A stretch of DNA of 64,000 nt from a bacterium (GTDB lineage Bacteria; Actinomycetota; Acidimicrobiia; Acidimicrobiales; CATQHL01): positions 11,370 to 75,369 of the forward strand of contig JAPPDX010000093.1 of assembly GCA_028824415.1 (NCBI GenBank), given 5' to 3'. The notes beneath the pieces were generated by a model. It made no database searches and was not told the origin of the DNA. It saw only the letters and a program-made list of their open reading frames with translations. The translations under genes and the position numbers were made by a program. Below, piece by piece: positions 1 through 64,000 of the stretch (positions are counted from its first letter, which is position 1; every line of letters begins with the position of its first letter).

Positions 1-1177
1 CCAGCACCACACGGGCGACCCGCTGGTGCGGGGCTGCATTCCGGATCTGCTGGCGCCCGGCGAGTCGATCTTCTCCTGGTCGGTGCCTCTCCACGCCGAG
101 CACACCGGAGGCGACGACGAACTCTCGGCCACGCTGACCGCCGCCCAGAGCGCCCTCTGCGGCGTCACCACGCTGGTGGAGGCCGGCACGGTTGCCCATC
201 CCGGCCGGGTCGCAGCGGGCATGGCGGCCGTCGGGGTGCGCGGCACCGTTGGCACCTGGGGCTGGGACGTCGAGGGCGCTCCGTTCGCGGCTCCGCCCGA
301 CGAGGTGCTGGACCGCCAGCGCGCCGTGCTGGCGGACCATCCCGCCGGTGGGCTCATCGAGGGCTGGGTCACGCTCGTGGGCCACGATCTGGCCTCCGAT
401 GAACTGCTGGTGGGCGCCGCCGACCTGGCACGCGGCGCGGGCTGCGGCTTGACGATGCACATCTCGCCGACGTCCTCCGACCCTGAGAGCTACCTGCACC
501 ACCGCGGCGCCCGGCCCCTCGTGCACTTCGACCGGCTGGGGATTCTCGGGCGCCACCTGCTGCTTGCCCACGGCGTGTGGCTGGATGACGATGAAGTGGA
601 GTTGGTGCTGGCCAGCGAGACCGCCATCGCCTATTGCCCGTGGGCGTACCTGCGACTGGGGCAGGGTGTCACGTCGGCAGGGCGCCACCTGGAACTGGCG
701 CGCCGCGGCGGCCGTCTGGCACTGGGCTGTGACGCCGGCAACGCCGGCGACCTGCCGGACATGCTGCGGGTCGCCGCGCTGGCCGCCGGGCTGGCCCGGG
801 ACATGCCGGTCGATCCCGAGGGATTCGGGGCGCACGACGCCTTCGAGTTGGCCACCATCCGGGGCGCCGAGGCCATCGGCAAGGCCACCGAGATCGGTTC
901 GCTGGAGGTGGGCAAGCTGGCCGACGTGGTGATCTTCGATTGCGAGGCGTCAGCCTTGACGCCTCGCGGTGACGTGGCCCTGCAGCTGGTGTGGGGCAGC
1001 GACGGGCGCGACGTGCGCGACGTGATCATCGGGGGACGCCCCGTGGTGCGCGATGGGCACTGCACCACCGTCGACGTCGACGAACTCCGCCTGACCGCGG
1101 CGACGGCGCAAGGTGATCTGTTGCGGCGCGCCGGGATCGAGGTGCCGCACACGTGGCCGCAGGTGCCCGCCGGCTGA
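1..1177 (+). CDS. Amidohydrolase family (chlorohydrolase/SAH-deaminase-like), 5' truncated
   Basis: Frame is open from base 2 (QHHTGDP..., part of the HxH motif); MHISP, AHGVW, LGCDAG, GSLEVGKLAD motifs. Confidence 0.85.
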   Translation, partial: QHHTGDPLVRGCIPDLLAPGESIFSWSVPLHAEHTGGDDELSATLTAAQSALCGVTTLVEAGTVAHPGRVAAGMAAVGVRGTVGTWGWDVEGAPFAAPPDEVLDRQRAVLADHPAGGLIEGWVTLVGHDLASDELLVGAADLARGAGCGLTMHISPTSSDPESYLHHRGARPLVHFDRLGILGRHLLLAHGVWLDDDEVELVLASETAIAYCPWAYLRLGQGVTSAGRHLELARRGGRLALGCDAGNAGDLPDMLRVAALAAGLARDMPVDPEGFGAHDAFELATIRGAEAIGKATEIGSLEVGKLADVVIFDCEASALTPRGDVALQLVWGSDGRDVRDVIIGGRPVVRDGHCTTVDVDELRLTAATAQGDLLRRAGIEVPHTWPQVPAG

Positions 1178-1218
1178 ACCGGTGGGTCACGAGGCTTGAC
1201 GACTGGACCGGTCGGAGA

Positions 1219-1246
1219 CTGGATCCCGGCCTCCGCCGGGATGACG
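1219..1246. repeat. CGTC-tagged REP-like palindrome, copy 1, followed by degenerate 17-bp tandem copies to about 1277
   Basis: ctggatcccggcctccgccgggatgacg, identical to 28377-28404; lies between convergent genes. Confidence 0.8.
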
Positions 1247-1299
1247 GCGAGGCCGGGATGACGGCGAGGCCGGGATGGTGAGGGAGGCCGTCGTGGCGG

Positions 1300-2289
1300 T
1301 CAGGCCAGGCCGGCCGACCCGAAGACCACGCTGAAGCGCACGCACCAGACCAGCACCGTTGAGTAGCGATCGAGGTCGACGCTCGGCGGGATCTCGTAGT
1401 TCTGCGCGCCGACGTTGCCCTTCAGGTCGCCGAGATCGATCCAGTCGTTCAGGAAGTCCCTGACCGGGGCGTCGGGAGGCGCCGAGGACAGCCACACGTT
1501 GAGGTCGGGACCGTTGTCGGTGCGGAAGTTCTCGAACCGAAGGAAACGTTGCTCGGAGCCGTCGTTCAGCACCAGCACCCGGCCCTCGGTGGGGTGGCTG
1601 CGGCTCATGAACTCGCCGGACACCAGCGTGACGATCTCCGGTGCCACGGGCATTGGCCGCTCCTGCTCCGCCGGGGCCACCGGGTCCTCGGCCGGCATCT
1701 CGCCCGACGCCATCATCTCGTTCATGGCGTCTGCCCGCTCTTGGGTGATCTCGTCTCCGGGCATTCCCGAGGCTCCGGGCCCGGCCACCAACTGCGCCTC
1801 GGCCGGGGCCGGCTCGGTTGCTGCGGCGGTCTCAGGAGGAGGATCCGGTGTCGGAACCGGTGTCTCATGGTCCGTCTCCGCCGCGGGGGCGGCGTCGGTC
1901 GTCTCGGCGGCCGGCGGTGGTGGAGCCTCTGTGCCTTCCGCTGCAGCGGGTGCCGGTGGCGCCGGAGTCGCTTGGCCGTCCGGCGCGGGAGCCGTCGCGG
2001 TCGTATCGGCCTGCCCTGCGGGAGCCGGGGCCGCCGTCTCGGATCCCGACGGAGGTGGGGCCGCGGCAGGCGGTGCCTCCGCCGGAGCCGCGGGTGCGCC
2101 GAATGTCGGCAGTGCCTCGTCCACCTCCTCGTCGATGAACAGCGTCTGCACGGCAAAGAAGAAGAAGATCAGCCAGATGCCCAGGCCGATGGCCGCGCCG
2201 ACACCGATCGTGGTGATGATCCAGTGTCGCCGAGCCCAGCCCCAGAGGCGCCGGATCAGAGAACTCGATGCGTCGGGTGATGCGTCCAT
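1300..2289 (-). CDS. Membrane-anchored DM13 domain protein with Pro/Ala-rich linker
   Basis: N-terminal TM helix; C-terminal LRFENFRTDNGPDLNVWLS...DLGDLKGNVGAQNY...VWCVRFSVVFG; ATG 2289 has a GGAGGTG SD. Confidence 0.85.
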   Translation of the reverse strand: MDASPDASSSLIRRLWGWARRHWIITTIGVGAAIGLGIWLIFFFFAVQTLFIDEEVDEALPTFGAPAAPAEAPPAAAPPPSGSETAAPAPAGQADTTATAPAPDGQATPAPPAPAAAEGTEAPPPPAAETTDAAPAAETDHETPVPTPDPPPETAAATEPAPAEAQLVAGPGASGMPGDEITQERADAMNEMMASGEMPAEDPVAPAEQERPMPVAPEIVTLVSGEFMSRSHPTEGRVLVLNDGSEQRFLRFENFRTDNGPDLNVWLSSAPPDAPVRDFLNDWIDLGDLKGNVGAQNYEIPPSVDLDRYSTVLVWCVRFSVVFGSAGLA

Positions 2290-2496
2290 GCGTTTCACCT
2301 CCCTCGTGCGGGGTCCGCCCCGCCGGACGGCCCCCAAGGAGCGTCACCAAATGTTGGCGCTCTCGTCGGTTGTTGCTGGGATCCAGTCAAGCAGAACACC
2401 GGTCCGATTCACCTGCGGGAAGAAACGAAAGATCCGCTCGATGAATTAGGCGCTCTCTATCGATTCGGCCGCTCTCCATCGGCTGCCGCCGCGGTG

Positions 2497-3726
2497 TCAG
2501 GCGTTGCGGTCGGCTCCCGTGAACAGCACACCCACCCGGGCCCCGTCGACCACCAACCCCTCCTGGCGAGCCATCAGCAGGCCGGCCAGACCAGCGCTGC
2601 CGGTTGGATCCACCGGAACATCGGTCCAGCGGCGCGCCAGCACATGGGCCTCGGCCACAAGGCTCTCCGGCACGACCACCACGTCGCCGCCCGTGGCCGC
2701 CAGACCCCAGACGATCGGGAGCCAGTCGTAGGTCACGTCGTCGAGGATTCCCGTGGCAATGCTCTGGGGTGAGTCGCCCTCCGGCGGCGCCCAGGGCTGC
2801 ATGAAGCGTCCCGGATCCGCCGCGGCCACCTGCAGGGCGGCCTCGGTTCCCACCTCTGCACCCAGCGCCGAGAGTCGGTCCCAAGCCCGCCCCAGCGGAG
2901 CGCACCCCTCGGTTTGCACCGCATAGAACGTCGGCAGCCGGTCGATGGCACCCTCGTCGGCGGCCTCGACGAAACCCTGAACCACGCTGGAGGCCAGGGC
3001 CCCGCCACCGACCTGCACGAACAGCGCGTCCAGGTCTCCGGCTCCGGCGAGTGCCTCGATCGTCTCGAAGGCCAATGTGCGACCTCCGTCGACTGTCCAG
3101 ATGTTCTCGGCGGCCACGGCGCAGAACGGCGACGAGCCGGCGAGCGTGGCCTCCCGGAACCGGCCGAAACAAGGATCGCCCAGCTCGCCGGGGCGGCGGG
3201 AGCAGACCTCGATACGGGCTCCGAGTGCCTTCAGGGCGGCCACGATGGAGTCGTCGGCCCACGGCGGGATGAACACGTCCAGAGGGCGCCGGGCGCCACG
3301 GGCCACGGTGGCCGCCGCCAGGGCGGCATTCCCGCAGGAGGCGATGGCGAGGGGGCGCTCCGCCGCCTCGCCGGTGGCTTCGAGATGCAGCGCCAACCCC
3401 ATGAGATGGCGCGCCTTGTGGGTGCCGGTGACGTTGCCCGTCTCGTCCTTCACCCACAGCTCGATCCCCAGGCGATCACTCAACCCGGTCGCCGGCCTGG
3501 TGGGCGTCGTCCTGAAGCCGCGCCCGTCGATCTCGGCGATCCGGCGGTTGAGGCGATCCACCGCCGCCACGAAGTCGGCATCGCCGCGCCCGGACTCGAC
3601 GAATCTCCGGTGGGCCCACAGCAGGCGGCGATAGCGCAGGAACGGGTTGTCGCTGGCGGTGTCGAAGTCGAACGGGCCGCCGCTCGGCGACCCCAGCCAG
3701 CCATCGGTGGCGGTGAGACGCTTCAT
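2497..3726 (-). CDS. PLP-dependent enzyme, fold type II (threonine synthase-like)
   Basis: VKDETGNVTGTHKARH, ASCGNAA, VQVGGGAL. Confidence 0.8.
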   Translation of the reverse strand: MKRLTATDGWLGSPSGGPFDFDTASDNPFLRYRRLLWAHRRFVESGRGDADFVAAVDRLNRRIAEIDGRGFRTTPTRPATGLSDRLGIELWVKDETGNVTGTHKARHLMGLALHLEATGEAAERPLAIASCGNAALAAATVARGARRPLDVFIPPWADDSIVAALKALGARIEVCSRRPGELGDPCFGRFREATLAGSSPFCAVAAENIWTVDGGRTLAFETIEALAGAGDLDALFVQVGGGALASSVVQGFVEAADEGAIDRLPTFYAVQTEGCAPLGRAWDRLSALGAEVGTEAALQVAAADPGRFMQPWAPPEGDSPQSIATGILDDVTYDWLPIVWGLAATGGDVVVVPESLVAEAHVLARRWTDVPVDPTGSAGLAGLLMARQEGLVVDGARVGVLFTGADRNA

Positions 3727-3745
3727 CGGCTGACAGTGGGCCCTC

Positions 3746-5272
<1,527 letters not shown>

Positions 5273-5284
5273 AGGCATCACACG

Positions 5285-6970
5285 CTACCGGCCACCGGGA
5301 TCGCCGACCGCATACATCGCACCGCTGCGCCCGCCGACATAGATGACGCCGTCCCACATCACCGGTGAGGCCTCGAAGCGCCACTCGTTGCCGACCTGCA
5401 GCTGCCAGGCCACCGGTGGTTCCACCGACGTGTCGCTCACGTCGTAGGCGGTGATCCGCCCCGCGCCGTCGGCCAGGATCAGCGTCTCGTCGATGACGAT
5501 CGGGCTGCTCCACAGCAGATCGGAGAAGCGCTTCTCCCAGCGGATCCTGCCCGTCTCCCGGTCGACGCCCCAGAAAATGCCGGTGTGCGTCGTGGCATAG
5601 ACCATGTCGCGCCACACCACCGGCGTGCTCCAGACACCCCGCTGGTCAGCCCCGGACCGGTCGTGCACCGACCACACGATGGGATCGGCGGGATCGGACG
5701 GGTCGAGCTTGACGAGCTGGCCCACCTCGCGGGCTCGGGCCGTTTCGCGAGCCTCGTATTCCACGCCCACATACAGGTACCCCTCCTCGTCGACGACGGG
5801 CGTGGCGTCGACATCGTCGCCCGCCCAGAACCGGAAGACCTGTTCGGGCATGAGCCCCTCGTCGAGTCTCGAGATGTCCCAGCCGGTCACGAGCCCGCCC
5901 GAGTTGGCGTAGTAGAGGGTGTTCTCCCAGATGGCCGGGGAGGATTCGATGGCCACGTTGAAGTGGCCATCGTCGGGCTCGGCGAGATCCGCCAGCAACT
6001 GGTCGTCCCAACCCGCCCAGTGGAAGAGAATCTCCGGAGCCACCGTCACGAGGCCGTCGGCGTCGTATCCCCGGTTCAGGCGGATGATGAAGAACCGGCT
6101 GTTCTCCCCGCCCAGGAAGAGGTAGTCGTCTACGACCAGCGGTGAGGAGTCCCAGTCGTCGTTCCACAGCGTCGGCGACACGTCGTAGGCGCCCAGCCGC
6201 CACAGTTCAATCGGCTCGGCCCTGTCGAAGGCCACGATCCGGAAGTAGTTGTCCCGGGATCCGAAGTAGGCCAACGGGTACTCGTCGGGATCGATCGTCA
6301 CTGAGGTCTTTATGAGATCGCCGGTCTTGAATTCGGGGAGCAGCGGTTCTCCGGTGGCGGCGTCGAGGAAGTGGACGTTGTTGTCGAACGCCCCGAAAAC
6401 CAGCCAGGTGCGACCGTTGCGTTCGAACACCGCCGCCTGACCGGTCCAGCCGGCCCCGCACCAGCGAACGATCTCGCCGTGATAGCTGGACTCGGCGCAC
6501 ATGTCGCTGTTGCGGGGATAGCGCCACAGCAGCTGCGGGTTGGTCGGAACCGGACCCGTTCCGTACCAACTGCGGGTCGGCGACCCGCGGAACGTGAGCA
6601 CCCCCGGTGTCAGCCCGGCAGGGGGCTGACCGAATGAAGCGCCGTCCACCCAGGGCTCCGGCTCCTCGACGGTGTCGGTAGGCGGCGAGGGCTCGGACGG
6701 GACCGGCGATGGCTCGGACAGGGCCGGTGTTGGCGCAGTCGCGGTGGTGGCCGATTCCTGGGTTGGCGGCGCGGTCGGCGGCACGGCATCAAACGCCGGC
6801 GGGGGGTCGTGGGTACCGTCGGCGGTCACCTCCCCCGAACGCTCCCGGGTGCCGGCGAGCAGGACCGGCAGCGCGAGAGCCATCAGGACGCAAATCCCGA
6901 GCAAAGTGACGCGCAAGGGAACGGCGCGGGCGCGCGAAGAAGTATCCACCGGATCAGCAGTGTGCCGCAC
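5285..6970 (-). CDS. Exported PQQ-like/BamB-type beta-propeller protein
   Basis: Signal/TM segment, Pro linker, repeated SSP/STP...W blades. Confidence 0.75.
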   Translation of the reverse strand: MRHTADPVDTSSRARAVPLRVTLLGICVLMALALPVLLAGTRERSGEVTADGTHDPPPAFDAVPPTAPPTQESATTATAPTPALSEPSPVPSEPSPPTDTVEEPEPWVDGASFGQPPAGLTPGVLTFRGSPTRSWYGTGPVPTNPQLLWRYPRNSDMCAESSYHGEIVRWCGAGWTGQAAVFERNGRTWLVFGAFDNNVHFLDAATGEPLLPEFKTGDLIKTSVTIDPDEYPLAYFGSRDNYFRIVAFDRAEPIELWRLGAYDVSPTLWNDDWDSSPLVVDDYLFLGGENSRFFIIRLNRGYDADGLVTVAPEILFHWAGWDDQLLADLAEPDDGHFNVAIESSPAIWENTLYYANSGGLVTGWDISRLDEGLMPEQVFRFWAGDDVDATPVVDEEGYLYVGVEYEARETARAREVGQLVKLDPSDPADPIVWSVHDRSGADQRGVWSTPVVWRDMVYATTHTGIFWGVDRETGRIRWEKRFSDLLWSSPIVIDETLILADGAGRITAYDVSDTSVEPPVAWQLQVGNEWRFEASPVMWDGVIYVGGRSGAMYAVGDPGGR

Positions 6971-6983
6971 CTAGGCGGCGGCG

Positions 6984-7445
6984 TCAGATCGAGGATTTAG
7001 CGGTGGTGCGGAACGCTCGGCTGAGCAGGGGCGTCGGGGCCGGCTCGCGAGCCGGCGGGGAATCGTCGGACTGGGAATCGCCGGCAGACTCGGAATCGCC
7101 GGCAGGCTCGGCCTCCCGAACCGCCGGTTGCGAAGCAGGCGAAACCTCAGCGCCGGACCGCTGCCGGCCGATCCGGCTGCGCTGGTCCGAGAGGACCCAA
7201 CCGACCGGCGGCCGGAACCGGTTGGCGTGTGCAGAGCACATGGGCAGGCCGCGCCAGGCCCTGCCCTCGAGGTCCACGAGCCAGGCCGCAGTCACGCGGG
7301 CGTCGAAGAGGAGCAGCGCCGTTGCGGGCTCGGGACACAGCATGTGGGCACAACCGACCGCCTCAGGGGCCCCGTTTCGGGGCGGCGCCGCGACCAGCCC
7401 GGGCGCGATTGAGGCCGCTCCACCGCCAAGGTGGAATCCGTCCAT
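6984..7445 (-). CDS. DUF3499-like protein (start uncertain)
   Basis: C..C.EPATA..., MCSAHANRFRPPVGW, C-terminal PLLSRAF. Confidence 0.6.
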   Translation of the reverse strand: MDGFHLGGGAASIAPGLVAAPPRNGAPEAVGCAHMLCPEPATALLLFDARVTAAWLVDLEGRAWRGLPMCSAHANRFRPPVGWVLSDQRSRIGRQRSGAEVSPASQPAVREAEPAGDSESAGDSQSDDSPPAREPAPTPLLSRAFRTTAKSSI

Positions 7446-7542
7446 ACGACAAACGTACTGCCGGGACACGCTCCACCCGGGGATTTGGCCACACGCCACG
7501 GCATCCCCTAGTTGTCCCGACCGGGCGTGTAGGCTCAACGCC

Positions 7543-7998
7543 ATGTCTCACGCTCGTCCCTGCAGACGAATCACCCTGATCGCGCTCACTGTGGTGCTCG
7601 CGCTGGTGCTCACCTCGTGCTTCGGCGAGGACGAGGAACCCGACGAGTCAGCGACCACCACAACCCAGCAGGTGTCGGCACCCCAGCCGCCTACGCCGCC
7701 GGACACGCAGGCCGAGGTCATCGCAGTCGAGCAGCCTCCGCCGCCGCCCCCGACCGACACGGTGACGTTCGAGCAGCCTCCGCCGCCGCCGGAGCCACCG
7801 CAACCGCCTCCGGAGCCGCCCGCGGAGCCCCCGGTGGGTCCCGACGGCATCGTCCTCTACACCGTGCAGGCGGGTGACACCCTGTTCAGCATCGCCCAGC
7901 GCTTCGGCGTCACCCTCGACGCCGTCATCGAGGCGAACAACATCAGCAATCCCGACGTGATCTTCGAGGGTGACACGCTGACGATCCCGCCCGGCTGA
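7543..7998 (+). CDS. LysM domain lipoprotein
   Basis: Lipobox LTSC; YTVQAGDTLFSIAQRFGV...NPDVIFEGDTLTIP; TAGGCT 7 nt before ATG. Confidence 0.85.
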   Translation: MSHARPCRRITLIALTVVLALVLTSCFGEDEEPDESATTTTQQVSAPQPPTPPDTQAEVIAVEQPPPPPPTDTVTFEQPPPPPEPPQPPPEPPAEPPVGPDGIVLYTVQAGDTLFSIAQRFGVTLDAVIEANNISNPDVIFEGDTLTIPPG

Positions 7999-8082
7999 CA
8001 CCGGGGACCGGGGTGTCGCGTTGAGGGCGCTGCCTGTCCCCCACGGGGAACCGGACCAGGTCTATTTGCCCGATGACTCCTT

Positions 8083-8529
8083 TTGACTAATTTTGTGCTC
8101 GTGCCACGGAACACCACTCTCGGCCGTCCCGCCCTTGCCGCACTCCTCGTCGGCTCGCTCCTGACCCTCACCGCCTGTTTCGACACGGGCGACGATACCG
8201 AGGGCCCCACGACCGACACCGGCGGCGCCGGCAGCAACACCGTTGTCACGCTGGCGCCCCCGCCACCGCCGGTGACGCCCGCGACCGCTGTCGTCCAGCA
8301 GCCGCCCCAACTGCCACCCGAGCCGCCGCCGGCGACCCCCGCCACCACCCAGCCGCAGCGGGAAATCGGCGCCCAACTCGTCTACGAGATTCAACCCGGC
8401 GACACCCTCTTCAGCATCGCCAGGCAATTCGGCGTCTCCCTCGACGAACTCGTGGAGATCAACAACATCGAGAACCCGGACCTCATCAACGCCGGGCAAC
8501 AACTGGTCATCCCACCGCCGTCCGAGTGA
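8083..8529 (+). CDS. LysM domain lipoprotein, paralogue of the upstream gene (start may be 8101)
   Basis: Lipobox LTAC; YEIQPGDTLFSIARQFGV...NPDLINAGQQLVIP. Confidence 0.85.
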   Translation: MTNFVLVPRNTTLGRPALAALLVGSLLTLTACFDTGDDTEGPTTDTGGAGSNTVVTLAPPPPPVTPATAVVQQPPQLPPEPPPATPATTQPQREIGAQLVYEIQPGDTLFSIARQFGVSLDELVEINNIENPDLINAGQQLVIPPPSE

Positions 8530-8608
8530 CCCGTCCCCGGCCCCCGGCACAGCCCGCCGGCCGGACATCCACCACCCCGACAGGGGGTCTGCATACAATC
8601 CCGCGCCG

Positions 8609-8800
8609 GTGGGCAAAGCGGACGGCGTCGAGGCCGGGACGGACACCGTGGACGGGAAGACCGTCCCGACGGTCATGGCCTGCGGCCTCTGCGACGTCAC
8701 CTGGCGCGGCCGGCCGGGAGACAGCTGCTGGGCGTGCGGCCACTCGGCGCACACCGTGAAAGCGCCCCCGCTCCAAGTCAAGATCCCGGCGCCGGCATAG
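8609..8800 (+). CDS. Small CxxC-x11-CxxC zinc-ribbon-like protein
   Basis: CGLC...CWAC; TACAAT just upstream; fills the intergenic space. Confidence 0.55.
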   Translation: MGKADGVEAGTDTVDGKTVPTVMACGLCDVTWRGRPGDSCWACGHSAHTVKAPPLQVKIPAPA

Positions 8801-8861
8801 CCGGATCGGGTACCGCTCACCCCCCGGGCCTGTGGCCTGTTCGGAAACCTGATCCATCGAC

Positions 8862-9374
8862 GTGAGCAGCGTCTACGTCCGTTACCTCCTTCCGGCGCTC
8901 GTCGTCGCCGGTTGCGCGGCCCTGGCTCTCCTCGGCCGGCGCCGGAGTGCGCACAACCGGGCGGTCGCCGAGCACTCCCATCGCATCGTGGATGCCACGC
9001 TCCCGCCCGCGCCCACCGACCCCGCGGCCGAGCATGCCTGGTCACTCCTGCATGGAAGCGCTCTCGATGACTGGATGACCGCCCACGAGGAAGTCCTCGA
9101 CCGGGCCAGCGCGGATGACTTCAGCGACGCGCACACCGCCTTGGACCTGTCCGACGAGGCGACCTCGGAACGTCTCGACACCGTCGTGGCCGCCCATCCC
9201 AACCCGCAGCGGCGCGCGGAGCTGAGCGCCCTGCGAGCCGCCGCCCGGTCCACGCTGGTCGCCCTCACACAGGGCGACTTCGAGCGGGCGCGGCACCACC
9301 ACCTCGTCTACTGCGACTACAGGGACCTCTGGCGGGGGTCCACCGCGACCGAGGAGCCCGCCGACCGCTCCTGA
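8862..9374 (+). CDS. Hypothetical membrane-anchored protein
   Basis: N-terminal TM helix, helical soluble part, typical codon usage. Confidence 0.65.
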   Translation: MSSVYVRYLLPALVVAGCAALALLGRRRSAHNRAVAEHSHRIVDATLPPAPTDPAAEHAWSLLHGSALDDWMTAHEEVLDRASADDFSDAHTALDLSDEATSERLDTVVAAHPNPQRRAELSALRAAARSTLVALTQGDFERARHHHLVYCDYRDLWRGSTATEEPADRS

Positions 9375-9390
9375 GGCGCGCCCCGGTGCC

Positions 9391-10728
9391 TCAGCCCTGC
9401 GACGCGGAAAGTGCGGACGCCACTCTCTCCGCTATTGCGGCCATGCCATCGCCGGTGGGATGCACGCAGTCGAGTGGGCTTATCCACGATCCCGGCGGAT
9501 CCTCTGTGGAGCAGTAGGCCCGCACCTGCACACCGAGGAAGGTCTCGATGGGCTTCCGGAGCCAGCCGGGTCCGAGGGCGTCGCCGGCCTCATGACCCTC
9601 GAACAGCGGAGCCACGTCGGCCAGCCGCACGCGCGAGGCGTGGCGGGTCGCCGCTCGGGCAAGGGTGTCGTTCAGGGCGTCGTGCACGATGTCGGTGAGT
9701 TCGACGAAACACTGGCCGCGGCAACCCCGAAGCCCTCGAGGATTCGCCGCCGTGGGGTTGTAGTAGTTCGTGAGCACGATTCGCGCGTCGGTTCGATCCA
9801 CGAGTTCGTCGAGCAGGTACCCCAGTCTCCCCGCCACCGCCTCGAGGCGCTGATCTAGTTCGGCCCGATCCAGCTCACCCCCGGCGAGTATCGAGAGATC
9901 CGCGACACCCACGTCGTTCGCCCCGACCGTGAGGGTGACGTAGCCGGGATTGAGGTGGATCGCCCAGTCCAGTTGGCTCCAGCCGGGCTCGCCGAGACCC
10001 TCGGGTGCGCCCGGCGGTGGCCATGTCGGCGACTCCCAGACGCCGCTCGTGAAAGCGCCGGCACAGGCGGCCAGGACGACCCTCGCCTCGCCTCGGGGCA
10101 CGTCGCCCGCGGCGACGAGGCGATCCATGACACGGGCCGGGTAGGCGCTGCCGGGCGCCCGCCAGCAGGGGTCTCCCAGCAGGGCGTCGGTCAGGTCGAG
10201 GCCGAATCCCGCCGCCACCGAGTCGCCCAAGCCCACGAGGGTGTGCTGGCGATGCGGGTGCCGGGACACGAATGTGACAGTGGCGGTCGTCGTTGTGCCC
10301 TTGTCGTCGGTCGCCGTCACCTCAGCCCTCCAGGTCCCCGCCACAGGAGGTGTCCAGGAGAAACCGGGGTTGGCGCCGCCGGCGGCCGCGAAGCCCGGCG
10401 GCTGGCGGAGCCAGGCGATTCCCGTCACGCTGCCGTCGGGATCGGACACCGAGAGGCGCGCATCGAGCCGCTGACCGACCGGCCACACGAAGCTGTCCAC
10501 GGCGATCACCGGTGCCTGATTCGAGGGCCGGGTGGTTGTCGTGGTCACCGCTGCGGGATCGTCGGAGAACCCCTCCGAACCGGTGCCGTCGCTTCCTGGA
10601 CAGCCGGTCGCCGCCAGCGAGACCGCGCCGAGTGACACGACCACGAGAGGCAGCAGACGGCCGCGCCCTCGGAGGATCCGGCGGCCGTTTGTATTCCTGC
10701 CGGCCTGCGCTAGCCTGATTGTCGACAA
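9391..10728 (-). CDS. SGNH/GDSL hydrolase lipoprotein with Ig-like domain (start uncertain)
   Basis: GLGDSVAAG, TVGAND, DCVHP blocks; AATGC lipobox; NQAP...SDPDG...VTATDD Ig-like segment. Confidence 0.75.
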   Translation of the reverse strand: MSTIRLAQAGRNTNGRRILRGRGRLLPLVVVSLGAVSLAATGCPGSDGTGSEGFSDDPAAVTTTTTRPSNQAPVIAVDSFVWPVGQRLDARLSVSDPDGSVTGIAWLRQPPGFAAAGGANPGFSWTPPVAGTWRAEVTATDDKGTTTTATVTFVSRHPHRQHTLVGLGDSVAAGFGLDLTDALLGDPCWRAPGSAYPARVMDRLVAAGDVPRGEARVVLAACAGAFTSGVWESPTWPPPGAPEGLGEPGWSQLDWAIHLNPGYVTLTVGANDVGVADLSILAGGELDRAELDQRLEAVAGRLGYLLDELVDRTDARIVLTNYYNPTAANPRGLRGCRGQCFVELTDIVHDALNDTLARAATRHASRVRLADVAPLFEGHEAGDALGPGWLRKPIETFLGVQVRAYCSTEDPPGSWISPLDCVHPTGDGMAAIAERVASALSASQG

Positions 10729-10783
10729 AATCGGTCTGGAATTACCGGTCACGCGACCACCGACCAAGGGAGGACACAGCAGC

Positions 10784-11419
10784 ATGACTGTGCAACTGGG
10801 GGACGTCGCCCCCGACTTTACGGCAGACACCACCGAGGGCACCATCAGCTTCCACGACTGGAAGGAAGGCAGCTGGGCGGTGCTGTTCTCGCACCCCAAG
10901 GACTTCACGCCCGTCTGCACCACCGAGTTGGGCTACACGGCCAAGCTCCAAAGCGAGTTCGCGGCGCGCAACGTGAAGGTCATCGGACTCTCGTGTGACT
11001 CGGTGGAGGATCACCGGGTGTGGTCGCAGGACATCCTCGACACCCAGGGCGTCTCACCCAACTTCCCGATGATCGGCGACCCCGACGCATCGGTCGCCAA
11101 CCTCTACGGCATGATCCACCCCAACGCCAGCGACACCATGACGGTCCGCTCGGTGTTCGTGATCGGCCCTGACAACCTCGTCAAGCTGATGATCACCTAT
11201 CCGGCCAGCACCGGTCGCAACTTCGACGAGGTGCTGCGCGTCATCGACTCGCTGCAACTCACGGCCCACCACAAGGTGGCGACGCCGGTGAACTGGCAGC
11301 ACGGCGAGGACGTGATCATCGTGCCGGCGCTCAGCAACGAGGAGGCCGCCGAGCGGTTCCCCGGCGGCTGGGACGAGCAGAAGCCCTACCTGCGGGTGGT
11401 TGCCCAGCCCAGCGGCTGA
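10784..11419 (+). CDS. 1-Cys peroxiredoxin (Prx6)
   Basis: FSHPKDFTPVCTTE, YPASTGRNFDE; GGAGG SD. Confidence 0.95.
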   Translation: MTVQLGDVAPDFTADTTEGTISFHDWKEGSWAVLFSHPKDFTPVCTTELGYTAKLQSEFAARNVKVIGLSCDSVEDHRVWSQDILDTQGVSPNFPMIGDPDASVANLYGMIHPNASDTMTVRSVFVIGPDNLVKLMITYPASTGRNFDEVLRVIDSLQLTAHHKVATPVNWQHGEDVIIVPALSNEEAAERFPGGWDEQKPYLRVVAQPSG

Positions 11420-11441
11420 GACCGCCACGTCTCGCTCCAAC

Positions 11442-11476
11442 CGCGGCGCCCCCGGGTCGATCCCGGGGGCGCCGCG
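11442..11476. terminator. Perfect 15-bp stem hairpin after the peroxiredoxin gene
   Basis: cgcggcgcccccggg-tcgat-cccgggggcgccgcg. Confidence 0.7.
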
Positions 11477-11650
11477 CGTCCGGGCCCAGGGAGTGGCCCG
11501 TGAGTTCCGCACTGACCGCAGAACTAAGCAGAACATACCGATATATCATTCTTCACGGCCCGGGTAATTTCTTCGTAAGAGCAGCGTGGGGTCCGCGACC
11601 CCGCCGGTAGGCTCGCCCACGTTCGAGCGTCCAGACGTGGAGGGCCAACG

Positions 11651-12409
11651 GTGGCAGGAAACGGGCAAGACCCGGTGGTGGACACCGCAGCGGCGGCGCG
11701 TGCCGTCGGGGCGGTGAAGATCTACGGCAGCGGCGAGACCGAGGTCCGGGCCCTCGACGGCGTGGACGTGGCCTTCGACACCGGGAGGCTGACCACCATC
11801 ATGGGCCCGTCCGGGTCGGGCAAGTCGACGCTCATGCACTGCATGGCCGGCCTCGACGCCGTCACCGACGGGCGGATCTTCATCGGTGACACCGAGCTCG
11901 GCACCCTCAGCGAGAGGGAACTGACGCTCCTGCGGCGCCGGCAGGTCGGCTTCATCTTCCAGGCGTACAACCTGCTGCCGACCCTGACCGCGCTAGAGAA
12001 CATGACGCTGCCTATCGCCCTGGCCGGGGAGGATCCCGACAACGCCTGGCTCACCGAGGTGGTGGATGCGGTCGGCCTGGCCGACCGTCTCACGCACCGG
12101 CCCAACGAACTGTCTGGTGGGCAGCAGCAGCGGGTGGCCGTGGCGCGGGCGCTGGTGAGCCGCCCCCGCATCATCTTCGCCGATGAGCCGACGGGGAACC
12201 TGGACTCCCGCACCGGGGCCGAGGTCCTCGAGTTCCTGCAGCGAGCCTCCGAGCAGTTGGGCCAGACCATCGTGATGGTGACCCACGACGCCGGGGCCGC
12301 CAGCTACAGCGACAGGATCGTGTTCCTCAACGACGGCCGGGTCGTCGACGAGATGAGTGAGCCGACCGTGGACGGCGTGCTCGACAAGGTGAGGACCCTC
12401 GGTGCCTGA
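11651..12409 (+). CDS. ABC transporter ATP-binding protein (LolD/MacB type)
   Basis: GPSGSGKS, LSGGQQQR, IIFADEPTGNLD. Confidence 0.95.
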   Translation: MAGNGQDPVVDTAAAARAVGAVKIYGSGETEVRALDGVDVAFDTGRLTTIMGPSGSGKSTLMHCMAGLDAVTDGRIFIGDTELGTLSERELTLLRRRQVGFIFQAYNLLPTLTALENMTLPIALAGEDPDNAWLTEVVDAVGLADRLTHRPNELSGGQQQRVAVARALVSRPRIIFADEPTGNLDSRTGAEVLEFLQRASEQLGQTIVMVTHDAGAASYSDRIVFLNDGRVVDEMSEPTVDGVLDKVRTLGA

Positions 12410-12470
12410 GGCTCCGGGCAGGGGTCGCCGGGGCAACGACGCGCCACGCTCGAGAGGCTGAAGCGCCGCC

Positions 12471-15179
12471 ATGTTCCTACTCCGGCTCACCCTCAAGAAC
12501 ATCGCCAACAGGAAGTTCCTCTTCCTGGGCACGGCGTTGAGCGTCGTGCTGGGTGTCTCCTTCGTCGTGGGTGTCTTCATCGTCACCGACAGCCTGCGCG
12601 CCACCTTCGACGACATCGCCGACGACATCGCCGGATCGATCGACCTCAGGGTTCGCAGCGAGCTCGAATTCGGCGATCGACTGAACGCGCCCGAGGTGGA
12701 CCCCGCCCTGGCGGACGAGATCGCCGGGGTCGATGGGGTCGCGGCGGTCACGGGCGGTGTCGCCGCCTGGAACGTGGTCATCATCGACCCCGACGGCGAG
12801 CCGCTGCAATCTGTCGGTCCACCCCAGTTCGGGGTGAGTTGGTCCGACGAGGAGAACCTGACCGAACTGTTCCTGGCCGAGGGCCGGCCGCCGGCCGGGC
12901 CGGACGAGTTCGCCACCAACTCCGGAACCGCCGAGTTCGCGGATCTCACCATCGGCGAGACGTACCGGGTCAGCCTGCCCGACGGCACGCGCGCCTTCGA
13001 GCTGGTGGGCCTGGTGAACTGGGCCGACCCGGACGAGGACCAGTCCCAGGGTGTGCAGTTCTCGGTCTTCGACCTGGCCACCGCCACCGAACTGCTGAAC
13101 GGCGGAGGGGGCTGGGACGAGATCCTCGTGGACGTCGACCGGGAGGCCGACATCGCCACCGTCGCCGCCTCTCTCCGCCAGGCTCTGCCGGCGGGACTCG
13201 AGGTGCTGACCGTCGAGGAGGTCGCCGAGGAGCAGAGCGCCGAATTCGGCACGTTCATCACGATCTTCCAGAACATCCTGCTGGCGTTCGCGGTCATCAC
13301 GCTCGTCGTGTCGGCGTTCCTGGTGAACAACGTGTTCTCGATCGTCATCGGCCAGCGCATCCGGGAGTTGGGCCTGCTGCGGGTGGTCGGCGCCACAGGA
13401 GTCCAGATCCGGCGCTCGGTGCTCGGCGAGGCGGCGGTGGTGGGTCTGATCGCCACGGGACTCGGCCTGGCCGGGGGCATCGGCATCTCCGCAGCGCTGA
13501 AGGCCATCTTCGGCGCCCTCGGCGGCGAATTGCCCATCGATCCGCTGCTACTGACGGGGCGCACCGTGGGCGTGGCGTTCGCCGTCGGCGTGGGCATCAC
13601 CGTGCTGGCCGCGCTCTCGCCGGCGCTGAAGGCCCGGCGGATCACACCCGTGGAGGCCCTGCGGGAGGACGCCCGGCTCTCGAGCGCGGTCGTCGCCCGG
13701 CGTCCCGTGGTGGGCGGCCTGGCCCTGATCGCAGGGCTGGTGCTGCTGGCACTGGGCCTCGCCGCCCCCGACTGGCCGGCGCTCATCCCGCTGGCGCTGC
13801 TGGCCGCCATCCTTGCCAACTGGGGGGGCAAGCGGATCGTCTGGTGGGCCGGCAGGCTGGCGGTGGCCGCCGTGGGACTGGCGCTGCTCCTCACCACCGT
13901 GTTCGCGGATCTCGACACGACGCACCTGCTGGTGGCCCTCTGCATGGGCGTGCTGACGGTGTTCGTGGGCATCAACATGACCAGCCCCCTGTTCGCGCGA
14001 CCGATGGCCCGGGCGCTCGGCGCCCCGCTGGCCCGGATGGACGGCATGCCCGGGCACCTGGCGCGCCAGAACGCGGCCCGCAGCCCGCGCCGCACGTCCT
14101 CCACGGCCGCGGCCCTCATGATCGGGCTGGCACTCGTCGTGACCGTGAGCGTGGTGGCCGACTCGTTGAAGACCAGCCTCACCAAGGTGCTCGACGAGCA
14201 GGCGAACGCCGACTGGTTCGTCTGCATCGGCGACTGCACCGACCAGTTCAGCGGCTTCAGCCCCCGCCTCGGCGAGGACCTCGAAGCGCTGCCGGAAGTA
14301 GGCTCGGTGGCGACGTACCGCTGGCTGAGCGCCGCCTTCCGCACCCCCGACGGCACGGTGCACGGGTTGATGTCGGTGAACACCACCGAACTCGATGCGC
14401 ACGTGGACGTGAACCCGGTCGCCGGCGAGGTGAACGACCCGTCCTTCGGCGAGATTCTCGCCCACGTGGATCAGGCGGAGGAGTACGGGCTTACCGTCGG
14501 CGACGACCTCGCGGTCGAGATCCTCGGCGGTGAGCAGGTCACCTGGAGCGTGGCCGGCATCTACTCCGACAACGCCATCGTCGGTTCGTGGGTCGTGTCG
14601 CCGGACACCTGGCACCGCTACTTCGACACCAACGTGGACCAGTTCGTGTCGGTCCTGAACGCCGACGGCGTGAGCGAGGAGGCGGCCCGGGCGGCCATCT
14701 CGGCCTCGGCCGGCGAGTACCCGCAGGTGAACGTGCGCTCGCGCGCTGAATTCCGCGACGCCGCCGCCGACAACATCGATCAGGCATTGATCGTGGTGAA
14801 CGTGTTCCTGGGGCTCTCGCTGGTGATCGCCGTGCTCGGCATCGTGGCGACGCTGGCGCTGTCAGTGGTGGAGCGCACCCGGGAACTGGGGTTGCTGCGA
14901 GCCGTCGGAATGACGCGGGGCCAGATGCGCCGCATGGTCTGCTGGGAGGGTCTCGTCGTGGCCGTCTTCGGCGGGATCCTGGGGGTCGTTCTCGGAATCG
15001 CCTTCGGTGTGCTGGCGGCTGACATCATCCCGGACTCGGTCGTGAGCACGCTGTCCATACCCGGCGGCCAGATCATTGGCTACCTCGTCATCGCGGCGCT
15101 TGCAGGGCTGGCCAGCGGGATCCTTCCCGCAATCTGGGCAGGCCGCCTGAAGGTTCTGGAGGCCATCGGCTACGAGTAG
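12471..15179 (+). CDS. ABC permease, FtsX/MacB-like, duplicated architecture
   Basis: Two R.RELGLLR.VG motifs, many TM helices. Confidence 0.9.
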   Translation: MFLLRLTLKNIANRKFLFLGTALSVVLGVSFVVGVFIVTDSLRATFDDIADDIAGSIDLRVRSELEFGDRLNAPEVDPALADEIAGVDGVAAVTGGVAAWNVVIIDPDGEPLQSVGPPQFGVSWSDEENLTELFLAEGRPPAGPDEFATNSGTAEFADLTIGETYRVSLPDGTRAFELVGLVNWADPDEDQSQGVQFSVFDLATATELLNGGGGWDEILVDVDREADIATVAASLRQALPAGLEVLTVEEVAEEQSAEFGTFITIFQNILLAFAVITLVVSAFLVNNVFSIVIGQRIRELGLLRVVGATGVQIRRSVLGEAAVVGLIATGLGLAGGIGISAALKAIFGALGGELPIDPLLLTGRTVGVAFAVGVGITVLAALSPALKARRITPVEALREDARLSSAVVARRPVVGGLALIAGLVLLALGLAAPDWPALIPLALLAAILANWGGKRIVWWAGRLAVAAVGLALLLTTVFADLDTTHLLVALCMGVLTVFVGINMTSPLFARPMARALGAPLARMDGMPGHLARQNAARSPRRTSSTAAALMIGLALVVTVSVVADSLKTSLTKVLDEQANADWFVCIGDCTDQFSGFSPRLGEDLEALPEVGSVATYRWLSAAFRTPDGTVHGLMSVNTTELDAHVDVNPVAGEVNDPSFGEILAHVDQAEEYGLTVGDDLAVEILGGEQVTWSVAGIYSDNAIVGSWVVSPDTWHRYFDTNVDQFVSVLNADGVSEEAARAAISASAGEYPQVNVRSRAEFRDAAADNIDQALIVVNVFLGLSLVIAVLGIVATLALSVVERTRELGLLRAVGMTRGQMRRMVCWEGLVVAVFGGILGVVLGIAFGVLAADIIPDSVVSTLSIPGGQIIGYLVIAALAGLASGILPAIWAGRLKVLEAIGYE

Positions 15180-15217
15180 CCGGCCGGAGCGCGCCGGCAG
15201 GCCCCATACTTGTCGTT

Positions 15218-15691
15218 ATGCCGGTTGCACCGAGACTGTCGCTGAACCCCAAGCGCGCCGTGCTCGTGGGTCTCGTGGGCGTCGGCGCGGGGGTCGCCCT
15301 GGTATGGGGGATGAGCCGCCTGGCCAACACCGGCGACGTGACGGTCCGGCTCGGCGACGACACCTTCGAGGCGGGCGAGGCGGCCGAGATGAGCCGGGTC
15401 ATCGCCACCGACGGGCCGATCCTGTACGCGGACGCCGCCGGCGGGCGGCGCGACATCTGGTTGCAGCACCTCGGGGCCGACCCGGCGGGCGGCTGGTACG
15501 CCTTCGACGCCCACCGCCCGGGCGCGGGCCGGGAGTGCACCCTCGAATGGCAGCCCGCCGCCGCCGTGTTCGCCGACCCCTGCGACGGCACAGTCGTCGA
15601 GGCGCACGGCGAGGGCCTGCCGGGCTACGAGGTCCGCATCGAGGACGGCGCGTTGATCGTCGACCTCAACGCCGTCGGCGAGGGCGGCTAG
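15218..15691 (+). CDS. Membrane-anchored protein with degenerate Rieske-like segment
   Basis: TM helix; ECTLEW...FADPCDG. Confidence 0.65.
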   Translation: MPVAPRLSLNPKRAVLVGLVGVGAGVALVWGMSRLANTGDVTVRLGDDTFEAGEAAEMSRVIATDGPILYADAAGGRRDIWLQHLGADPAGGWYAFDAHRPGAGRECTLEWQPAAAVFADPCDGTVVEAHGEGLPGYEVRIEDGALIVDLNAVGEGG

Positions 15692-17922
15692 GGGACGACC
15701 CGCTCCAGCGGGGCCCAGGCCACCAGCAGCCGCTTCTCCCCCGCCTCGGGGAACCGCACGGTCACCTCGGCGTCCTCCCCGGACCCGCTCGCATCCACGA
15801 CCACGCCGACACCCCAGGCGGGATGGCGCACGTCGGCGCCGACCGGCAGTTCCGAGGCGTCGACACCAGGCGCCGGGTCCGGTGATTGCCCGGGCGTGCC
15901 GCTGAGCGCCTGTTCGACCTGCGCCTCCCGCCAGGCCTCCCGCCGAGCGTCGAAGGCGGAGCGGGAATTCGGATCACCGGGTTCCCGCCGACCGATGCGC
16001 GGGGTGCGCCCGGAGATCTCGTGCAGCAACTTGGCCGGGATCTCCTCGATGAAGCGGCTCTGCTGGTTGTACTGCGCGACTCCCCACATGGTACGGCGCT
16101 CAGCATCGCTCAGGTAGAGCCGCTCCCGGGCCCGGGTGATGCCCACATATGCCAGGCGGCGTTCCTCGGCCATCTCCTCGGGGTTGTCCAGCGCCTCGAT
16201 CGCCTGCATCCGGGGAAACATTCTCTCCTCCAGGCCGGTCAGAAACACCACCGGGAATTGCAGGCCCTTGGCGGCGTGGGCAGTGAGCAGCACGACCCGC
16301 GATCCGTCGGGGTCGAGATCGTCGGTCGCCGACACGAGAGCGGTCTGCTCCAGGAACTCGCCTACCTCCTCGGACTCACCGGCCAACGCCAGCAGTTCCG
16401 AGAGGTTTTCCAGCCGACCCTCGGCCTCCATGCTTCCCTGTTCCATCTCCTCTTGCAGTTCCTCCAGGTAGCCGCTGCGGGTCAGGAGGAATTCCAGCAC
16501 CCCTTCTGGACCCTCGGCGAGCCGGCCGGCGGCCTCGTCCAGCAGGGTCGTGAAACCCTCGATACCCGCCAGCGCCGCGCCGCTCGCGCCCGCCTCGGAG
16601 GGCCGTCGTAGCGCCTCGCTGAACGGCAGCCCGGTGCTCGCCGCCCAGGCATCGAGTCGTTCAACAGAACGGTCGCCGACGCCGCGTCGGGGCACATTCA
16701 AGACCCGCTTGAGGCTCACCTCGTCACCCGGGTTCACGGCGGCTCGCACGTACGCCAGAGCGTCACGCACTTCGCGCCGGTCATAGAAGGCCGTGCCGCC
16801 GACTACCTGGTAGGGCAGGTCCTCCGCATTCAGCGCCGTCTCGAGCGCACGGCTCTGGGCGTTGATCCGGTAAATCACAGCGAAGTCGCTGAGCGCACGC
16901 CCGTCGGTGGCCAGCCGCTGGATCTCACGCACCACCCAGCGGGCCTCGTCATCCTCGTCGGCGGCGCGGTACCAGACGATGCGCCCGCCCCGCTCGGCAT
17001 CGGTCCAGAGCCTCTTGGGATGGCGGTCCACGTTGTTGGCGATCACCGCGTTGGCGGCGTCCAGCACGTTCTGCGTGGAGCGGTAGTTCTGCTCCAGGAG
17101 AATCACCGTCGTGTCCTCGAAGGCGCGCTCGAATTCCAGGATGTTGCGCATGGTGGCGCCGCGGAAGCGGTAGATGGACTGGTCCGCGTCGCCTACCACA
17201 AAAACGTTGCGATGCCTGGCCCCGAGCATCAGCACGATCTCATTCTGCGCCCGGTTGGTGTCCTGGTACTCGTCCACCAGGACGTGCTGGAAGCGCTCCT
17301 GGTAGCGGGCCAGCACGTCGGGGTGCTCCCGGAACAGGCGGACCACCAGCACCAGCAGGTCGTCGAAGTCCATAGCTCCGGCGCGTTGCAGGCGGCGCTG
17401 GTACTCCGTGTAGACCAAGGCGGTGTGCTCGAGGTGGCGATCCTTGCCGGCTACGGACTCGGCGTAGTCGAGAGGTTCGACCATATCGTTCTTGGCGGAA
17501 CTGATACGGCTGTGGAAAGCGGCGGCTGCCGAGCGGTGCGCGCCCAAATTCAGATCAGCCATGACGTAGCGCGTCAGGCGGACCGAGTCGGACTGGTCGT
17601 AGATGCTGAAGCCAGCGGGATAGCCCACCCGCTCGGCCTCGACGCGCAGGATGCGGGCGCAGGCCGAGTGGAAGGTGCGCACCCACATGCGCTCCGCCAC
17701 CGGGCCGACCAAGTCAACCACCCGGGCGTGCATCTCCTCGGCGGCCTTGTTGGTGAAGGTGATGGCCAGGATGGCGAACGGCGAGACGCCCCGTTCGGAG
17801 ATTAGGTGGGCGATGCGGTGTGTGAGCACCCGCGTCTTGCCCGACCCGGCGCCGGCGCTGACGAGCAGCGGGCCGCCGGTGTGCAGGACGGCGTCGTACT
17901 GGGCGGGGTTCAACGGCGCCAT
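15688..17922 (-). CDS. pcrA: ATP-dependent DNA helicase PcrA/UvrD
   Basis: AGAGSGKT, LVDEYQDTN, EQNYRST, EERRLAYVGITRA, C-terminal Tudor-like HPAWGVG. Confidence 0.95.
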   Translation of the reverse strand: MAPLNPAQYDAVLHTGGPLLVSAGAGSGKTRVLTHRIAHLISERGVSPFAILAITFTNKAAEEMHARVVDLVGPVAERMWVRTFHSACARILRVEAERVGYPAGFSIYDQSDSVRLTRYVMADLNLGAHRSAAAAFHSRISSAKNDMVEPLDYAESVAGKDRHLEHTALVYTEYQRRLQRAGAMDFDDLLVLVVRLFREHPDVLARYQERFQHVLVDEYQDTNRAQNEIVLMLGARHRNVFVVGDADQSIYRFRGATMRNILEFERAFEDTTVILLEQNYRSTQNVLDAANAVIANNVDRHPKRLWTDAERGGRIVWYRAADEDDEARWVVREIQRLATDGRALSDFAVIYRINAQSRALETALNAEDLPYQVVGGTAFYDRREVRDALAYVRAAVNPGDEVSLKRVLNVPRRGVGDRSVERLDAWAASTGLPFSEALRRPSEAGASGAALAGIEGFTTLLDEAAGRLAEGPEGVLEFLLTRSGYLEELQEEMEQGSMEAEGRLENLSELLALAGESEEVGEFLEQTALVSATDDLDPDGSRVVLLTAHAAKGLQFPVVFLTGLEERMFPRMQAIEALDNPEEMAEERRLAYVGITRARERLYLSDAERRTMWGVAQYNQQSRFIEEIPAKLLHEISGRTPRIGRREPGDPNSRSAFDARREAWREAQVEQALSGTPGQSPDPAPGVDASELPVGADVRHPAWGVGVVVDASGSGEDAEVTVRFPEAGEKRLLVAWAPLERVVP

Positions 17923-18018
17923 CGCGGGCACCCTACCGGTGCCTGCTGACAGCGCCCTGCCGCCGGACTCCTGGGCCCGATGCGGGGAGCCACGGGGGTC
18001 GGCGGTACCATCGGCGCC

Positions 18019-19623
18019 GTGACCGAGGCAGCGAACCAGCCCGACGACGCGACGGCTCTCGACGACGCGACCGGCGACCGGGCTGAACCCGAACAACCCG
18101 CAGGGACCCCGTCCGAAGCCCCCGCCGAGCGACCGGCGGACGAGCAGGCCGCTGACGAGGCCGGCGAGCCGGCGGCCGAGGAAGCATCAGAGGAACCAGC
18201 GGCCGAACCAGAGGTCCAAGAAGCCGCGGCCGAGGAACCCGCAGAGGAACCAGCAGCCGAAGAACCGACAGCCGAGGAGCCAGCAGAGGAACCGGCAGCC
18301 GAAGAACCGACAGCCGAGGAACCGGCAGAGGAACCAGCAGCCGAAGAACCAGCGGCCGAGGAGCCAGCAGAGGAACCAGCAGCCGAGGAACCGGCGGCGG
18401 AGGAGCCCGCAGAGGAACCAGCGGCCCAGGAGCCGGCGGACGCGGGCTCCGCCGACGAGACGCCTGCCGAACCCGCCCCCGAGGAGCCTGCGGAGGCCGT
18501 TGCCGCGCCGCAGCCTGGCGGCGAGAGCGACCGATCCCCGCCCGAGACATCCGCCGCCCCCGAGCCTGGCTCCGGGATCGGCACCCCGATCCCGTCGGCC
18601 GCCACGACCGGCGGGTTGAACAGCGGCGACATCGTCTCGGGCGTCGTCAAGACGGTTGACCGCCGTGAGATCGAACTGGATCTGGGCTCGGGGCGCGTCG
18701 GCGTGGTCGGGAGTCGCCACTGGACAGCAGGACTCGACGTGGACCTCGCCGGCGAGGTGCAGGTCGGTGACACCGTCGAGGCGGCGGTCCTGGTCCGCGA
18801 GGACCACAAGCAGCGCATCGTGCTCTCCCGGAGTTGGGGACGCCAGCAGAAGGCCTGGGATCTTGCCGAGAGCGCCCGCAAGACCGGCGAGATCATCTCC
18901 GGCACCGTGACCGATGCCGTCGCGGCCGGTCTCACCGTGGACATCGGCATCCGGGCATTCGTGCCGGCCTCGATGGCGGGTGACGACGACCTCGAAGCGC
19001 TCGTGGGCACCGAGGTGGAGTGCAAGGTCACCGAGGTGAACCAGCTCAAGGGCCGCTGCATCCTGTCCCGCAAGGCAGCGCTGCGCACCCGCGACCGGCA
19101 GGCCGCCCGCAAGCGCCTCACCGAGCTGTCCCCCGGCACGACGGTGCGCGCCCGGGTGACGAAGGTCGAGGACTTCGGGGCGCTGGTGCTGGCCGAGGGA
19201 AACCTCCGGGGCCGGATCCGCCGGAGCGAGCTGAGCTGGTTCCGGGTGCGCCGACCCGGCGACGTCGTGGCGGTCGGGGACGAGGTGGAGGCCGTCGTGC
19301 TGCACACCGCTCCCGCCAAACTGAACCTCGACCTGTCACTGCGGATCGGCGAGGACCCCCTCAAGGCGATACGTCCGGGCGAGCGGCACCAGGCGACCGT
19401 CGTCTCGCTCGCCCCGTTCGGGGCGTTCGTGACCGTCGGCGACGGGATCAGGGGGCTGGTGCCGACCGCCGAACTCGCCGAGAACCCCATCCGCCATCCA
19501 CGGGAGGTGGTCGTCCCCGGCGACAGCATCCTGGCCGAGGTCACCAAGGTGGACCGCCAACGCCGTGATCTGGAGTTCTCGGTGAACCTGGCGGTGCTGG
19601 TGCGCCCCTCCGATCAGGCCTGA
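18019..19623 (+). CDS. Divergent ribosomal protein S1-like protein (four S1 domains) with long acidic N-terminal repeat
   Basis: [21 protein letters not shown]...[13 protein letters not shown]; GTG 7 nt after TACCAT. Confidence 0.8.
18163..18438 (+). repeat. Coding tandem repeat [14 protein letters not shown]
   Basis: Repeated GA(G/A)GA(A/G)CCNGCN units. Confidence 0.9.
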
Positions 19624-19644
19624 CCCGAGCGGGGGTGGATCAAC

Positions 19645-21198
19645 TCACTCCCACTCGATGGTGCCGGGAGGCTTGGACGTGATGTCGTAGACCACCCGGT
19701 TGACGCCGGGCACCTCGGCCACGATCCGCCCGGCCATGGTCTCCAGCACGTCGTAGGGCAGGCGCGCGAAGTCGGCGGTCATGGCGTCGGCGCTGGTGAC
19801 GGCGCGGATCACGATCGGGTGGCCGTAGGTGCGCTCGTCTCCCATGACGCCCACCGAGCGAACCTCCAGTAGCACCGCCAGAACCTGCCAGACCTCCCTG
19901 TCCAGCCCCGCGCGGCGGATCTCGGCACGCACGATGGCGTCCGCGGCGCGCACCGTCTCGACCCGTTCGGGCGTGATCTCGCCGACGATGCGCACAGCCA
20001 AGCCCGGACCGGGGAACGGGTGTCTCCACACCACCTCGGGCGGCAGGCCGAGTTGCTCTCCGACCAGCCGCACCTCGTCCTTGAACAGGTCCCGCAGCGG
20101 TTCGACGAGTTCCAGGTCCATGTCGTGGGGAAGCCCGCCGACGTTGTGGTGGCTCTTGATGCGGGCGGCCACGTCGCCGCCCGACTCGATGACGTCGGGA
20201 TACAGGGTGCCCTGCACGAGGTAGTCGACCTCGCCGAGTGCCCTCGCCTCTGCCTCGAAGACGCGGACGAACAGCTCGCCGATGATGCGACGTTTCGCCT
20301 CGGGCTCGCTGACACCGGCGAGCGCTGCCAGGAACCGCTCGGAGGCGTCCACGAACACCAGCCCGTCACCGCTGAACACGTCGCGCACCTGTTGCGCCTC
20401 GCCGGCGCGCATGAGCCCGGTGTCGACGAACACGCTGGTGAGACGATCGCCGATGGCCCGTCGCACCAGCGCCGCCGCAACCGCCGAATCAACACCACCG
20501 GAGAGCCCGCAGACCGCCCGGCCCCCGCCCACCTGCGCCCGGATCGAGGCAATCGAGGTCTCGGTGATGCAGTCCGGCGTCCACGCCGGGGCGCACCCAC
20601 ACGCCTCGTACAGGAAGTTCTGAAGCATCTGCTGGCCGTGGGGGGTGTGCGCCACCTCGGGATGGAACTGAACACCGAACACACCGCGGGCGGGATGCTC
20701 GAATGCCGCGGCGGGCGCGTCGGCGGTGACCGCTGTCACCGCTGCGCCTTCGGGAGGCCGCACGACGGCATCCCGGTGGCTCATCCAGACCTGCTGGGCG
20801 GACGGCAGATCGGCGGAGACGACCTTGCCGGGCCCGGTCACGTGAAGCTCCACCCGCCCGTACTCCGCCAGGCCGCTGCGGTCCACCTTGCCACCCAGTT
20901 CGTGCGCCAAGAGCTGCGCCCCGTAGCAGATGCCGAGCACCGGAATTCCGAGAGAGAGGATCTCGGGGTCGAGGCGAGGGGCGCCCGCGGCGTGCACCGA
21001 CTCGGGACCGCCGCTCAGAATCAGCCCTGCGGGCTGCCGGCCGCGCACCCGCGCCGCGCTGATGTCGTGCGACACGATCTCGCTGTAGACACTTGCCTCG
21101 CGCACCCTGCGGGCGATCAGCTGGGCGTACTGGGCGCCGAAGTCCACCACCAGCACACCCCCGGCGCGCTGGCCGGCGCCGCCACCGGCCACTGTCAC
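19645..21198 (-). CDS. guaA: GMP synthase (glutamine-hydrolysing)
   Basis: [36 protein letters not shown]; GTGA overlap with the upstream stop. Confidence 0.97.
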
Positions 21199-22358
21199 AG
21201 CCCCATGCCAACGCCCTGGTGGTGCTGCAGGGCCTTCCCCTCGGTGGCGATCGACGGCGCCACCATCACGTCGGCCTTCTGAAGTTCCTTGAGGGTGGCA
21301 TAGCCGCTGGCCGCCATGGTGGTGGCCAAGGCCCCGAACAGGTTGCTGCGTCCGTCGGCCTCCCGGGCGGGTCCCAGCAGGATCTCCTCCAGCGAGGCGC
21401 GCCGGCCCACGTGCACACGTGCGCCGCGCGGCAGCGCCGCGTGCGGTGTCGCCATGCCCCAGTGGTAGCCGCCGCCGGGGGCCTCGTCGGCCGCCGCCAG
21501 CGGGGATCCCAGCATGACGGCGTCGGCGCCACAGGCAACGGCCTTCGCAATGTCGCCGCCGGTCGCCATGCCGCCGTCGGCGATGAGGTGAACGTAGACC
21601 CCGGTCTCGTCGAGGTGGCGCATGCGGGCGGCCCGCACATCGGCAATGGCGGTCGCCTGGGGCACGCCGATGCCCAGCACGCCGCGTGAGGTGCACGCCG
21701 CGCCCGGCCCCACGCCCACCAGCACTCCGGAGGCGCCGGTGCGCATCAGGTGCAGGCCGGCCTCGTAGCTGGCGCAGCCGCCGACCACGACCGGCATGGG
21801 CAGTTCGCGTACCACCTTCTTGAGGTTCAGCGGTTTGCGGGCCTTGGACTTGTGCTCGGCGGTCACGACCGTGCCCTGGATCACCAGCAGGTCGACCTCG
21901 GCGGTGGCCAGATGGTCGAGGAGCTTCCTGGCTCGTTGCGGCGTCACAGCCGCGCTGACGAGCGCGGCGTGCTCCCTCATCTGGCGCACCCGCTCGCCGA
22001 TCAACTCGGGAATGACAGGGGGCGCGTAGACCTCCTGCATGCGGGCCGTCGCCTCGTCGGCGGGCGCGTTCAGAATCGCCTCGAAGGCCGGCGCCGGGTC
22101 CTCGTAGCGAGTCCACAGGCCCTCGACGTTCAGCACGCCGATGCCCCCCAGCTTGCTGATGAGCCCCGCCGTCTCGGGCGACACCACGCTGTCCATCGCA
22201 GAGGCCAGCAGCGGCAACGGCAGGCGGTAGGCGTCGATCTCCCAGGAGATGTCCACGTCGTCGGGATCGCGGGTGCGCCTGGCCGGCACGATGGTGATCT
22301 CGTCGAGCCCGTAGGCCCGACGGCCGCTCTTGCCGAAACCGATCTCAATGTCCGCCAC
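21195..22358 (-). CDS. guaB3: GuaB3 family IMP dehydrogenase-related protein
   Basis: [42 protein letters not shown]; GGAGG SD. Confidence 0.9.
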
Positions 22359-22395
22359 CGCTGCGCACCTCCCTCCGCGGAGCATAGGCAGCGCA

Positions 22396-22595
22396 CCAGC
22401 CCAACGGCGGAACCCTCCGGCGCCAGCCCAACGGCGGAACCCCGGCACCAGCCCACACCACGCGGGCCATCGCCGGCCACAAGCGCGCCAGGGCGGGGAC
22501 GCCGGGGGGCGACCGGCGGAGCGATTTCGCCAGACGCTCCCGCCGGCGGCCACCGGCGGCCCCGCCCGGACACCCCCGGACACGCCCGGACACGC
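22396..22595. repeat. Intergenic short tandem repeats
   Basis: ccagcccaacggcggaaccc twice (22396, 22423) plus a partial copy; cccggacac three times (22565-22593). Confidence 0.75.
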
Positions 22596-22608
22596 GAGGG
22601 CGCGGAGG

Positions 22609-24078
22609 TCAGAGTTGGGCGGCTGCTTCGGTGATGGCCTCCCAGGCGGCCTCGACGTGGTGGGCGCGGGTGGCGACGGTTCCCACCGAGAGGCGCAGCG
22701 TGTAGCGGCCGTCGAGCACGGTGTGGGTGCGGTAGAAGCGCCCCGAGTCGTTCAGTGCCGCCAGGATGCGGCGGTTGGCCTCGTCGCCGGCCCGGTGGCG
22801 GAAGCACACCAGGTTGAGCGGCGCGGGTGCGGCGAGCGAGAAATCAGGGTGCTCGCGCACCCAGCCGGCGAACTGCTGCGCCCAGGCGACGCCCGAGCGG
22901 ATGTGGGTCTGCAGGCCCTCCGCCCCGTACCAGCGCAGCACCAGCCACAGTTTCAGCGAGCGGAAACGGCGCCCCAGCGGCACCTGCCAATCCCTGTAGT
23001 CGATCACCGTCCCCTTCTCGCTCTCGGGGTTGCGCAGGTACTCGGGCGTGACGCCGAGGGCGTCGGTGAGCGCCCGGCGGTCAGCGACCCACATGGCCGT
23101 GCAATCGAGATTGGTGCACAGCCACTTGTGCGGGTTGAAGCAGTAGCTGTCCACGGCGCCCAGTCCCCGGTTCACGAAGCGGAACTCGGGACAGACCGCT
23201 GCCGCGCCGGCGAGGGCGCCGTCGACGTGGATCCACATCCCCTCGGCCCCGGCGACGGCCGCCAGACGAGCCACGGGATCGAACGCCAGCGAGGAGGTCG
23301 TGCCGACTGTGGCGACGGTGGCGCAAGGCACCAGACCGGCGGCGCGGTCGGCGGCGACCGCACGCTCGAGGGACTCGGAGCTCATGGCGTAGCTCTCGTC
23401 GCCGTCCACGTAGCGGACCCGGTCGGCGCCGAACCCGGCGATGCGGGCACTCTTGTAGATCGACGAGTGGGCGTGGGTGGAGGTGTAGATCACGAGGTCT
23501 GCGAGGGTCGCACCGGCCGTGGTGGCCAGGGACCGCTCCCGGGCGGCGACGAGCGCGCACAGAGCCGAACTGGAGGCCGAATCCTGGATCACCCCGCCGC
23601 CGGCGCTGTCGCTGCGGAACCGCCGGGGCAGCCCGCACAGCTCCACCAGCCAGTCCATCACCAGGGTCTCCAGTTCGGTGCAGGCCGGGCTGGAGGCCCA
23701 CAGCATCCCCTGCACCCCGAGACCCGACGACAGCAGGTCGCCCAGGATCGACGGGCCGGTGGCCGGCGAGGGGAAGAAGGCGAAGAATCCGGGTGCCTGC
23801 CAGTGGGTGAGGCCGGGCACGATGACGCGGTCGAGGTCGTCGAGCACGGCGTCGAACCCCTCGGGCGCGGCGGGGGGTGACTGTGGCAGCCCGGCGGCCA
23901 CCTCGCCCGGCTGCACCTGCGACAGGACGGGGAAGCTCTCGATCCGCTCGTGGTAGCCGGCCACCCAGTCCAGGAACCGCTCCCCCCACAGCCGCAACTC
24001 GTCGGGCGTCATGTGGGGTGCCACCGGCGCGGAGTCCCACTGCGACCGCTGTCCGGCGTCGTGCTCCGGGGTGTCCAT
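22609..24078 (-). CDS. Aromatic L-amino acid decarboxylase family (group II PLP decarboxylase)
   Basis: THWQ.PGFFAFFP, SPACTELE, FNPHKW, DYRDWQVPLGRRFRSLKLW. Confidence 0.92.
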   Translation of the reverse strand: MDTPEHDAGQRSQWDSAPVAPHMTPDELRLWGERFLDWVAGYHERIESFPVLSQVQPGEVAAGLPQSPPAAPEGFDAVLDDLDRVIVPGLTHWQAPGFFAFFPSPATGPSILGDLLSSGLGVQGMLWASSPACTELETLVMDWLVELCGLPRRFRSDSAGGGVIQDSASSSALCALVAARERSLATTAGATLADLVIYTSTHAHSSIYKSARIAGFGADRVRYVDGDESYAMSSESLERAVAADRAAGLVPCATVATVGTTSSLAFDPVARLAAVAGAEGMWIHVDGALAGAAAVCPEFRFVNRGLGAVDSYCFNPHKWLCTNLDCTAMWVADRRALTDALGVTPEYLRNPESEKGTVIDYRDWQVPLGRRFRSLKLWLVLRWYGAEGLQTHIRSGVAWAQQFAGWVREHPDFSLAAPAPLNLVCFRHRAGDEANRRILAALNDSGRFYRTHTVLDGRYTLRLSVGTVATRAHHVEAAWEAITEAAAQL

Positions 24079-24087
24079 GGTGGATGC

Positions 24088-24771
24088 CTAGCGGGCTGGG
24101 GGTTCGACGGCGATCACGAGAAGCTGCCGCAGGATCGCAGCCGTGGCACCCCAGATCGTGTCGCCGGGAATCTCGAAGAAGTTGATCGGCCGCATCGTCC
24201 CGTCGCGAGGCCAAAGCTCCTGGCGGTAGACGTCGGGTTCCAGCAGATCGCGCAACGGCACTTGGAGGATCTTCTCCACCTCCGCGGGATCGGGCCGCAA
24301 CCCCCCCGGACGTCCAGCCGGGAGCTCGGCGACGTAGGAGTGCACGAGCGAGTCGCTGCCCACGGTGAAGAACGGATCCAGCTCTCCGATGGGCACCGCC
24401 GCGGCGGGATCCAACCCGATCTCCTCGTGCGTCTCGCGCAGAGCCGTCTCCCAGAGGTCGGCGTCGCCCGGTTCACGGCCCCCACCGGGGAACGCCACCT
24501 CGTGGCTGTGGGTGCGCAGGTGAGCGGCCCGGCGGGTGAGGATCACGTGCAACTCATCCTGGTGCGTGTAGAGCGGGATGAGCACCGCCGAGAGCCGCCG
24601 GCTGCTCGCCGGCTCCTGCGGTCGGCTCCGATTCCGGATCCTGTCCCGGAGCATCTCCAGGTCCACCTGGCGCTCCCCCGGCGCCAGATCCGCCCACGGC
24701 GCCGCGGCGCCGGGTCGGACACCTGCCGGGCGCGGGATGTGCTGGGGGCCTCCCCGGGTGACGGTCGGCAT
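24088..24771 (-). CDS. CoA pyrophosphatase, Nudix family
   Basis: LTRRAAHLRTHSHEVAFPGG followed by Nudix box ALRETHEEIG; IWGATA. Confidence 0.9.
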   Translation of the reverse strand: MPTVTRGGPQHIPRPAGVRPGAAAPWADLAPGERQVDLEMLRDRIRNRSRPQEPASSRRLSAVLIPLYTHQDELHVILTRRAAHLRTHSHEVAFPGGGREPGDADLWETALRETHEEIGLDPAAAVPIGELDPFFTVGSDSLVHSYVAELPAGRPGGLRPDPAEVEKILQVPLRDLLEPDVYRQELWPRDGTMRPINFFEIPGDTIWGATAAILRQLLVIAVEPPAR

Positions 24772-25721
24772 CAGCCGTCGGGCCCCTGCTGGTCGCCGGA
24801 GGTCCCGGAGGGCAGGCCCGAGGTGACCGCGGCCCGCACGGCGTCGCCGACTGCGACGGTGGCGGCGATGCGCACGCCATCGATCGGGGCTTCGGCGTCA
24901 CCGACCGAGGCCACCACCAGGGCGTCCCCGTCGAAGCGTGTGTGTGCGGGCATGAGGGCGCGCGCCAGCCCGTCGTGGCCGCTCTGGGCGACCAGCAGGC
25001 ACTCGAGCTTGCTGAGTCGGACGTTCGTACAGATCACGCCGATCGTCGTGCTGGTCCCCAGCGGTGGCTGCGTCGGCGCCCGGAAATCCCCGCGACGCAG
25101 CGCGCCGGCCACCGAACCGTCATCAAGGTCGCCGACGGCGTTGACGGCCAGCAGCGCCGCCACGACGGCGGTCTCACCCGCCTCGGTCTCGAAGGAGAGC
25201 AGGGCGGATCCCAGACCGCCGGGCCTGCGGACCGCGCGCCAAATGCCGACCGTGGCCCCGGCGCCCGCACCGATCCGACCGACCGGCCACCCGGCGGCGG
25301 GACCCTCGCCGTCCGGCGACCTCGCCGCGCTCGCCGCCTCGTAACCGGCGCGGGCATCGGGCCACAACGGCGGCTTTCCGGGCCTCAGGTCGTACAGGGA
25401 CATGCCGACCACGATGGGAACCGGCCCGCCCGGTGTCGGGAAGCCCCGACCGGCCTCGCTGCAGTAGCGCACCACGCCCTCGGCCGCGGCCAGGCCGAAC
25501 GCCGAGCCACCCGAGAGCACCACCGCGTCCGCACCTGCCACGGTGCGCTCCGGGGCCAGCAGTTCCAGCTCCCGGCTGGCGGGTGCACCGCCGCGCACCT
25601 CCACCGAGGCAACCGTCCCATCCGGAAGCAGGACCACGGTGCAGCCGGTGCGACCGCTGGGATGGGTCCAGTGCCCGACGCGGACTCCGGCCAGTGACCG
25701 CGACCTGGAACCGGGACTCAC
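24771..25721 (-). CDS. S58/DmpA (P1) family peptidase or amidohydrolase
   Basis: GVRVGH, TGCTVVL, RGGAPASRE, SGGSAFGL, STTIGV, HTRFDGD. Confidence 0.9.
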   Translation of the reverse strand: MSPGSRSRSLAGVRVGHWTHPSGRTGCTVVLLPDGTVASVEVRGGAPASRELELLAPERTVAGADAVVLSGGSAFGLAAAEGVVRYCSEAGRGFPTPGGPVPIVVGMSLYDLRPGKPPLWPDARAGYEAASAARSPDGEGPAAGWPVGRIGAGAGATVGIWRAVRRPGGLGSALLSFETEAGETAVVAALLAVNAVGDLDDGSVAGALRRGDFRAPTQPPLGTSTTIGVICTNVRLSKLECLLVAQSGHDGLARALMPAHTRFDGDALVVASVGDAEAPIDGVRIAATVAVGDAVRAAVTSGLPSGTSGDQQGPDG

Positions 25722-25733
25722 CGCGCAACCCTG

Positions 25734-26879
25734 TCAGCGGTAGAGGCGGCGCACCCGCCGGCCGATGTCGCAGACCACCTCATAGGGAATCGTGTCGAGC
25801 CGCACCGCAATCTCCTCGGCGCTGATGCTCTCGGAGCCCTGCCTGCCGATCAGGACGACCTCGTCGCCGGCCACCACGTCGCCGTCGGAACCGCAGTCCA
25901 CCATGAGTTGATCCATCGTGACCACCCCTACCACAGATCGGCGCCGCCCCCTGATGAGGACCTCCCCGCCGAGCAGGCCGTAGTCGCGCCGTGCACCGTC
26001 CGCATAGCCGATGGGCACCGTCGCCACGCACGAGTCGGAGCTGAAGCGGTGGGCGAGCCCGTATGAGATCGCCTCGCCGGCGCGAACGGTCTTCACATAG
26101 GACACCTCGGTCCGGAGCCCCATCGCGGGGCGCAGCCCGCCGAGTTCGCCATCCAGCCCGGCGCCCGGTGACAAACCGTAGAGGGCGATCCCCGCCCGGA
26201 CCATGTCGTAGCGGCTGCGGCGACGGATCGGCGAGGTGTCGGGCCGGCCGGCGGAGAGCAGCAGCGCCGAATTGGCGGCGTGGCGCCGCAACGGACGCCG
26301 CACGCCGTCCCGGTCCGTCAACAGCGCCAGCACGTCCTCGTAGCGGCCGAGCTGCTCGTCGGTGAACGGGTTGTCCAGCTCGTCGGCGACGGCGCAGTGA
26401 GTCCAGACGCCCTCCAGCTCCAGGTCACTCTTGGCGACGATGGCACGCGCCAGCAGCAGGGCATCGTCGGGGTGCGCGCCGACGCGGTTCATCCCCGTGT
26501 CGATCTTGAGGTGCACAGGCAGGCGTCGAGCGGCGGAGGCGGCCGCCGCTGCCGCCGCGGCCAGGCCGACAGGGCTGTAGACCGAGGGGCGCAGGTCGTG
26601 CGCCACCACCTCCACCATCTCGTTGGGCCGCGGCTCGCTGAGCAGCAGGATCGGCGCCGTCACGCCCGCTTCGCGCAGTTCCACGCCCTCCTCCACGAGG
26701 GCGACCGCCAGCCACGTGGCGCCACCGGCCAGCGCGGCCCGCCCTGCGGCCACCGAGCCGTGCCCGTAGCCGTCGGCCTTGACCACCGCACACAGCTCGG
26801 CAGGGGCCGCCCGGCGGGCGAGTTCGGCGGCGTTGGCCTCCAGGGCCTCCAGGTCCACGACGGCCGAGGTGGGGCGCAT
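25734..26879 (-). CDS. alr: Alanine racemase
   Basis: AVVKADGYGHG, KIDTGMNR, PIGYADG. Confidence 0.97.
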   Translation of the reverse strand: MRPTSAVVDLEALEANAAELARRAAPAELCAVVKADGYGHGSVAAGRAALAGGATWLAVALVEEGVELREAGVTAPILLLSEPRPNEMVEVVAHDLRPSVYSPVGLAAAAAAAASAARRLPVHLKIDTGMNRVGAHPDDALLLARAIVAKSDLELEGVWTHCAVADELDNPFTDEQLGRYEDVLALLTDRDGVRRPLRRHAANSALLLSAGRPDTSPIRRRSRYDMVRAGIALYGLSPGAGLDGELGGLRPAMGLRTEVSYVKTVRAGEAISYGLAHRFSSDSCVATVPIGYADGARRDYGLLGGEVLIRGRRRSVVGVVTMDQLMVDCGSDGDVVAGDEVVLIGRQGSESISAEEIAVRLDTIPYEVVCDIGRRVRRLYR

Positions 26880-28327
26880 CAGTCGCTCCCGGACCCGCCG
26901 CCCAATCCCTGCCCCGCCGGCTCCAGCGTGGCCGCCAGAACGGCGGGGATCGCTCCGAGCAGATCGCCTCCGATGAGGCCGACGGGTGGACCGAGCGCAC
27001 CGGCCATCCCATGCACCTGCGCGGCGAGCGCGGGTGCATTCAGCGGATCCGCACCCTGCGCCAGGAGGGCGCCGATCATCCCGGCGAGCACGTCACCAGT
27101 ACCCGCGGTTGCCAATCGGGCGTCGCCCGAGGTCACGAAGCGGGCCGCTCCGTCGGGCGCGGCGACGACGGTGGTGGGTCCCTTGAGCAGCACGGTCGCT
27201 CCCGCTGCGGCCAGCGTCCGCGCCGCCTCCAAGCGATCGGCGCCGGGCCGGCAGCCCGCCAGCAATTCGTACTCCCCGTCGTGAGGCGTGAGTACCACCG
27301 GGGCGCGCGCCGCCGCCAGGACGGCCCCCAGGTCGCTGGCGAGCGCCGCCAGGGCGTCACCGTCCAGCACCAGGGGCACGGTCGCCCGCGCCACCAGTCC
27401 CCGCACCGCGGTCGCGGTCTGCGGATCTCTCCCCAAGCCAGGACCGACCACCAGTGAGCCGAACCGGGAGATGTCCAAGCGCTCATGCCAGTTCGCGGCC
27501 GGCAACGGCCCGAAGACCACCTCGGTCGGGACCGACGCATCGGGCTCGCCGCCCGGCACCGAGAGGCGCACATATCCCGCCCCGGACCGCAGCGCCGCCA
27601 GAGAGGCGAGAGACGCCGCCCCGCGCATTCCGGGAGAGCCGGCCACTACCCAGCAGGCGGAACGCCACTTGTGGGCATCGACTTCTCGCCGGGGCCAGAG
27701 GTCGGCCACGTCTGCCTCTGTCAACAGCTGCGCGGTCGCCGAGGTGACGTCCAGGCCGATGTCGGCGACACTGACCGACCCGGCCAGCCCACGACCCGGA
27801 TGCGCCAGCAGACCCGGCTTAAGCGCTGCGAACGTCACGGTGCGTGTCGCCGCCAAGGCGCCGCCCTGCACCTGTCCCGTGAGCCCGTCCACACCGGAGG
27901 GGATGTCCACAGCCAGAACGTTTCCGGCACCTTCAATGCCTGCCGGCGGGGTCCAGGGCCGGTTCAGCCCGGTGCCGTAGGCGGCGTCGATCAGCAGGTC
28001 GCAGGGTGGGAGTTCGGCGGCGTCGGGAGCGATGACCCGGCACTCGGCACCGGCGCGCTGCAGGTGGCGGGCCGCGGCCCGGCCGTCGGCCCCGTTGTTG
28101 CCGCGACCGGCCACGATGGTCACCCGGCGCCCCGCCAGAGCCTTGCGGCGAGCGGCCGACGGTCGTCCCGCCTCCAGGACCGCCGCGGCGCCCTCGGTCG
28201 CCCCCGTGAGTAGCTCCACCGCCGCCACGGCAACCGCGGCGCCGGCCCGCTCCACCAGTACGTCGGTGCCTTCCGGGGCGACAGCATCGATGGCCGCCAT
28301 CTCGGCGGGCGTGACGACAGGAATCAC
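26879..28327 (-). CDS. nnr: Bifunctional NAD(P)HX epimerase/dehydratase
   Basis: GRGNNGADG, AVDIPSG, TPHDGE, ATAGTGDVLAG; start GTG 28327. Confidence 0.92.
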   Translation of the reverse strand: MIPVVTPAEMAAIDAVAPEGTDVLVERAGAAVAVAAVELLTGATEGAAAVLEAGRPSAARRKALAGRRVTIVAGRGNNGADGRAAARHLQRAGAECRVIAPDAAELPPCDLLIDAAYGTGLNRPWTPPAGIEGAGNVLAVDIPSGVDGLTGQVQGGALAATRTVTFAALKPGLLAHPGRGLAGSVSVADIGLDVTSATAQLLTEADVADLWPRREVDAHKWRSACWVVAGSPGMRGAASLASLAALRSGAGYVRLSVPGGEPDASVPTEVVFGPLPAANWHERLDISRFGSLVVGPGLGRDPQTATAVRGLVARATVPLVLDGDALAALASDLGAVLAAARAPVVLTPHDGEYELLAGCRPGADRLEAARTLAAAGATVLLKGPTTVVAAPDGAARFVTSGDARLATAGTGDVLAGMIGALLAQGADPLNAPALAAQVHGMAGALGPPVGLIGGDLLGAIPAVLAATLEPAGQGLGGGSGSD

Positions 28328-28376
28328 GTCAGCGCATCCCCTGTCCCGGAGCCGGCGAGGGCCGACGTCCAGGAGC

Positions 28377-28404
28377 CTGGATCCCGGCCTCCGCCGGGAT
28401 GACG
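28377..28404. repeat. CGTC-tagged REP-like palindrome, copy 2
   Basis: 28/28 identical to 1219-1246. Confidence 0.8.
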
Positions 28405-28424
28405 ATCGGGAGTGACGACAGGGA

Positions 28425-28835
28425 TCATGCCGGGTCGTCGCTCCGGGCCTCCTGGGGCGGGGCAATCCCGTCGGCGGCGACGGCCACCGCCACCGCCACT
28501 GCGGAAGTGGCCGTGTGGGAGAGGCTCAGATGCCACCCCGTCACACCGGCTCGCCGGGCTCGCGCTGCGGCACGGCCGTGGAGGCGCACCTCGGGTTTGC
28601 CGCCGGGGGCGCGCACGACCTCCATGTCCCGGAACGCCACATCCCCGAATCCGGCGCCGAGTGCTTTCATCACGGCCTCCTTGGCTGCGAAGCGTGCCGC
28701 CAGGCGCTCGGTGGGATCGGCACGGGCTTCGGCGTAGGCCCGTTCGGCGGGGGTGAAGAGTCGCTCGGCGACCGACGGGCGGCGCGCCAGCAGAGCGCCG
28801 AAGCGCGGCACGTCCACGATGTCGATGCCGATCAT
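28425..28835 (-). CDS. acpS: Holo-ACP synthase
   Basis: IGIDIV, ARFAAKEAVMKALG, SLSH. Confidence 0.95.
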   Translation of the reverse strand: MIGIDIVDVPRFGALLARRPSVAERLFTPAERAYAEARADPTERLAARFAAKEAVMKALGAGFGDVAFRDMEVVRAPGGKPEVRLHGRAAARARRAGVTGWHLSLSHTATSAVAVAVAVAADGIAPPQEARSDDPA

Positions 28836-31800
28836 GGAGACCCCCTTCGCCAGCGCGCCGCAACGGTACCCAGGTCACCGACCAGGAGGTCCTCGGTGGG
28901 GACCTGCGCGAGCAGCGCCTCGTCGAAGGATGCCTCGGTCTCGGTGACCGCGTAGCGCAGGCGGCTGAACCGGTCCCGGTAGCGCCGGAGGACGTCGACG
29001 GCCACGGCGGGCTCCAGCCGCTCGTGCAGATCGACGTGCAGCAGCACCAGCCCGACCACCTCACCGCCCTTGATCTCGGGAACCAGCAGGATGAGGCGCC
29101 CGTCCCGCAGCCCCCGCGTCAGCAGCACCCGGCGCTCGCGGCTGACCTGGCGCTTGGTGCCCCGCAGGGCGGGATCGCGCCCGACCCGCGACTCGAAGGA
29201 CGCCGCCACACCGGAACGGTCGGCAATCTCTATCCGCTCGCCGTCGATGACATAGCGAACATGGCCGGTGACCCGGACGACCGCCCGGTCCAACCCCGCC
29301 AGCGCGGAGAGGGTCTCGTAGCTGAGGCGCTCTCCGTCGGTGCCGGCGGCCTGGACGGCCTCGGCAAGAGGCACCCGCAGCAGCGACTCCTCGCTGCGGG
29401 AGATCCCCACTGTGACCGTCTTGGCCTGATGGCGGATGGCGTCGACGGGACGGGTCAGCTCCTCGATGGCCTCGCTGAGAGCCCCCAGCAGCCGCTCCAG
29501 GATGCCCGCCGGTGTCCCCATCTCACCGAAGTCGATCTCGAACGCGCCCAGCGGAAGCACACCGAGGGCGTAACGGAACAGTGCATCGAGCCGCAGCGCG
29601 GTCGCGGCGGGAAGGTGCCCGTCGTAGCCGCCGTCGCGCAGGCGGCTCCCGAACTGCTCCGCGCCGGCGGCGATCGCCGGCCCCAGAGCGGCGAGCATCG
29701 CCTCGGCGTCGGTGACGGCGCCGTCGGGCTCGGCATCCAGCGCGGCCTCGACGGCTCCCCGGGTTCGCCGCAGCGGCTCGGCGCAGGCGTCGATGGCGAG
29801 AGCCGCCTCATAGGAGAAGAGGTGGCCGGCCATCGTCGCCAGCACGAAGGCGAGGTCGGGGTGCACCACCGGCAGCAGCACCGACTCCCCGGCAGCGCGG
29901 ACCAACTCGGCGTCGTCGCTGAACACAACCGGTGCACCGCGATGTGCCGCGTAGATGGCCACCTCCTTGGCGACGTCGCGGGCAGTGGAGCGATCGAGGC
30001 CCGCCGCGCAGACCAGGGTGAGAGGCTCTGCGGAGAGGTCGACGTGCTTCTTGTCCTCAGTGATGTCGCAGGCCACGGACCGATAGCACAACTCCGAGAG
30101 CTTGATCCGCACCTCCTCGGCGGCCAACCGGTTTCGGCCGTTGCCGACGGTTGCCCAGTGGCGCCGGGCCGGAACGAGCCGCTGAGCGATGTCGGCGATC
30201 CGCGGGCGCGCCGCCAGCACGTCGGTCATGGCGGCGGGCAGCTCTTCGAGTGCCGCCAGCAACACCGAGCGGCGCGCCGGGTCTCCCGGCAGCCCGAACA
30301 ACTCGGCGGTGGCGTACGCCAGCAGGAAGCCTGCGGCCACCTGGGCGTAGAAGGCCTTCGTGGAAGCGACGCTCATCTCCACGTCCCGCCCGTCGGATGT
30401 GTACAGCACGCCGTCGGCGCGGGCGGCGAGATCGCTCTCGCGACGGTTCACCACCGCCACGACCCACGCACCACGCGCCTGGACCAGGTCGACGGTGCGG
30501 TTGGTGTCGGTGGTTGTCCCGGACTGGCTGATCGCCACGACCAGGTGATCGGACATGTCGTCGCGCAGATCGAACCCCGAGAATTCGCTGGCGCGGCGGC
30601 TCACCACCTCGACATCGGCACCGCACAACTCGGCACCGATGATCTCGGCGACGGCCCGTGCAGCCACCGCCGCAGTGCCCTGGCCGATGACCACGATCCG
30701 GCGCGGTAACTCTCCGCCGGTAGGCAGGACGCCGTCGAGGGCAACCCTGCGGTCACCGGGCTCGCCGGCGATCCGGCCCGCCAGCGTCTTGGCGAACGAC
30801 TCGGGCGATTCGCCGATCTCCTTGAGCAGGAAGTGCGGGTACTCCCTGCGGTCGATGTCCCGCGTCGTGATCTCCGCCCGGGTCACCGCCGGCAGCGCCA
30901 ACTCGGTGCCGTCATAGGACCAGCGAGCGACTCCCGACGTCTCGCCGGCGGCCGCGGCGTCCAGCCGGACGATCTCCCCCTCGGTGCCGTTGGACTCGCC
31001 GGCACCCTCGGCGGCGTCAAAGCGCAGGTAGTCGCCGGTCTGCTCCACGAGCCCGTACGGCTCTGAGGCCACCACGAAGGCATCGGGGGCGAGTCCCACG
31101 TAGAGCGCCTGACCGCTGCCCCGGCGAGCCAACAGCAACCCGCCGGGATCGCCGCTGCTCAGCGAGGCGACGGCATGGGATCCCTCGAAGCTCGCCACGG
31201 CCGTGGCGAAAGCCTCCCGGTCGGATTGGCCCGAGACCTTCAGGCGGCGGGCCAGACCCGGAACGACCCTGGCATCGGTCGTGACGGCCGGGGGATAGGA
31301 CAGGTCGAAGCGGCTCACGACCGTGGCGTAGTTGTCGATGTCGCCGTTCACGGCCGCCAGGACCCAGGGCGCCCCGTCCGATGGCAGCGAGGCCACGGGA
31401 TGGGCGTTCGGCTCGGTGATGAGTCCCACGCTGGCCCAGCGCGTGTGCGCCAGGACCGTGCAACGCGCCCCCGGTTGCGCCAGCGCGGCCCGCAGCACGT
31501 CATCGCCGGCCAGCGCCGCCCGCAGCACCCGCGTGTTGTCGCCCAACTCGCCGACCTCCACCGCCGTCTTGTGGACGTGCACCGTCACGTTGGAGTCGCG
31601 CCAGCGGCTACCGGAGCGACCGAGCGGGTCGCCGGCGGCCGGGAACCCCACCGGCGGGCCGTCCGAAGTCACCATGACGGCGATTCCTGCCGAGTCCCTG
31701 CCGCGCACCTCCAGGCGGTCCAGCGCCGAGAGAGCCACCTGGATCGCCCACCACCCTGCCACGACTCCCTCCGTCGCCTCCGCCGCGTCTGCACCGAGGA

Positions 31801-32089
31801 GGTCCGCAATCGCCGCAGCGGTGGCCAACCGGTCCTCGCGAATGCTCCAGAGCGCATCGGCAAGAGTCGTTTCGTCCGCGTCGATCCGCTCGACGGCCGC
31901 CGCCACCTCCGCCCGCAAACCCGCCTCCCGCACCAGGCTGGTCAGCCCCGCCGGGCCGGCGAGTCGTCCCGCCACTGCACGAGCGTCGCCCCCCGTTGCG
32001 CCACCGCCGGCGAGCAACTCCAGGATCTCGGGCCCCGACGGCGCGGGGCGGCGGGGTGGGCGGCTGATGACCGCCACGATCCCGCACAT
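28832..32089 (-). CDS. glmS: Glutamine-fructose-6-phosphate aminotransferase, extended form (1085 aa)
   Basis: MCGIV N-terminus, RGRDSAG, AHTRWAS, SQSGTT.DT, VASTKAF, AKTVTV; lies after glmM. Confidence 0.88.
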   Translation of the reverse strand: MCGIVAVISRPPRRPAPSGPEILELLAGGGATGGDARAVAGRLAGPAGLTSLVREAGLRAEVAAAVERIDADETTLADALWSIREDRLATAAAIADLLGADAAEATEGVVAGWWAIQVALSALDRLEVRGRDSAGIAVMVTSDGPPVGFPAAGDPLGRSGSRWRDSNVTVHVHKTAVEVGELGDNTRVLRAALAGDDVLRAALAQPGARCTVLAHTRWASVGLITEPNAHPVASLPSDGAPWVLAAVNGDIDNYATVVSRFDLSYPPAVTTDARVVPGLARRLKVSGQSDREAFATAVASFEGSHAVASLSSGDPGGLLLARRGSGQALYVGLAPDAFVVASEPYGLVEQTGDYLRFDAAEGAGESNGTEGEIVRLDAAAAGETSGVARWSYDGTELALPAVTRAEITTRDIDRREYPHFLLKEIGESPESFAKTLAGRIAGEPGDRRVALDGVLPTGGELPRRIVVIGQGTAAVAARAVAEIIGAELCGADVEVVSRRASEFSGFDLRDDMSDHLVVAISQSGTTTDTNRTVDLVQARGAWVVAVVNRRESDLAARADGVLYTSDGRDVEMSVASTKAFYAQVAAGFLLAYATAELFGLPGDPARRSVLLAALEELPAAMTDVLAARPRIADIAQRLVPARRHWATVGNGRNRLAAEEVRIKLSELCYRSVACDITEDKKHVDLSAEPLTLVCAAGLDRSTARDVAKEVAIYAAHRGAPVVFSDDAELVRAAGESVLLPVVHPDLAFVLATMAGHLFSYEAALAIDACAEPLRRTRGAVEAALDAEPDGAVTDAEAMLAALGPAIAAGAEQFGSRLRDGGYDGHLPAATALRLDALFRYALGVLPLGAFEIDFGEMGTPAGILERLLGALSEAIEELTRPVDAIRHQAKTVTVGISRSEESLLRVPLAEAVQAAGTDGERLSYETLSALAGLDRAVVRVTGHVRYVIDGERIEIADRSGVAASFESRVGRDPALRGTKRQVSRERRVLLTRGLRDGRLILLVPEIKGGEVVGLVLLHVDLHERLEPAVAVDVLRRYRDRFSRLRYAVTETEASFDEALLAQVPTEDLLVGDLGTVAARWRRGSP

Positions 32090-33375
32090 CAGGCGGAGCT
32101 CCGTTCTACCTCGGCTGCCAGGCCCTCGGCCACCGCGGTGGCCTCTGCCTCGTCGGTGGCCTCGACCATGACGCGGATCAGCGGTTCGGTGCCCGAGCAA
32201 CGCACCAGCACGCGGCCCGTCTCGCCCAGCGCCTCGCGCGCCCGCTCGACCGCTGGCTCGACCGCCGTCAGCACGCCGGCTGCATCACCGCCGACGGACA
32301 CGTTCCGCAGCACCTGCGGGTGGCGGGTCATGGCTTCGGCCGCCAGATCACCGAGGCGCGCGCCCCGGCGAACGGCGACATCGAGCAGCTGCACGGCCGT
32401 CAGCAGACCGTCGCCGGTGGTGGCGAGGTCCCGGAACACCACATGTCCCGACTGCTCCCCGCCCAACTCCCAGCCGCCGGCCTCGAGTGCGCTCAGAACA
32501 TGGCGATCACCTACGGGCACCGTCACGACCTCGATTCCGGCCTCCGCCATGGCCCGGTGCAGGCCGAGGTTGCTCATGACGGTCACCACCACCGTCGAAC
32601 CCGCCAAGCGGGCCCGCTCGTGGCGGTCGGTCCCGCACAGGGCGATGATGCGGTCACCGTCGATCAGGCCCCGATCGTACGCCACCACCCTGTCCCCGTC
32701 GCCGTCGAACGCCAGACCGATCTCGCCTGGGCCGGTCTCGGCGGAGATGAGGCTCGGGGAGGCGGCTCCGCAGCCGTCGTTGATGTTCCGCCCGTTCGGC
32801 TCGCAGGCCACGGTCCTCACCGCGGCCCCGAGGCGCCCCAGCAGCGCCGGCGCCAACTCCGAAGTAGCGCCGTTGGCGCCGTCCACCACCAGGCGCAGGC
32901 CGGTGAAGGCCCCCGGCTCCACAGTGCTGGCCACCGCATCCAGGTAGGTCTGAAGCCGGCCGCCGGCGTCGGCGGCGGCTGCGGGGGATCCGGGCGTCTC
33001 GGCGGCGGACTGCAGGCCGGCGGCCACCGCTTCCTGCTCGCCGTCGCTGAGCTTGCGGCCACCGGGGCCGAAGATCTTCACACCGTTGTCCCGGTACGGG
33101 TTGTGCGACGCCGACACGACGATCCCCGGCACGCCGTCGCGGGCGCTGAAGAACGCCACCGCGGGCGTCGGAGCCATGCCCAGCAGGTCCACTCGGGTGC
33201 CGGAGAGACCGCGCAGCAACCCCTGCACGAGGTCGCCGGCGGAGGCTCTCGGGTCGTGGCCCACGACGACCCGCTCGCAGCCGAAGGTCGCGACGACTGC
33301 CGCACCGATGCGGGCGGCCATCTCCGGGGTGACGTCCCGGTACGCCCGCCCTCGAATCCCGTCGGTGCCGAACAT
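32089..33375 (-). CDS. glmM: Phosphoglucosamine mutase
   Basis: FGTDGIRG, SASHNP, FDGDGDR, GGEQSGH. Confidence 0.95.
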   Translation of the reverse strand: MFGTDGIRGRAYRDVTPEMAARIGAAVVATFGCERVVVGHDPRASAGDLVQGLLRGLSGTRVDLLGMAPTPAVAFFSARDGVPGIVVSASHNPYRDNGVKIFGPGGRKLSDGEQEAVAAGLQSAAETPGSPAAAADAGGRLQTYLDAVASTVEPGAFTGLRLVVDGANGATSELAPALLGRLGAAVRTVACEPNGRNINDGCGAASPSLISAETGPGEIGLAFDGDGDRVVAYDRGLIDGDRIIALCGTDRHERARLAGSTVVVTVMSNLGLHRAMAEAGIEVVTVPVGDRHVLSALEAGGWELGGEQSGHVVFRDLATTGDGLLTAVQLLDVAVRRGARLGDLAAEAMTRHPQVLRNVSVGGDAAGVLTAVEPAVERAREALGETGRVLVRCSGTEPLIRVMVEATDEAEATAVAEGLAAEVERSSA

Positions 33376-33420
33376 GGCCGAACCGTTGCGACAGCCCGCG
33401 CGCTCCGGCTGCCGGCTCTG

Positions 33421-33813
33421 CTACCTCTTGGAGTACTGCGGAGCCTTCCGGGCCTTCTTGAGCCCGTACTTCTTGGACTCCTTCTTGCGCGGATCCCGGG
33501 TCAGCAGGCCGGCCCGCTTGAGCTTCTCGCGGGAGTCGCCGTCGAGGCTCTCCAGGGAGCGGGCGATGCCGAGGCGCAGGGCTCCCGCCTGACCGGTCAG
33601 CCCGCCGCCGGTGATTGTGGCATCCACGTCGTACACCGAGGAGGTGTCAGTCACGCTGAGCGCCTCGGTGGCGTGCGAGCGATGCGAGGGCGACGGGAAG
33701 TAGTCCTCGATCTCTCGCCCGTTGATCACGATGTGCCCCTGACCCGGCCGGATGCGGACACGGGCGACGGCGCGCTTGCGGCGACCGGTGGCCTGCACGA
33801 GCGGCGGTGTCAT
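33421..33813 (-). CDS. rpsI: 30S ribosomal protein S9
   Basis: TGRRKRAVARV...KARKAPQYSKR. Confidence 0.98.
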   Translation of the reverse strand: MTPPLVQATGRRKRAVARVRIRPGQGHIVINGREIEDYFPSPSHRSHATEALSVTDTSSVYDVDATITGGGLTGQAGALRLGIARSLESLDGDSREKLKRAGLLTRDPRKKESKKYGLKKARKAPQYSKR

Positions 33814-34253
33814 GGTGTTCTCCTGCCCAGAGCCAGCGGCTGTGGACTCTGGGCCTCGTGGGGATGGGCGGGTCCGGCGTAGACCTTCAGCTTCCGCAGC
33901 ATCTGCCGTCCCAGGCGGGTGTGCGGCAGCATCCCGCGTACGCTGCGGCGCACCACCTCCGCGGGACTTCGCCGCATCGCCTCGGCGAGGGTCTCCGAAC
34001 GCAGTCCGCCGGGGTAGCCGGAGTGCCGGTACAGGATCTTCCGATCCGCCTTGCCGGCGGTCGCCACGACCTTGTCGGCGTTCACGATGATGACGTGATC
34101 GCCGCAGTCGAGGTGCGGCGTGTACATCGGCTTGTGCTTGCCGCGGAGGACACGGGCCACCTCGGTGGCCAAGCGGCCGAGCACCTGTCCCTCGGCGTCG
34201 ATGATCCACCAGGCGCGATCCAACTCTGATGCCTTGGGGCTGTACGTACGCAC
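33810..34253 (-). CDS. rplM: 50S ribosomal protein L13
   Basis: RTYSPK...LGRLAT...GKHKP...HSGYPGG. Confidence 0.98.
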   Translation of the reverse strand: MRTYSPKASELDRAWWIIDAEGQVLGRLATEVARVLRGKHKPMYTPHLDCGDHVIIVNADKVVATAGKADRKILYRHSGYPGGLRSETLAEAMRRSPAEVVRRSVRGMLPHTRLGRQMLRKLKVYAGPAHPHEAQSPQPLALGRRTP

Positions 34254-34315
34254 ACCGAAAGGATACGGGCTCACCGCCGGAAACGGCCCCCTGCGCAGGT
34301 CTGGGCGGACTTCGA

Positions 34316-35089
34316 TCAGAGGTACGCGACCGACTCCAGGCATAGGCCGTGCGGCGGTGCCACACTCCCGGCGACGGCCCTGTCCCGGCTCAGCAGGATG
34401 CGTTCGATGTCGCCGGCAGCGCGGCGACCCCGTCCCACCTCCACGAGCGTTCCGACGATCGAACGCACCATCTGCCGGCAGAACGAGTTCGCCTCGATGT
34501 CGAACAGCACCAGTGCCGGCTCGAGCCGACTCCAACCGGCGCGCAGCACCCTCCTCACCGTCGGCGCCACCCGCACCTCGCCGTCGATGACCTGCGCAGC
34601 CCTGGAGCAGAAGGAGGCGAAGTCGTGCTCGCCGATGAGCAGCTCCGCGGCATCGCTCATGGCCGCCACGTCGAGTGGATCGGGGACGTGCCAGGCGTAC
34701 CCGCGCCGGAACACGTCGGGCTCCGGCGCGTTCCAGATCGTGTAGCGGTACGCCCGGGCAAGCGCGGAGAAGCGAGCGTCGAAGTCGGCCGGCGCCGGCT
34801 CGGCACCCAGCACCACCACGTCGGGGCCGCACATGCGGTTGAGGCCGCTACGAAGGGACTCCAACCGCTCGGGGGCCGTGTCAGCCTCGGCCACCTCCAG
34901 GCTCACCACCTGGCCGCGGGCGTGCACTCCGGCGTCGGTGCGACCGGCGCAGGTCAACTGCACGGAATAGCCGAGCCGCCGTTCGAGGGCGCCGGCCAGA
35001 GCCCCCGCCACGGTGCGTACGCCGGGGTTCGGTGCGAAGCCGCGAAACTCCCCGCCGTCGTAGGAGACCAGGAGGCGCAGGCGGGCCAC
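34316..35089 (-). CDS. truA: tRNA pseudouridine(38-40) synthase
   Basis: AGRTDAGVHA, FDARFSA, GEHDF. Confidence 0.95.
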   Translation of the reverse strand: MARLRLLVSYDGGEFRGFAPNPGVRTVAGALAGALERRLGYSVQLTCAGRTDAGVHARGQVVSLEVAEADTAPERLESLRSGLNRMCGPDVVVLGAEPAPADFDARFSALARAYRYTIWNAPEPDVFRRGYAWHVPDPLDVAAMSDAAELLIGEHDFASFCSRAAQVIDGEVRVAPTVRRVLRAGWSRLEPALVLFDIEANSFCRQMVRSIVGTLVEVGRGRRAAGDIERILLSRDRAVAGSVAPPHGLCLESVAYL

Positions 35090-35102
35090 GCCGCGGGGGT
35101 CG

Positions 35103-35456
35103 CTAGACCAGTTCGATGCGGGCCATGGGGGCGTTGTCGCCGTAGCGGGGCCCGACCCGCAGGATCCGGGTGCAGCCGCCGGCACGGTTGGCGTAGCGCG
35201 GACCGATGTCCGAGATCAGCTTGTCGGCGATCTCCCGGTCGTTCAGGAACGCCACGATCTGCCGATGGTTGTGCAGGCCGCCCTTGCGCGCCTTTGTGAT
35301 CAGCTTCTCGGCCACCGGCTGCATCGCCTTGGCCTTGGCCTCGGTCGTCACGATCGCCTCGGCCGCTACCAGGGACGCCACGAGATTCGCCAGCATCGAC
35401 TTCTGGTGTGAGGCGCTGCCGCCGAGGCGACGGCCCTTGCGGGGTCGGCCGGGCAT
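35103..35456 (-). CDS. rplQ: 50S ribosomal protein L17
   Basis: TTEAKAK...EKLITKA...GDNAPMA. Confidence 0.98.
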   Translation of the reverse strand: MPGRPRKGRRLGGSASHQKSMLANLVASLVAAEAIVTTEAKAKAMQPVAEKLITKARKGGLHNHRQIVAFLNDREIADKLISDIGPRYANRAGGCTRILRVGPRYGDNAPMARIELV

Positions 35457-35466
35457 GACTGGCTCC

Positions 35467-36399
35467 TCAGTCTCCCGAAGCCAGGGCGAGACCCAACTCG
35501 TCGAGGCGGGCCGTCACCTCGTCCAGGGACTTCTCACCGAAGTTCGGGATCGCCAGCAGTTCCAGCGGCGTCCGCTCCAAGAGGGCGCCGACCGTCGTGA
35601 CCTGCGCCCGCTTCAGGCAGTTCCGGGGCCGCTCGGAGAGTCCCAGGTCCTCGATGGGGCGCACCAGATCCGACGGCATCTCCGAGGTGGTCGTGGGATC
35701 CAGACCGTCCGGCAACGACACCTCGGCGAGGTTCTCCACGAGCTGCATCAGCCGCCGCAGGATGCCGCCCGCAGTTGCCATCGCCTCCGACGGCGTCACC
35801 GTTCCGTCGGTCTGCACGTCCACGACCAGTTCGTCCGCCGCCACATCCCCCTCCGCGTGGCTCGCTTCCACTTCGTAGAAGACGCGCCGCACCGGCGAGA
35901 AGAGGGCGTCCACGGGGATGTCGCCGATGGTGCCGCTCGTCGGCCGGCTCTCCGCGCCGCTGTAGCCGATCCCCTGCTCGACGGTGACGTCGGCGGCGAA
36001 TCGCGCCCGGCTGTTGAGCGTTGCGACGTGCAGGTCGGGATTCAGCACCTCGACATCGGGGTTGACTCTGAAGTTCGCGCCCGTCACCTCCGCGGGACCC
36101 AGGACGTCGATGCGCAACTGCACCGGCTCGGGGCTGTGGCTGCGCAGCACCAGGTCCTTGAGGTTCAACACGATGTCGGAGATGTCCTCGACGACCCCCT
36201 GCAGGGTGTCGAACTCGTGCAGGGCCTCGTCGAAGCGGACGTGCGTCACCGCCGCGCCCGGAATCGACGAGAGCAGCGTGCGCCGCAGGGCGTTGCCGAT
36301 CGTGTGGCCGAACCCGGGATCGAGCGGCCCGACGACAAACTTCTGGCGGCTGCCCTCGGCGGTGGCCGGAGAGACCGTGGGATGTTTGATCTCAAGCAT
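35467..36399 (-). CDS. rpoA: RNA polymerase alpha subunit
   Basis: GFGHTIGNALRRTLLSSIPG, LHEF, CTD NCLKRA/NFGEKSL; canonical operon position. Confidence 0.95.
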   Translation of the reverse strand: MLEIKHPTVSPATAEGSRQKFVVGPLDPGFGHTIGNALRRTLLSSIPGAAVTHVRFDEALHEFDTLQGVVEDISDIVLNLKDLVLRSHSPEPVQLRIDVLGPAEVTGANFRVNPDVEVLNPDLHVATLNSRARFAADVTVEQGIGYSGAESRPTSGTIGDIPVDALFSPVRRVFYEVEASHAEGDVAADELVVDVQTDGTVTPSEAMATAGGILRRLMQLVENLAEVSLPDGLDPTTTSEMPSDLVRPIEDLGLSERPRNCLKRAQVTTVGALLERTPLELLAIPNFGEKSLDEVTARLDELGLALASGD

Positions 36400-36416
36400 G
36401 TGCATCCTCGCTCGAG

Positions 36417-37034
36417 CTACTTGCTGTAGAGCTCGACAATCAACTGCTCGCGAATCGGTACGTCGATCTGGTCGCGGCTGGGAACCGACACCACGTTGGC
36501 CGCCCAACCGTCTTCGACGACCTCCAGCCAGATCGGCGGTACCCGGTCCAGCACATCGACGTTCCATTGCAGGGTGGTGATTCCCCGCGACTTCTCCTTC
36601 ACGGCGATCGCATCGCTCGCGGAGACTCGATAGCTGGGGATGCTGACCCGCCGTCCGTTCACCGACACGTGGCCGTGCAGCACGAACTGCCGGGCCTGGG
36701 GCCGCGTCGCCGCCCAGCCGGCCCGGTACACCACGTTGTCGAGTCGCAACTCGAGGTAGGTCAGCATGTTCTCGCCGGTCACGCCCGTGCGGCGGCTGGC
36801 CTCGGCGTAAAGGTTGCGGAACTGGCGCTCCGTGAGCCCGTAGGTGAAGCGGGCCTTCTGCTTCTCCTGGAGTTGGAGGAGGTACTCCGACGTGGTGGTG
36901 CGTCGCCGCGAGCGACCGTGCTCGCCGGGTGGGTACGGGCGCTTGTCAAGCGCCACCGTCTCGCCCTTGGTACCGAAGATGTTCGTCCCCAGCCGGCGTG
37001 ACACGCGGGCCTTCGGTCCGGTGTAGCGGGACAT
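36417..37034 (-). CDS. rpsD: 30S ribosomal protein S4
   Basis: MSRYTGP, LELRLDNVVYR, LIVELYSK. Confidence 0.98.
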   Translation of the reverse strand: MSRYTGPKARVSRRLGTNIFGTKGETVALDKRPYPPGEHGRSRRRTTTSEYLLQLQEKQKARFTYGLTERQFRNLYAEASRRTGVTGENMLTYLELRLDNVVYRAGWAATRPQARQFVLHGHVSVNGRRVSIPSYRVSASDAIAVKEKSRGITTLQWNVDVLDRVPPIWLEVVEDGWAANVVSVPSRDQIDVPIREQLIVELYSK

Positions 37035-37426
37035 CAGACGCGCCGCCTCTTCGGCGGCCGGCAGCCGTTGTGCGGCACCGGGGTGACGTCCTTGATCCCG
37101 GTGACCTCCAACCCCAGGTTCTGCAGCGAGCGGATCGCCGTCTCGCGGCCCGAGCCCGGACCGCGCACCTGCACGTCGACCTTGCGAACACCGAACTCCA
37201 TGGCCCGGCGCGCCACCTCCTCTGCCGCCATCTGCGCGGCGTACGGGGTCGACTTGCGCGAACCCTTGAATCCCACGTTGCCCGCCGAGGCCCAGGCGAC
37301 CACATTGCCGCGCAGGTCCGTGACCGTGATGATCGTGTTGTTGAAGGAACTCTTGATGTGCACGACGCCGTGCGCGATGTTCCTGCGCTCGCGCCGGCGT
37401 GGCCGTCGTGCCTGTCTCTCTGCCAT
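37034..37426 (-). CDS. rpsK: 30S ribosomal protein S11
   Basis: [26 protein letters not shown]. Confidence 0.98.
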
Positions 37427-37528
37427 AACCCCTCGGTGCGTCTCGTGAGCGGTGCGATGCCGCGCCCCTGGCGCGCCCGCCGGTCGTTGTGGTTGGGCGC
37501 CCCGATCGGCGCCCGAGCCACCTCTGCC

Positions 37529-37912
37529 TTACTTCCTCTTCATGACGGTCTTCTTACCCGCCACGGTCTTGCGCGGACCCTTGCGCGTCCGTGCGTTCGT
37601 GTGGGTGCGCTGGCCCCGGACCGGCAGGCCTCTGCGATGCCGGATCCCCTGGTAGCACCCGATCTCCAGCTTGCGGCTGATGTTCTGGCTGACCTGGCGG
37701 CGCAGATCACCCTCAACCTTGAGGTTGCGTTCGATATGGGCCCGGAGCCGGGCCACCTCCTGCTCGGTGAGGTCCTTGATCCGCACGTCGGGGCTGATGC
37801 CGACCGCCTCGCAGGTCTGCGCCGCGACCGTGGAGCCGATGCCGAAGATGTAGGTGAGCGACACCACGGCGCGCTTGTTGCGCGGGATGTCCACACCGGC
37901 GATCCGTGCCAT
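37529..37912 (-). CDS. rpsM: 30S ribosomal protein S13
   Basis: MARIAGVD...[14 protein letters not shown]. Confidence 0.98.
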
Positions 37913-37913
37913 G

Positions 37914-38027
37914 TCAGCCCTGCCTCTGGCGATGACGCGGGTTGCCGCAGATCACCCGCACGCGACCATGGCGGCGAATGACCCGGCACTTGTCGCACAT
38001 GGCCTTCACGCTGGGGCGCACTTTCAT
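37914..38027 (-). CDS. rpmJ: 50S ribosomal protein L36 (Zn-binding type)
   Basis: Hand-translated [37 protein letters not shown]; absent from the ORF track. Confidence 0.97.
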
Positions 38028-38099
38028 CTCCGCATCCGTCTCGTCTCGTCGTCTGCCGGCCGCCGAGCGGGGCAAGCCTCCCGCCCGCTGCCGGCGTTG

Positions 38100-38324
38100 C
38101 TACTTGTACCGGTAAGTGATCCGCCCGCGCTGCAGGTCGTAGGGCGTGAACTCCACCTGCACACGGTCTCCCGGGAGGATACGGATGTAATGCATCCTCA
38201 TCTTCCCGGAGATGTGCGCCAGCACTTGGTGGCCATTGTCGAACTCAACCCTGAACATGGCATTGGGGAGAGACTCGAGGACCTTCCCCTCCATGAGGAT
38301 CGCGTCTTGCTTGGATTTCGCCAG
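38100..38324 (-). CDS. infA: Translation initiation factor IF-1 (probable CTG start)
   Basis: LPNAMFRV...HISGKMR...PGDRV; N-terminal AKSKQDAI follows CTG with a GGGAG SD. Confidence 0.95.
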
Positions 38325-38358
38325 AGCCCTACTCCCGCCTCGAACGCGACCGACTAGG

Positions 38359-38940
38359 TTACCGAGACAACCTCAGTGGCACCAACCCGCCGATCGCGGC
38401 GGCGAGCCGGTCGAACACCTCTTCCGGAGCCCCGGTTCCCTCGATTCTTTGCAACAGGCCCCGCCCGGCGAACCACTCCACCAGCGGCGCCGTCTGCGCC
38501 TCGTAGAGCTCCAGGCGGCGGGCGATGCCCGCGACGGTGTCGTCGTCGCGGCCGCGGGCCAGCATCCGCTCGGACACCTCGGCCACATCGACCTCCAGAA
38601 GCACCGCACCGGCGATCCCGTCGGGCACGGTCATCCCTGCGAGGGCCTCGGCCTGTGCCGGCGTCCGGGGAAAGCCGTCGAGCAGCACCGTGGCCCCGGA
38701 TTCCAACAGCGGCACCAAGCGCTCCGCCACGACGTCGCACATCACGTCGTCAGGGACCAATTCGCCGGCGGTCATGATGGCCTCGGCCCGGCGACCCAGC
38801 GGGGTTCCCGATGTCGCCGCGTCGCGCAGCATGTCACCGGTGGAGACGTGTACGACCCCGTCGAAGTGCTGCTCCAGCAGGCCGCACTGCGTTCCCTTTC
38901 CCGAACCCTGGCGCCCGAGAACGACGATCACGCCGCTCAT
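38359..38940 (-). CDS. adk: Adenylate kinase (short LID)
   Basis: [23 protein letters not shown]. Confidence 0.95.
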
Positions 38941-39011
38941 GTCAAGGAAGCCTCAGCGCCGCGGCGCCACACCAACCGGTCCGCGCCCGGGGCGGCCGCG
39001 CGGGTCTGGGT

Positions 39012-39056
39012 TCACTTGAGGAAACCTTGGTGGTTCAGGCGCAGCATCAACTGGCT
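39012..39056 (-). repeat. Diverged tandem copy of the secY 3' end
   Basis: Reads SQLMLRLNHQGFLK* versus SQLMLRNYEGFLK* at 39058-39099. Confidence 0.85.
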
Positions 39057-39057
39057 C

Positions 39058-40386
39058 TCACTTAAGGAATCCTTCGTAGTTGCGCAGCATCAACTGGCTG
39101 TCGATCTGCTTCATGGTCTCGAGCGCCACGCCCACCGCGATCAGGATCGAGATTCCGGTGAAGCTGAAGATCCCTTGGGTGCTGGTGGGCACGATGTTTC
39201 CGATCACCACGGCCGGTGTCAGCGCGATGAGCGCCAGGAACAACGAGCCCGGCAGTGTGATGCGCGACAGGATGTGCGCCAGGTAGCGCTCGGTGGGCCG
39301 TCCCGGCCGGATGCCGGGCACGAAGCCGCCCTGCTTGCGGATGTTGTCGGCCTGCTTGACCGGGTCGAAGCTGATGGCCGTGTAGAAGTAGGCGAAGCCG
39401 ATGATCAGCAGACCGAAGAAGACCAGGTAGAACGGGTCGTCGTAGCGCAGCAGGTGATCGTTCGTCCAGGTGCGGATCGCCTCGCCCCAGCCGCCCGAGG
39501 GCAGCACCACCACGATCAGCTGCGGCAGGTAAAGCACCGAGCTGGCGAAGATGATGGGGATCACGCCCGACTGGTTCACCTTCAGCGGGATGTAGGTGCT
39601 TCCCCCCGTGGTCATCCGGCGGCCGACGACGCGCTTGGCGAACTGCACCGGGATGCGGCGCTGGCCCTGCTCCACGAACACGATGAGCACGAGCAGCACG
39701 AGGTACATCGCCAGAACCTCGAAGACGCCCGGCCAGCCCGAGTTGCCCTTCACCAGCGAGAACTGGTTGGGCAACGAGCTGACCACCGCGGCGAAGATGA
39801 TGATCGACATGCCGTTGCCGATGCCCTTCTGGGTGATCAACTCGCCCATCCACATCAGCAGGGCCGTCCCGGCGGTGAGCGTCAGCACGACCAGGCCAAC
39901 CCGCGGGGCGGTGAAGTCCGGCAGGAGGTCGGGGATGCCGGTGCTGCCGGCCAGGCCGCCGCCCTGGTTGTGGAACAGGAAGGCGAACCCCGTGGACTGG
40001 ATCAGGGCGATGCCGATCGTCAGGTACCGCGTCCACTGGTTGATCTTGCGTTGACCGACGGCCCCCTGCTGCTGCCACTGCTCGATACGCGGCACCACCA
40101 CACCCATCACCTGCATGATGATCGACGCCGTGATGTAGGGGAATATCCCCAAGGAGAAGATGGCGAACTGCGTGAGCGCGCCGCCCGAGAAGAGCTGCAG
40201 GAAGTTCAGGATCCCGCCGTCCTCAGCCGCCTCCTGGAGAGGGCGGATGGCCTCCAGGTTGATGCCGGGTGCGGGGATGAACGCCCCCAGCCGGTACACC
40301 ACGAGCATGCCGAGGGTGAAGAGGATCTTGCTGCGGAGATCCTCGATGCGGAAGATGTTGGCGATGTTCTGCAGGATCCGGCCCAC
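39058..40386 (-). CDS. secY: Preprotein translocase SecY
   Basis: LGIFPYITASII, GIGNGMS, GIRPGRPT. Confidence 0.98.
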   Translation of the reverse strand: MGRILQNIANIFRIEDLRSKILFTLGMLVVYRLGAFIPAPGINLEAIRPLQEAAEDGGILNFLQLFSGGALTQFAIFSLGIFPYITASIIMQVMGVVVPRIEQWQQQGAVGQRKINQWTRYLTIGIALIQSTGFAFLFHNQGGGLAGSTGIPDLLPDFTAPRVGLVVLTLTAGTALLMWMGELITQKGIGNGMSIIIFAAVVSSLPNQFSLVKGNSGWPGVFEVLAMYLVLLVLIVFVEQGQRRIPVQFAKRVVGRRMTTGGSTYIPLKVNQSGVIPIIFASSVLYLPQLIVVVLPSGGWGEAIRTWTNDHLLRYDDPFYLVFFGLLIIGFAYFYTAISFDPVKQADNIRKQGGFVPGIRPGRPTERYLAHILSRITLPGSLFLALIALTPAVVIGNIVPTSTQGIFSFTGISILIAVGVALETMKQIDSQLMLRNYEGFLK

Positions 40387-40416
40387 GGAACTCTCCCTCC
40401 GGCGATCAGCGCCCGT

Positions 40417-40905
40417 CTAGCGGTTCGTCAGGGCGTTGCCCCGCGCCGGCGGCCGGCGGTCGCCCCATGGCTTGGGCAGGACTTCGATCGTCGCACCGGC
40501 GGCCTCCAGAGCGGCGCGGGCCGCCTCGGAGTAGGCGTGCGCCCGCACGGTGACGGGGCGGGTCAGCTCGCCGCGGGCGAGGACCTTGACGAGAGCCCCC
40601 TTGCTCACGAGCCCGCTGGCGTAGAGCGTCTCAGGGGTGACCTCGTCGAGTCCCGAGGCTTCGATCACGTCGAGGTTGACGGGCTGGTAGCTCACCCGGA
40701 ACGGGTTGTTGAACCCGCGCAGCTTCGGAATCCGGCGCTGCAGTGGCATCTGACCGCCCTCGAAGCCGACCGGCACCTTGCCGCGCGCCCGCTGGCCCTT
40801 CGTCCCGCGTCCCGCGGTCTTGCCTCCCTTGCCCGCGATCCCCCGGCCCACCCGCCGGGGTTGCGTGCGGCTCCCAGGAGCACCCTTGAGGTCGTGGACC
40901 TTCAC
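40417..40905 (-). CDS. rplO: 50S ribosomal protein L15
   Basis: RVGRG...GFEGGQMPL. Confidence 0.97.
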
Positions 40906-41087
40906 GATTCGGGCACCTCCTCCACTTCCACCAGATGGGACACCTTGGCCAGCATGCCGCGCACGTCGGGGCGATCGCTCAGGACCCGGGACTTGCCGAT
41001 GCGCCCCAGGCCGAGAGCGCGCAGGGTGCCCCGCTGGGGGGGCTTGCGCCCGATGCCGGACCGGACCTGCGTCACACGCAACGCCAC
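40902..41087 (-). CDS. rpmD: 50S ribosomal protein L30
   Basis: [11 protein letters not shown]...TLRALGL...VRGML.KVSHLV. Confidence 0.95.
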
Positions 41088-41088
41088 G

Positions 41089-41667
41089 TCATTCCTCCTC
41101 GGCACGCAGCGCCAGGCGCCGGTTCCGTTCGGTCTCGTTGTAGGCCGCCAGCAGGCCCGGGGGAACGAACTCGCTGGGGTCGAGGCCGCGCAGGCGCGCC
41201 ACGTGGTCGGGGCGCATAAGCGACCGGAGGCCGGCGATCGTGGCCCGGGCGACGTTGATGTGGTTGGCGGATCCCAGTGACTTGCAGAGCACGTCCGCGA
41301 TGCCAGCCTCCTCAAGAATGGCACGGGCCGCGCCGCCGGCGATGACCCCGGTCCCGGGCGCCGCCGGCTTGAGGAGAACCCTGCCTGCGCCCCATTCCCC
41401 GAGCACGGGGTGCACGATGGTCGTGCCGGCCAGAGGGACGGCGAACAACGAGTTGCGCGCCTCCTCGGTGCCCTTCTGGATGGCCAGCGGCACCTCCTTG
41501 GCCTTGCCGTACCCGAGCCCGACGTGTCCGGCGCCGTCACCGACGACCACGAGCGCCGAGAACGAGAACCGCCGGCCGCCCTTGACCACCTTGGCGACAC
41601 GGTTGATGTGGATGACGCGGGAGTCCCGTAGCTGTACGCGCGAGGCCAGCGCGCCGGCGGCCGCCAT
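41089..41667 (-). CDS. rpsE: 30S ribosomal protein S5
   Basis: [25 protein letters not shown]. Confidence 0.98.
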
Positions 41668-42032
41668 CAGAGCCTCATCCCTGCTTCGCGGGCGGCGTCG
41701 GCGACAGCCGCCACGCGCCCGTGGTAGCGGTAGCCGCCACGATCGAACACCACCGTCGTGATGCCGGCGCCGGCAGCGCGCTCGGCGACGAGGCGCCCCA
41801 CGGCCGCGGCGGCGCTCACGCCGGCGGCCTCGCTGCTGCGCAGATCGGGTTCCAGAGTGGAGGCGGCGACAAGGGTGCGCCCGCTGGCGTCGTCGATGAT
41901 CTGCGCCGCCGTGTGGCGGTTGGAGCGGTAGACGGCCAGGCGCGGACGCTCGGCGGTGCCCACGATCTTCTTGCGCACCCTGCGATGGCGCCGGAGCCGG
42001 CCCCGCCGCCGTTCTGCGGACACGTTCGTCAT
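41667..42032 (-). CDS. rplR: 50S ribosomal protein L18
   Basis: [27 protein letters not shown]. Confidence 0.97.
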
Positions 42033-42060
42033 TGGTCTGCTCCCTGGTGCGGTGCCGGGT

Positions 42061-42600
42061 TCACTTGGCGGCCTTGCCGGCCTTGCGGCGGACATACTCA
42101 CCGGCGTAGCGGATGCCCTTGCCCTTGTACGGCTCGGGCTTGCGCAGCGCCCGGATCTGCGCGGCCACCTGCCCGACCGCCTGCTTGTCGATTCCGAGCA
42201 CCCGGATGGCGGTTTGGGACGGTACCTCGAAGGTGATCCCTTCAGGTGCCTCCACCGCCACCGGGTGGCTGAATCCCAGCTGAAGTTCGAGCGTGCCGGG
42301 ACCCTTGGCGGTGGCGCGGTAGCCGATGCCCACGATCTCCAGATCCTTGCGGTAGCCCTCGTGGACACCGATGACCATGTTGTTGAGGAGCGCCCGGGTC
42401 AAACCGTGCAGCGCACGCGACTCGCGCTCGTCATCGGCCCGGGCCACCAGCAGTGTCTCCCCCTCCTGCTGCACGGTGATCACCTCGGGCACGCGATGCT
42501 GCAGCGTGCCCCTGGGACCCTTGACGGTGACGTCGCCGCCGGCGATGGCGACCGACACCCCCGACGGGAGCGGGATGGGCGACTTGCCTACACGGGACAC
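42061..42600 (-). CDS. rplF: 50S ribosomal protein L6
   Basis: MSRVGK...[11 protein letters not shown]. Confidence 0.98.
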
Positions 42601-42607
42601 GGCACAC

Positions 42608-43009
42608 CTACCACACGTAACAGAGGATCTCGCCGCCGATCCGGCGCCGGCGGGCCTCCTGGTCGGTCATGAGACCCTTGCTGGTCGACACCACCGCCAC
42701 GCCGAGGCCACCCTGGACCCGCGGCACGCCATCGGCCTTCGTGTACACCCGCAGACCCGCCTTGGAGACCCGCCGCAGGCCGGAAATGACCCGCTCGCGG
42801 TCCGGCGAGTACTTCATGTCGATGGTCAGCGTGCGGCCGGGGCCGTCGCCGTCGCTCACCTCGTAGCCGCCGATGTACCCCTCGCGCCGCAGCACCTCGG
42901 CCAGGGCCTCCTTGAGCTTCGAGGACGGCATCCGCACCTCCTCGTGCATGGCCACGTTGGCGTTGCGGATCCGGGTCAGCATGTCGGCTATGGGATCTGT
43001 CATGGTCAT
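42608..43009 (-). CDS. rpsH: 30S ribosomal protein S8
   Basis: [21 protein letters not shown]. Confidence 0.98.
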
Positions 43010-43023
43010 TCTGCGACAACCCC

Positions 43024-43209
43024 CTACCAGCTCGCCTTGGTGAGACCGGGAATCTCCCCGGCGTGGGCGAGTTCACGCAGACAGACACGACACAGTCCAA
43101 AGCGCCGGTACACCGAACGTGGCCGCCCACACCGGCGGCAGCGGGTGTACGCCCGCACCCGGTACTTCGGCGTGCGGGCCTGCTTGTTGATCAGTGCCTT
43201 CTTTGCCAT
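43024..43209 (-). CDS. rpsN: 30S ribosomal protein S14 type Z
   Basis: MAKKAL...RCRRCGRPR...CRVCLRE...KASW. Confidence 0.97.
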
Positions 43210-43262
43210 GTCGTCACTTTCGCCAGTTCGTGTGTCGGATCTTCCGGATGCCCGCGGATCGC

Positions 43263-43829
43263 TCAGCGGGGGTCCCGCCGGAGCGGGAAGCCGAAGGCCT
43301 CCAGCAAGGCCTGCCCTGATTCGTCGTCTGTCGCCGTCGTGACCAGGGTGATGTCCATGCCGCGGATGGTGTCGATCTTGTCGTAGTCGATCTCGGGAAA
43401 GATCAACTGCTCGGAGACGCCGAAGGAGTAGTTCCCGTTGCCGTCGAAGGAGTTGAGGGGCAGGCCGCGGAAATCGCGGATGCGCGGGATCGCCAGATTG
43501 ATGAGCCGGTCGAAGAACTCCCACATGCGGTCGCCGCGCAGCGTCACCTTCACCCCGACCGCGTTCCCCTCACGCAGGCGGAAACCGGCGATGGAACGCT
43601 TCGCCCGGGTGGTCACCGGACGCTGCCCGGAAATGATGGTCATGTCGGCAATGGCACCTTCGAGCAGGCGGGCCTGGCGGGACGCCTCGCCGACACCCAT
43701 GTTCAGAACGATCTTCTCCAGGCGGGGTACCTGCATCACGTTCTCGAGCCCGAGCGACTCCTGGATCCGCTCGCGCAACTCGTCCCGGTACAGCTGCTTC
43801 AGTCGCGGGGCCACCGCCGTGTCGCTCAT
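43263..43829 (-). CDS. rplE: 50S ribosomal protein L5
   Basis: [17 protein letters not shown]. Confidence 0.98.
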
Positions 43830-44143
43830 GGGATGTCCGCCCCGGTGCGGCGACAGATGCGCACCTTGTCACCGTCGGGCGTGATCCGGTAGCCCACGCG
43901 GGTGGGCCTGCCGTCCTCGGGGCTGATGACCGCCACCCGGGAGATGGGAATCGGCATGTCCTTGTCGATGATCCCCCCCTGCATGACGCCGGCCTGGTTG
44001 GGCTTGCGGTGCTTGCGGACCACGTTGACGCCGTCCACGAGCAGGGTGCCCTTGGTCGGGAAGACGGCCGAGACGACCCCCTCCTTGCCCCGATCCTTGC
44101 CCGAGAGCACGACGACGCGGTCGCCCTTGCGGATCTTGGCCAT
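43826..44143 (-). CDS. rplX: 50S ribosomal protein L24
   Basis: [16 protein letters not shown]. Confidence 0.97.
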
Positions 44144-44511
44144 CACAGCACCTCCGGAGCCAGCGACACGATCCGCATGAATCGCTTCTCGCGGAGTTCC
44201 CGGCCCACGGGACCGAAGATGCGGGTCCCCCGGGGCTGGTTGTTCTCGTCGAGCACGACCGCTGCGTTCTCGTCGAATCGGATATAGCTGCCGTCAGGGC
44301 GACGCTTCTCCTTGCGCGTGCGTACCACGACGCACCGCACCACGTCACCCTTCCGCACCTTGGCACCGGGAATGGCGTCCTTGACCGTCGCCACGAACAC
44401 GTCGCCGATCGAGGCGTAGCGGCGCCGGGAGCCACCGAGCACCTTGATGCAGAGAACCTCGCGGGCGCCGGAGTTGTCCGCCACCCTGAGGCGCGTCTCC
44501 TGCTGGATCAC
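44143..44511 (-). CDS. rplN: 50S ribosomal protein L14
   Basis: [15 protein letters not shown]. Confidence 0.98.
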
Positions 44512-44523
44512 CCCTGCCCCCTC

Positions 44524-44847
44524 TCAGCGCGCCCGCTCGAGGATCTGTACGAGCCGCCAACGCTTCTGCTTGGACAGCGGGCGGGTCTCGGCGATCCGGA
44601 CACGGTCCCCGACGCGCAGGTCGTTCTCCTGGTCGTGGACGTACAGACGCTTGTGGCGCCGAACCGTCTTGTTGTAGCGCCGATGACGGACCTGCTCGGT
44701 GACGACCACGACTGCGGTTCTGTCCATGGACGCCGACGCCACGACCCCCTCACGGGTCTTGCGACGGTTGCGCTCCACGGACGCGGAGGTCTCAGCGGCG
44801 CGCGACGGCTCCGGCGCGTGGTCTGTCGACGGTGCTTGCTCAGCCAT
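44524..44847 (-). CDS. rpsQ: 30S ribosomal protein S17
   Basis: GVVASASMDRT, ETRPLSK.KRW. Confidence 0.97.
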   Translation of the reverse strand: MAEQAPSTDHAPEPSRAAETSASVERNRRKTREGVVASASMDRTAVVVVTEQVRHRRYNKTVRRHKRLYVHDQENDLRVGDRVRIAETRPLSKQKRWRLVQILERAR

Positions 44848-45148
44848 CGCGGCGGCGCCTCCTCTTGAACACCCGTGCGCCCTCCTCGGAGGAGTCCTCG
44901 GCGGCGCCGGGTTCGGTGGCCTCGACGGCCTGGTGAGCCATGGCCTCTTCGGCGGCGTCGATCTCCCGGGCGCGGAGCTCGGTCATGATGCGCGCAACCT
45001 GCCGGCGGGAGTGCGCCAGCAGGTTCATGTTGTCGAGCTGCCCCGTCACGAACTGGAAGCGCAGGTTCGTGGACTCGTCCTTCGCCTCGTCCAACATGCC
45101 CAGCAATTCGACGTCGCTCAGTCCGTTCAACGACTTGGATCGGGCCAT
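44840..45148 (-). CDS. rpmC: 50S ribosomal protein L29 with C-terminal extension
   Basis: NLRFQ..TGQL...RRQVARIMT; operon position. Confidence 0.93.
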   Translation of the reverse strand: MARSKSLNGLSDVELLGMLDEAKDESTNLRFQFVTGQLDNMNLLAHSRRQVARIMTELRAREIDAAEEAMAHQAVEATEPGAAEDSSEEGARVFKRRRRRDG

Positions 45149-45150
45149 GA

Positions 45151-45567
45151 CTACACCGCCTGGTGGCGGGTCACGAAGCGGGCCCGCACGGGGAGCTTCT
45201 GGATGGCGCGCTCGATCGCCTCACGCGCCACGACGGGGTCGGAGTAGGAGAGCTCGAACAACACACGGCCGGGGCGCACCACCGCAACCCAGCGTTCGGG
45301 GTTTCCCTTTCCGGAACCCATCCGGGTCTCCGCCGGCTTCTGCGTGACCGGCTTGTCGGGGAAGACGTTGATCCACACCTTGCCGCCGCGGCGGACGTGG
45401 CGGGTCATGGCCACACGGGCGGCCTCGATCTGGGGCGCCGTGATCCAGCCCGGCTCGAGAGCCTGGATCCCGTAGTCGCCGAAACTGACCGTGGTCCCGC
45501 CCTTGGCGACACCCTTGGTACGGCCGCGATGGTGCTTGCGGTGTTTGACCTTCTTTGGCATCAACAT
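45151..45567 (-). CDS. rplP: 50S ribosomal protein L16
   Basis: [18 protein letters not shown]. Confidence 0.98.
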
Positions 45568-45569
45568 GA

Positions 45570-46499
45570 TCAGTCGGCATCCCCCGGTCGGAAGTGGGGC
45601 GTCTCGTGCTGCTCGCGGGAGGCGCGCTCGATCTCCTCCTCCTGCTCGAGGAGGCGCTCGAACTCGGCGTCGGCCTCGGCCACGAGCGGGCGCAGCTCCT
45701 CCAACTCGGTCGGGAACTCCTGCTCCTCGGTGCTGGTGGTCGGCGTCGAGGTGGTCCCTCGCCGGCGTGCGGCCGAGGACACCACCTTGCGCGAGCGGGC
45801 GGGGCCGGCGGTCTCGCCGACCGCCATGGCCGCCTCGCGGTTGATCCGCTCGTCGGTGTCGAGACGGTACGGGAGGATGTCACCCTTGTAGGTCCACACC
45901 TTCACGCCGATGCGGCCGTAGGTGGTGTGCGCCTCCCGGAATCCGTAGTCGATGTCTGCGCGCAGCGTGTGCAGAGGCACGCGGCCCTCGCGGTACCACT
46001 CGGTGCGTGCCATCTCCGAGCCGCCGAGCCGGCCGGAGCACTGCACCCGGATGCCCTGGGCGCCCGCCTTCTGGGCGTTCTGGACGGCGCGCTTCATGGC
46101 CCGGCGGAAGGCCACGCGGCCCGTCAACTGGTCCGCAATGCCCTGGGCGATGAGCGCGGCATCCAGCTCGGGCTGCTTGATCTCCTGCACATTGAGCTGT
46201 ACCCGCTTGTTGCCGGTGATCTTGGCGAGGCCCGCCCGCAGGCGATCGGCCTCCGAGCCCTTGCGCCCGATCACGATGCCCGGGCGGGCGGTGTGCACGT
46301 CGATGCGCAGCCGGTCCCTCGTGCGCTCCACCTCGATGCGGCTGATGGCGGCGTGGGGCAGCTCCCCCATGAGATAGTCGCGGATCTTCCAGTCCTCGAT
46401 CACGAAGTCCTGGTACTCCTGTCGGGTGGCGAACCACCGGGACTTCCAGTCGGTCGTGATTCCGAGACGGAACCCGTACGGATTGACCTTCTGACCCAT
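45570..46499 (-). CDS. rpsC: 30S ribosomal protein S3
   Basis: [26 protein letters not shown]. Confidence 0.98.
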
Positions 46500-47095
46500 C
46501 AGATCTCCTTGTCGCCGTCGGCGGAATCCGGCGCGGCGTCCTCTTCGGAGGATTCCTCCGAGATGGCGTCCTGCTCTTCGGCGGCCTCCTCGGCGGCAAC
46601 CACCTCGTCCTCGTCGCCCGCTTCCCCCTCGGCCACCTCGTCGAGTTCGGCGGCGCGGCTGGCCTCCACGCGACGGCGCCGAACCTCCGCTGCGGCGCTG
46701 CCGGCCCGGCCGCGCTCGGCGCGGGCCTCACGCTCCTCAAGCGAGTAGCGCGCCAGCACGATCGTGATGTGGCAGGTCCGCTTCATGATCGGGGTGGCAC
46801 GACCCCGCGCCCGCGGCCGCCAGCGCTTCAGGGTCGGCCCCTCGTCGGCATAGCAGACCGCCACGTAGAGCTCCTCGGCGGGCAGGTTCGAGTTGTGCTC
46901 CGCGTTGGCGACGGCCGAGTCCAGGCAGCGGGCGACGGTGCGGGCGATCCGCCGCTCGGAGAACTGCAGGATCTCATCGGCGCGCTCGCAGGACTCACCC
47001 CTGATCAGATCGAGGACGGCACGCGCTTTGGAGGCCGAACTGCGCACGTAGCGCGCAGACGCGCGCGCCGCCGGAGTCGCCACGTCGACCGCCAT
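46499..47095 (-). CDS. rplV: 50S ribosomal protein L22 with acidic tail
   Basis: [24 protein letters not shown]. Confidence 0.97.
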
Positions 47096-47373
47096 CAGCG
47101 CCTGGCTCCTCGCTCCTGGCCGGCGTGGAACCGGAACGTGCGCGTGGGGGCGAACTCGCCGAGCTTGTGGCCGACCATGGACTCGGTGATGTACACGGGC
47201 ACGTGCTTGCGGCCGTCGTGCACCGCGATCGTGTGGCCGACCATGTCGGGGATGATCGTGGACCGGCGCGACCAGGTGCGGATGACCCGCCGCTCGCCGG
47301 AGTCGTTCAACTCGTCCACCTTGGCGAGGAGATGATGATCGACGAACGGGCCCTTCTTCAGGCTTCTGGGCAT
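47095..47373 (-). CDS. rpsS: 30S ribosomal protein S19
   Basis: [15 protein letters not shown]. Confidence 0.98.
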
Positions 47374-47383
47374 CGTGAGCCTC

Positions 47384-48220
47384 CTACCGCCGCCGCCCGC
47401 GGGTGCGCCTGCGGCGCACGATCATCTGCGACGACTGCTTCTTGGGGTTGCGCGTGCGCCCCTCCGGCTTCCCCCAGGGCGAGACAGGATGGCGCCCGCC
47501 GGAACTCTTCCCCTCGCCACCTCCGAGCGGGTGGTCCACCGGGTTCATTGCCACGCCGCGAGTCTGGGGACGCACGCCCTTGTGGCGGTTGCGCCCGGCC
47601 TTACCGATCTGCACCAACTCGTGCTCGGCGTTGCCGACGGCGCCGACGGTGGCGCGGCAGTCGATGGGGACCCGGCGCATCTCGGTGCTGGGCAGGCGCA
47701 GAGTGGCGAGGTTGCCCTCCTTGGCCACGAGCTGGAGGCGGGTGCCCGCCGCCCGGCCCATGCGCCCGCCGGCACCCGGCTTGAGTTCCACGTTGTGCAC
47801 CACGGTGCCCACCGGGATGTACCGCAACGGCAGAGCGTTGCCCGGGCGGATCTCGACGCCGGTTCCCGACTCCAGCACATCCCCGACCGCTATGCCGTCG
47901 GGCGCCAGGATGTAGGTCTTCGCCCCGTCGTAGTAGTGCAGCAGCGCGATGCGGCAGGTCCGGTTGGGGTCGTACTCGATGGTCGCAACCTTCGCCGGGA
48001 CGCCGTCCTTGTTCCGGTGGAAGTCGATGATCCGGTAGCGGCGCTTGTGGCCGCCACCGCGATGCCGCGCCGTCTTGCGGCCGGCGTTGTTGCGGCCGCC
48101 CGTGGAGGGGCGGGGGGCGAGCAGGGACTTCTCCGGCGTGCTGCGGGTGATCTCGGAGAAGTCGTGCGCCGTCTGGAAGCGGCGGCCCGGGCTGGTTGGC
48201 TTGCGGCGCCGGATGCTCAT
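47384..48220 (-). CDS. rplB: 50S ribosomal protein L2
   Basis: [20 protein letters not shown]. Confidence 0.98.
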
Positions 48221-48223
48221 GAC

Positions 48224-48514
48224 CTACACCTCGAAGAGTTCGATCGAGTCGCCCTCGGCGAGGGTGACCATCGCCCGCTTCGTGTCGGGTCGGCGCCCGT
48301 ACGTGAGCCGGCGTCGGTTGCGAATGCGCTTGCCCTTGCGCCGCAGCGTGTTCACGTTCAACACCTGCACCTCGAATATCTCCTCGACGGCCTTGGCGAT
48401 CTCGGGCTTGCTGCTCGACGGATGGACCTTGAAGGTGTAGACGTTCTGCTCCAGCAGCGAGAAGGCCTTCTCGCTGATCACCGGCTCGAGGATCACGTCG
48501 CGTGCATCCTTCAC
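48224..48514 (-). CDS. rplW: 50S ribosomal protein L23
   Basis: PVISEK, KPEIAKAVE. Confidence 0.97.
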   Translation of the reverse strand: MKDARDVILEPVISEKAFSLLEQNVYTFKVHPSSSKPEIAKAVEEIFEVQVLNVNTLRRKGKRIRNRRRLTYGRRPDTKRAMVTLAEGDSIELFEV

Positions 48515-49128
48515 GGCTGGTTCACCTCCGCCAGGGCCGCACTGGTGAAGACGACCACGTCGCTGACCAGTACGTCGTAGGTGTTCAACTGGTCCACCGG
48601 CAGGGTGTGCACGCGGGGCAGGTTGCGGAAGCTCTTGAGCGCGGTGACGTCGTCACGCTCCAGTACCGCCAGAACTCGCCCGCCGGCACCGAGCGCCTCC
48701 AGCTTCCGGACGGCGGACTTCGTCGACGGAGCGTCGAAGCCCCAGTCGTCAACGACGATGATCTTCCCCTCCGCGGCGCGGTCCGACAGCGCCGAGCGCA
48801 GGGCCAGGCGCTTCATCTTCTTGGGCGTGGCCTGCGCGTAGCTGCGGGGCTGGGGGCCATGGGCGATGCCTCCGCCTCGCCACAGCGGCGAGCGGATGGA
48901 GCCGTGCCGGGCCCGGCCGGTGCCCTTCTGCCGCCACGGCTTGCCGCCGCCGCCGCGCACCTCCGAGCGGGTCTTGGTCTTGTGCGTGCCGCTGCGGCGA
49001 GCCGCCAGTTGCGCCGTCACGACCTGGTGCATGACCGCCACATTGGGTTCGATGCCGAAGACGTCGGAGGTGAGTTCGACCTTGCCGCGCTCGGAGCCGC
49101 TGACATCTCGGACGGGGACGGAGACCAT
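48511..49128 (-). CDS. rplD: 50S ribosomal protein L4
   Basis: KPWRQKGTGRAR.GS. Confidence 0.98.
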   Translation of the reverse strand: MVSVPVRDVSGSERGKVELTSDVFGIEPNVAVMHQVVTAQLAARRSGTHKTKTRSEVRGGGGKPWRQKGTGRARHGSIRSPLWRGGGIAHGPQPRSYAQATPKKMKRLALRSALSDRAAEGKIIVVDDWGFDAPSTKSAVRKLEALGAGGRVLAVLERDDVTALKSFRNLPRVHTLPVDQLNTYDVLVSDVVVFTSAALAEVNQP

Positions 49129-49134
49129 GATCGG

Positions 49135-49773
49135 CTAGGCCTGCTTGATGGCGTTGCGGATGACGACCTGGCCGCCCCGGGGGCCGGGCACCGAGCCCCT
49201 GACCAGCAGCAGGTTGCGTTCGGCGTCGGCCTTGACCACCCGGAGGTTCAGGGTGGTCGTCCTGCGGGCACCGTGGTGGCCGGGCATCTTGCGGCCCTTG
49301 AAGATGCGCGACGGGGTGGCGCACTGGCCCACCGCACCCGGCGCCCGGTGAATCTTGTGGGCGCCGTGGCTGGCCTTCTGGCCGCTGAAGCCGTGACGCT
49401 TCATCACGCCGGTGAACCCCTTGCCCTTGCTGACGGCGGTCACGTCCACCAGTTCGCCGTCGGCGAGGATGTCCACGTTGATCTCCTGGCCCACGGCATA
49501 GTCGCTCACATCGTCGAGGCGGAGCTCCACCAGGCTGCGCCCCGGCTCGCTGCCGTGGCGTTCGAAGTGCCCGCGCTCGGGATTGTTCAGTTTGGCCGCG
49601 TCGGTGTAGCCCCACGTGACCTGCAGCGCCGAGTACCCGTCGACCTCGGGAGTCTTCAGCTGCACGACCCGGCACGGCTCGACGCGCAGGACCGTCACCG
49701 GGACGACGCGGTCGCTGTCGTCCCAGACCTGGGTCATGCCCACCTTCTCGCCGATGATCGCCTTCGTCGCCAT
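49135..49773 (-). CDS. rplC: 50S ribosomal protein L3
   Basis: GEKVGMTQ, SKGKGF.GVMKRH, GSVPG. Confidence 0.98.
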   Translation of the reverse strand: MATKAIIGEKVGMTQVWDDSDRVVPVTVLRVEPCRVVQLKTPEVDGYSALQVTWGYTDAAKLNNPERGHFERHGSEPGRSLVELRLDDVSDYAVGQEINVDILADGELVDVTAVSKGKGFTGVMKRHGFSGQKASHGAHKIHRAPGAVGQCATPSRIFKGRKMPGHHGARRTTTLNLRVVKADAERNLLLVRGSVPGPRGGQVVIRNAIKQA

Positions 49774-49969
49774 GTCTGGGTGCTGTCGCTCCGTGGCTTC
49801 GTGTCGGGGCGCTCGTCGCCCTGACGCGAACGCTCCGCACGGGCCAACCCGGCGGAGCGATTCTCGGTTTGCTGCGTGGTTCCCGCCGCCTGCGCCGAGG
49901 GCGCGTCGCAGGCCTTCGCAGACGTCGATTGGATCCCGAAGATCGTTCTCCGGGAAGCGATGCACTATA
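49774..49969 (-). promoter_or_regulatory. Putative -10 (TATAGT) and about 185-nt structured leader of the rplC operon
   Basis: TATAGT at 49969-49964; several hairpins downstream. Confidence 0.55.
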
Positions 49970-50069
49970 CCGGCGACGAGCCCCGATCCCACGCCCGCGC
50001 GGGAGCGGGACGGTCTGTGCGGTCAGGCCACCCGCTGAGGAATTGCGTCCCGGTGGCGGCCCGCGCCGC

Positions 50070-51140
50070 TCAGGTGAACGGGATGGGTGTCTGGACCCAC
50101 CACGGGCGGTCGCTGGTGTGGATCTCCGTGACCCACTTCACCCACCACAGCCCGCGCCGCCCGGGGGCCACGAGGCGCGCCGGGAAACCGTGGCCACGCG
50201 ACAGGGGCGTGCCGCCGACGGTGTGAGCCAAGATCATGTGGCCTGCGTCGCTGAGCGGGAAGCGCCGCGCGTAGCCGGTGGCCGAACGCACCTCGAGGCT
50301 GCGCCCGGAGATGTCCGGGCCCAGCAGCTCGGTCAGCGGCACGCCCTTCCACGTCTGGGTGCTGTACCAGCCGCTGGTGCAGTCCAGCGTGGCCTCCACG
50401 GTGCGGCCGTGGCCGATCAGTTCCTGGTAGCCGACGTCCCGGTTGACCGAGCCCCGCAGGCGCAAGACCCAGTCCTCCGGGTCGATTGTCGGGGGCGAGT
50501 CGTCGAGCCACTGCACCACCGGCATCCGGCGCGGCTCACCGGATCCGACCTCGTGAGAGCCCGTGAAGCGCCGCTCAGCGGCGAAGAACTGCTCGAAGCC
50601 GGTTCGGGCCAGCAGCGCGACGCCCGCCACGGCGAGCGCCTGCAGCGCCGTGCGGCGCGACAGGTCCACCGGGCGGATCCGTTGCGGCCGGCCCACCACG
50701 TGCCACACCGCCAGTGGCACCGCTGCGAAGGCGAAGATGAGGTGCAGACCCATGGCCGACCACACGCCGATCGCCTGCCAGAAACCGAGCGCATGCACGA
50801 TTCCGGTGGCGAAGGCCCCCGTGACGAAGACGCCCAGGGCCATCGAGGCGTACCTGCTGGGACGGCGCCGACGGAGGCCTCGGCGCACGACGGGCACCTT
50901 CGGGCGCGCCAATACGAGCACGGTGAAACCCACGACACCGTGCATGATCACGATCCAGGCGGTCGAAGCGCCGCCGAGCAGGAACGCACTGGCCCCGGTC
51001 ACCCACGCCAGCACCAGCATCACGAGCAGAGCCAGGTTGGTCTTCCGGCTACGGGTACCCGCCCGCTCGGGTGCGGGCAGCCTGGGGCGAGACCATCGGC
51101 GAACTGGCCGTTCAGCGGCGGGCCGGTCTACTGCGGGCAC
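50070..51140 (-). CDS. Membrane-fused molybdopterin oxidoreductase (sulfite oxidase/MsrP-like)
   Basis: His-containing TM helices; TLDCTSGW, HGFPARLVAPGRRG.WWVKWV. Confidence 0.85.
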   Translation of the reverse strand: MPAVDRPAAERPVRRWSRPRLPAPERAGTRSRKTNLALLVMLVLAWVTGASAFLLGGASTAWIVIMHGVVGFTVLVLARPKVPVVRRGLRRRRPSRYASMALGVFVTGAFATGIVHALGFWQAIGVWSAMGLHLIFAFAAVPLAVWHVVGRPQRIRPVDLSRRTALQALAVAGVALLARTGFEQFFAAERRFTGSHEVGSGEPRRMPVVQWLDDSPPTIDPEDWVLRLRGSVNRDVGYQELIGHGRTVEATLDCTSGWYSTQTWKGVPLTELLGPDISGRSLEVRSATGYARRFPLSDAGHMILAHTVGGTPLSRGHGFPARLVAPGRRGLWWVKWVTEIHTSDRPWWVQTPIPFT

Positions 51141-51264
51141 TCACCATCGAGAATACCGACCGCCCCGAGGCTCGGGGCCGCGACGAGTGGGCGACCCCGG
51201 CGCCCAGCGCGTACCGTTGACGAACCCGAACCAGACCGAGCACCGAAGCACCCGAGGAGGCACC

Positions 51265-52230
51265 GTGCGCGCCATCCAGATCTCCGAGAACGGCGGTCCT
51301 GAGGTTCTGTCCCTCACCGAGATGCCCGAGCCCGCTCCCGCTGCCGGCCAGATCGTCGCCGACGTCGCCGCCGCCGGAGTCAACTTCGTGGACACCTATC
51401 AGCGAATCGGCCTGTACCCGATCGCAGTGCCGTACACCGCTGGACTGGAAGGGGCCGGGGTGGTGACCGCCGTCGGAGATGGTGTCACCGACATCGCGGT
51501 CGGCGACCGGGTGGCGTGGTGCGGCGGGCAGGGCTCCTACGCAGAGTGTTGCGCGCTGGACGCCGCCGGTGTGGTGCCCGTGCCCGAAGGCATCTCACTC
51601 GACACCGCTGCGGCCGCCATGCTGCAGGGGCTCACCGCGCACTACCTGGTCGTCGACACATTCCCGCTGGAGCCGGGCCACCGCTGCCTGATCCATGCCG
51701 GGGCGGGTGGGACGGGACTGCTGCTGATCCAGATGGCCAAGCGTCTCGGCGCCGAGGTGTTCACCACCGTCGGCACCCCCGCCAAGGGTGAGCTTGCAGC
51801 CGGGGCGGGTGCCGACCACGTGATTCTGTACAACGACGTGGACTTCGCCGAGGCGATCGTCGACATCGCCGGACCGCGCCCGCTTGACGTGGTTTACGAC
51901 GGCGTCGGGGCGTCCGTCTTCGACGCCAGCCTGGGGCTGCTGCGGCGCCGCGGCACGATGGCCACTTTCGGCAACGCCTCGGGGCCGGTGCCGCCGGTCG
52001 CCCCGCTGCGGCTCTCCCAGGAGGGCTCGCTGTTCCTCACCCGTCCCACACTCTGGGACCACGTCGCCGAGCGCGCCGACCTGCTCGCCCGCTCCGGAGA
52101 CCTGTTCGACTGGATCGGCGAGGGCATGGACGTCCGCATCGGTCTGGAGCTCCCCCTCGCCGAGGCCGCCGAGGCACACCGCCGCCTCGAGGGCCGCGCC
52201 ACCACCGGAAAGATCCTGTTGCGCCCCTGA
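51265..52230 (+). CDS. qor: NADPH:quinone oxidoreductase
   Basis: GGPEVL, GVNFVD, HAGAGGTG, VYDGVG, TTGK; GAGGAGG SD. Confidence 0.92.
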   Translation: MRAIQISENGGPEVLSLTEMPEPAPAAGQIVADVAAAGVNFVDTYQRIGLYPIAVPYTAGLEGAGVVTAVGDGVTDIAVGDRVAWCGGQGSYAECCALDAAGVVPVPEGISLDTAAAAMLQGLTAHYLVVDTFPLEPGHRCLIHAGAGGTGLLLIQMAKRLGAEVFTTVGTPAKGELAAGAGADHVILYNDVDFAEAIVDIAGPRPLDVVYDGVGASVFDASLGLLRRRGTMATFGNASGPVPPVAPLRLSQEGSLFLTRPTLWDHVAERADLLARSGDLFDWIGEGMDVRIGLELPLAEAAEAHRRLEGRATTGKILLRP

Positions 52231-52238
52231 CCCCCACC

Positions 52239-52268
52239 GGCGGCCGGTTCCTCGAGGCCGCCTCTTTC
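52239..52268 (+). terminator. Intrinsic terminator candidate
   Basis: ggcggcc-N10-ggccgcc followed by tctttc. Confidence 0.55.
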
Positions 52269-52325
52269 GTCAGGAGATCGCGCCCCTGACCAGCCGGCCA
52301 CGCCAGGGGCGTAGTCTCCGCCCCG

Positions 52326-53408
52326 GTGGCTTCGAGACGTGGGCGCGGCCTGGTGCCGCAGCGGCCCATCGTGCGGATCGTCCTGCTGCTGGCCGTGGCA
52401 GGCATGGCAAGCGGGATTGCAGGCGCCGTGTTCACCGGAGGGGAGACAGCAGCACGGGATCCCGCGGCCACGCGAACTGCTCCCGGCGAGGCTCCGCCAG
52501 CTGCAGAGCCGACAGTCAGCGAGCCCCCGGTACCCCAGCCGGTGACGGCTCCCGTCGAACCACCCGCACCCCAGCCCGAAGCCGCTCCCGTCGAACCACC
52601 CGCAGTCGAGCAGACCCCCGTCGCACCTCCTCCACCGGAGGCCGCGGCCGAGTTGATCGAACAGCTGCGGCCGCTGGTGGCCGCGCCGGACCCGAACGTC
52701 CCGGACTACGACCGCGACCACTTCGCGGGCTGGCTGGACGCCGACGGCGACTGCGTGAACACCCGCCACGAGATCCTGCAGTCCGAGGCGGTTGGTTTCT
52801 CAATGAACGCCGAGGGCTGCGCCGTGGATTCGGGAGAGTGGTTCGATCCCTACACGGACCGGACGTTCACCGATCCGCGCGATCTCGACGTGGACCATGT
52901 CGTGGCGCTGGCAGACGCATGGGTTTCGGGCGCCTGGGCCTGGGCCGACGAGTTGCTGGACCGCTTCAGCAATGACCTCGGCAACCTCAACGCCATCGCC
53001 GCGGGCGAGAATCGCTCGAAGTCCGCCCGGGGGCCCGCCGACTACAGCCCCACGGCGCCTGCGGCTCGCTGCGAGTACCTCGTGCAGTACGCCACGGTGA
53101 AGATCCGCTGGGAACTCTCGATCACCCCGCGCGACTTCGAGGTGGTGGCGGCCGGGCTGGCGGGCTGCGACGTGGGCAGGATCCCGGACGCGCCAGCGGA
53201 ATCATCCGAGCCGCCTCCCACCACGACTGCCGCGGCGCCCGAACCGGATTGCCATCCGGCTTACGAGCCGTGCCTGCCGAACCTTCCCGGCGACGTCTTG
53301 AACTGCGGCGACCTGCGCTCGGATCAGAAGCCGGTCACCGTCCTGGTACCGGGCGACGATCCCTACCGGCTGGACCGGGACCGCGACGGGAGGGGCTGCA
53401 CAAGTTGA
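52326..53408 (+). CDS. Secreted HNH endonuclease (DUF1524-like) with C-terminal Excalibur-like domain
   Basis: YDRDHF, LDVDHVVAL, NL.A....NRSK, LNCGD...YRLDRDRDGRGC. Confidence 0.88.
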   Translation: MASRRGRGLVPQRPIVRIVLLLAVAGMASGIAGAVFTGGETAARDPAATRTAPGEAPPAAEPTVSEPPVPQPVTAPVEPPAPQPEAAPVEPPAVEQTPVAPPPPEAAAELIEQLRPLVAAPDPNVPDYDRDHFAGWLDADGDCVNTRHEILQSEAVGFSMNAEGCAVDSGEWFDPYTDRTFTDPRDLDVDHVVALADAWVSGAWAWADELLDRFSNDLGNLNAIAAGENRSKSARGPADYSPTAPAARCEYLVQYATVKIRWELSITPRDFEVVAAGLAGCDVGRIPDAPAESSEPPPTTTAAAPEPDCHPAYEPCLPNLPGDVLNCGDLRSDQKPVTVLVPGDDPYRLDRDRDGRGCTS

Positions 53409-53518
53409 CTCCGCGGCCCGGGTGATCCGCCGAACCGTTGCCGCGCTGACGGGAGTGTAGTTAGGCGCTCTGGAGAGCAAATCGCGCTGGACCCGCGGCC
53501 GACGAGTCCGTCACTCCG

Positions 53519-55207
53519 TCACCGAGCGAACGAGAACACAACGTTGCCCAGGCTGGCCTCAGCATTGGCCGGCCCGCCGATGTTCCGCACGATCGTCATG
53601 CGCGAGGAGCCGCAGTCGCCGAAGTCGTCGCAGTCGATGTTGCCGGTCAGGCCTCTGTACCCCGTCACACCGTTTAGATAGTCGCGCACGCCTTGACGAT
53701 CGACGACAAGAGTTCGACCGTCGAGGTACGAGGCCGCCATGATTGCGTCGAGCAGCAGCGTCGTGGCGTCGTAGCCGTGCGCCCAGAACGGTGACGACGG
53801 AGGCTCACCGTAGCGCGACCGGTAGGTGGCCAAGAAGTCGCCGGCCGAGGTCCCCGTGCTCTCGTTCCTGTTGCTGCCGACACGCGTGTCGGGAGCCGAG
53901 AAGTACATGCCCGTGGTCTGGGGGAGCGAGACGAAGGCGGGATAGAGCAGGCCGTCGGCGGCCAGGAGCAACGTGCCCTCCAGCCCCCGCACTGCCGGCA
54001 CTTGGGCGGCGATGTAGGCGCCGGCGGGCTCGAAGATCGGGAAGAACAGCGCGCCGGGCCTGCCCGAGGCGATACCGGTCAGCACCGGGACCACATTTGT
54101 GCCATCGGGGTCGACCTCGGCGAAACTCGTGACAGTGCCACCCCCGCGCTCGAAGGCGTCGACGAACGCCTGGGCGATTCCAGTTGTGTAGCCGTCGCCG
54201 TCGTGGATTGCCGCCGCCCTGCGGACACCCAGTTCGCGCAGCACGAACTCGGCCATGGCCACACCTTGGTAGAAGTCGTTGTCAGCAGTGCGGTAGTAGC
54301 CGACGCTGTGCCACGTTCCGGCGTTGCCGGCCAGGTCCGATGTCAGCGCCGGCGCCGTGTTGGCGCCCGAGATCAGCACCATGCCCGCCGCGGTGAGCAG
54401 CGGCGCAGCGGCCAGTGTGGCTCCCGAACAGGAAGTGCCGATCACACCGACCACGTCATTGTCGGCGACGATGGCCTGCGCTCCGGCCTCCGCTCCCCGG
54501 TAGGAGCACCGAGAATCGAGTCCAGCACCCATGTCCACATCGAACCCGCGGATCGGACCGTAGTCCTCGATCGCGAGCATGACGCTGCGCTCTATCGGCA
54601 GGCCGCGGAACGCCATGTCGCCCGACACGGAATTGAGCGAGCGAATCTGGATCTCTTGACCCGGCGCGATCCTGACGACGCCCAACGACCCGTCCCCAGG
54701 TGGCGTGACCGTCGTGCGGCGCGGAGGAGCCGTATCAAGTGGCGCCGTCGCGTCGCCGACGGTGTACCACGACGCGAACAGCCAGCGGCCGACGGCGGCC
54801 GTGCGGTAGGGGAAGTTGCGCGCCCGCGGAAGCCACTGCCGGTCGGCACCGACCTGCAGGGCGAACTCCACCTTGCCGTTGGCGAGTTTGCGCGCTCTGA
54901 TCCGCACGTCATTGCCGTCGCTCATGCCGAACGGCGAGGACCGGAGCCAGCGGTCGACCTCGACGGTGGCGTAAGGGAAGAACCGGAGACGCGGCAACCA
55001 CAGGTCACCGCCGGCCACCCGGAGTCCGAATTCGACGTTGCCGTTGGAAAGCTTGCGGGCCGCGATGCGTACGCTCAAGGGCGCCTCCGCGGTGTCGCCG
55101 ACCGTCTGAGCCCCCGCGCTACCGGTCCCGACCGCGGCGACGACCGAGCCCAGCAGGCTGACCAGCAAGACCGCGGCGACGAGTTGCCGGCGGGCGATCA
55201 TCGACAT
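53519..55207 (-). CDS. LivK/LivJ-type solute-binding protein with two N-terminal 55-aa repeats
   Basis: Signal peptide; VIGTSCSGA, NTAPALT, YYRTA.ND, YDATTLL, YRGLTG. Confidence 0.85.
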   Translation of the reverse strand: MSMIARRQLVAAVLLVSLLGSVVAAVGTGSAGAQTVGDTAEAPLSVRIAARKLSNGNVEFGLRVAGGDLWLPRLRFFPYATVEVDRWLRSSPFGMSDGNDVRIRARKLANGKVEFALQVGADRQWLPRARNFPYRTAAVGRWLFASWYTVGDATAPLDTAPPRRTTVTPPGDGSLGVVRIAPGQEIQIRSLNSVSGDMAFRGLPIERSVMLAIEDYGPIRGFDVDMGAGLDSRCSYRGAEAGAQAIVADNDVVGVIGTSCSGATLAAAPLLTAAGMVLISGANTAPALTSDLAGNAGTWHSVGYYRTADNDFYQGVAMAEFVLRELGVRRAAAIHDGDGYTTGIAQAFVDAFERGGGTVTSFAEVDPDGTNVVPVLTGIASGRPGALFFPIFEPAGAYIAAQVPAVRGLEGTLLLAADGLLYPAFVSLPQTTGMYFSAPDTRVGSNRNESTGTSAGDFLATYRSRYGEPPSSPFWAHGYDATTLLLDAIMAASYLDGRTLVVDRQGVRDYLNGVTGYRGLTGNIDCDDFGDCGSSRMTIVRNIGGPANAEASLGNVVFSFAR

Positions 55208-55390
55208 TCGAGACTCCTAAGGGTCTACGCCAACCGGCAGATTGTCGCGCAGCCGTGTGTGAGTTCACTCAGAAGCGGCCGCGAATGTGCAGACGCTGCC
55301 TGGCACTATAGGCCACACTACAGAAGTATACGAACGCTGGATATCTCGCCGGGCCAGAGCAAAGGTCCCTGCCGCGGCGGCGCGGCACCG

Positions 55391-56188
55391 CTAGCGGCCG
55401 AAGTCGAAGGTGCTGATCTCGACGAGTTGCTCGGCGACGAGTTCGACCGCCGCCTCGAAGAGATCCTTGCCTGCCTCGGCTGTGGCGCCGGTGGGGTCGC
55501 CGATGTGGCCGTCGGGGCCGAAGTCGTTGGACAGCCAGCCGAACGTGGTCAGCCCGCCGAAGCGCACGTGGGTCTGCTGCGCCAGCCCCTCGGGCACCTG
55601 CCGGACCGCGCGGTCCATGTGCACCAACTCCGGACGCAGGTGCAGCATGACGGAGGTCTCGTCGTGGCCGCCGTGGATACCCATGCCCAGTTCGCTGGCA
55701 GTGCTGGGGCGTCCCCCGTGGTCGGGCGGCACGAACGGATGCACGAGAAATGTGCGCAGGCCGAAGCGGCGACGCAGCTCCCGGCAGGCCACATTGAGCA
55801 GCGCGCTGTTGCCCCCGTGGCCGTTGAGGAAGACCAGCCGCTCGGCGCCGGTGGCGGCCACCGAGCGACCGACGTCGTTGGCCACCGCCAGCAGGGTCTC
55901 GCTGGACAGCCACAACGATCCGGGCGACCAGGAGTGCTCATCGGACTTCGAGATCGACAGAGTTGGCAGCAACCAGGCGTCGGCCTCCTCGCCGCACTCT
56001 GCCACCGCCGCCCGTGCCGCCTCATCGGCGACCACGTGATCCACCGACAGCGGCAGGTGTGGCCCATGCTGCTCGACGGCGCCGATCGGCCACACCAGCG
56101 TTGACCCCGGGCCGATCCGCTCGGCGATCTCCGGAGCGGTCAGGTTCTCCAGCCGCCGCGGCTCGCTCGGATCCGCATGGGTGCCCAT
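55391..56188 (-). CDS. Creatininase family amidohydrolase
   Basis: EQHGPHLP..D, SDEH, NGHGGN, HGGHDETS. Confidence 0.9.
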   Translation of the reverse strand: MGTHADPSEPRRLENLTAPEIAERIGPGSTLVWPIGAVEQHGPHLPLSVDHVVADEAARAAVAECGEEADAWLLPTLSISKSDEHSWSPGSLWLSSETLLAVANDVGRSVAATGAERLVFLNGHGGNSALLNVACRELRRRFGLRTFLVHPFVPPDHGGRPSTASELGMGIHGGHDETSVMLHLRPELVHMDRAVRQVPEGLAQQTHVRFGGLTTFGWLSNDFGPDGHIGDPTGATAEAGKDLFEAAVELVAEQLVEISTFDFGR

Positions 56189-56275
56189 GCCGCCACGCTA
56201 CCGGCGCGTGCGGGGTCGGCCGCCTTGGACCTCGGTTCGCTTGCGAAACGCTGGCACAGATGTCATAATGCTGTC

Positions 56276-56512
56276 ATGGCTGTGCAGATCACGATCCGGG
56301 ATGTCCCCGAGGAGGTCCGCGACGAACTCGCCGCCCGCGCCGCGGCACAGCGCCGGTCGATGCAGGAGTACCTCCGCGGCGAGTTGGAGCGGATCGCGGC
56401 TCGCCCGTCGCTGGACACGTGGCTCCGGGAGGTTCAGTACCGGAAAGCGGCAACCGGCACCCACGTGGGGGCCTCGGAGATCCTGCAAGCGCGCGACGCC
56501 GACCGGACGTGA
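56276..56512 (+). CDS. vapB: Antitoxin, FitA/ribbon-helix-helix type
   Basis: ITIRDVPEEVRDELAARAA..RRSMQEYL; GTGA overlap with the PIN gene. Confidence 0.88.
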   Translation: MAVQITIRDVPEEVRDELAARAAAQRRSMQEYLRGELERIAARPSLDTWLREVQYRKAATGTHVGASEILQARDADRT

Positions 56513-56913
56513 CGGCGGTCGTCGACGCCTCGGTGCTCGTGGCGGCTCTTGTCGACACGGAGACTGATGGGCGCTGGGCCACCGCGGCGATGTCCGAGCA
56601 CCGCCCTCTGGTTGCTCCCGAACTCGGACCGGCGGAGGCCACCAACATCCTGCGGCGGCTGGAAGCGAGCCGACAAATCTCGGCGCCGGAAGCCGCCGCG
56701 GCCCATCGCGACCTGCTCCGCCTGGACATGGACTGCCATCCCTTCGCACCGTTCGCCGAGCGCGTCTGGGCGCTTCGGACCAACTTCACGTGCTACGACG
56801 CCTGGTATGTGGCACTGGCAGAGACGCTGGCCGTCCCCCTGCTGACATTGGACCGCCGCATAGCCCGGGCCGGTGGGACAGACTGTGAGGTCATCGTTCC
56901 TCCGCCGCCCTAG
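56509..56913 (+). CDS. vapC: PIN-domain toxin
   Basis: VVDASVLV, E, YDAWYVALAE, LLTLD. Confidence 0.9.
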   Translation: MTAVVDASVLVAALVDTETDGRWATAAMSEHRPLVAPELGPAEATNILRRLEASRQISAPEAAAAHRDLLRLDMDCHPFAPFAERVWALRTNFTCYDAWYVALAETLAVPLLTLDRRIARAGGTDCEVIVPPPP

Positions 56914-57012
56914 TCCCCAGCCGCAGTGCCGATCGTGGCGGGACGGTCTTCGGGAACTCAGAACCGGGGGCTTGATCGAGGCTTTGCGGCGCAGTCGCCG
57001 ATCGAGTGCGGC

Positions 57013-58563
57013 TCAGAACGACCGGGTGACGACCGAGGCGACGTTGCGGCCCGAGGCGCCCCAGACGCCCGCGCCGGGGAACGTGGCGGCGCCGGCGCAG
57101 AACAGGCCACCGATCGGCGTGGTGTAGCGCGTGAGGTGGCGCGGGCGACCCAGCAGCGCCGACAGCGGCGACCCCGAGAACGAGGCGGCGTGGCCGCGGG
57201 GCATGCTGAACTGCTCCTCGTAGGACGGTGGGGTCATAGCTCGCCAGTCCACGACGGTCTCGGCGAAACCGGGCCGCACAATCTCGCCGTAGGTCTCCAA
57301 CCAGCGCGCCGGCTCACCGCTTCCGGGCCAGCCCCCCGCCAGGGCGTAGGGCGTGTACAGGACCTCGAGGCTGAACACCTCGCCGCCGCCGGACGGGCGC
57401 ATCGTGTGATCCAGAACCGATGGCACATTGGCGTAGAAGACAGGGCGCTTCCCGACGCGCCCGTCAGCCGAGGCCGCCAGCGCCTCCGCCAGGGCATCCA
57501 GCCCGGGCAGCACGAACGTGGTGGGGACCAGCGCCTCGTCAGCCCCGACCCCGTCCGGCGCCTCGCTGTAGATCGGCGGCTCGGCCAGCACGGCGTCGAG
57601 CTTCGACTCGTATCCGTCCTTGCGCCCCGGCTCCCAGCGTCTCGTGAAGCTCTCGGGCAGGGACGACCCTTCGAGTGCCACCGCCCCCGGATCGCAGGCC
57701 ACGACGACGGCGGCGGACTCCACGACCTCACCACCGGCGAGGCGGACACCCGCCACGCGGCCGCCCGATGCGCGGCGACCGCCGTCCACCAGCACGCTCT
57801 CCACCCGGGTGCCGCAGCGCACCTGGCCACCGGCGGCTTCGAAACTGCGCCGGACCGCATCGGTTAGCGCGCCGCTGCCGCCGACGGGCCGACCCATCTG
57901 CACCAGGTGGCGGACGGCGTAGCCCAGCGCCCCCAGCCCGGTGCCCGGCGTCGAGCCGTCGAGACCCCACACCACCGGGCCCGTGGCCAGCGCGGGCACC
58001 ATCAGCGCCTCGTGGCCGAAGAAGTCCGCCAGCAGCGACTGCGCCGACTGTCGCGACCACCTCCACAGGCGGCGGGCCGCCGTCGAACGGCGCCGCAGCA
58101 CGCTCCCAAGGACGCCGGGGCCCGGTGGCTGCTGGGCGAGTTCCACGAGCAGCTCGGCCACGGGCAGCGCGGCGCGGACGAAACGGCGGTAGCCGTCGAC
58201 CTCGTCGGGATAGGTTCGCCGCAGCCCGTCGAGCGTGGTGTCCAGGTCGTGCCAGGCCGTCCAGGTGGCATGACCGTCCCAGAACCGGCTGATGCCCACA
58301 GGCTCAACGTCGAGGTATTGGAGACCGAAGTCGGCCAGATCGAGTTCGTCGGCGATCGGCATGGCCCGGACCAGCACATGGTCGCAGTTGCAGATGTTGA
58401 CCCGGGCCCCGACCGCCTCGACCGTGGAGGCACAGCCCCCCACGGTGTCCCGGGCCTCGAGCAGCAGCGTCTGCAGACCCGCTCGAGCCAGGTAGGCCGC
58501 CGCGATCAGCCCGTTGTGGCCAGCCCCGAGGACGGCGACATCTGCGGGCCCGTTCAACGACAT
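57013..58563 (-). CDS. FAD-dependent oxidoreductase, phytoene desaturase-like (COG1233)
   Basis: LGAGHNGL..AAYLA, GGSGAL, GAATFPGAGVWGASG. Confidence 0.88.
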   Translation of the reverse strand: MSLNGPADVAVLGAGHNGLIAAAYLARAGLQTLLLEARDTVGGCASTVEAVGARVNICNCDHVLVRAMPIADELDLADFGLQYLDVEPVGISRFWDGHATWTAWHDLDTTLDGLRRTYPDEVDGYRRFVRAALPVAELLVELAQQPPGPGVLGSVLRRRSTAARRLWRWSRQSAQSLLADFFGHEALMVPALATGPVVWGLDGSTPGTGLGALGYAVRHLVQMGRPVGGSGALTDAVRRSFEAAGGQVRCGTRVESVLVDGGRRASGGRVAGVRLAGGEVVESAAVVVACDPGAVALEGSSLPESFTRRWEPGRKDGYESKLDAVLAEPPIYSEAPDGVGADEALVPTTFVLPGLDALAEALAASADGRVGKRPVFYANVPSVLDHTMRPSGGGEVFSLEVLYTPYALAGGWPGSGEPARWLETYGEIVRPGFAETVVDWRAMTPPSYEEQFSMPRGHAASFSGSPLSALLGRPRHLTRYTTPIGGLFCAGAATFPGAGVWGASGRNVASVVTRSF

Positions 58564-59888
58564 CACTCGGAGTCTCCCAGACGGTCGGCCACCATGGAGC
58601 GGAGGCGCTCGGCGAGCACCGGCGCCTCGGCGGTCTGCAACTCGCCGTCACGAACCACGACCCGGCCCGCTACGACGACATGACGAGGCCGCCGGCCCGG
58701 ATTGGCCCAGAGCAGGCCCGCCAGCGGATCGCCGACGCCTGCATCGGCCACGCCGGTCACGTCGAAGCAGCACAGGTCCGCGGCGGCGCCCTCCTCGAGG
58801 TGGCCGAGTTCGGGCCGCCCGAGCCCGGCCGCCGATCCGGTGGTGGCCATGGCGAGAATCTCCCGTGCCGTCGGCGGCCGCGCCGTCAGACCCCCCACCT
58901 GCAGGGCGAGCCGAGCGTCGGCCAGCAAGTTTCCGGCGTCGTTGCTTCCGCCGCCGCTTGTGCCGAGGCCGACGTGGACGCCGGCGTCCAGCAGGGCTCC
59001 CACCTCCGCTACACCCCAGCCCATCGGCACGTCGCAACCAGGGGCATGCGTGGCGTGGGCGCCCGAGGCGGCAAAGAGGTCCCGCTCGGCATCGGTGATC
59101 TCGCAGAGATGCGCCACGGTCACGTCATCGGCCAGCCAACCCCACTCGTCCAGGAGATCAAGGGGGCGGCGACCCCAGCGCGCCGCGGCCCGCTCGGTGT
59201 CCACCTGCTCGTTGGCCTGGGTGCGGCGGCGGAGACCATGTCGGACCGCCACCTCGGCCAGCGCTGCGAACGTCTCGGGCCCGTCGGAGTGCACACCCGC
59301 CGGCCCGCAGGCGATCTGGAGCATCCCGTAGGGCTCCCCGGCCCCGTATCGGGTCACGAGCGACTCGACCGAGGCCGCCGCCTGCGGGTCATCACCCGCA
59401 GTGCCCCGCACGAATACGAGGCGGGAACCCAACCTCTCGGCGGCGTCGATGGTGGCTGCGGCCAACTCGGCGGGGTCCTGATCGGCGGGCCACGTGAGGT
59501 GATGGTCGGCCACGGTGGTCACCCCGGCCAGCAACCCCTCGGCGACGCCGACCGCGGCCGCGGCCTCGGCCAGATCCGGGTCGACGCCGGCGCGCCGGTA
59601 GTAGCCGCCCATGGTTGCGAGCCAGCGGTCCATGCGCACGTGGCGGGTGCCCTCCAGCGTCCGGAAGGCGGACTGAAGCAGATGGTGGTGGGCGTTGACG
59701 AGTCCCGGCACGATGACGCACCCCGAGGCGTCGAGCGCCTCGCGCCCCGCCGGACCCTCCAGCGACGGTTGGCTCGTGGCGCCGCTCCCGACGGCCACGA
59801 CTATTCCGTCCCGGCACAGCAACTCGGCCCCGGCCAACTCGCGGCGCCCCGTCCAGACCAATTCGGCGCCGCGCACCACCAACTCCAT
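58563..59888 (-). CDS. Amidohydrolase, 8-oxoguanine deaminase-like, with altered metal ligands
   Basis: PGLVNAHHHL, DHH; RTQANE and GLGTSG variants. Confidence 0.85.
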   Translation of the reverse strand: MELVVRGAELVWTGRRELAGAELLCRDGIVVAVGSGATSQPSLEGPAGREALDASGCVIVPGLVNAHHHLLQSAFRTLEGTRHVRMDRWLATMGGYYRRAGVDPDLAEAAAAVGVAEGLLAGVTTVADHHLTWPADQDPAELAAATIDAAERLGSRLVFVRGTAGDDPQAAASVESLVTRYGAGEPYGMLQIACGPAGVHSDGPETFAALAEVAVRHGLRRRTQANEQVDTERAAARWGRRPLDLLDEWGWLADDVTVAHLCEITDAERDLFAASGAHATHAPGCDVPMGWGVAEVGALLDAGVHVGLGTSGGGSNDAGNLLADARLALQVGGLTARPPTAREILAMATTGSAAGLGRPELGHLEEGAAADLCCFDVTGVADAGVGDPLAGLLWANPGRRPRHVVVAGRVVVRDGELQTAEAPVLAERLRSMVADRLGDSE

Positions 59889-59926
59889 GCGGCGATGGTA
59901 ACGGCCGGCCATTGGCCGGTCGGCGC

Positions 59927-61246
59927 TCAGTGCGCGCCGTGCAGGCGGGCGGCGCGGCGGGCGAGTTCCCGGTGCGCCGCCGCCAGGTCCAGGCCCAGCG
60001 GTTCACCGTCGGCCACCGTGTGCCGGCCGCCGACGAAGAGGTGCCGCACCCGCCGGTCGGGGCCGAGCACCAGCGCCGTGACAGGATCGGCGATGTCTGC
60101 CAGGTCGTCACCGGGCCACACGGCGAGATCGGCGGCCATGCCCACCTCGAGCCGCCCCAGATCGGCGCCGCGCCCCAGGCAGGCGGCTCCGTCGGCGGAG
60201 GCCATCTCCAGCACGTCGGTCGGCATGAGCGCATCGGCCCGAGCCTCGCGCTGGCGCGCCGTGTAGAGCGCCTGGCGCAGCTCGGGGAACAGGCCGCCGA
60301 CCTCGTTGGAGGCCACGCCGTCCACGCCGAGTCCCACCGGAGATCCGGCGGCGCGCAGCCCGACGACCGGGCACATCCCCGCCGCGAGCCGCGCATTGCT
60401 GGACGGGCAGTGGGCAACTCCCACGCCGGCGGCACCGAGGCGGACCAGCTCCGCGTCGTCGAGGTGGATGCCGTGGGCCAACCACACGTCGTCGCCCATC
60501 CAACCCCAGCCCTCCAGCACCTCGACGGGCCGGCGCCCGAACCGGGCAAGGCAGTGCTGCTGCTCCTCCAGTGTCTCGACGAGGTGGGTGTGCAGGCGCA
60601 GTCCAAGGCGGCGAGCCAGCTCCGCGGCCTCGACCATCAACTCGGTGCTGACCGAGAAGGGGCTGCACGGGGCGACGGTGATCGACACCCACTCGCCGTC
60701 GTGGTACTGCGCCGCGAGGCGTTCGGTGGAGGCCCCGATGTCATCGCGGTTCTCCACCAGATGGTCCGGCGGCAACCCGCCGTCGCTCTCCCCGAGATCC
60801 ATGGACCCGCGGGAAAGCGCCAAGCGCACACCCACCAGTCCCGCAGCCTCCACGATGGCGTCGAACACGCTGTCGTCGCCACGGGGCACCACGTAATGGT
60901 GGTCGAAGACCGTCGTTGCGCCACTGAGGGCCAGTTCGGCCAGCCCGACTTGGGCTGCCGCTCCCACGTCTTCGGCATCCAGCATCCCCCAGACGGGGTA
61001 CAGGGCCACCAGCCACCTGAAGAGATCGCATCCGTCGGCGCGGCCGCGCGTCATCCACTGGTAGAGGTGGTGGTGGGTGTTGACGAAGCCCGCGGTGATG
61101 ATGTCGCCGTCGCAGCGGACCACCCTGTCGCCGGCCTCGGCGGGCACATCGCCGACGGCGACGATGCGGCCGCCCTCCAACGCCACGTCGCCGGGGTGGC
61201 GTGCGCCCCGCAGCACGACCCGCCCGGGGTCCGGAGTGCCGTTCAT
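59927..61246 (-). CDS. Amidohydrolase, 8-oxoguanine/isoxanthopterin deaminase-like
   Basis: NTHHHLYQ, PCSPFS, LHTHLVET, HCPSSN, GLGVDG..SN. Confidence 0.9.
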   Translation of the reverse strand: MNGTPDPGRVVLRGARHPGDVALEGGRIVAVGDVPAEAGDRVVRCDGDIITAGFVNTHHHLYQWMTRGRADGCDLFRWLVALYPVWGMLDAEDVGAAAQVGLAELALSGATTVFDHHYVVPRGDDSVFDAIVEAAGLVGVRLALSRGSMDLGESDGGLPPDHLVENRDDIGASTERLAAQYHDGEWVSITVAPCSPFSVSTELMVEAAELARRLGLRLHTHLVETLEEQQHCLARFGRRPVEVLEGWGWMGDDVWLAHGIHLDDAELVRLGAAGVGVAHCPSSNARLAAGMCPVVGLRAAGSPVGLGVDGVASNEVGGLFPELRQALYTARQREARADALMPTDVLEMASADGAACLGRGADLGRLEVGMAADLAVWPGDDLADIADPVTALVLGPDRRVRHLFVGGRHTVADGEPLGLDLAAAHRELARRAARLHGAH

Positions 61247-61454
61247 CGGCCCATCATGGCATCGCCGGCCCGCCCGGACCTGCCGCGACCCCGGTAGGGC
61301 GGGGGCGGCGGGGGGCCGATTTGCGACGCCTCTGAGATTGCCGAGCCCTCGCTCGGCAATCGAATCGAAGGAGCAGACGGCACCCCCGATGACACCGCCC
61401 GGACCGCCGCAAACCCCCGAGGGCGGGGGCGGCGGATTGTGGCCAGCGGCCTGC

Positions 61455-62528
61455 TCAGACGCCTCCGCCCCCCATGGCCGCATGAGGGTGGTTCTCGATG
61501 AGGCCGGCAGAGGTGACCTGCACGAACGCGGCGTTGCGCCGGAACTCCTCGAGATCGGTGGCGTCGAGATAGCTCATGGCGCTCTTGACGCCACCGAGCA
61601 GTTGGTGCAGCACCTTGGAGACCTCACCCTGGTAGGGGACGAGACCTTCCACACCCTCGGGGGCACGGTGCTCGAAGTACTCGTCGTCCAGCTCGTCGCC
61701 GTGGCGTTCCGCCCGGCTCTCCACGGCCTCCCGCGAAGCCATACCCCGGATGCGCTTGACGAGCCCCTTGGCCGAGTGCTCCACCTCGCCGGGACTCTCC
61801 TTCGTGCCGGCGAACAGGCTGCCGATCATGACGGTGTCGGCACCAGCGGCGAGGGCCTTGGCGATGTCGCCGGAGGTTCGGATACCACCGTCGGCGATGA
61901 TCGGCACCCCGGCGGCACCCTTGACCGCATCGTCGATTGCGGTGAGCTGCGGCACCCCCACTCCCGCCACCAGCCGGGTCGTGCACACACCGCCGGGGCC
62001 GACCCCCACCTTGATGGCGTCGGCACCTGCGGCGGCCAGGTCGGCGGCGCCGGCAGCCGTGGCGACGTTGCCGGCCACCAACTCGACGTCCCCGAAGGCG
62101 TCCTTGAGGCGCTTCACTCCGTCGATGGCGTGAGTGGCGTGACCGTGGGCGATGTCCAGCACAAGCACGTCGGCGCCCGCGGCGACACAGCTCTTGGCGC
62201 GCTCGAGCATGTCGTGGTCGGTGCCGACGGCTACGCCGACCGGCAGATCCGCGCCTGCCAGCTTGACCTTCTCCACCTCGAGGGCATGCGCGAACGTCGG
62301 CAGGAAGCGGTGAATGATGCCGATTCCGCCGAGACGCGCCAGCGCGATCGCCATCTCGGACTCGCAAACAGTGTCCATGTTGGCCGCCACGACGGGCAGG
62401 TCCAGTTCGATGCCTGCCGAGAGCCGTGTCTTCAGGCTGACCTGGCGCCGCGAGCGCACTCGCGACCGGCGGGGCACCAACAACACGTCGTCGTAGGTCA
62501 ATCCTGTGCGCACGTCGTCCAGCGGCAT
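61455..62528 (-). CDS. IMPDH/GMP reductase family protein without CBS domains
   Basis: [41 protein letters not shown]. Confidence 0.9.
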
Positions 62529-62607
62529 GCGGGAACCTCCACAACTGCGGTCCGGGGCTTCAGCGTATGGGCCGGCGCGCCCCCGATCGCACCGGCGAGC
62601 AGACGCC

Positions 62608-63627
62608 TCAGTCTGCCACAGCGCCGGAGCGGTCCGAGAGCTCCGACGATCCGACCCGGCCGAGAAGATGGTCCGCGGCGGCACGCAGTGCTGCTGCGGC
62701 CGGCGTGTCGGGGAGATCGGTGAGCGCCGCTGCGGCGCGGTCCGCCCAGACCGATGCCGCGGCGTACGCCTCGGTGATCCCCGATCCCGAGCGAATGATC
62801 CGCCGCGCCAGGGCTGCGTCGGCCGGGCTCAGACGCGGACCGAGGATCGAACGCAACTGCTCGCCTGCCGGGGATTGGACGGCGAGCAGGACCGGCAACG
62901 TGTAGTTGCCCTCCCTCAGATCATGGCCCGCCGGCTTGCCGAGCATGTCCTCGGTGGAGATCACGTCCAGGATGTCGTCCACGATCTGGAAGGCCATCCC
63001 GTAGCTGTGCCCGAAGTCCGCCAGCGCTTCGGTGAGCGCCGGGGGCAGTCCGGCCACGATCGCCCCGACCCTGCACGAGGCGGCGAGGAGCGAAGCCGTC
63101 TTGCCGGTGATCGACAACTCGTAGTCCCGCACCGTCCGGTCGCAGTTGTAGGCGTCGTGGTACTCGCGGATCTGGCCCTCGCAGAGCCTCCCGATGGTGG
63201 CGGCGAGAAGCCCCGCCACGTCGGTGCCAAGGTCGGCGGAGATCTGGCTGGCTCGGGCCAGAAGGAAGTCACCGGCCAGGATCGCCGTGGCGTTACCCCA
63301 AGTGGCGTTGACGCTCGCCACGTTGCGGCGGGTGGTGGCGCCGTCGATCACGTCGTCGTGGTACAGCGAGCCCATGTGGACCAGCTCAACCGCCACGGCA
63401 CCGGCGACGACGTCGTCGGAGCAGCTCCGGCCCTGCGGATCGGCGATTCCCGCGGCGGCGATCGTCAGGCCGGGCCGGATGCGCTTGCCTCCGGCGCCGA
63501 TGAGGTGGCGCGCCACCGTCGACAGGAATTCCAGGTCGGAGCGGACCTCGGCGCGAAGGCGCTCCTCCACGCGATCCAGATCCGCGCTCAGGCTCGGAAG
63601 GACGAAGACCGGGTCGGTCGTTACCAC
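62608..63627 (-). CDS. Polyprenyl diphosphate synthase
   Basis: GGKRIRP, HDDVID...[11 protein letters not shown]. Confidence 0.93.
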
Positions 63628-63677
63628 GCTGCGAGGATAAGCCGGGATACCCCGCGACAGGCCTCACCTGTACACTT

Positions 63678-63704
63678 GGAATGACTGCGGTGGCCGCGTT
63701 GTTG
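63678..63704 (+). promoter_or_regulatory. SigR/SigH-type promoter of clpC
   Basis: GGAAT-N18-GTTG; TACACT at 63671 is a second possible -10. Confidence 0.65.
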
Positions 63705-63749
63705 GGTCTCGCGAACCAACACCGCGCCGACGCGTCGCCAGGAGGATTG

Positions 63750-64000
63750 ATGTTCGAGAGATTCACAGACCGTGCTCGCCGGGTGGTCGTGCTGGCCCAG
63801 GAGGAGGCGCGGCTGCTGAACCACAACTACATCGGCACCGAGCACATCCTGCTGGGGCTGATCCATGAGGGCGAGGGCGTGGCGGCGCGGGCTCTGGAGT
63901 CGCTGGGCATCTCTCTCGAGCGGGTACGTGAGCAGGTTGAGGAGATCATCGGCAAGGGCGGCACCCTGCCGAGCGGCCACATCCCGTTCACGCCGCGGGC
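63750..64000 (+). CDS. clpC: ATP-dependent Clp protease ATP-binding subunit, 3' truncated
   Basis: [37 protein letters not shown]; GGAGG SD. Confidence 0.95.

Follow-up and report, generated by a model that had tools for sequence, protein, structure and literature searches.

The Alpha-Beta' Contact in Described Polymerases

In the RNA polymerase of Escherichia coli, R191 of the alpha subunit forms a salt bridge with D410 and D413 of beta', residues of the double-psi barrel which bears the catalytic carboxylates; substitution R191C makes a defective, rifampicin-resistant enzyme more active and, when alone, confers temperature sensitivity, and the equivalent of D410N in Mycobacterium tuberculosis abolishes the same bridge (PMC9177976, in the excerpts drawn on here). 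A preliminary description of the locus treated below had held R191 to be needed for the assembly of beta'; these excerpts uphold that statement in part, namely for the bridge to beta' and the temperature sensitivity of R191C, and not beyond. Binding of beta' is furthermore impaired by substitutions of K86 and V173 and by insertions at positions 180 and 200, K200 being conserved in bacterial alphas and in alpha2 of Francisella, not in alpha1 (excerpts of PMC3294249). Binding of beta is determined by R45 (PMC3294249, PMC13202282, passages concerned). The alpha sheet 180-207 and helix 34-50 form a groove which closes on beta', and these interfaces vary by lineage (PMC13202282, in part).

According to the relevant passages of PMC10800992, PMC11137121 and PMC10926696, the sites of compensatory mutations in M. 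tuberculosis (Mtb) include rpoA T187A/P, V183, E184, A180 and T181 as well as rpoC D485N/H, V483, I491, L516P and H525N; in our alignments they map to residues 179-186 of the alpha described here (Mtb 180-187) and to residues 512-520 and 545-554 of its beta'. E. coli R191C and the Mtb mutants in the rpoA hairpin and in rpoC (D485N, V483, I491, L516) thus concern the same residues and the same interface as the present case. However, those are single recent mutations on a rifampicin-resistant background, whereas here both sides are changed and fixed family-wide, and, unlike in the Mtb compensatory mutants, the genus shows no resistance-type difference in the rifampicin region of RpoB relative to outgroups. 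Bacillus subtilis is another system to which the family can be likened, since there, too, the alpha groove and its partners are lineage-specific, with an effect on assembly order; the B. subtilis case, as far as the excerpts of PMC13202282 go, concerns the geometry of R45 and extra helices in beta and beta' rather than loss of the R191 bridge, and the present family is known from sequences.

The rpoA Gene and Its Setting

The window, that is, the whole stretch of 64,000 nucleotides analysed, contains an rpoA gene in the order S13-S11-S4-RpoA-L17-TruA, as judged by NCBIfam matches of the neighbours; the order rpsM-rpsK-rpsD-rpoA-rplQ of E. coli is the same. A search of the whole window with Rfam gave no match. 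The features needed here are:

35467..36399, minus strand: rpoA, the sole RNA polymerase alpha subunit gene, 310 aa, coordinates including the stop codon, with Pfam and TIGR02027 matches
35497..35682, minus strand: alpha C-terminal domain, residues 240-301 (PF03118, E = 2.8e-19)
36417..37034, minus strand: rpsD (ribosomal protein S4), upstream neighbour of rpoA (NF003717, 259 bits)
35103..35456, minus strand: rplQ (ribosomal protein L17), downstream neighbour of rpoA (TIGR00059, 126 bits)

In the product, Pfam recognizes the N-terminal dimerisation domain at residues 25-216 (PF01193, E = 4e-18), interrupted by the insert domain at residues 54-168 (PF01000, E = 1.9e-26). The protein scores above the cut-offs of two NCBIfam equivalog models (TIGR02027, 295.6 bits with a cut-off of 227.8; NF003519, 311.3 bits with a cut-off of 277), so that domain architecture, equivalog score and operon position all identify it as a bacterial RpoA. 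A longer open reading frame from 36567 was rejected, and 36399 is taken as the start, because the longer frame overlaps rpsD and all 17 congeners aligned share the start MLEIKHPT/MLEIKHP.

The host of the variant is an uncultivated, sponge-associated Acidimicrobiales bacterium. The sequencing runs which hold most of the rpoA stretch belong to two studies and are labelled sponge metagenomes; only small shares occur in coral-reef and marine runs.

An Alpha Subunit with a Variant Hairpin

Architecture, operon position, R45, K86, V173, V180 and the determinant in the C-terminal domain are common to this alpha and the canonical RpoA of E. coli (b3295). The differences lie at the tip of the hairpin directed at beta' and in one further loop, listed here together with the intact GNALRR of helix H1:

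35827..35871, minus strand: hairpin tip, residues 177-191, reading VEASHAEGDVAADEL (E. coli alpha 187-201), without R191 and K200
35959..35973, minus strand: GIGYS loop, residues 143-147 (E. coli GRGYV 149-153), R150 replaced by I
36280..36297, minus strand: GNALRR in helix H1, residues 35-40, R40 being the equivalent of E. coli R45, intact

Aligned with RpoA of E. coli K-12, H181 takes the place of R191, A182 of V192, G184 of Q194, D185 of R195, V186 of T196, A187 of D197, E190 of K200 and I144 of R150; in other words the tip (E. coli 190-200) is replaced by R191H, V192A, Q194G, T196V, D197A and K200E, to which R150I is to be added. The motif R-V-(E/G)-Q...D-(K/R)-L, which is typical of RpoA without defining it, is absent. 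By contrast, R40 (R45), K81 (K86), V163 (V173) and V170 (V180) are kept. The C-terminal domain retains the equivalents of R265, N268, C269, G296, K298 and S299, which we take to be the DNA-binding determinant, and has E for K297. The preliminary description, made from the window alone, was thus right that the hairpin departs from the beta'-contact motif, that GIGYS stands for GRGYV, and, apart from K297, that the GNALRR helix and the DNA-binding residues are intact.

The best sequence matches of known structure are alpha chains of actinobacteria (PDB 5tw1, 7vpd and 5uh5; E = 5e-80 over residues 2-307); they read veatrveqrtdfdkl at the hairpin, as against VEASHAEGDVAADEL here. An AlphaFold2 (AF2) model of the monomer, made from 25 sequences, places strands at residues 170-181 and 187-197, with the tip at lower confidence; the model as a whole is of only moderate confidence (mean pLDDT 70.2, pTM 0.39) and is used solely for the strands of the hairpin.

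Distribution of the Variant

The sequence was aligned with 29 relatives, the resulting set holding 21 members of the family (the genus itself, g1, and a sister genus, g2) and nine representatives of neighbouring families. The variant hairpin is found in 21/21 family genomes and in 0/9 of the neighbouring families, where relatives read VEPTRVEQSTN(F/Y)DRL instead of VEASHAEGDVAADEL. At the position of R191 the family has P (15 genomes), T (4), S (1) or, in the genome studied, H; at that of K200 it has E (19) or T (2); and the residue corresponding to R150 is non-basic throughout (I, T, F or V; 21/21). The nine neighbouring families have R at the first two positions without exception and R (8) or K (1) at the third. 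R45, K86, V173 and V180 are retained in the family. Over its whole insert domain (PF01000), alpha scores 89-103 bits across the 21 family genomes, compared to 110-126 bits in 20 genomes of other families; the lower scores indicate that alpha of the family is more diverged overall, not only in the hairpin.

Comparison with further Acidimicrobiia, for which the preliminary description had called, showed the variant only within the genus: among 80 further loci from the collection of species genomes, 71 have R191, and the nine which lack it are 81-93% identical to the query and are assigned to the same genus because they reach at least 80% identity. Among bacteria in general, R191 is R in 126 and missing in 20, and K200 is K or R in 129 and missing in 17, of the 146 RpoA sequences that could be compared among 150 cluster representatives of the whole protein library; both are lost in seven, one of which comes from this family. 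The Arg of GRGY, on the other hand, is R in only 76 of the 150 representatives (K in 24, another residue in 50), so that the change to GIGY, though real, is unremarkable; R191 and K200 are much better conserved.

Changes in Beta' and Beta

In the genome studied, rpoB and rpoC are single genes located on another contig. Beta' was compared between 20 genomes of the family and ten other families plus E. coli. The position of D410, the published partner of R191, holds S (12 genomes), G (3), N (1) or K (1) in the genus and K in the three sister-genus genomes, D being found in 0/20; it is D in 10/10 outgroup families and in E. coli. In the genome studied this residue is S514 (Mtb D485), and E517 corresponds to position 413, at which the acid is retained (E or D in 29 of 30 beta' sequences, including all family members; the exception is A in outgroup L066). 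Of the tether between alpha R191 and beta' D410/D413, the Arg and Asp410 are therefore gone and the acid at 413 remains. A second change lies in a strand of the same barrel, where position 443 is G in 20/20 family genomes and E in 10/10 outgroups and E. coli. The suggestion of the preliminary description that beta' has co-evolved is in this way supported by the sequences, and a change in physical contact may go with it. This support has to be read against the background: at 56 of 1,330 beta' positions the residue conserved in outgroups is absent from the whole family, and the chance that one of two partner positions named beforehand falls among these 56 is about 8%, that is, mildly improbable. 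In a quick tree of beta', a branch with SH-aLRT 100 sets the family apart, as a single origin would lead one to expect.

A third change concerns region H, where the nearly universal motif FQETTRVLTEAA, canonical in 10/10 outgroup families and in E. coli, has become FQTTTQVLTESA in 20/20 family genomes (FQETTR to FQTTTQ; E1327T, R1330Q and A1335S in E. coli numbering):

rpoC residues 1233-1244, own contig C131, L036:8008-8043: region-H variant FQTTTQVLTESA

An exact codon-degenerate scan of 185,579 species genomes retrieved FQTTTQVLTESA in 18 stretches only, all of them from Acidimicrobiales or Acidimicrobiia metagenome-assembled genomes (MAGs) or from MAGs whose records also gave the rpoA of the family; among the species genomes scanned the variant is apparently restricted to this family. 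A search of the literature for the structural role or contacts of E1327, R1330 or FQETTR found no statement.

In beta, 27 of 1,213 positions are family-specific in the same sense, the changes being mostly conservative. Near the C-terminus one acidic residue has disappeared (E in outgroups, A, T or S in the family, at own position 1122), and no family-specific change in beta adjoins G1215/R1216 (E. coli numbering), the contact of R45 named in the excerpts of PMC13202282; compensation on the beta side was thus not found. Loss of omega as a correlate was considered and rejected, as rpoZ is present. In the rifampicin-binding region, rpoB of the sister genus (L082-L084) reads V where E. coli has F514, and in one outgroup rpoB (L087) S531 is replaced by Y, to all appearance a natural residue of resistance type; the genus studied has neither.

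A Contact Probably Lost on Both Sides

The reading which we consider probable is that the family has a sole, homodimeric alpha whose contact between hairpin tip and beta' barrel was dismantled on both sides, after which the tip drifted. Alpha would act as the usual homodimer, made from one gene; the contact of its tip (E. coli 190-200) with the double-psi barrel would have been given up by loss of R191, K200 and R150 on the alpha side and of D410 and E443 on the beta' side, while docking would still proceed via R45, K86, V173, V180, the strands of the hairpin and helix H1. That E443 touches alpha is inferred from its location in the barrel and from nearby Mtb sites such as rpoC L516P.

A tip freed of that contact would be expected to drift, and its variability suggests relaxed constraint. 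Within the genus (18 sequences) the nine positions of the tip have a mean entropy of 0.73 bits, compared to 0.26 in the rest of the N-terminal domain, and eight of nine are variable, compared to 74 of 216; among 301 windows that of the tip is the 16th most variable, those above it lying in the N-terminal tail and the interdomain linker, and the tip appears to vary about like a linker. In the nine outgroup families the relation is reversed (0.36 in the tip, 0.53 in the rest). Drift would also account for the tip of the genome studied differing even from its congeners (SHAEGD versus TPGERD). Taken together this points to a tip which probably is no longer in specific contact; assembly or catalysis may be affected.

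Some observations do not favour this reading. The acid at 413 is kept, the chance expectation for the beta' change is about 8%, and there are exceptions among spirochaetes, Bacilli and Hopanoidivorans (see below). Moreover, an Arg lies three positions further along in most congeners (PGERD, 15/21) and could re-form a bridge. The corresponding alternative, that the contact was rewired and is as tight as elsewhere through new partners, seems unlikely to us; candidates are the shifted Arg of PGERD or a charge pair of reversed sign between beta' K410, as in the sister genus, and alpha E193 or D195. It agrees with it that R stands at position 194 in 15/21 family members, that E193 and D199 are invariant or nearly so, and that beta' 410 is K in 3/3 sister-genus genomes and in one congener. 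However, the tip of the genome studied is devoid of any Arg, the replacements are heterogeneous (S, G, N and K in beta'; P, T, S and H in alpha), and within the genus the tip ranks with the most variable parts of the protein, which tells against a tight contact.

Less probable still is adaptive retuning, in which the catalytic barrel, released from the bridge, would work at another rate or respond differently to temperature, parallel to E. coli R191C and to Mtb rpoC D485N and rpoA T187, which compensate costs of rifampicin resistance; as it concerns the cause and not the anatomy, it may overlap with the dismantling proposed above. R191C does raise the activity of a defective enzyme and is temperature-sensitive alone (PMC9177976, in part), Mtb has compensatory hot spots in the hairpin and at beta' 483-491 and 516 (PMC10800992, PMC11137121 and PMC10926696, passages concerned), and E1327T/R1330Q in beta' are unique to the family. 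Yet in the rifampicin region of RpoB (E. coli 505-575) the genus and several outgroup families have identical sequences, which leaves no primary defect to be compensated, and a link to rifampicin resistance as the cause was rejected; in addition, the high variability of the tip fits drift better than a tuned contact.

The Number of Alpha Subunits

Francisella alpha1 (PMC3294249, excerpts; PDB 6wmp chains A and B) has, like the alpha described here, a substituted K200 equivalent and an intact R45 equivalent, and the two Francisella subunits show complementary losses, alpha2 lacking R45 and alpha1 K200. The preliminary description had accordingly seen in a degenerate beta'-binding hairpin beside an intact R45 the possible beta-bound half of a heterodimer, with a different, second alpha encoded elsewhere to bind beta'. 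This reading has very little left in its favour. Francisella carries two rpoA genes, whereas every genome searched here has a single one (41/41), and the present alpha does not belong to that system. In the genome studied (91.4% complete, 138 contigs), the rpoA protein query (E up to 10) and the models PF01000, PF01193 and PF03118 gave one match each, and protein search found one rpoA in each of 40 relatives. Two matches in relative G021 (residues 1-255 and 244-307) are the halves of one gene at two contig ends. PF01000 gave exactly one match above the family cut-off in 41/41 genomes; six extra partial matches among them reach only 11-18 bits (E 0.01 to 0.96). A second rpoA was thus found, with protein query and Pfam models, neither in the genome studied nor in the 40 relatives, which include four single-contig genomes with the same kind of hairpin (G003, G014, G016 and G018; one rpoA each). 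The preliminary description had itself named a single rpoA in such relatives as grounds for giving up the heterodimer. Nor is there complementary loss of beta and beta' determinants as in Francisella, the single copy keeping R45 and lacking R191 and K200.

Among the representative proteins surveyed, three (P0002, P0006 and P0019) unite two alpha N-terminal domains and one C-terminal domain in a single polypeptide. In P0006 the first N-terminal domain has GTILQR and a canonical hairpin and the second GNALRR and a degenerate hairpin, an arrangement resembling two covalently joined alphas with complementary loss of motifs; in P0002 the halves look alike, and duplication in the assembly may be the reason.

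That the hairpin is a local sequencing or assembly error, a way out which the preliminary description had also named, is barely credible, for although the tip differs from TPGERD of the congeners at four of six residues by five point substitutions within 15 nt, these bring no insertion, deletion or frameshift, the whole family has lost R191 and K200, the hairpin codons are spanned with 0 differences by a contig from the probable source run, and contigs from two runs (X2 and X3, one sample) of a second study reproduce the sequence exactly (35720-35989 and 35777-36020, 0 differences).

Changes in Other Lineages

The MAG of "Candidatus Hopanoidivorans cymbastelae" (G041; L179) has an alpha hairpin four residues shorter (VEETSGGNDQL); its beta' (L404, ORF of 1,508 aa), 64.5% identical to that of the genome studied and canonical in region H, carries D413N and E443H and, immediately ahead of the helix that bears D410, an insertion of 28 aa, with D410 kept. 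Judged by these sequences, this second, independent lineage of Acidimicrobiia supports a link between alpha and beta'.

Elsewhere the picture is different. A motif scan of genomes for E443G gave at least 119 stretches, and 77 of the 80 loci taken further gave the motif on translation. Among the 77 listed, two are from this family and four are from MAGs of Spirochaetaceae/Spirochaetales which also have D410A; most of the others listed are gut-type Bacilli/"Tenericutes" MAGs which keep D410, one having N. The four spirochaete genomes and one Bacilli genome examined for alpha have a single rpoA with a canonical hairpin:

L288, L293, L298 and L305: spirochaete beta' with D410A and E443G
L380-L382 and L384: spirochaete alpha with canonical TRVGQRTDYDKL hairpin and GRGY

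Changes in beta' can therefore occur with alpha unaltered, and the coupling is not strict. This is understandable, because the beta-bound copy of alpha contains the same residue and because D413 remains. A search for a codon at E443 not beginning with G had 0 matches in 401 Acidimicrobiia genomes, using a pattern of flanking DNA for which there was no positive control, and carries no weight.

Significance of the Variant

The variant is a lineage-specific form of an ordinary enzyme, not half of a two-alpha pair and not a new kind of system, and it adds only modestly to what is known. What it does show is that a degenerate beta'-contact motif in alpha does not by itself mark a two-alpha polymerase. 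A further, doubtful possibility is that the catalytic barrel is naturally untethered from alpha, with R191-D410 and E443 gone and FQETTRVLTEAA turned into FQTTTQVLTESA. If the changes in alpha, D410/E443 and region H form one co-adapted network, altered assembly or catalytic tuning would follow; if so, the family would be a fixed natural counterpart of the mutations which compensate costs of rifampicin resistance, and a system in which the effect of the tether on the catalytic rate could be tested.

Alpha R191 and beta' D410 are highly conserved and belong to the interface region in which the compensatory mutations of rifampicin-resistant E. coli, Salmonella and M. tuberculosis are concentrated. 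That a free-living, sponge-associated lineage is without both residues means that the bridge is dispensable in nature, and the enzymes of the family and of its sister families offer a natural comparison from which the contribution of the bridge to assembly and catalysis could be learned.
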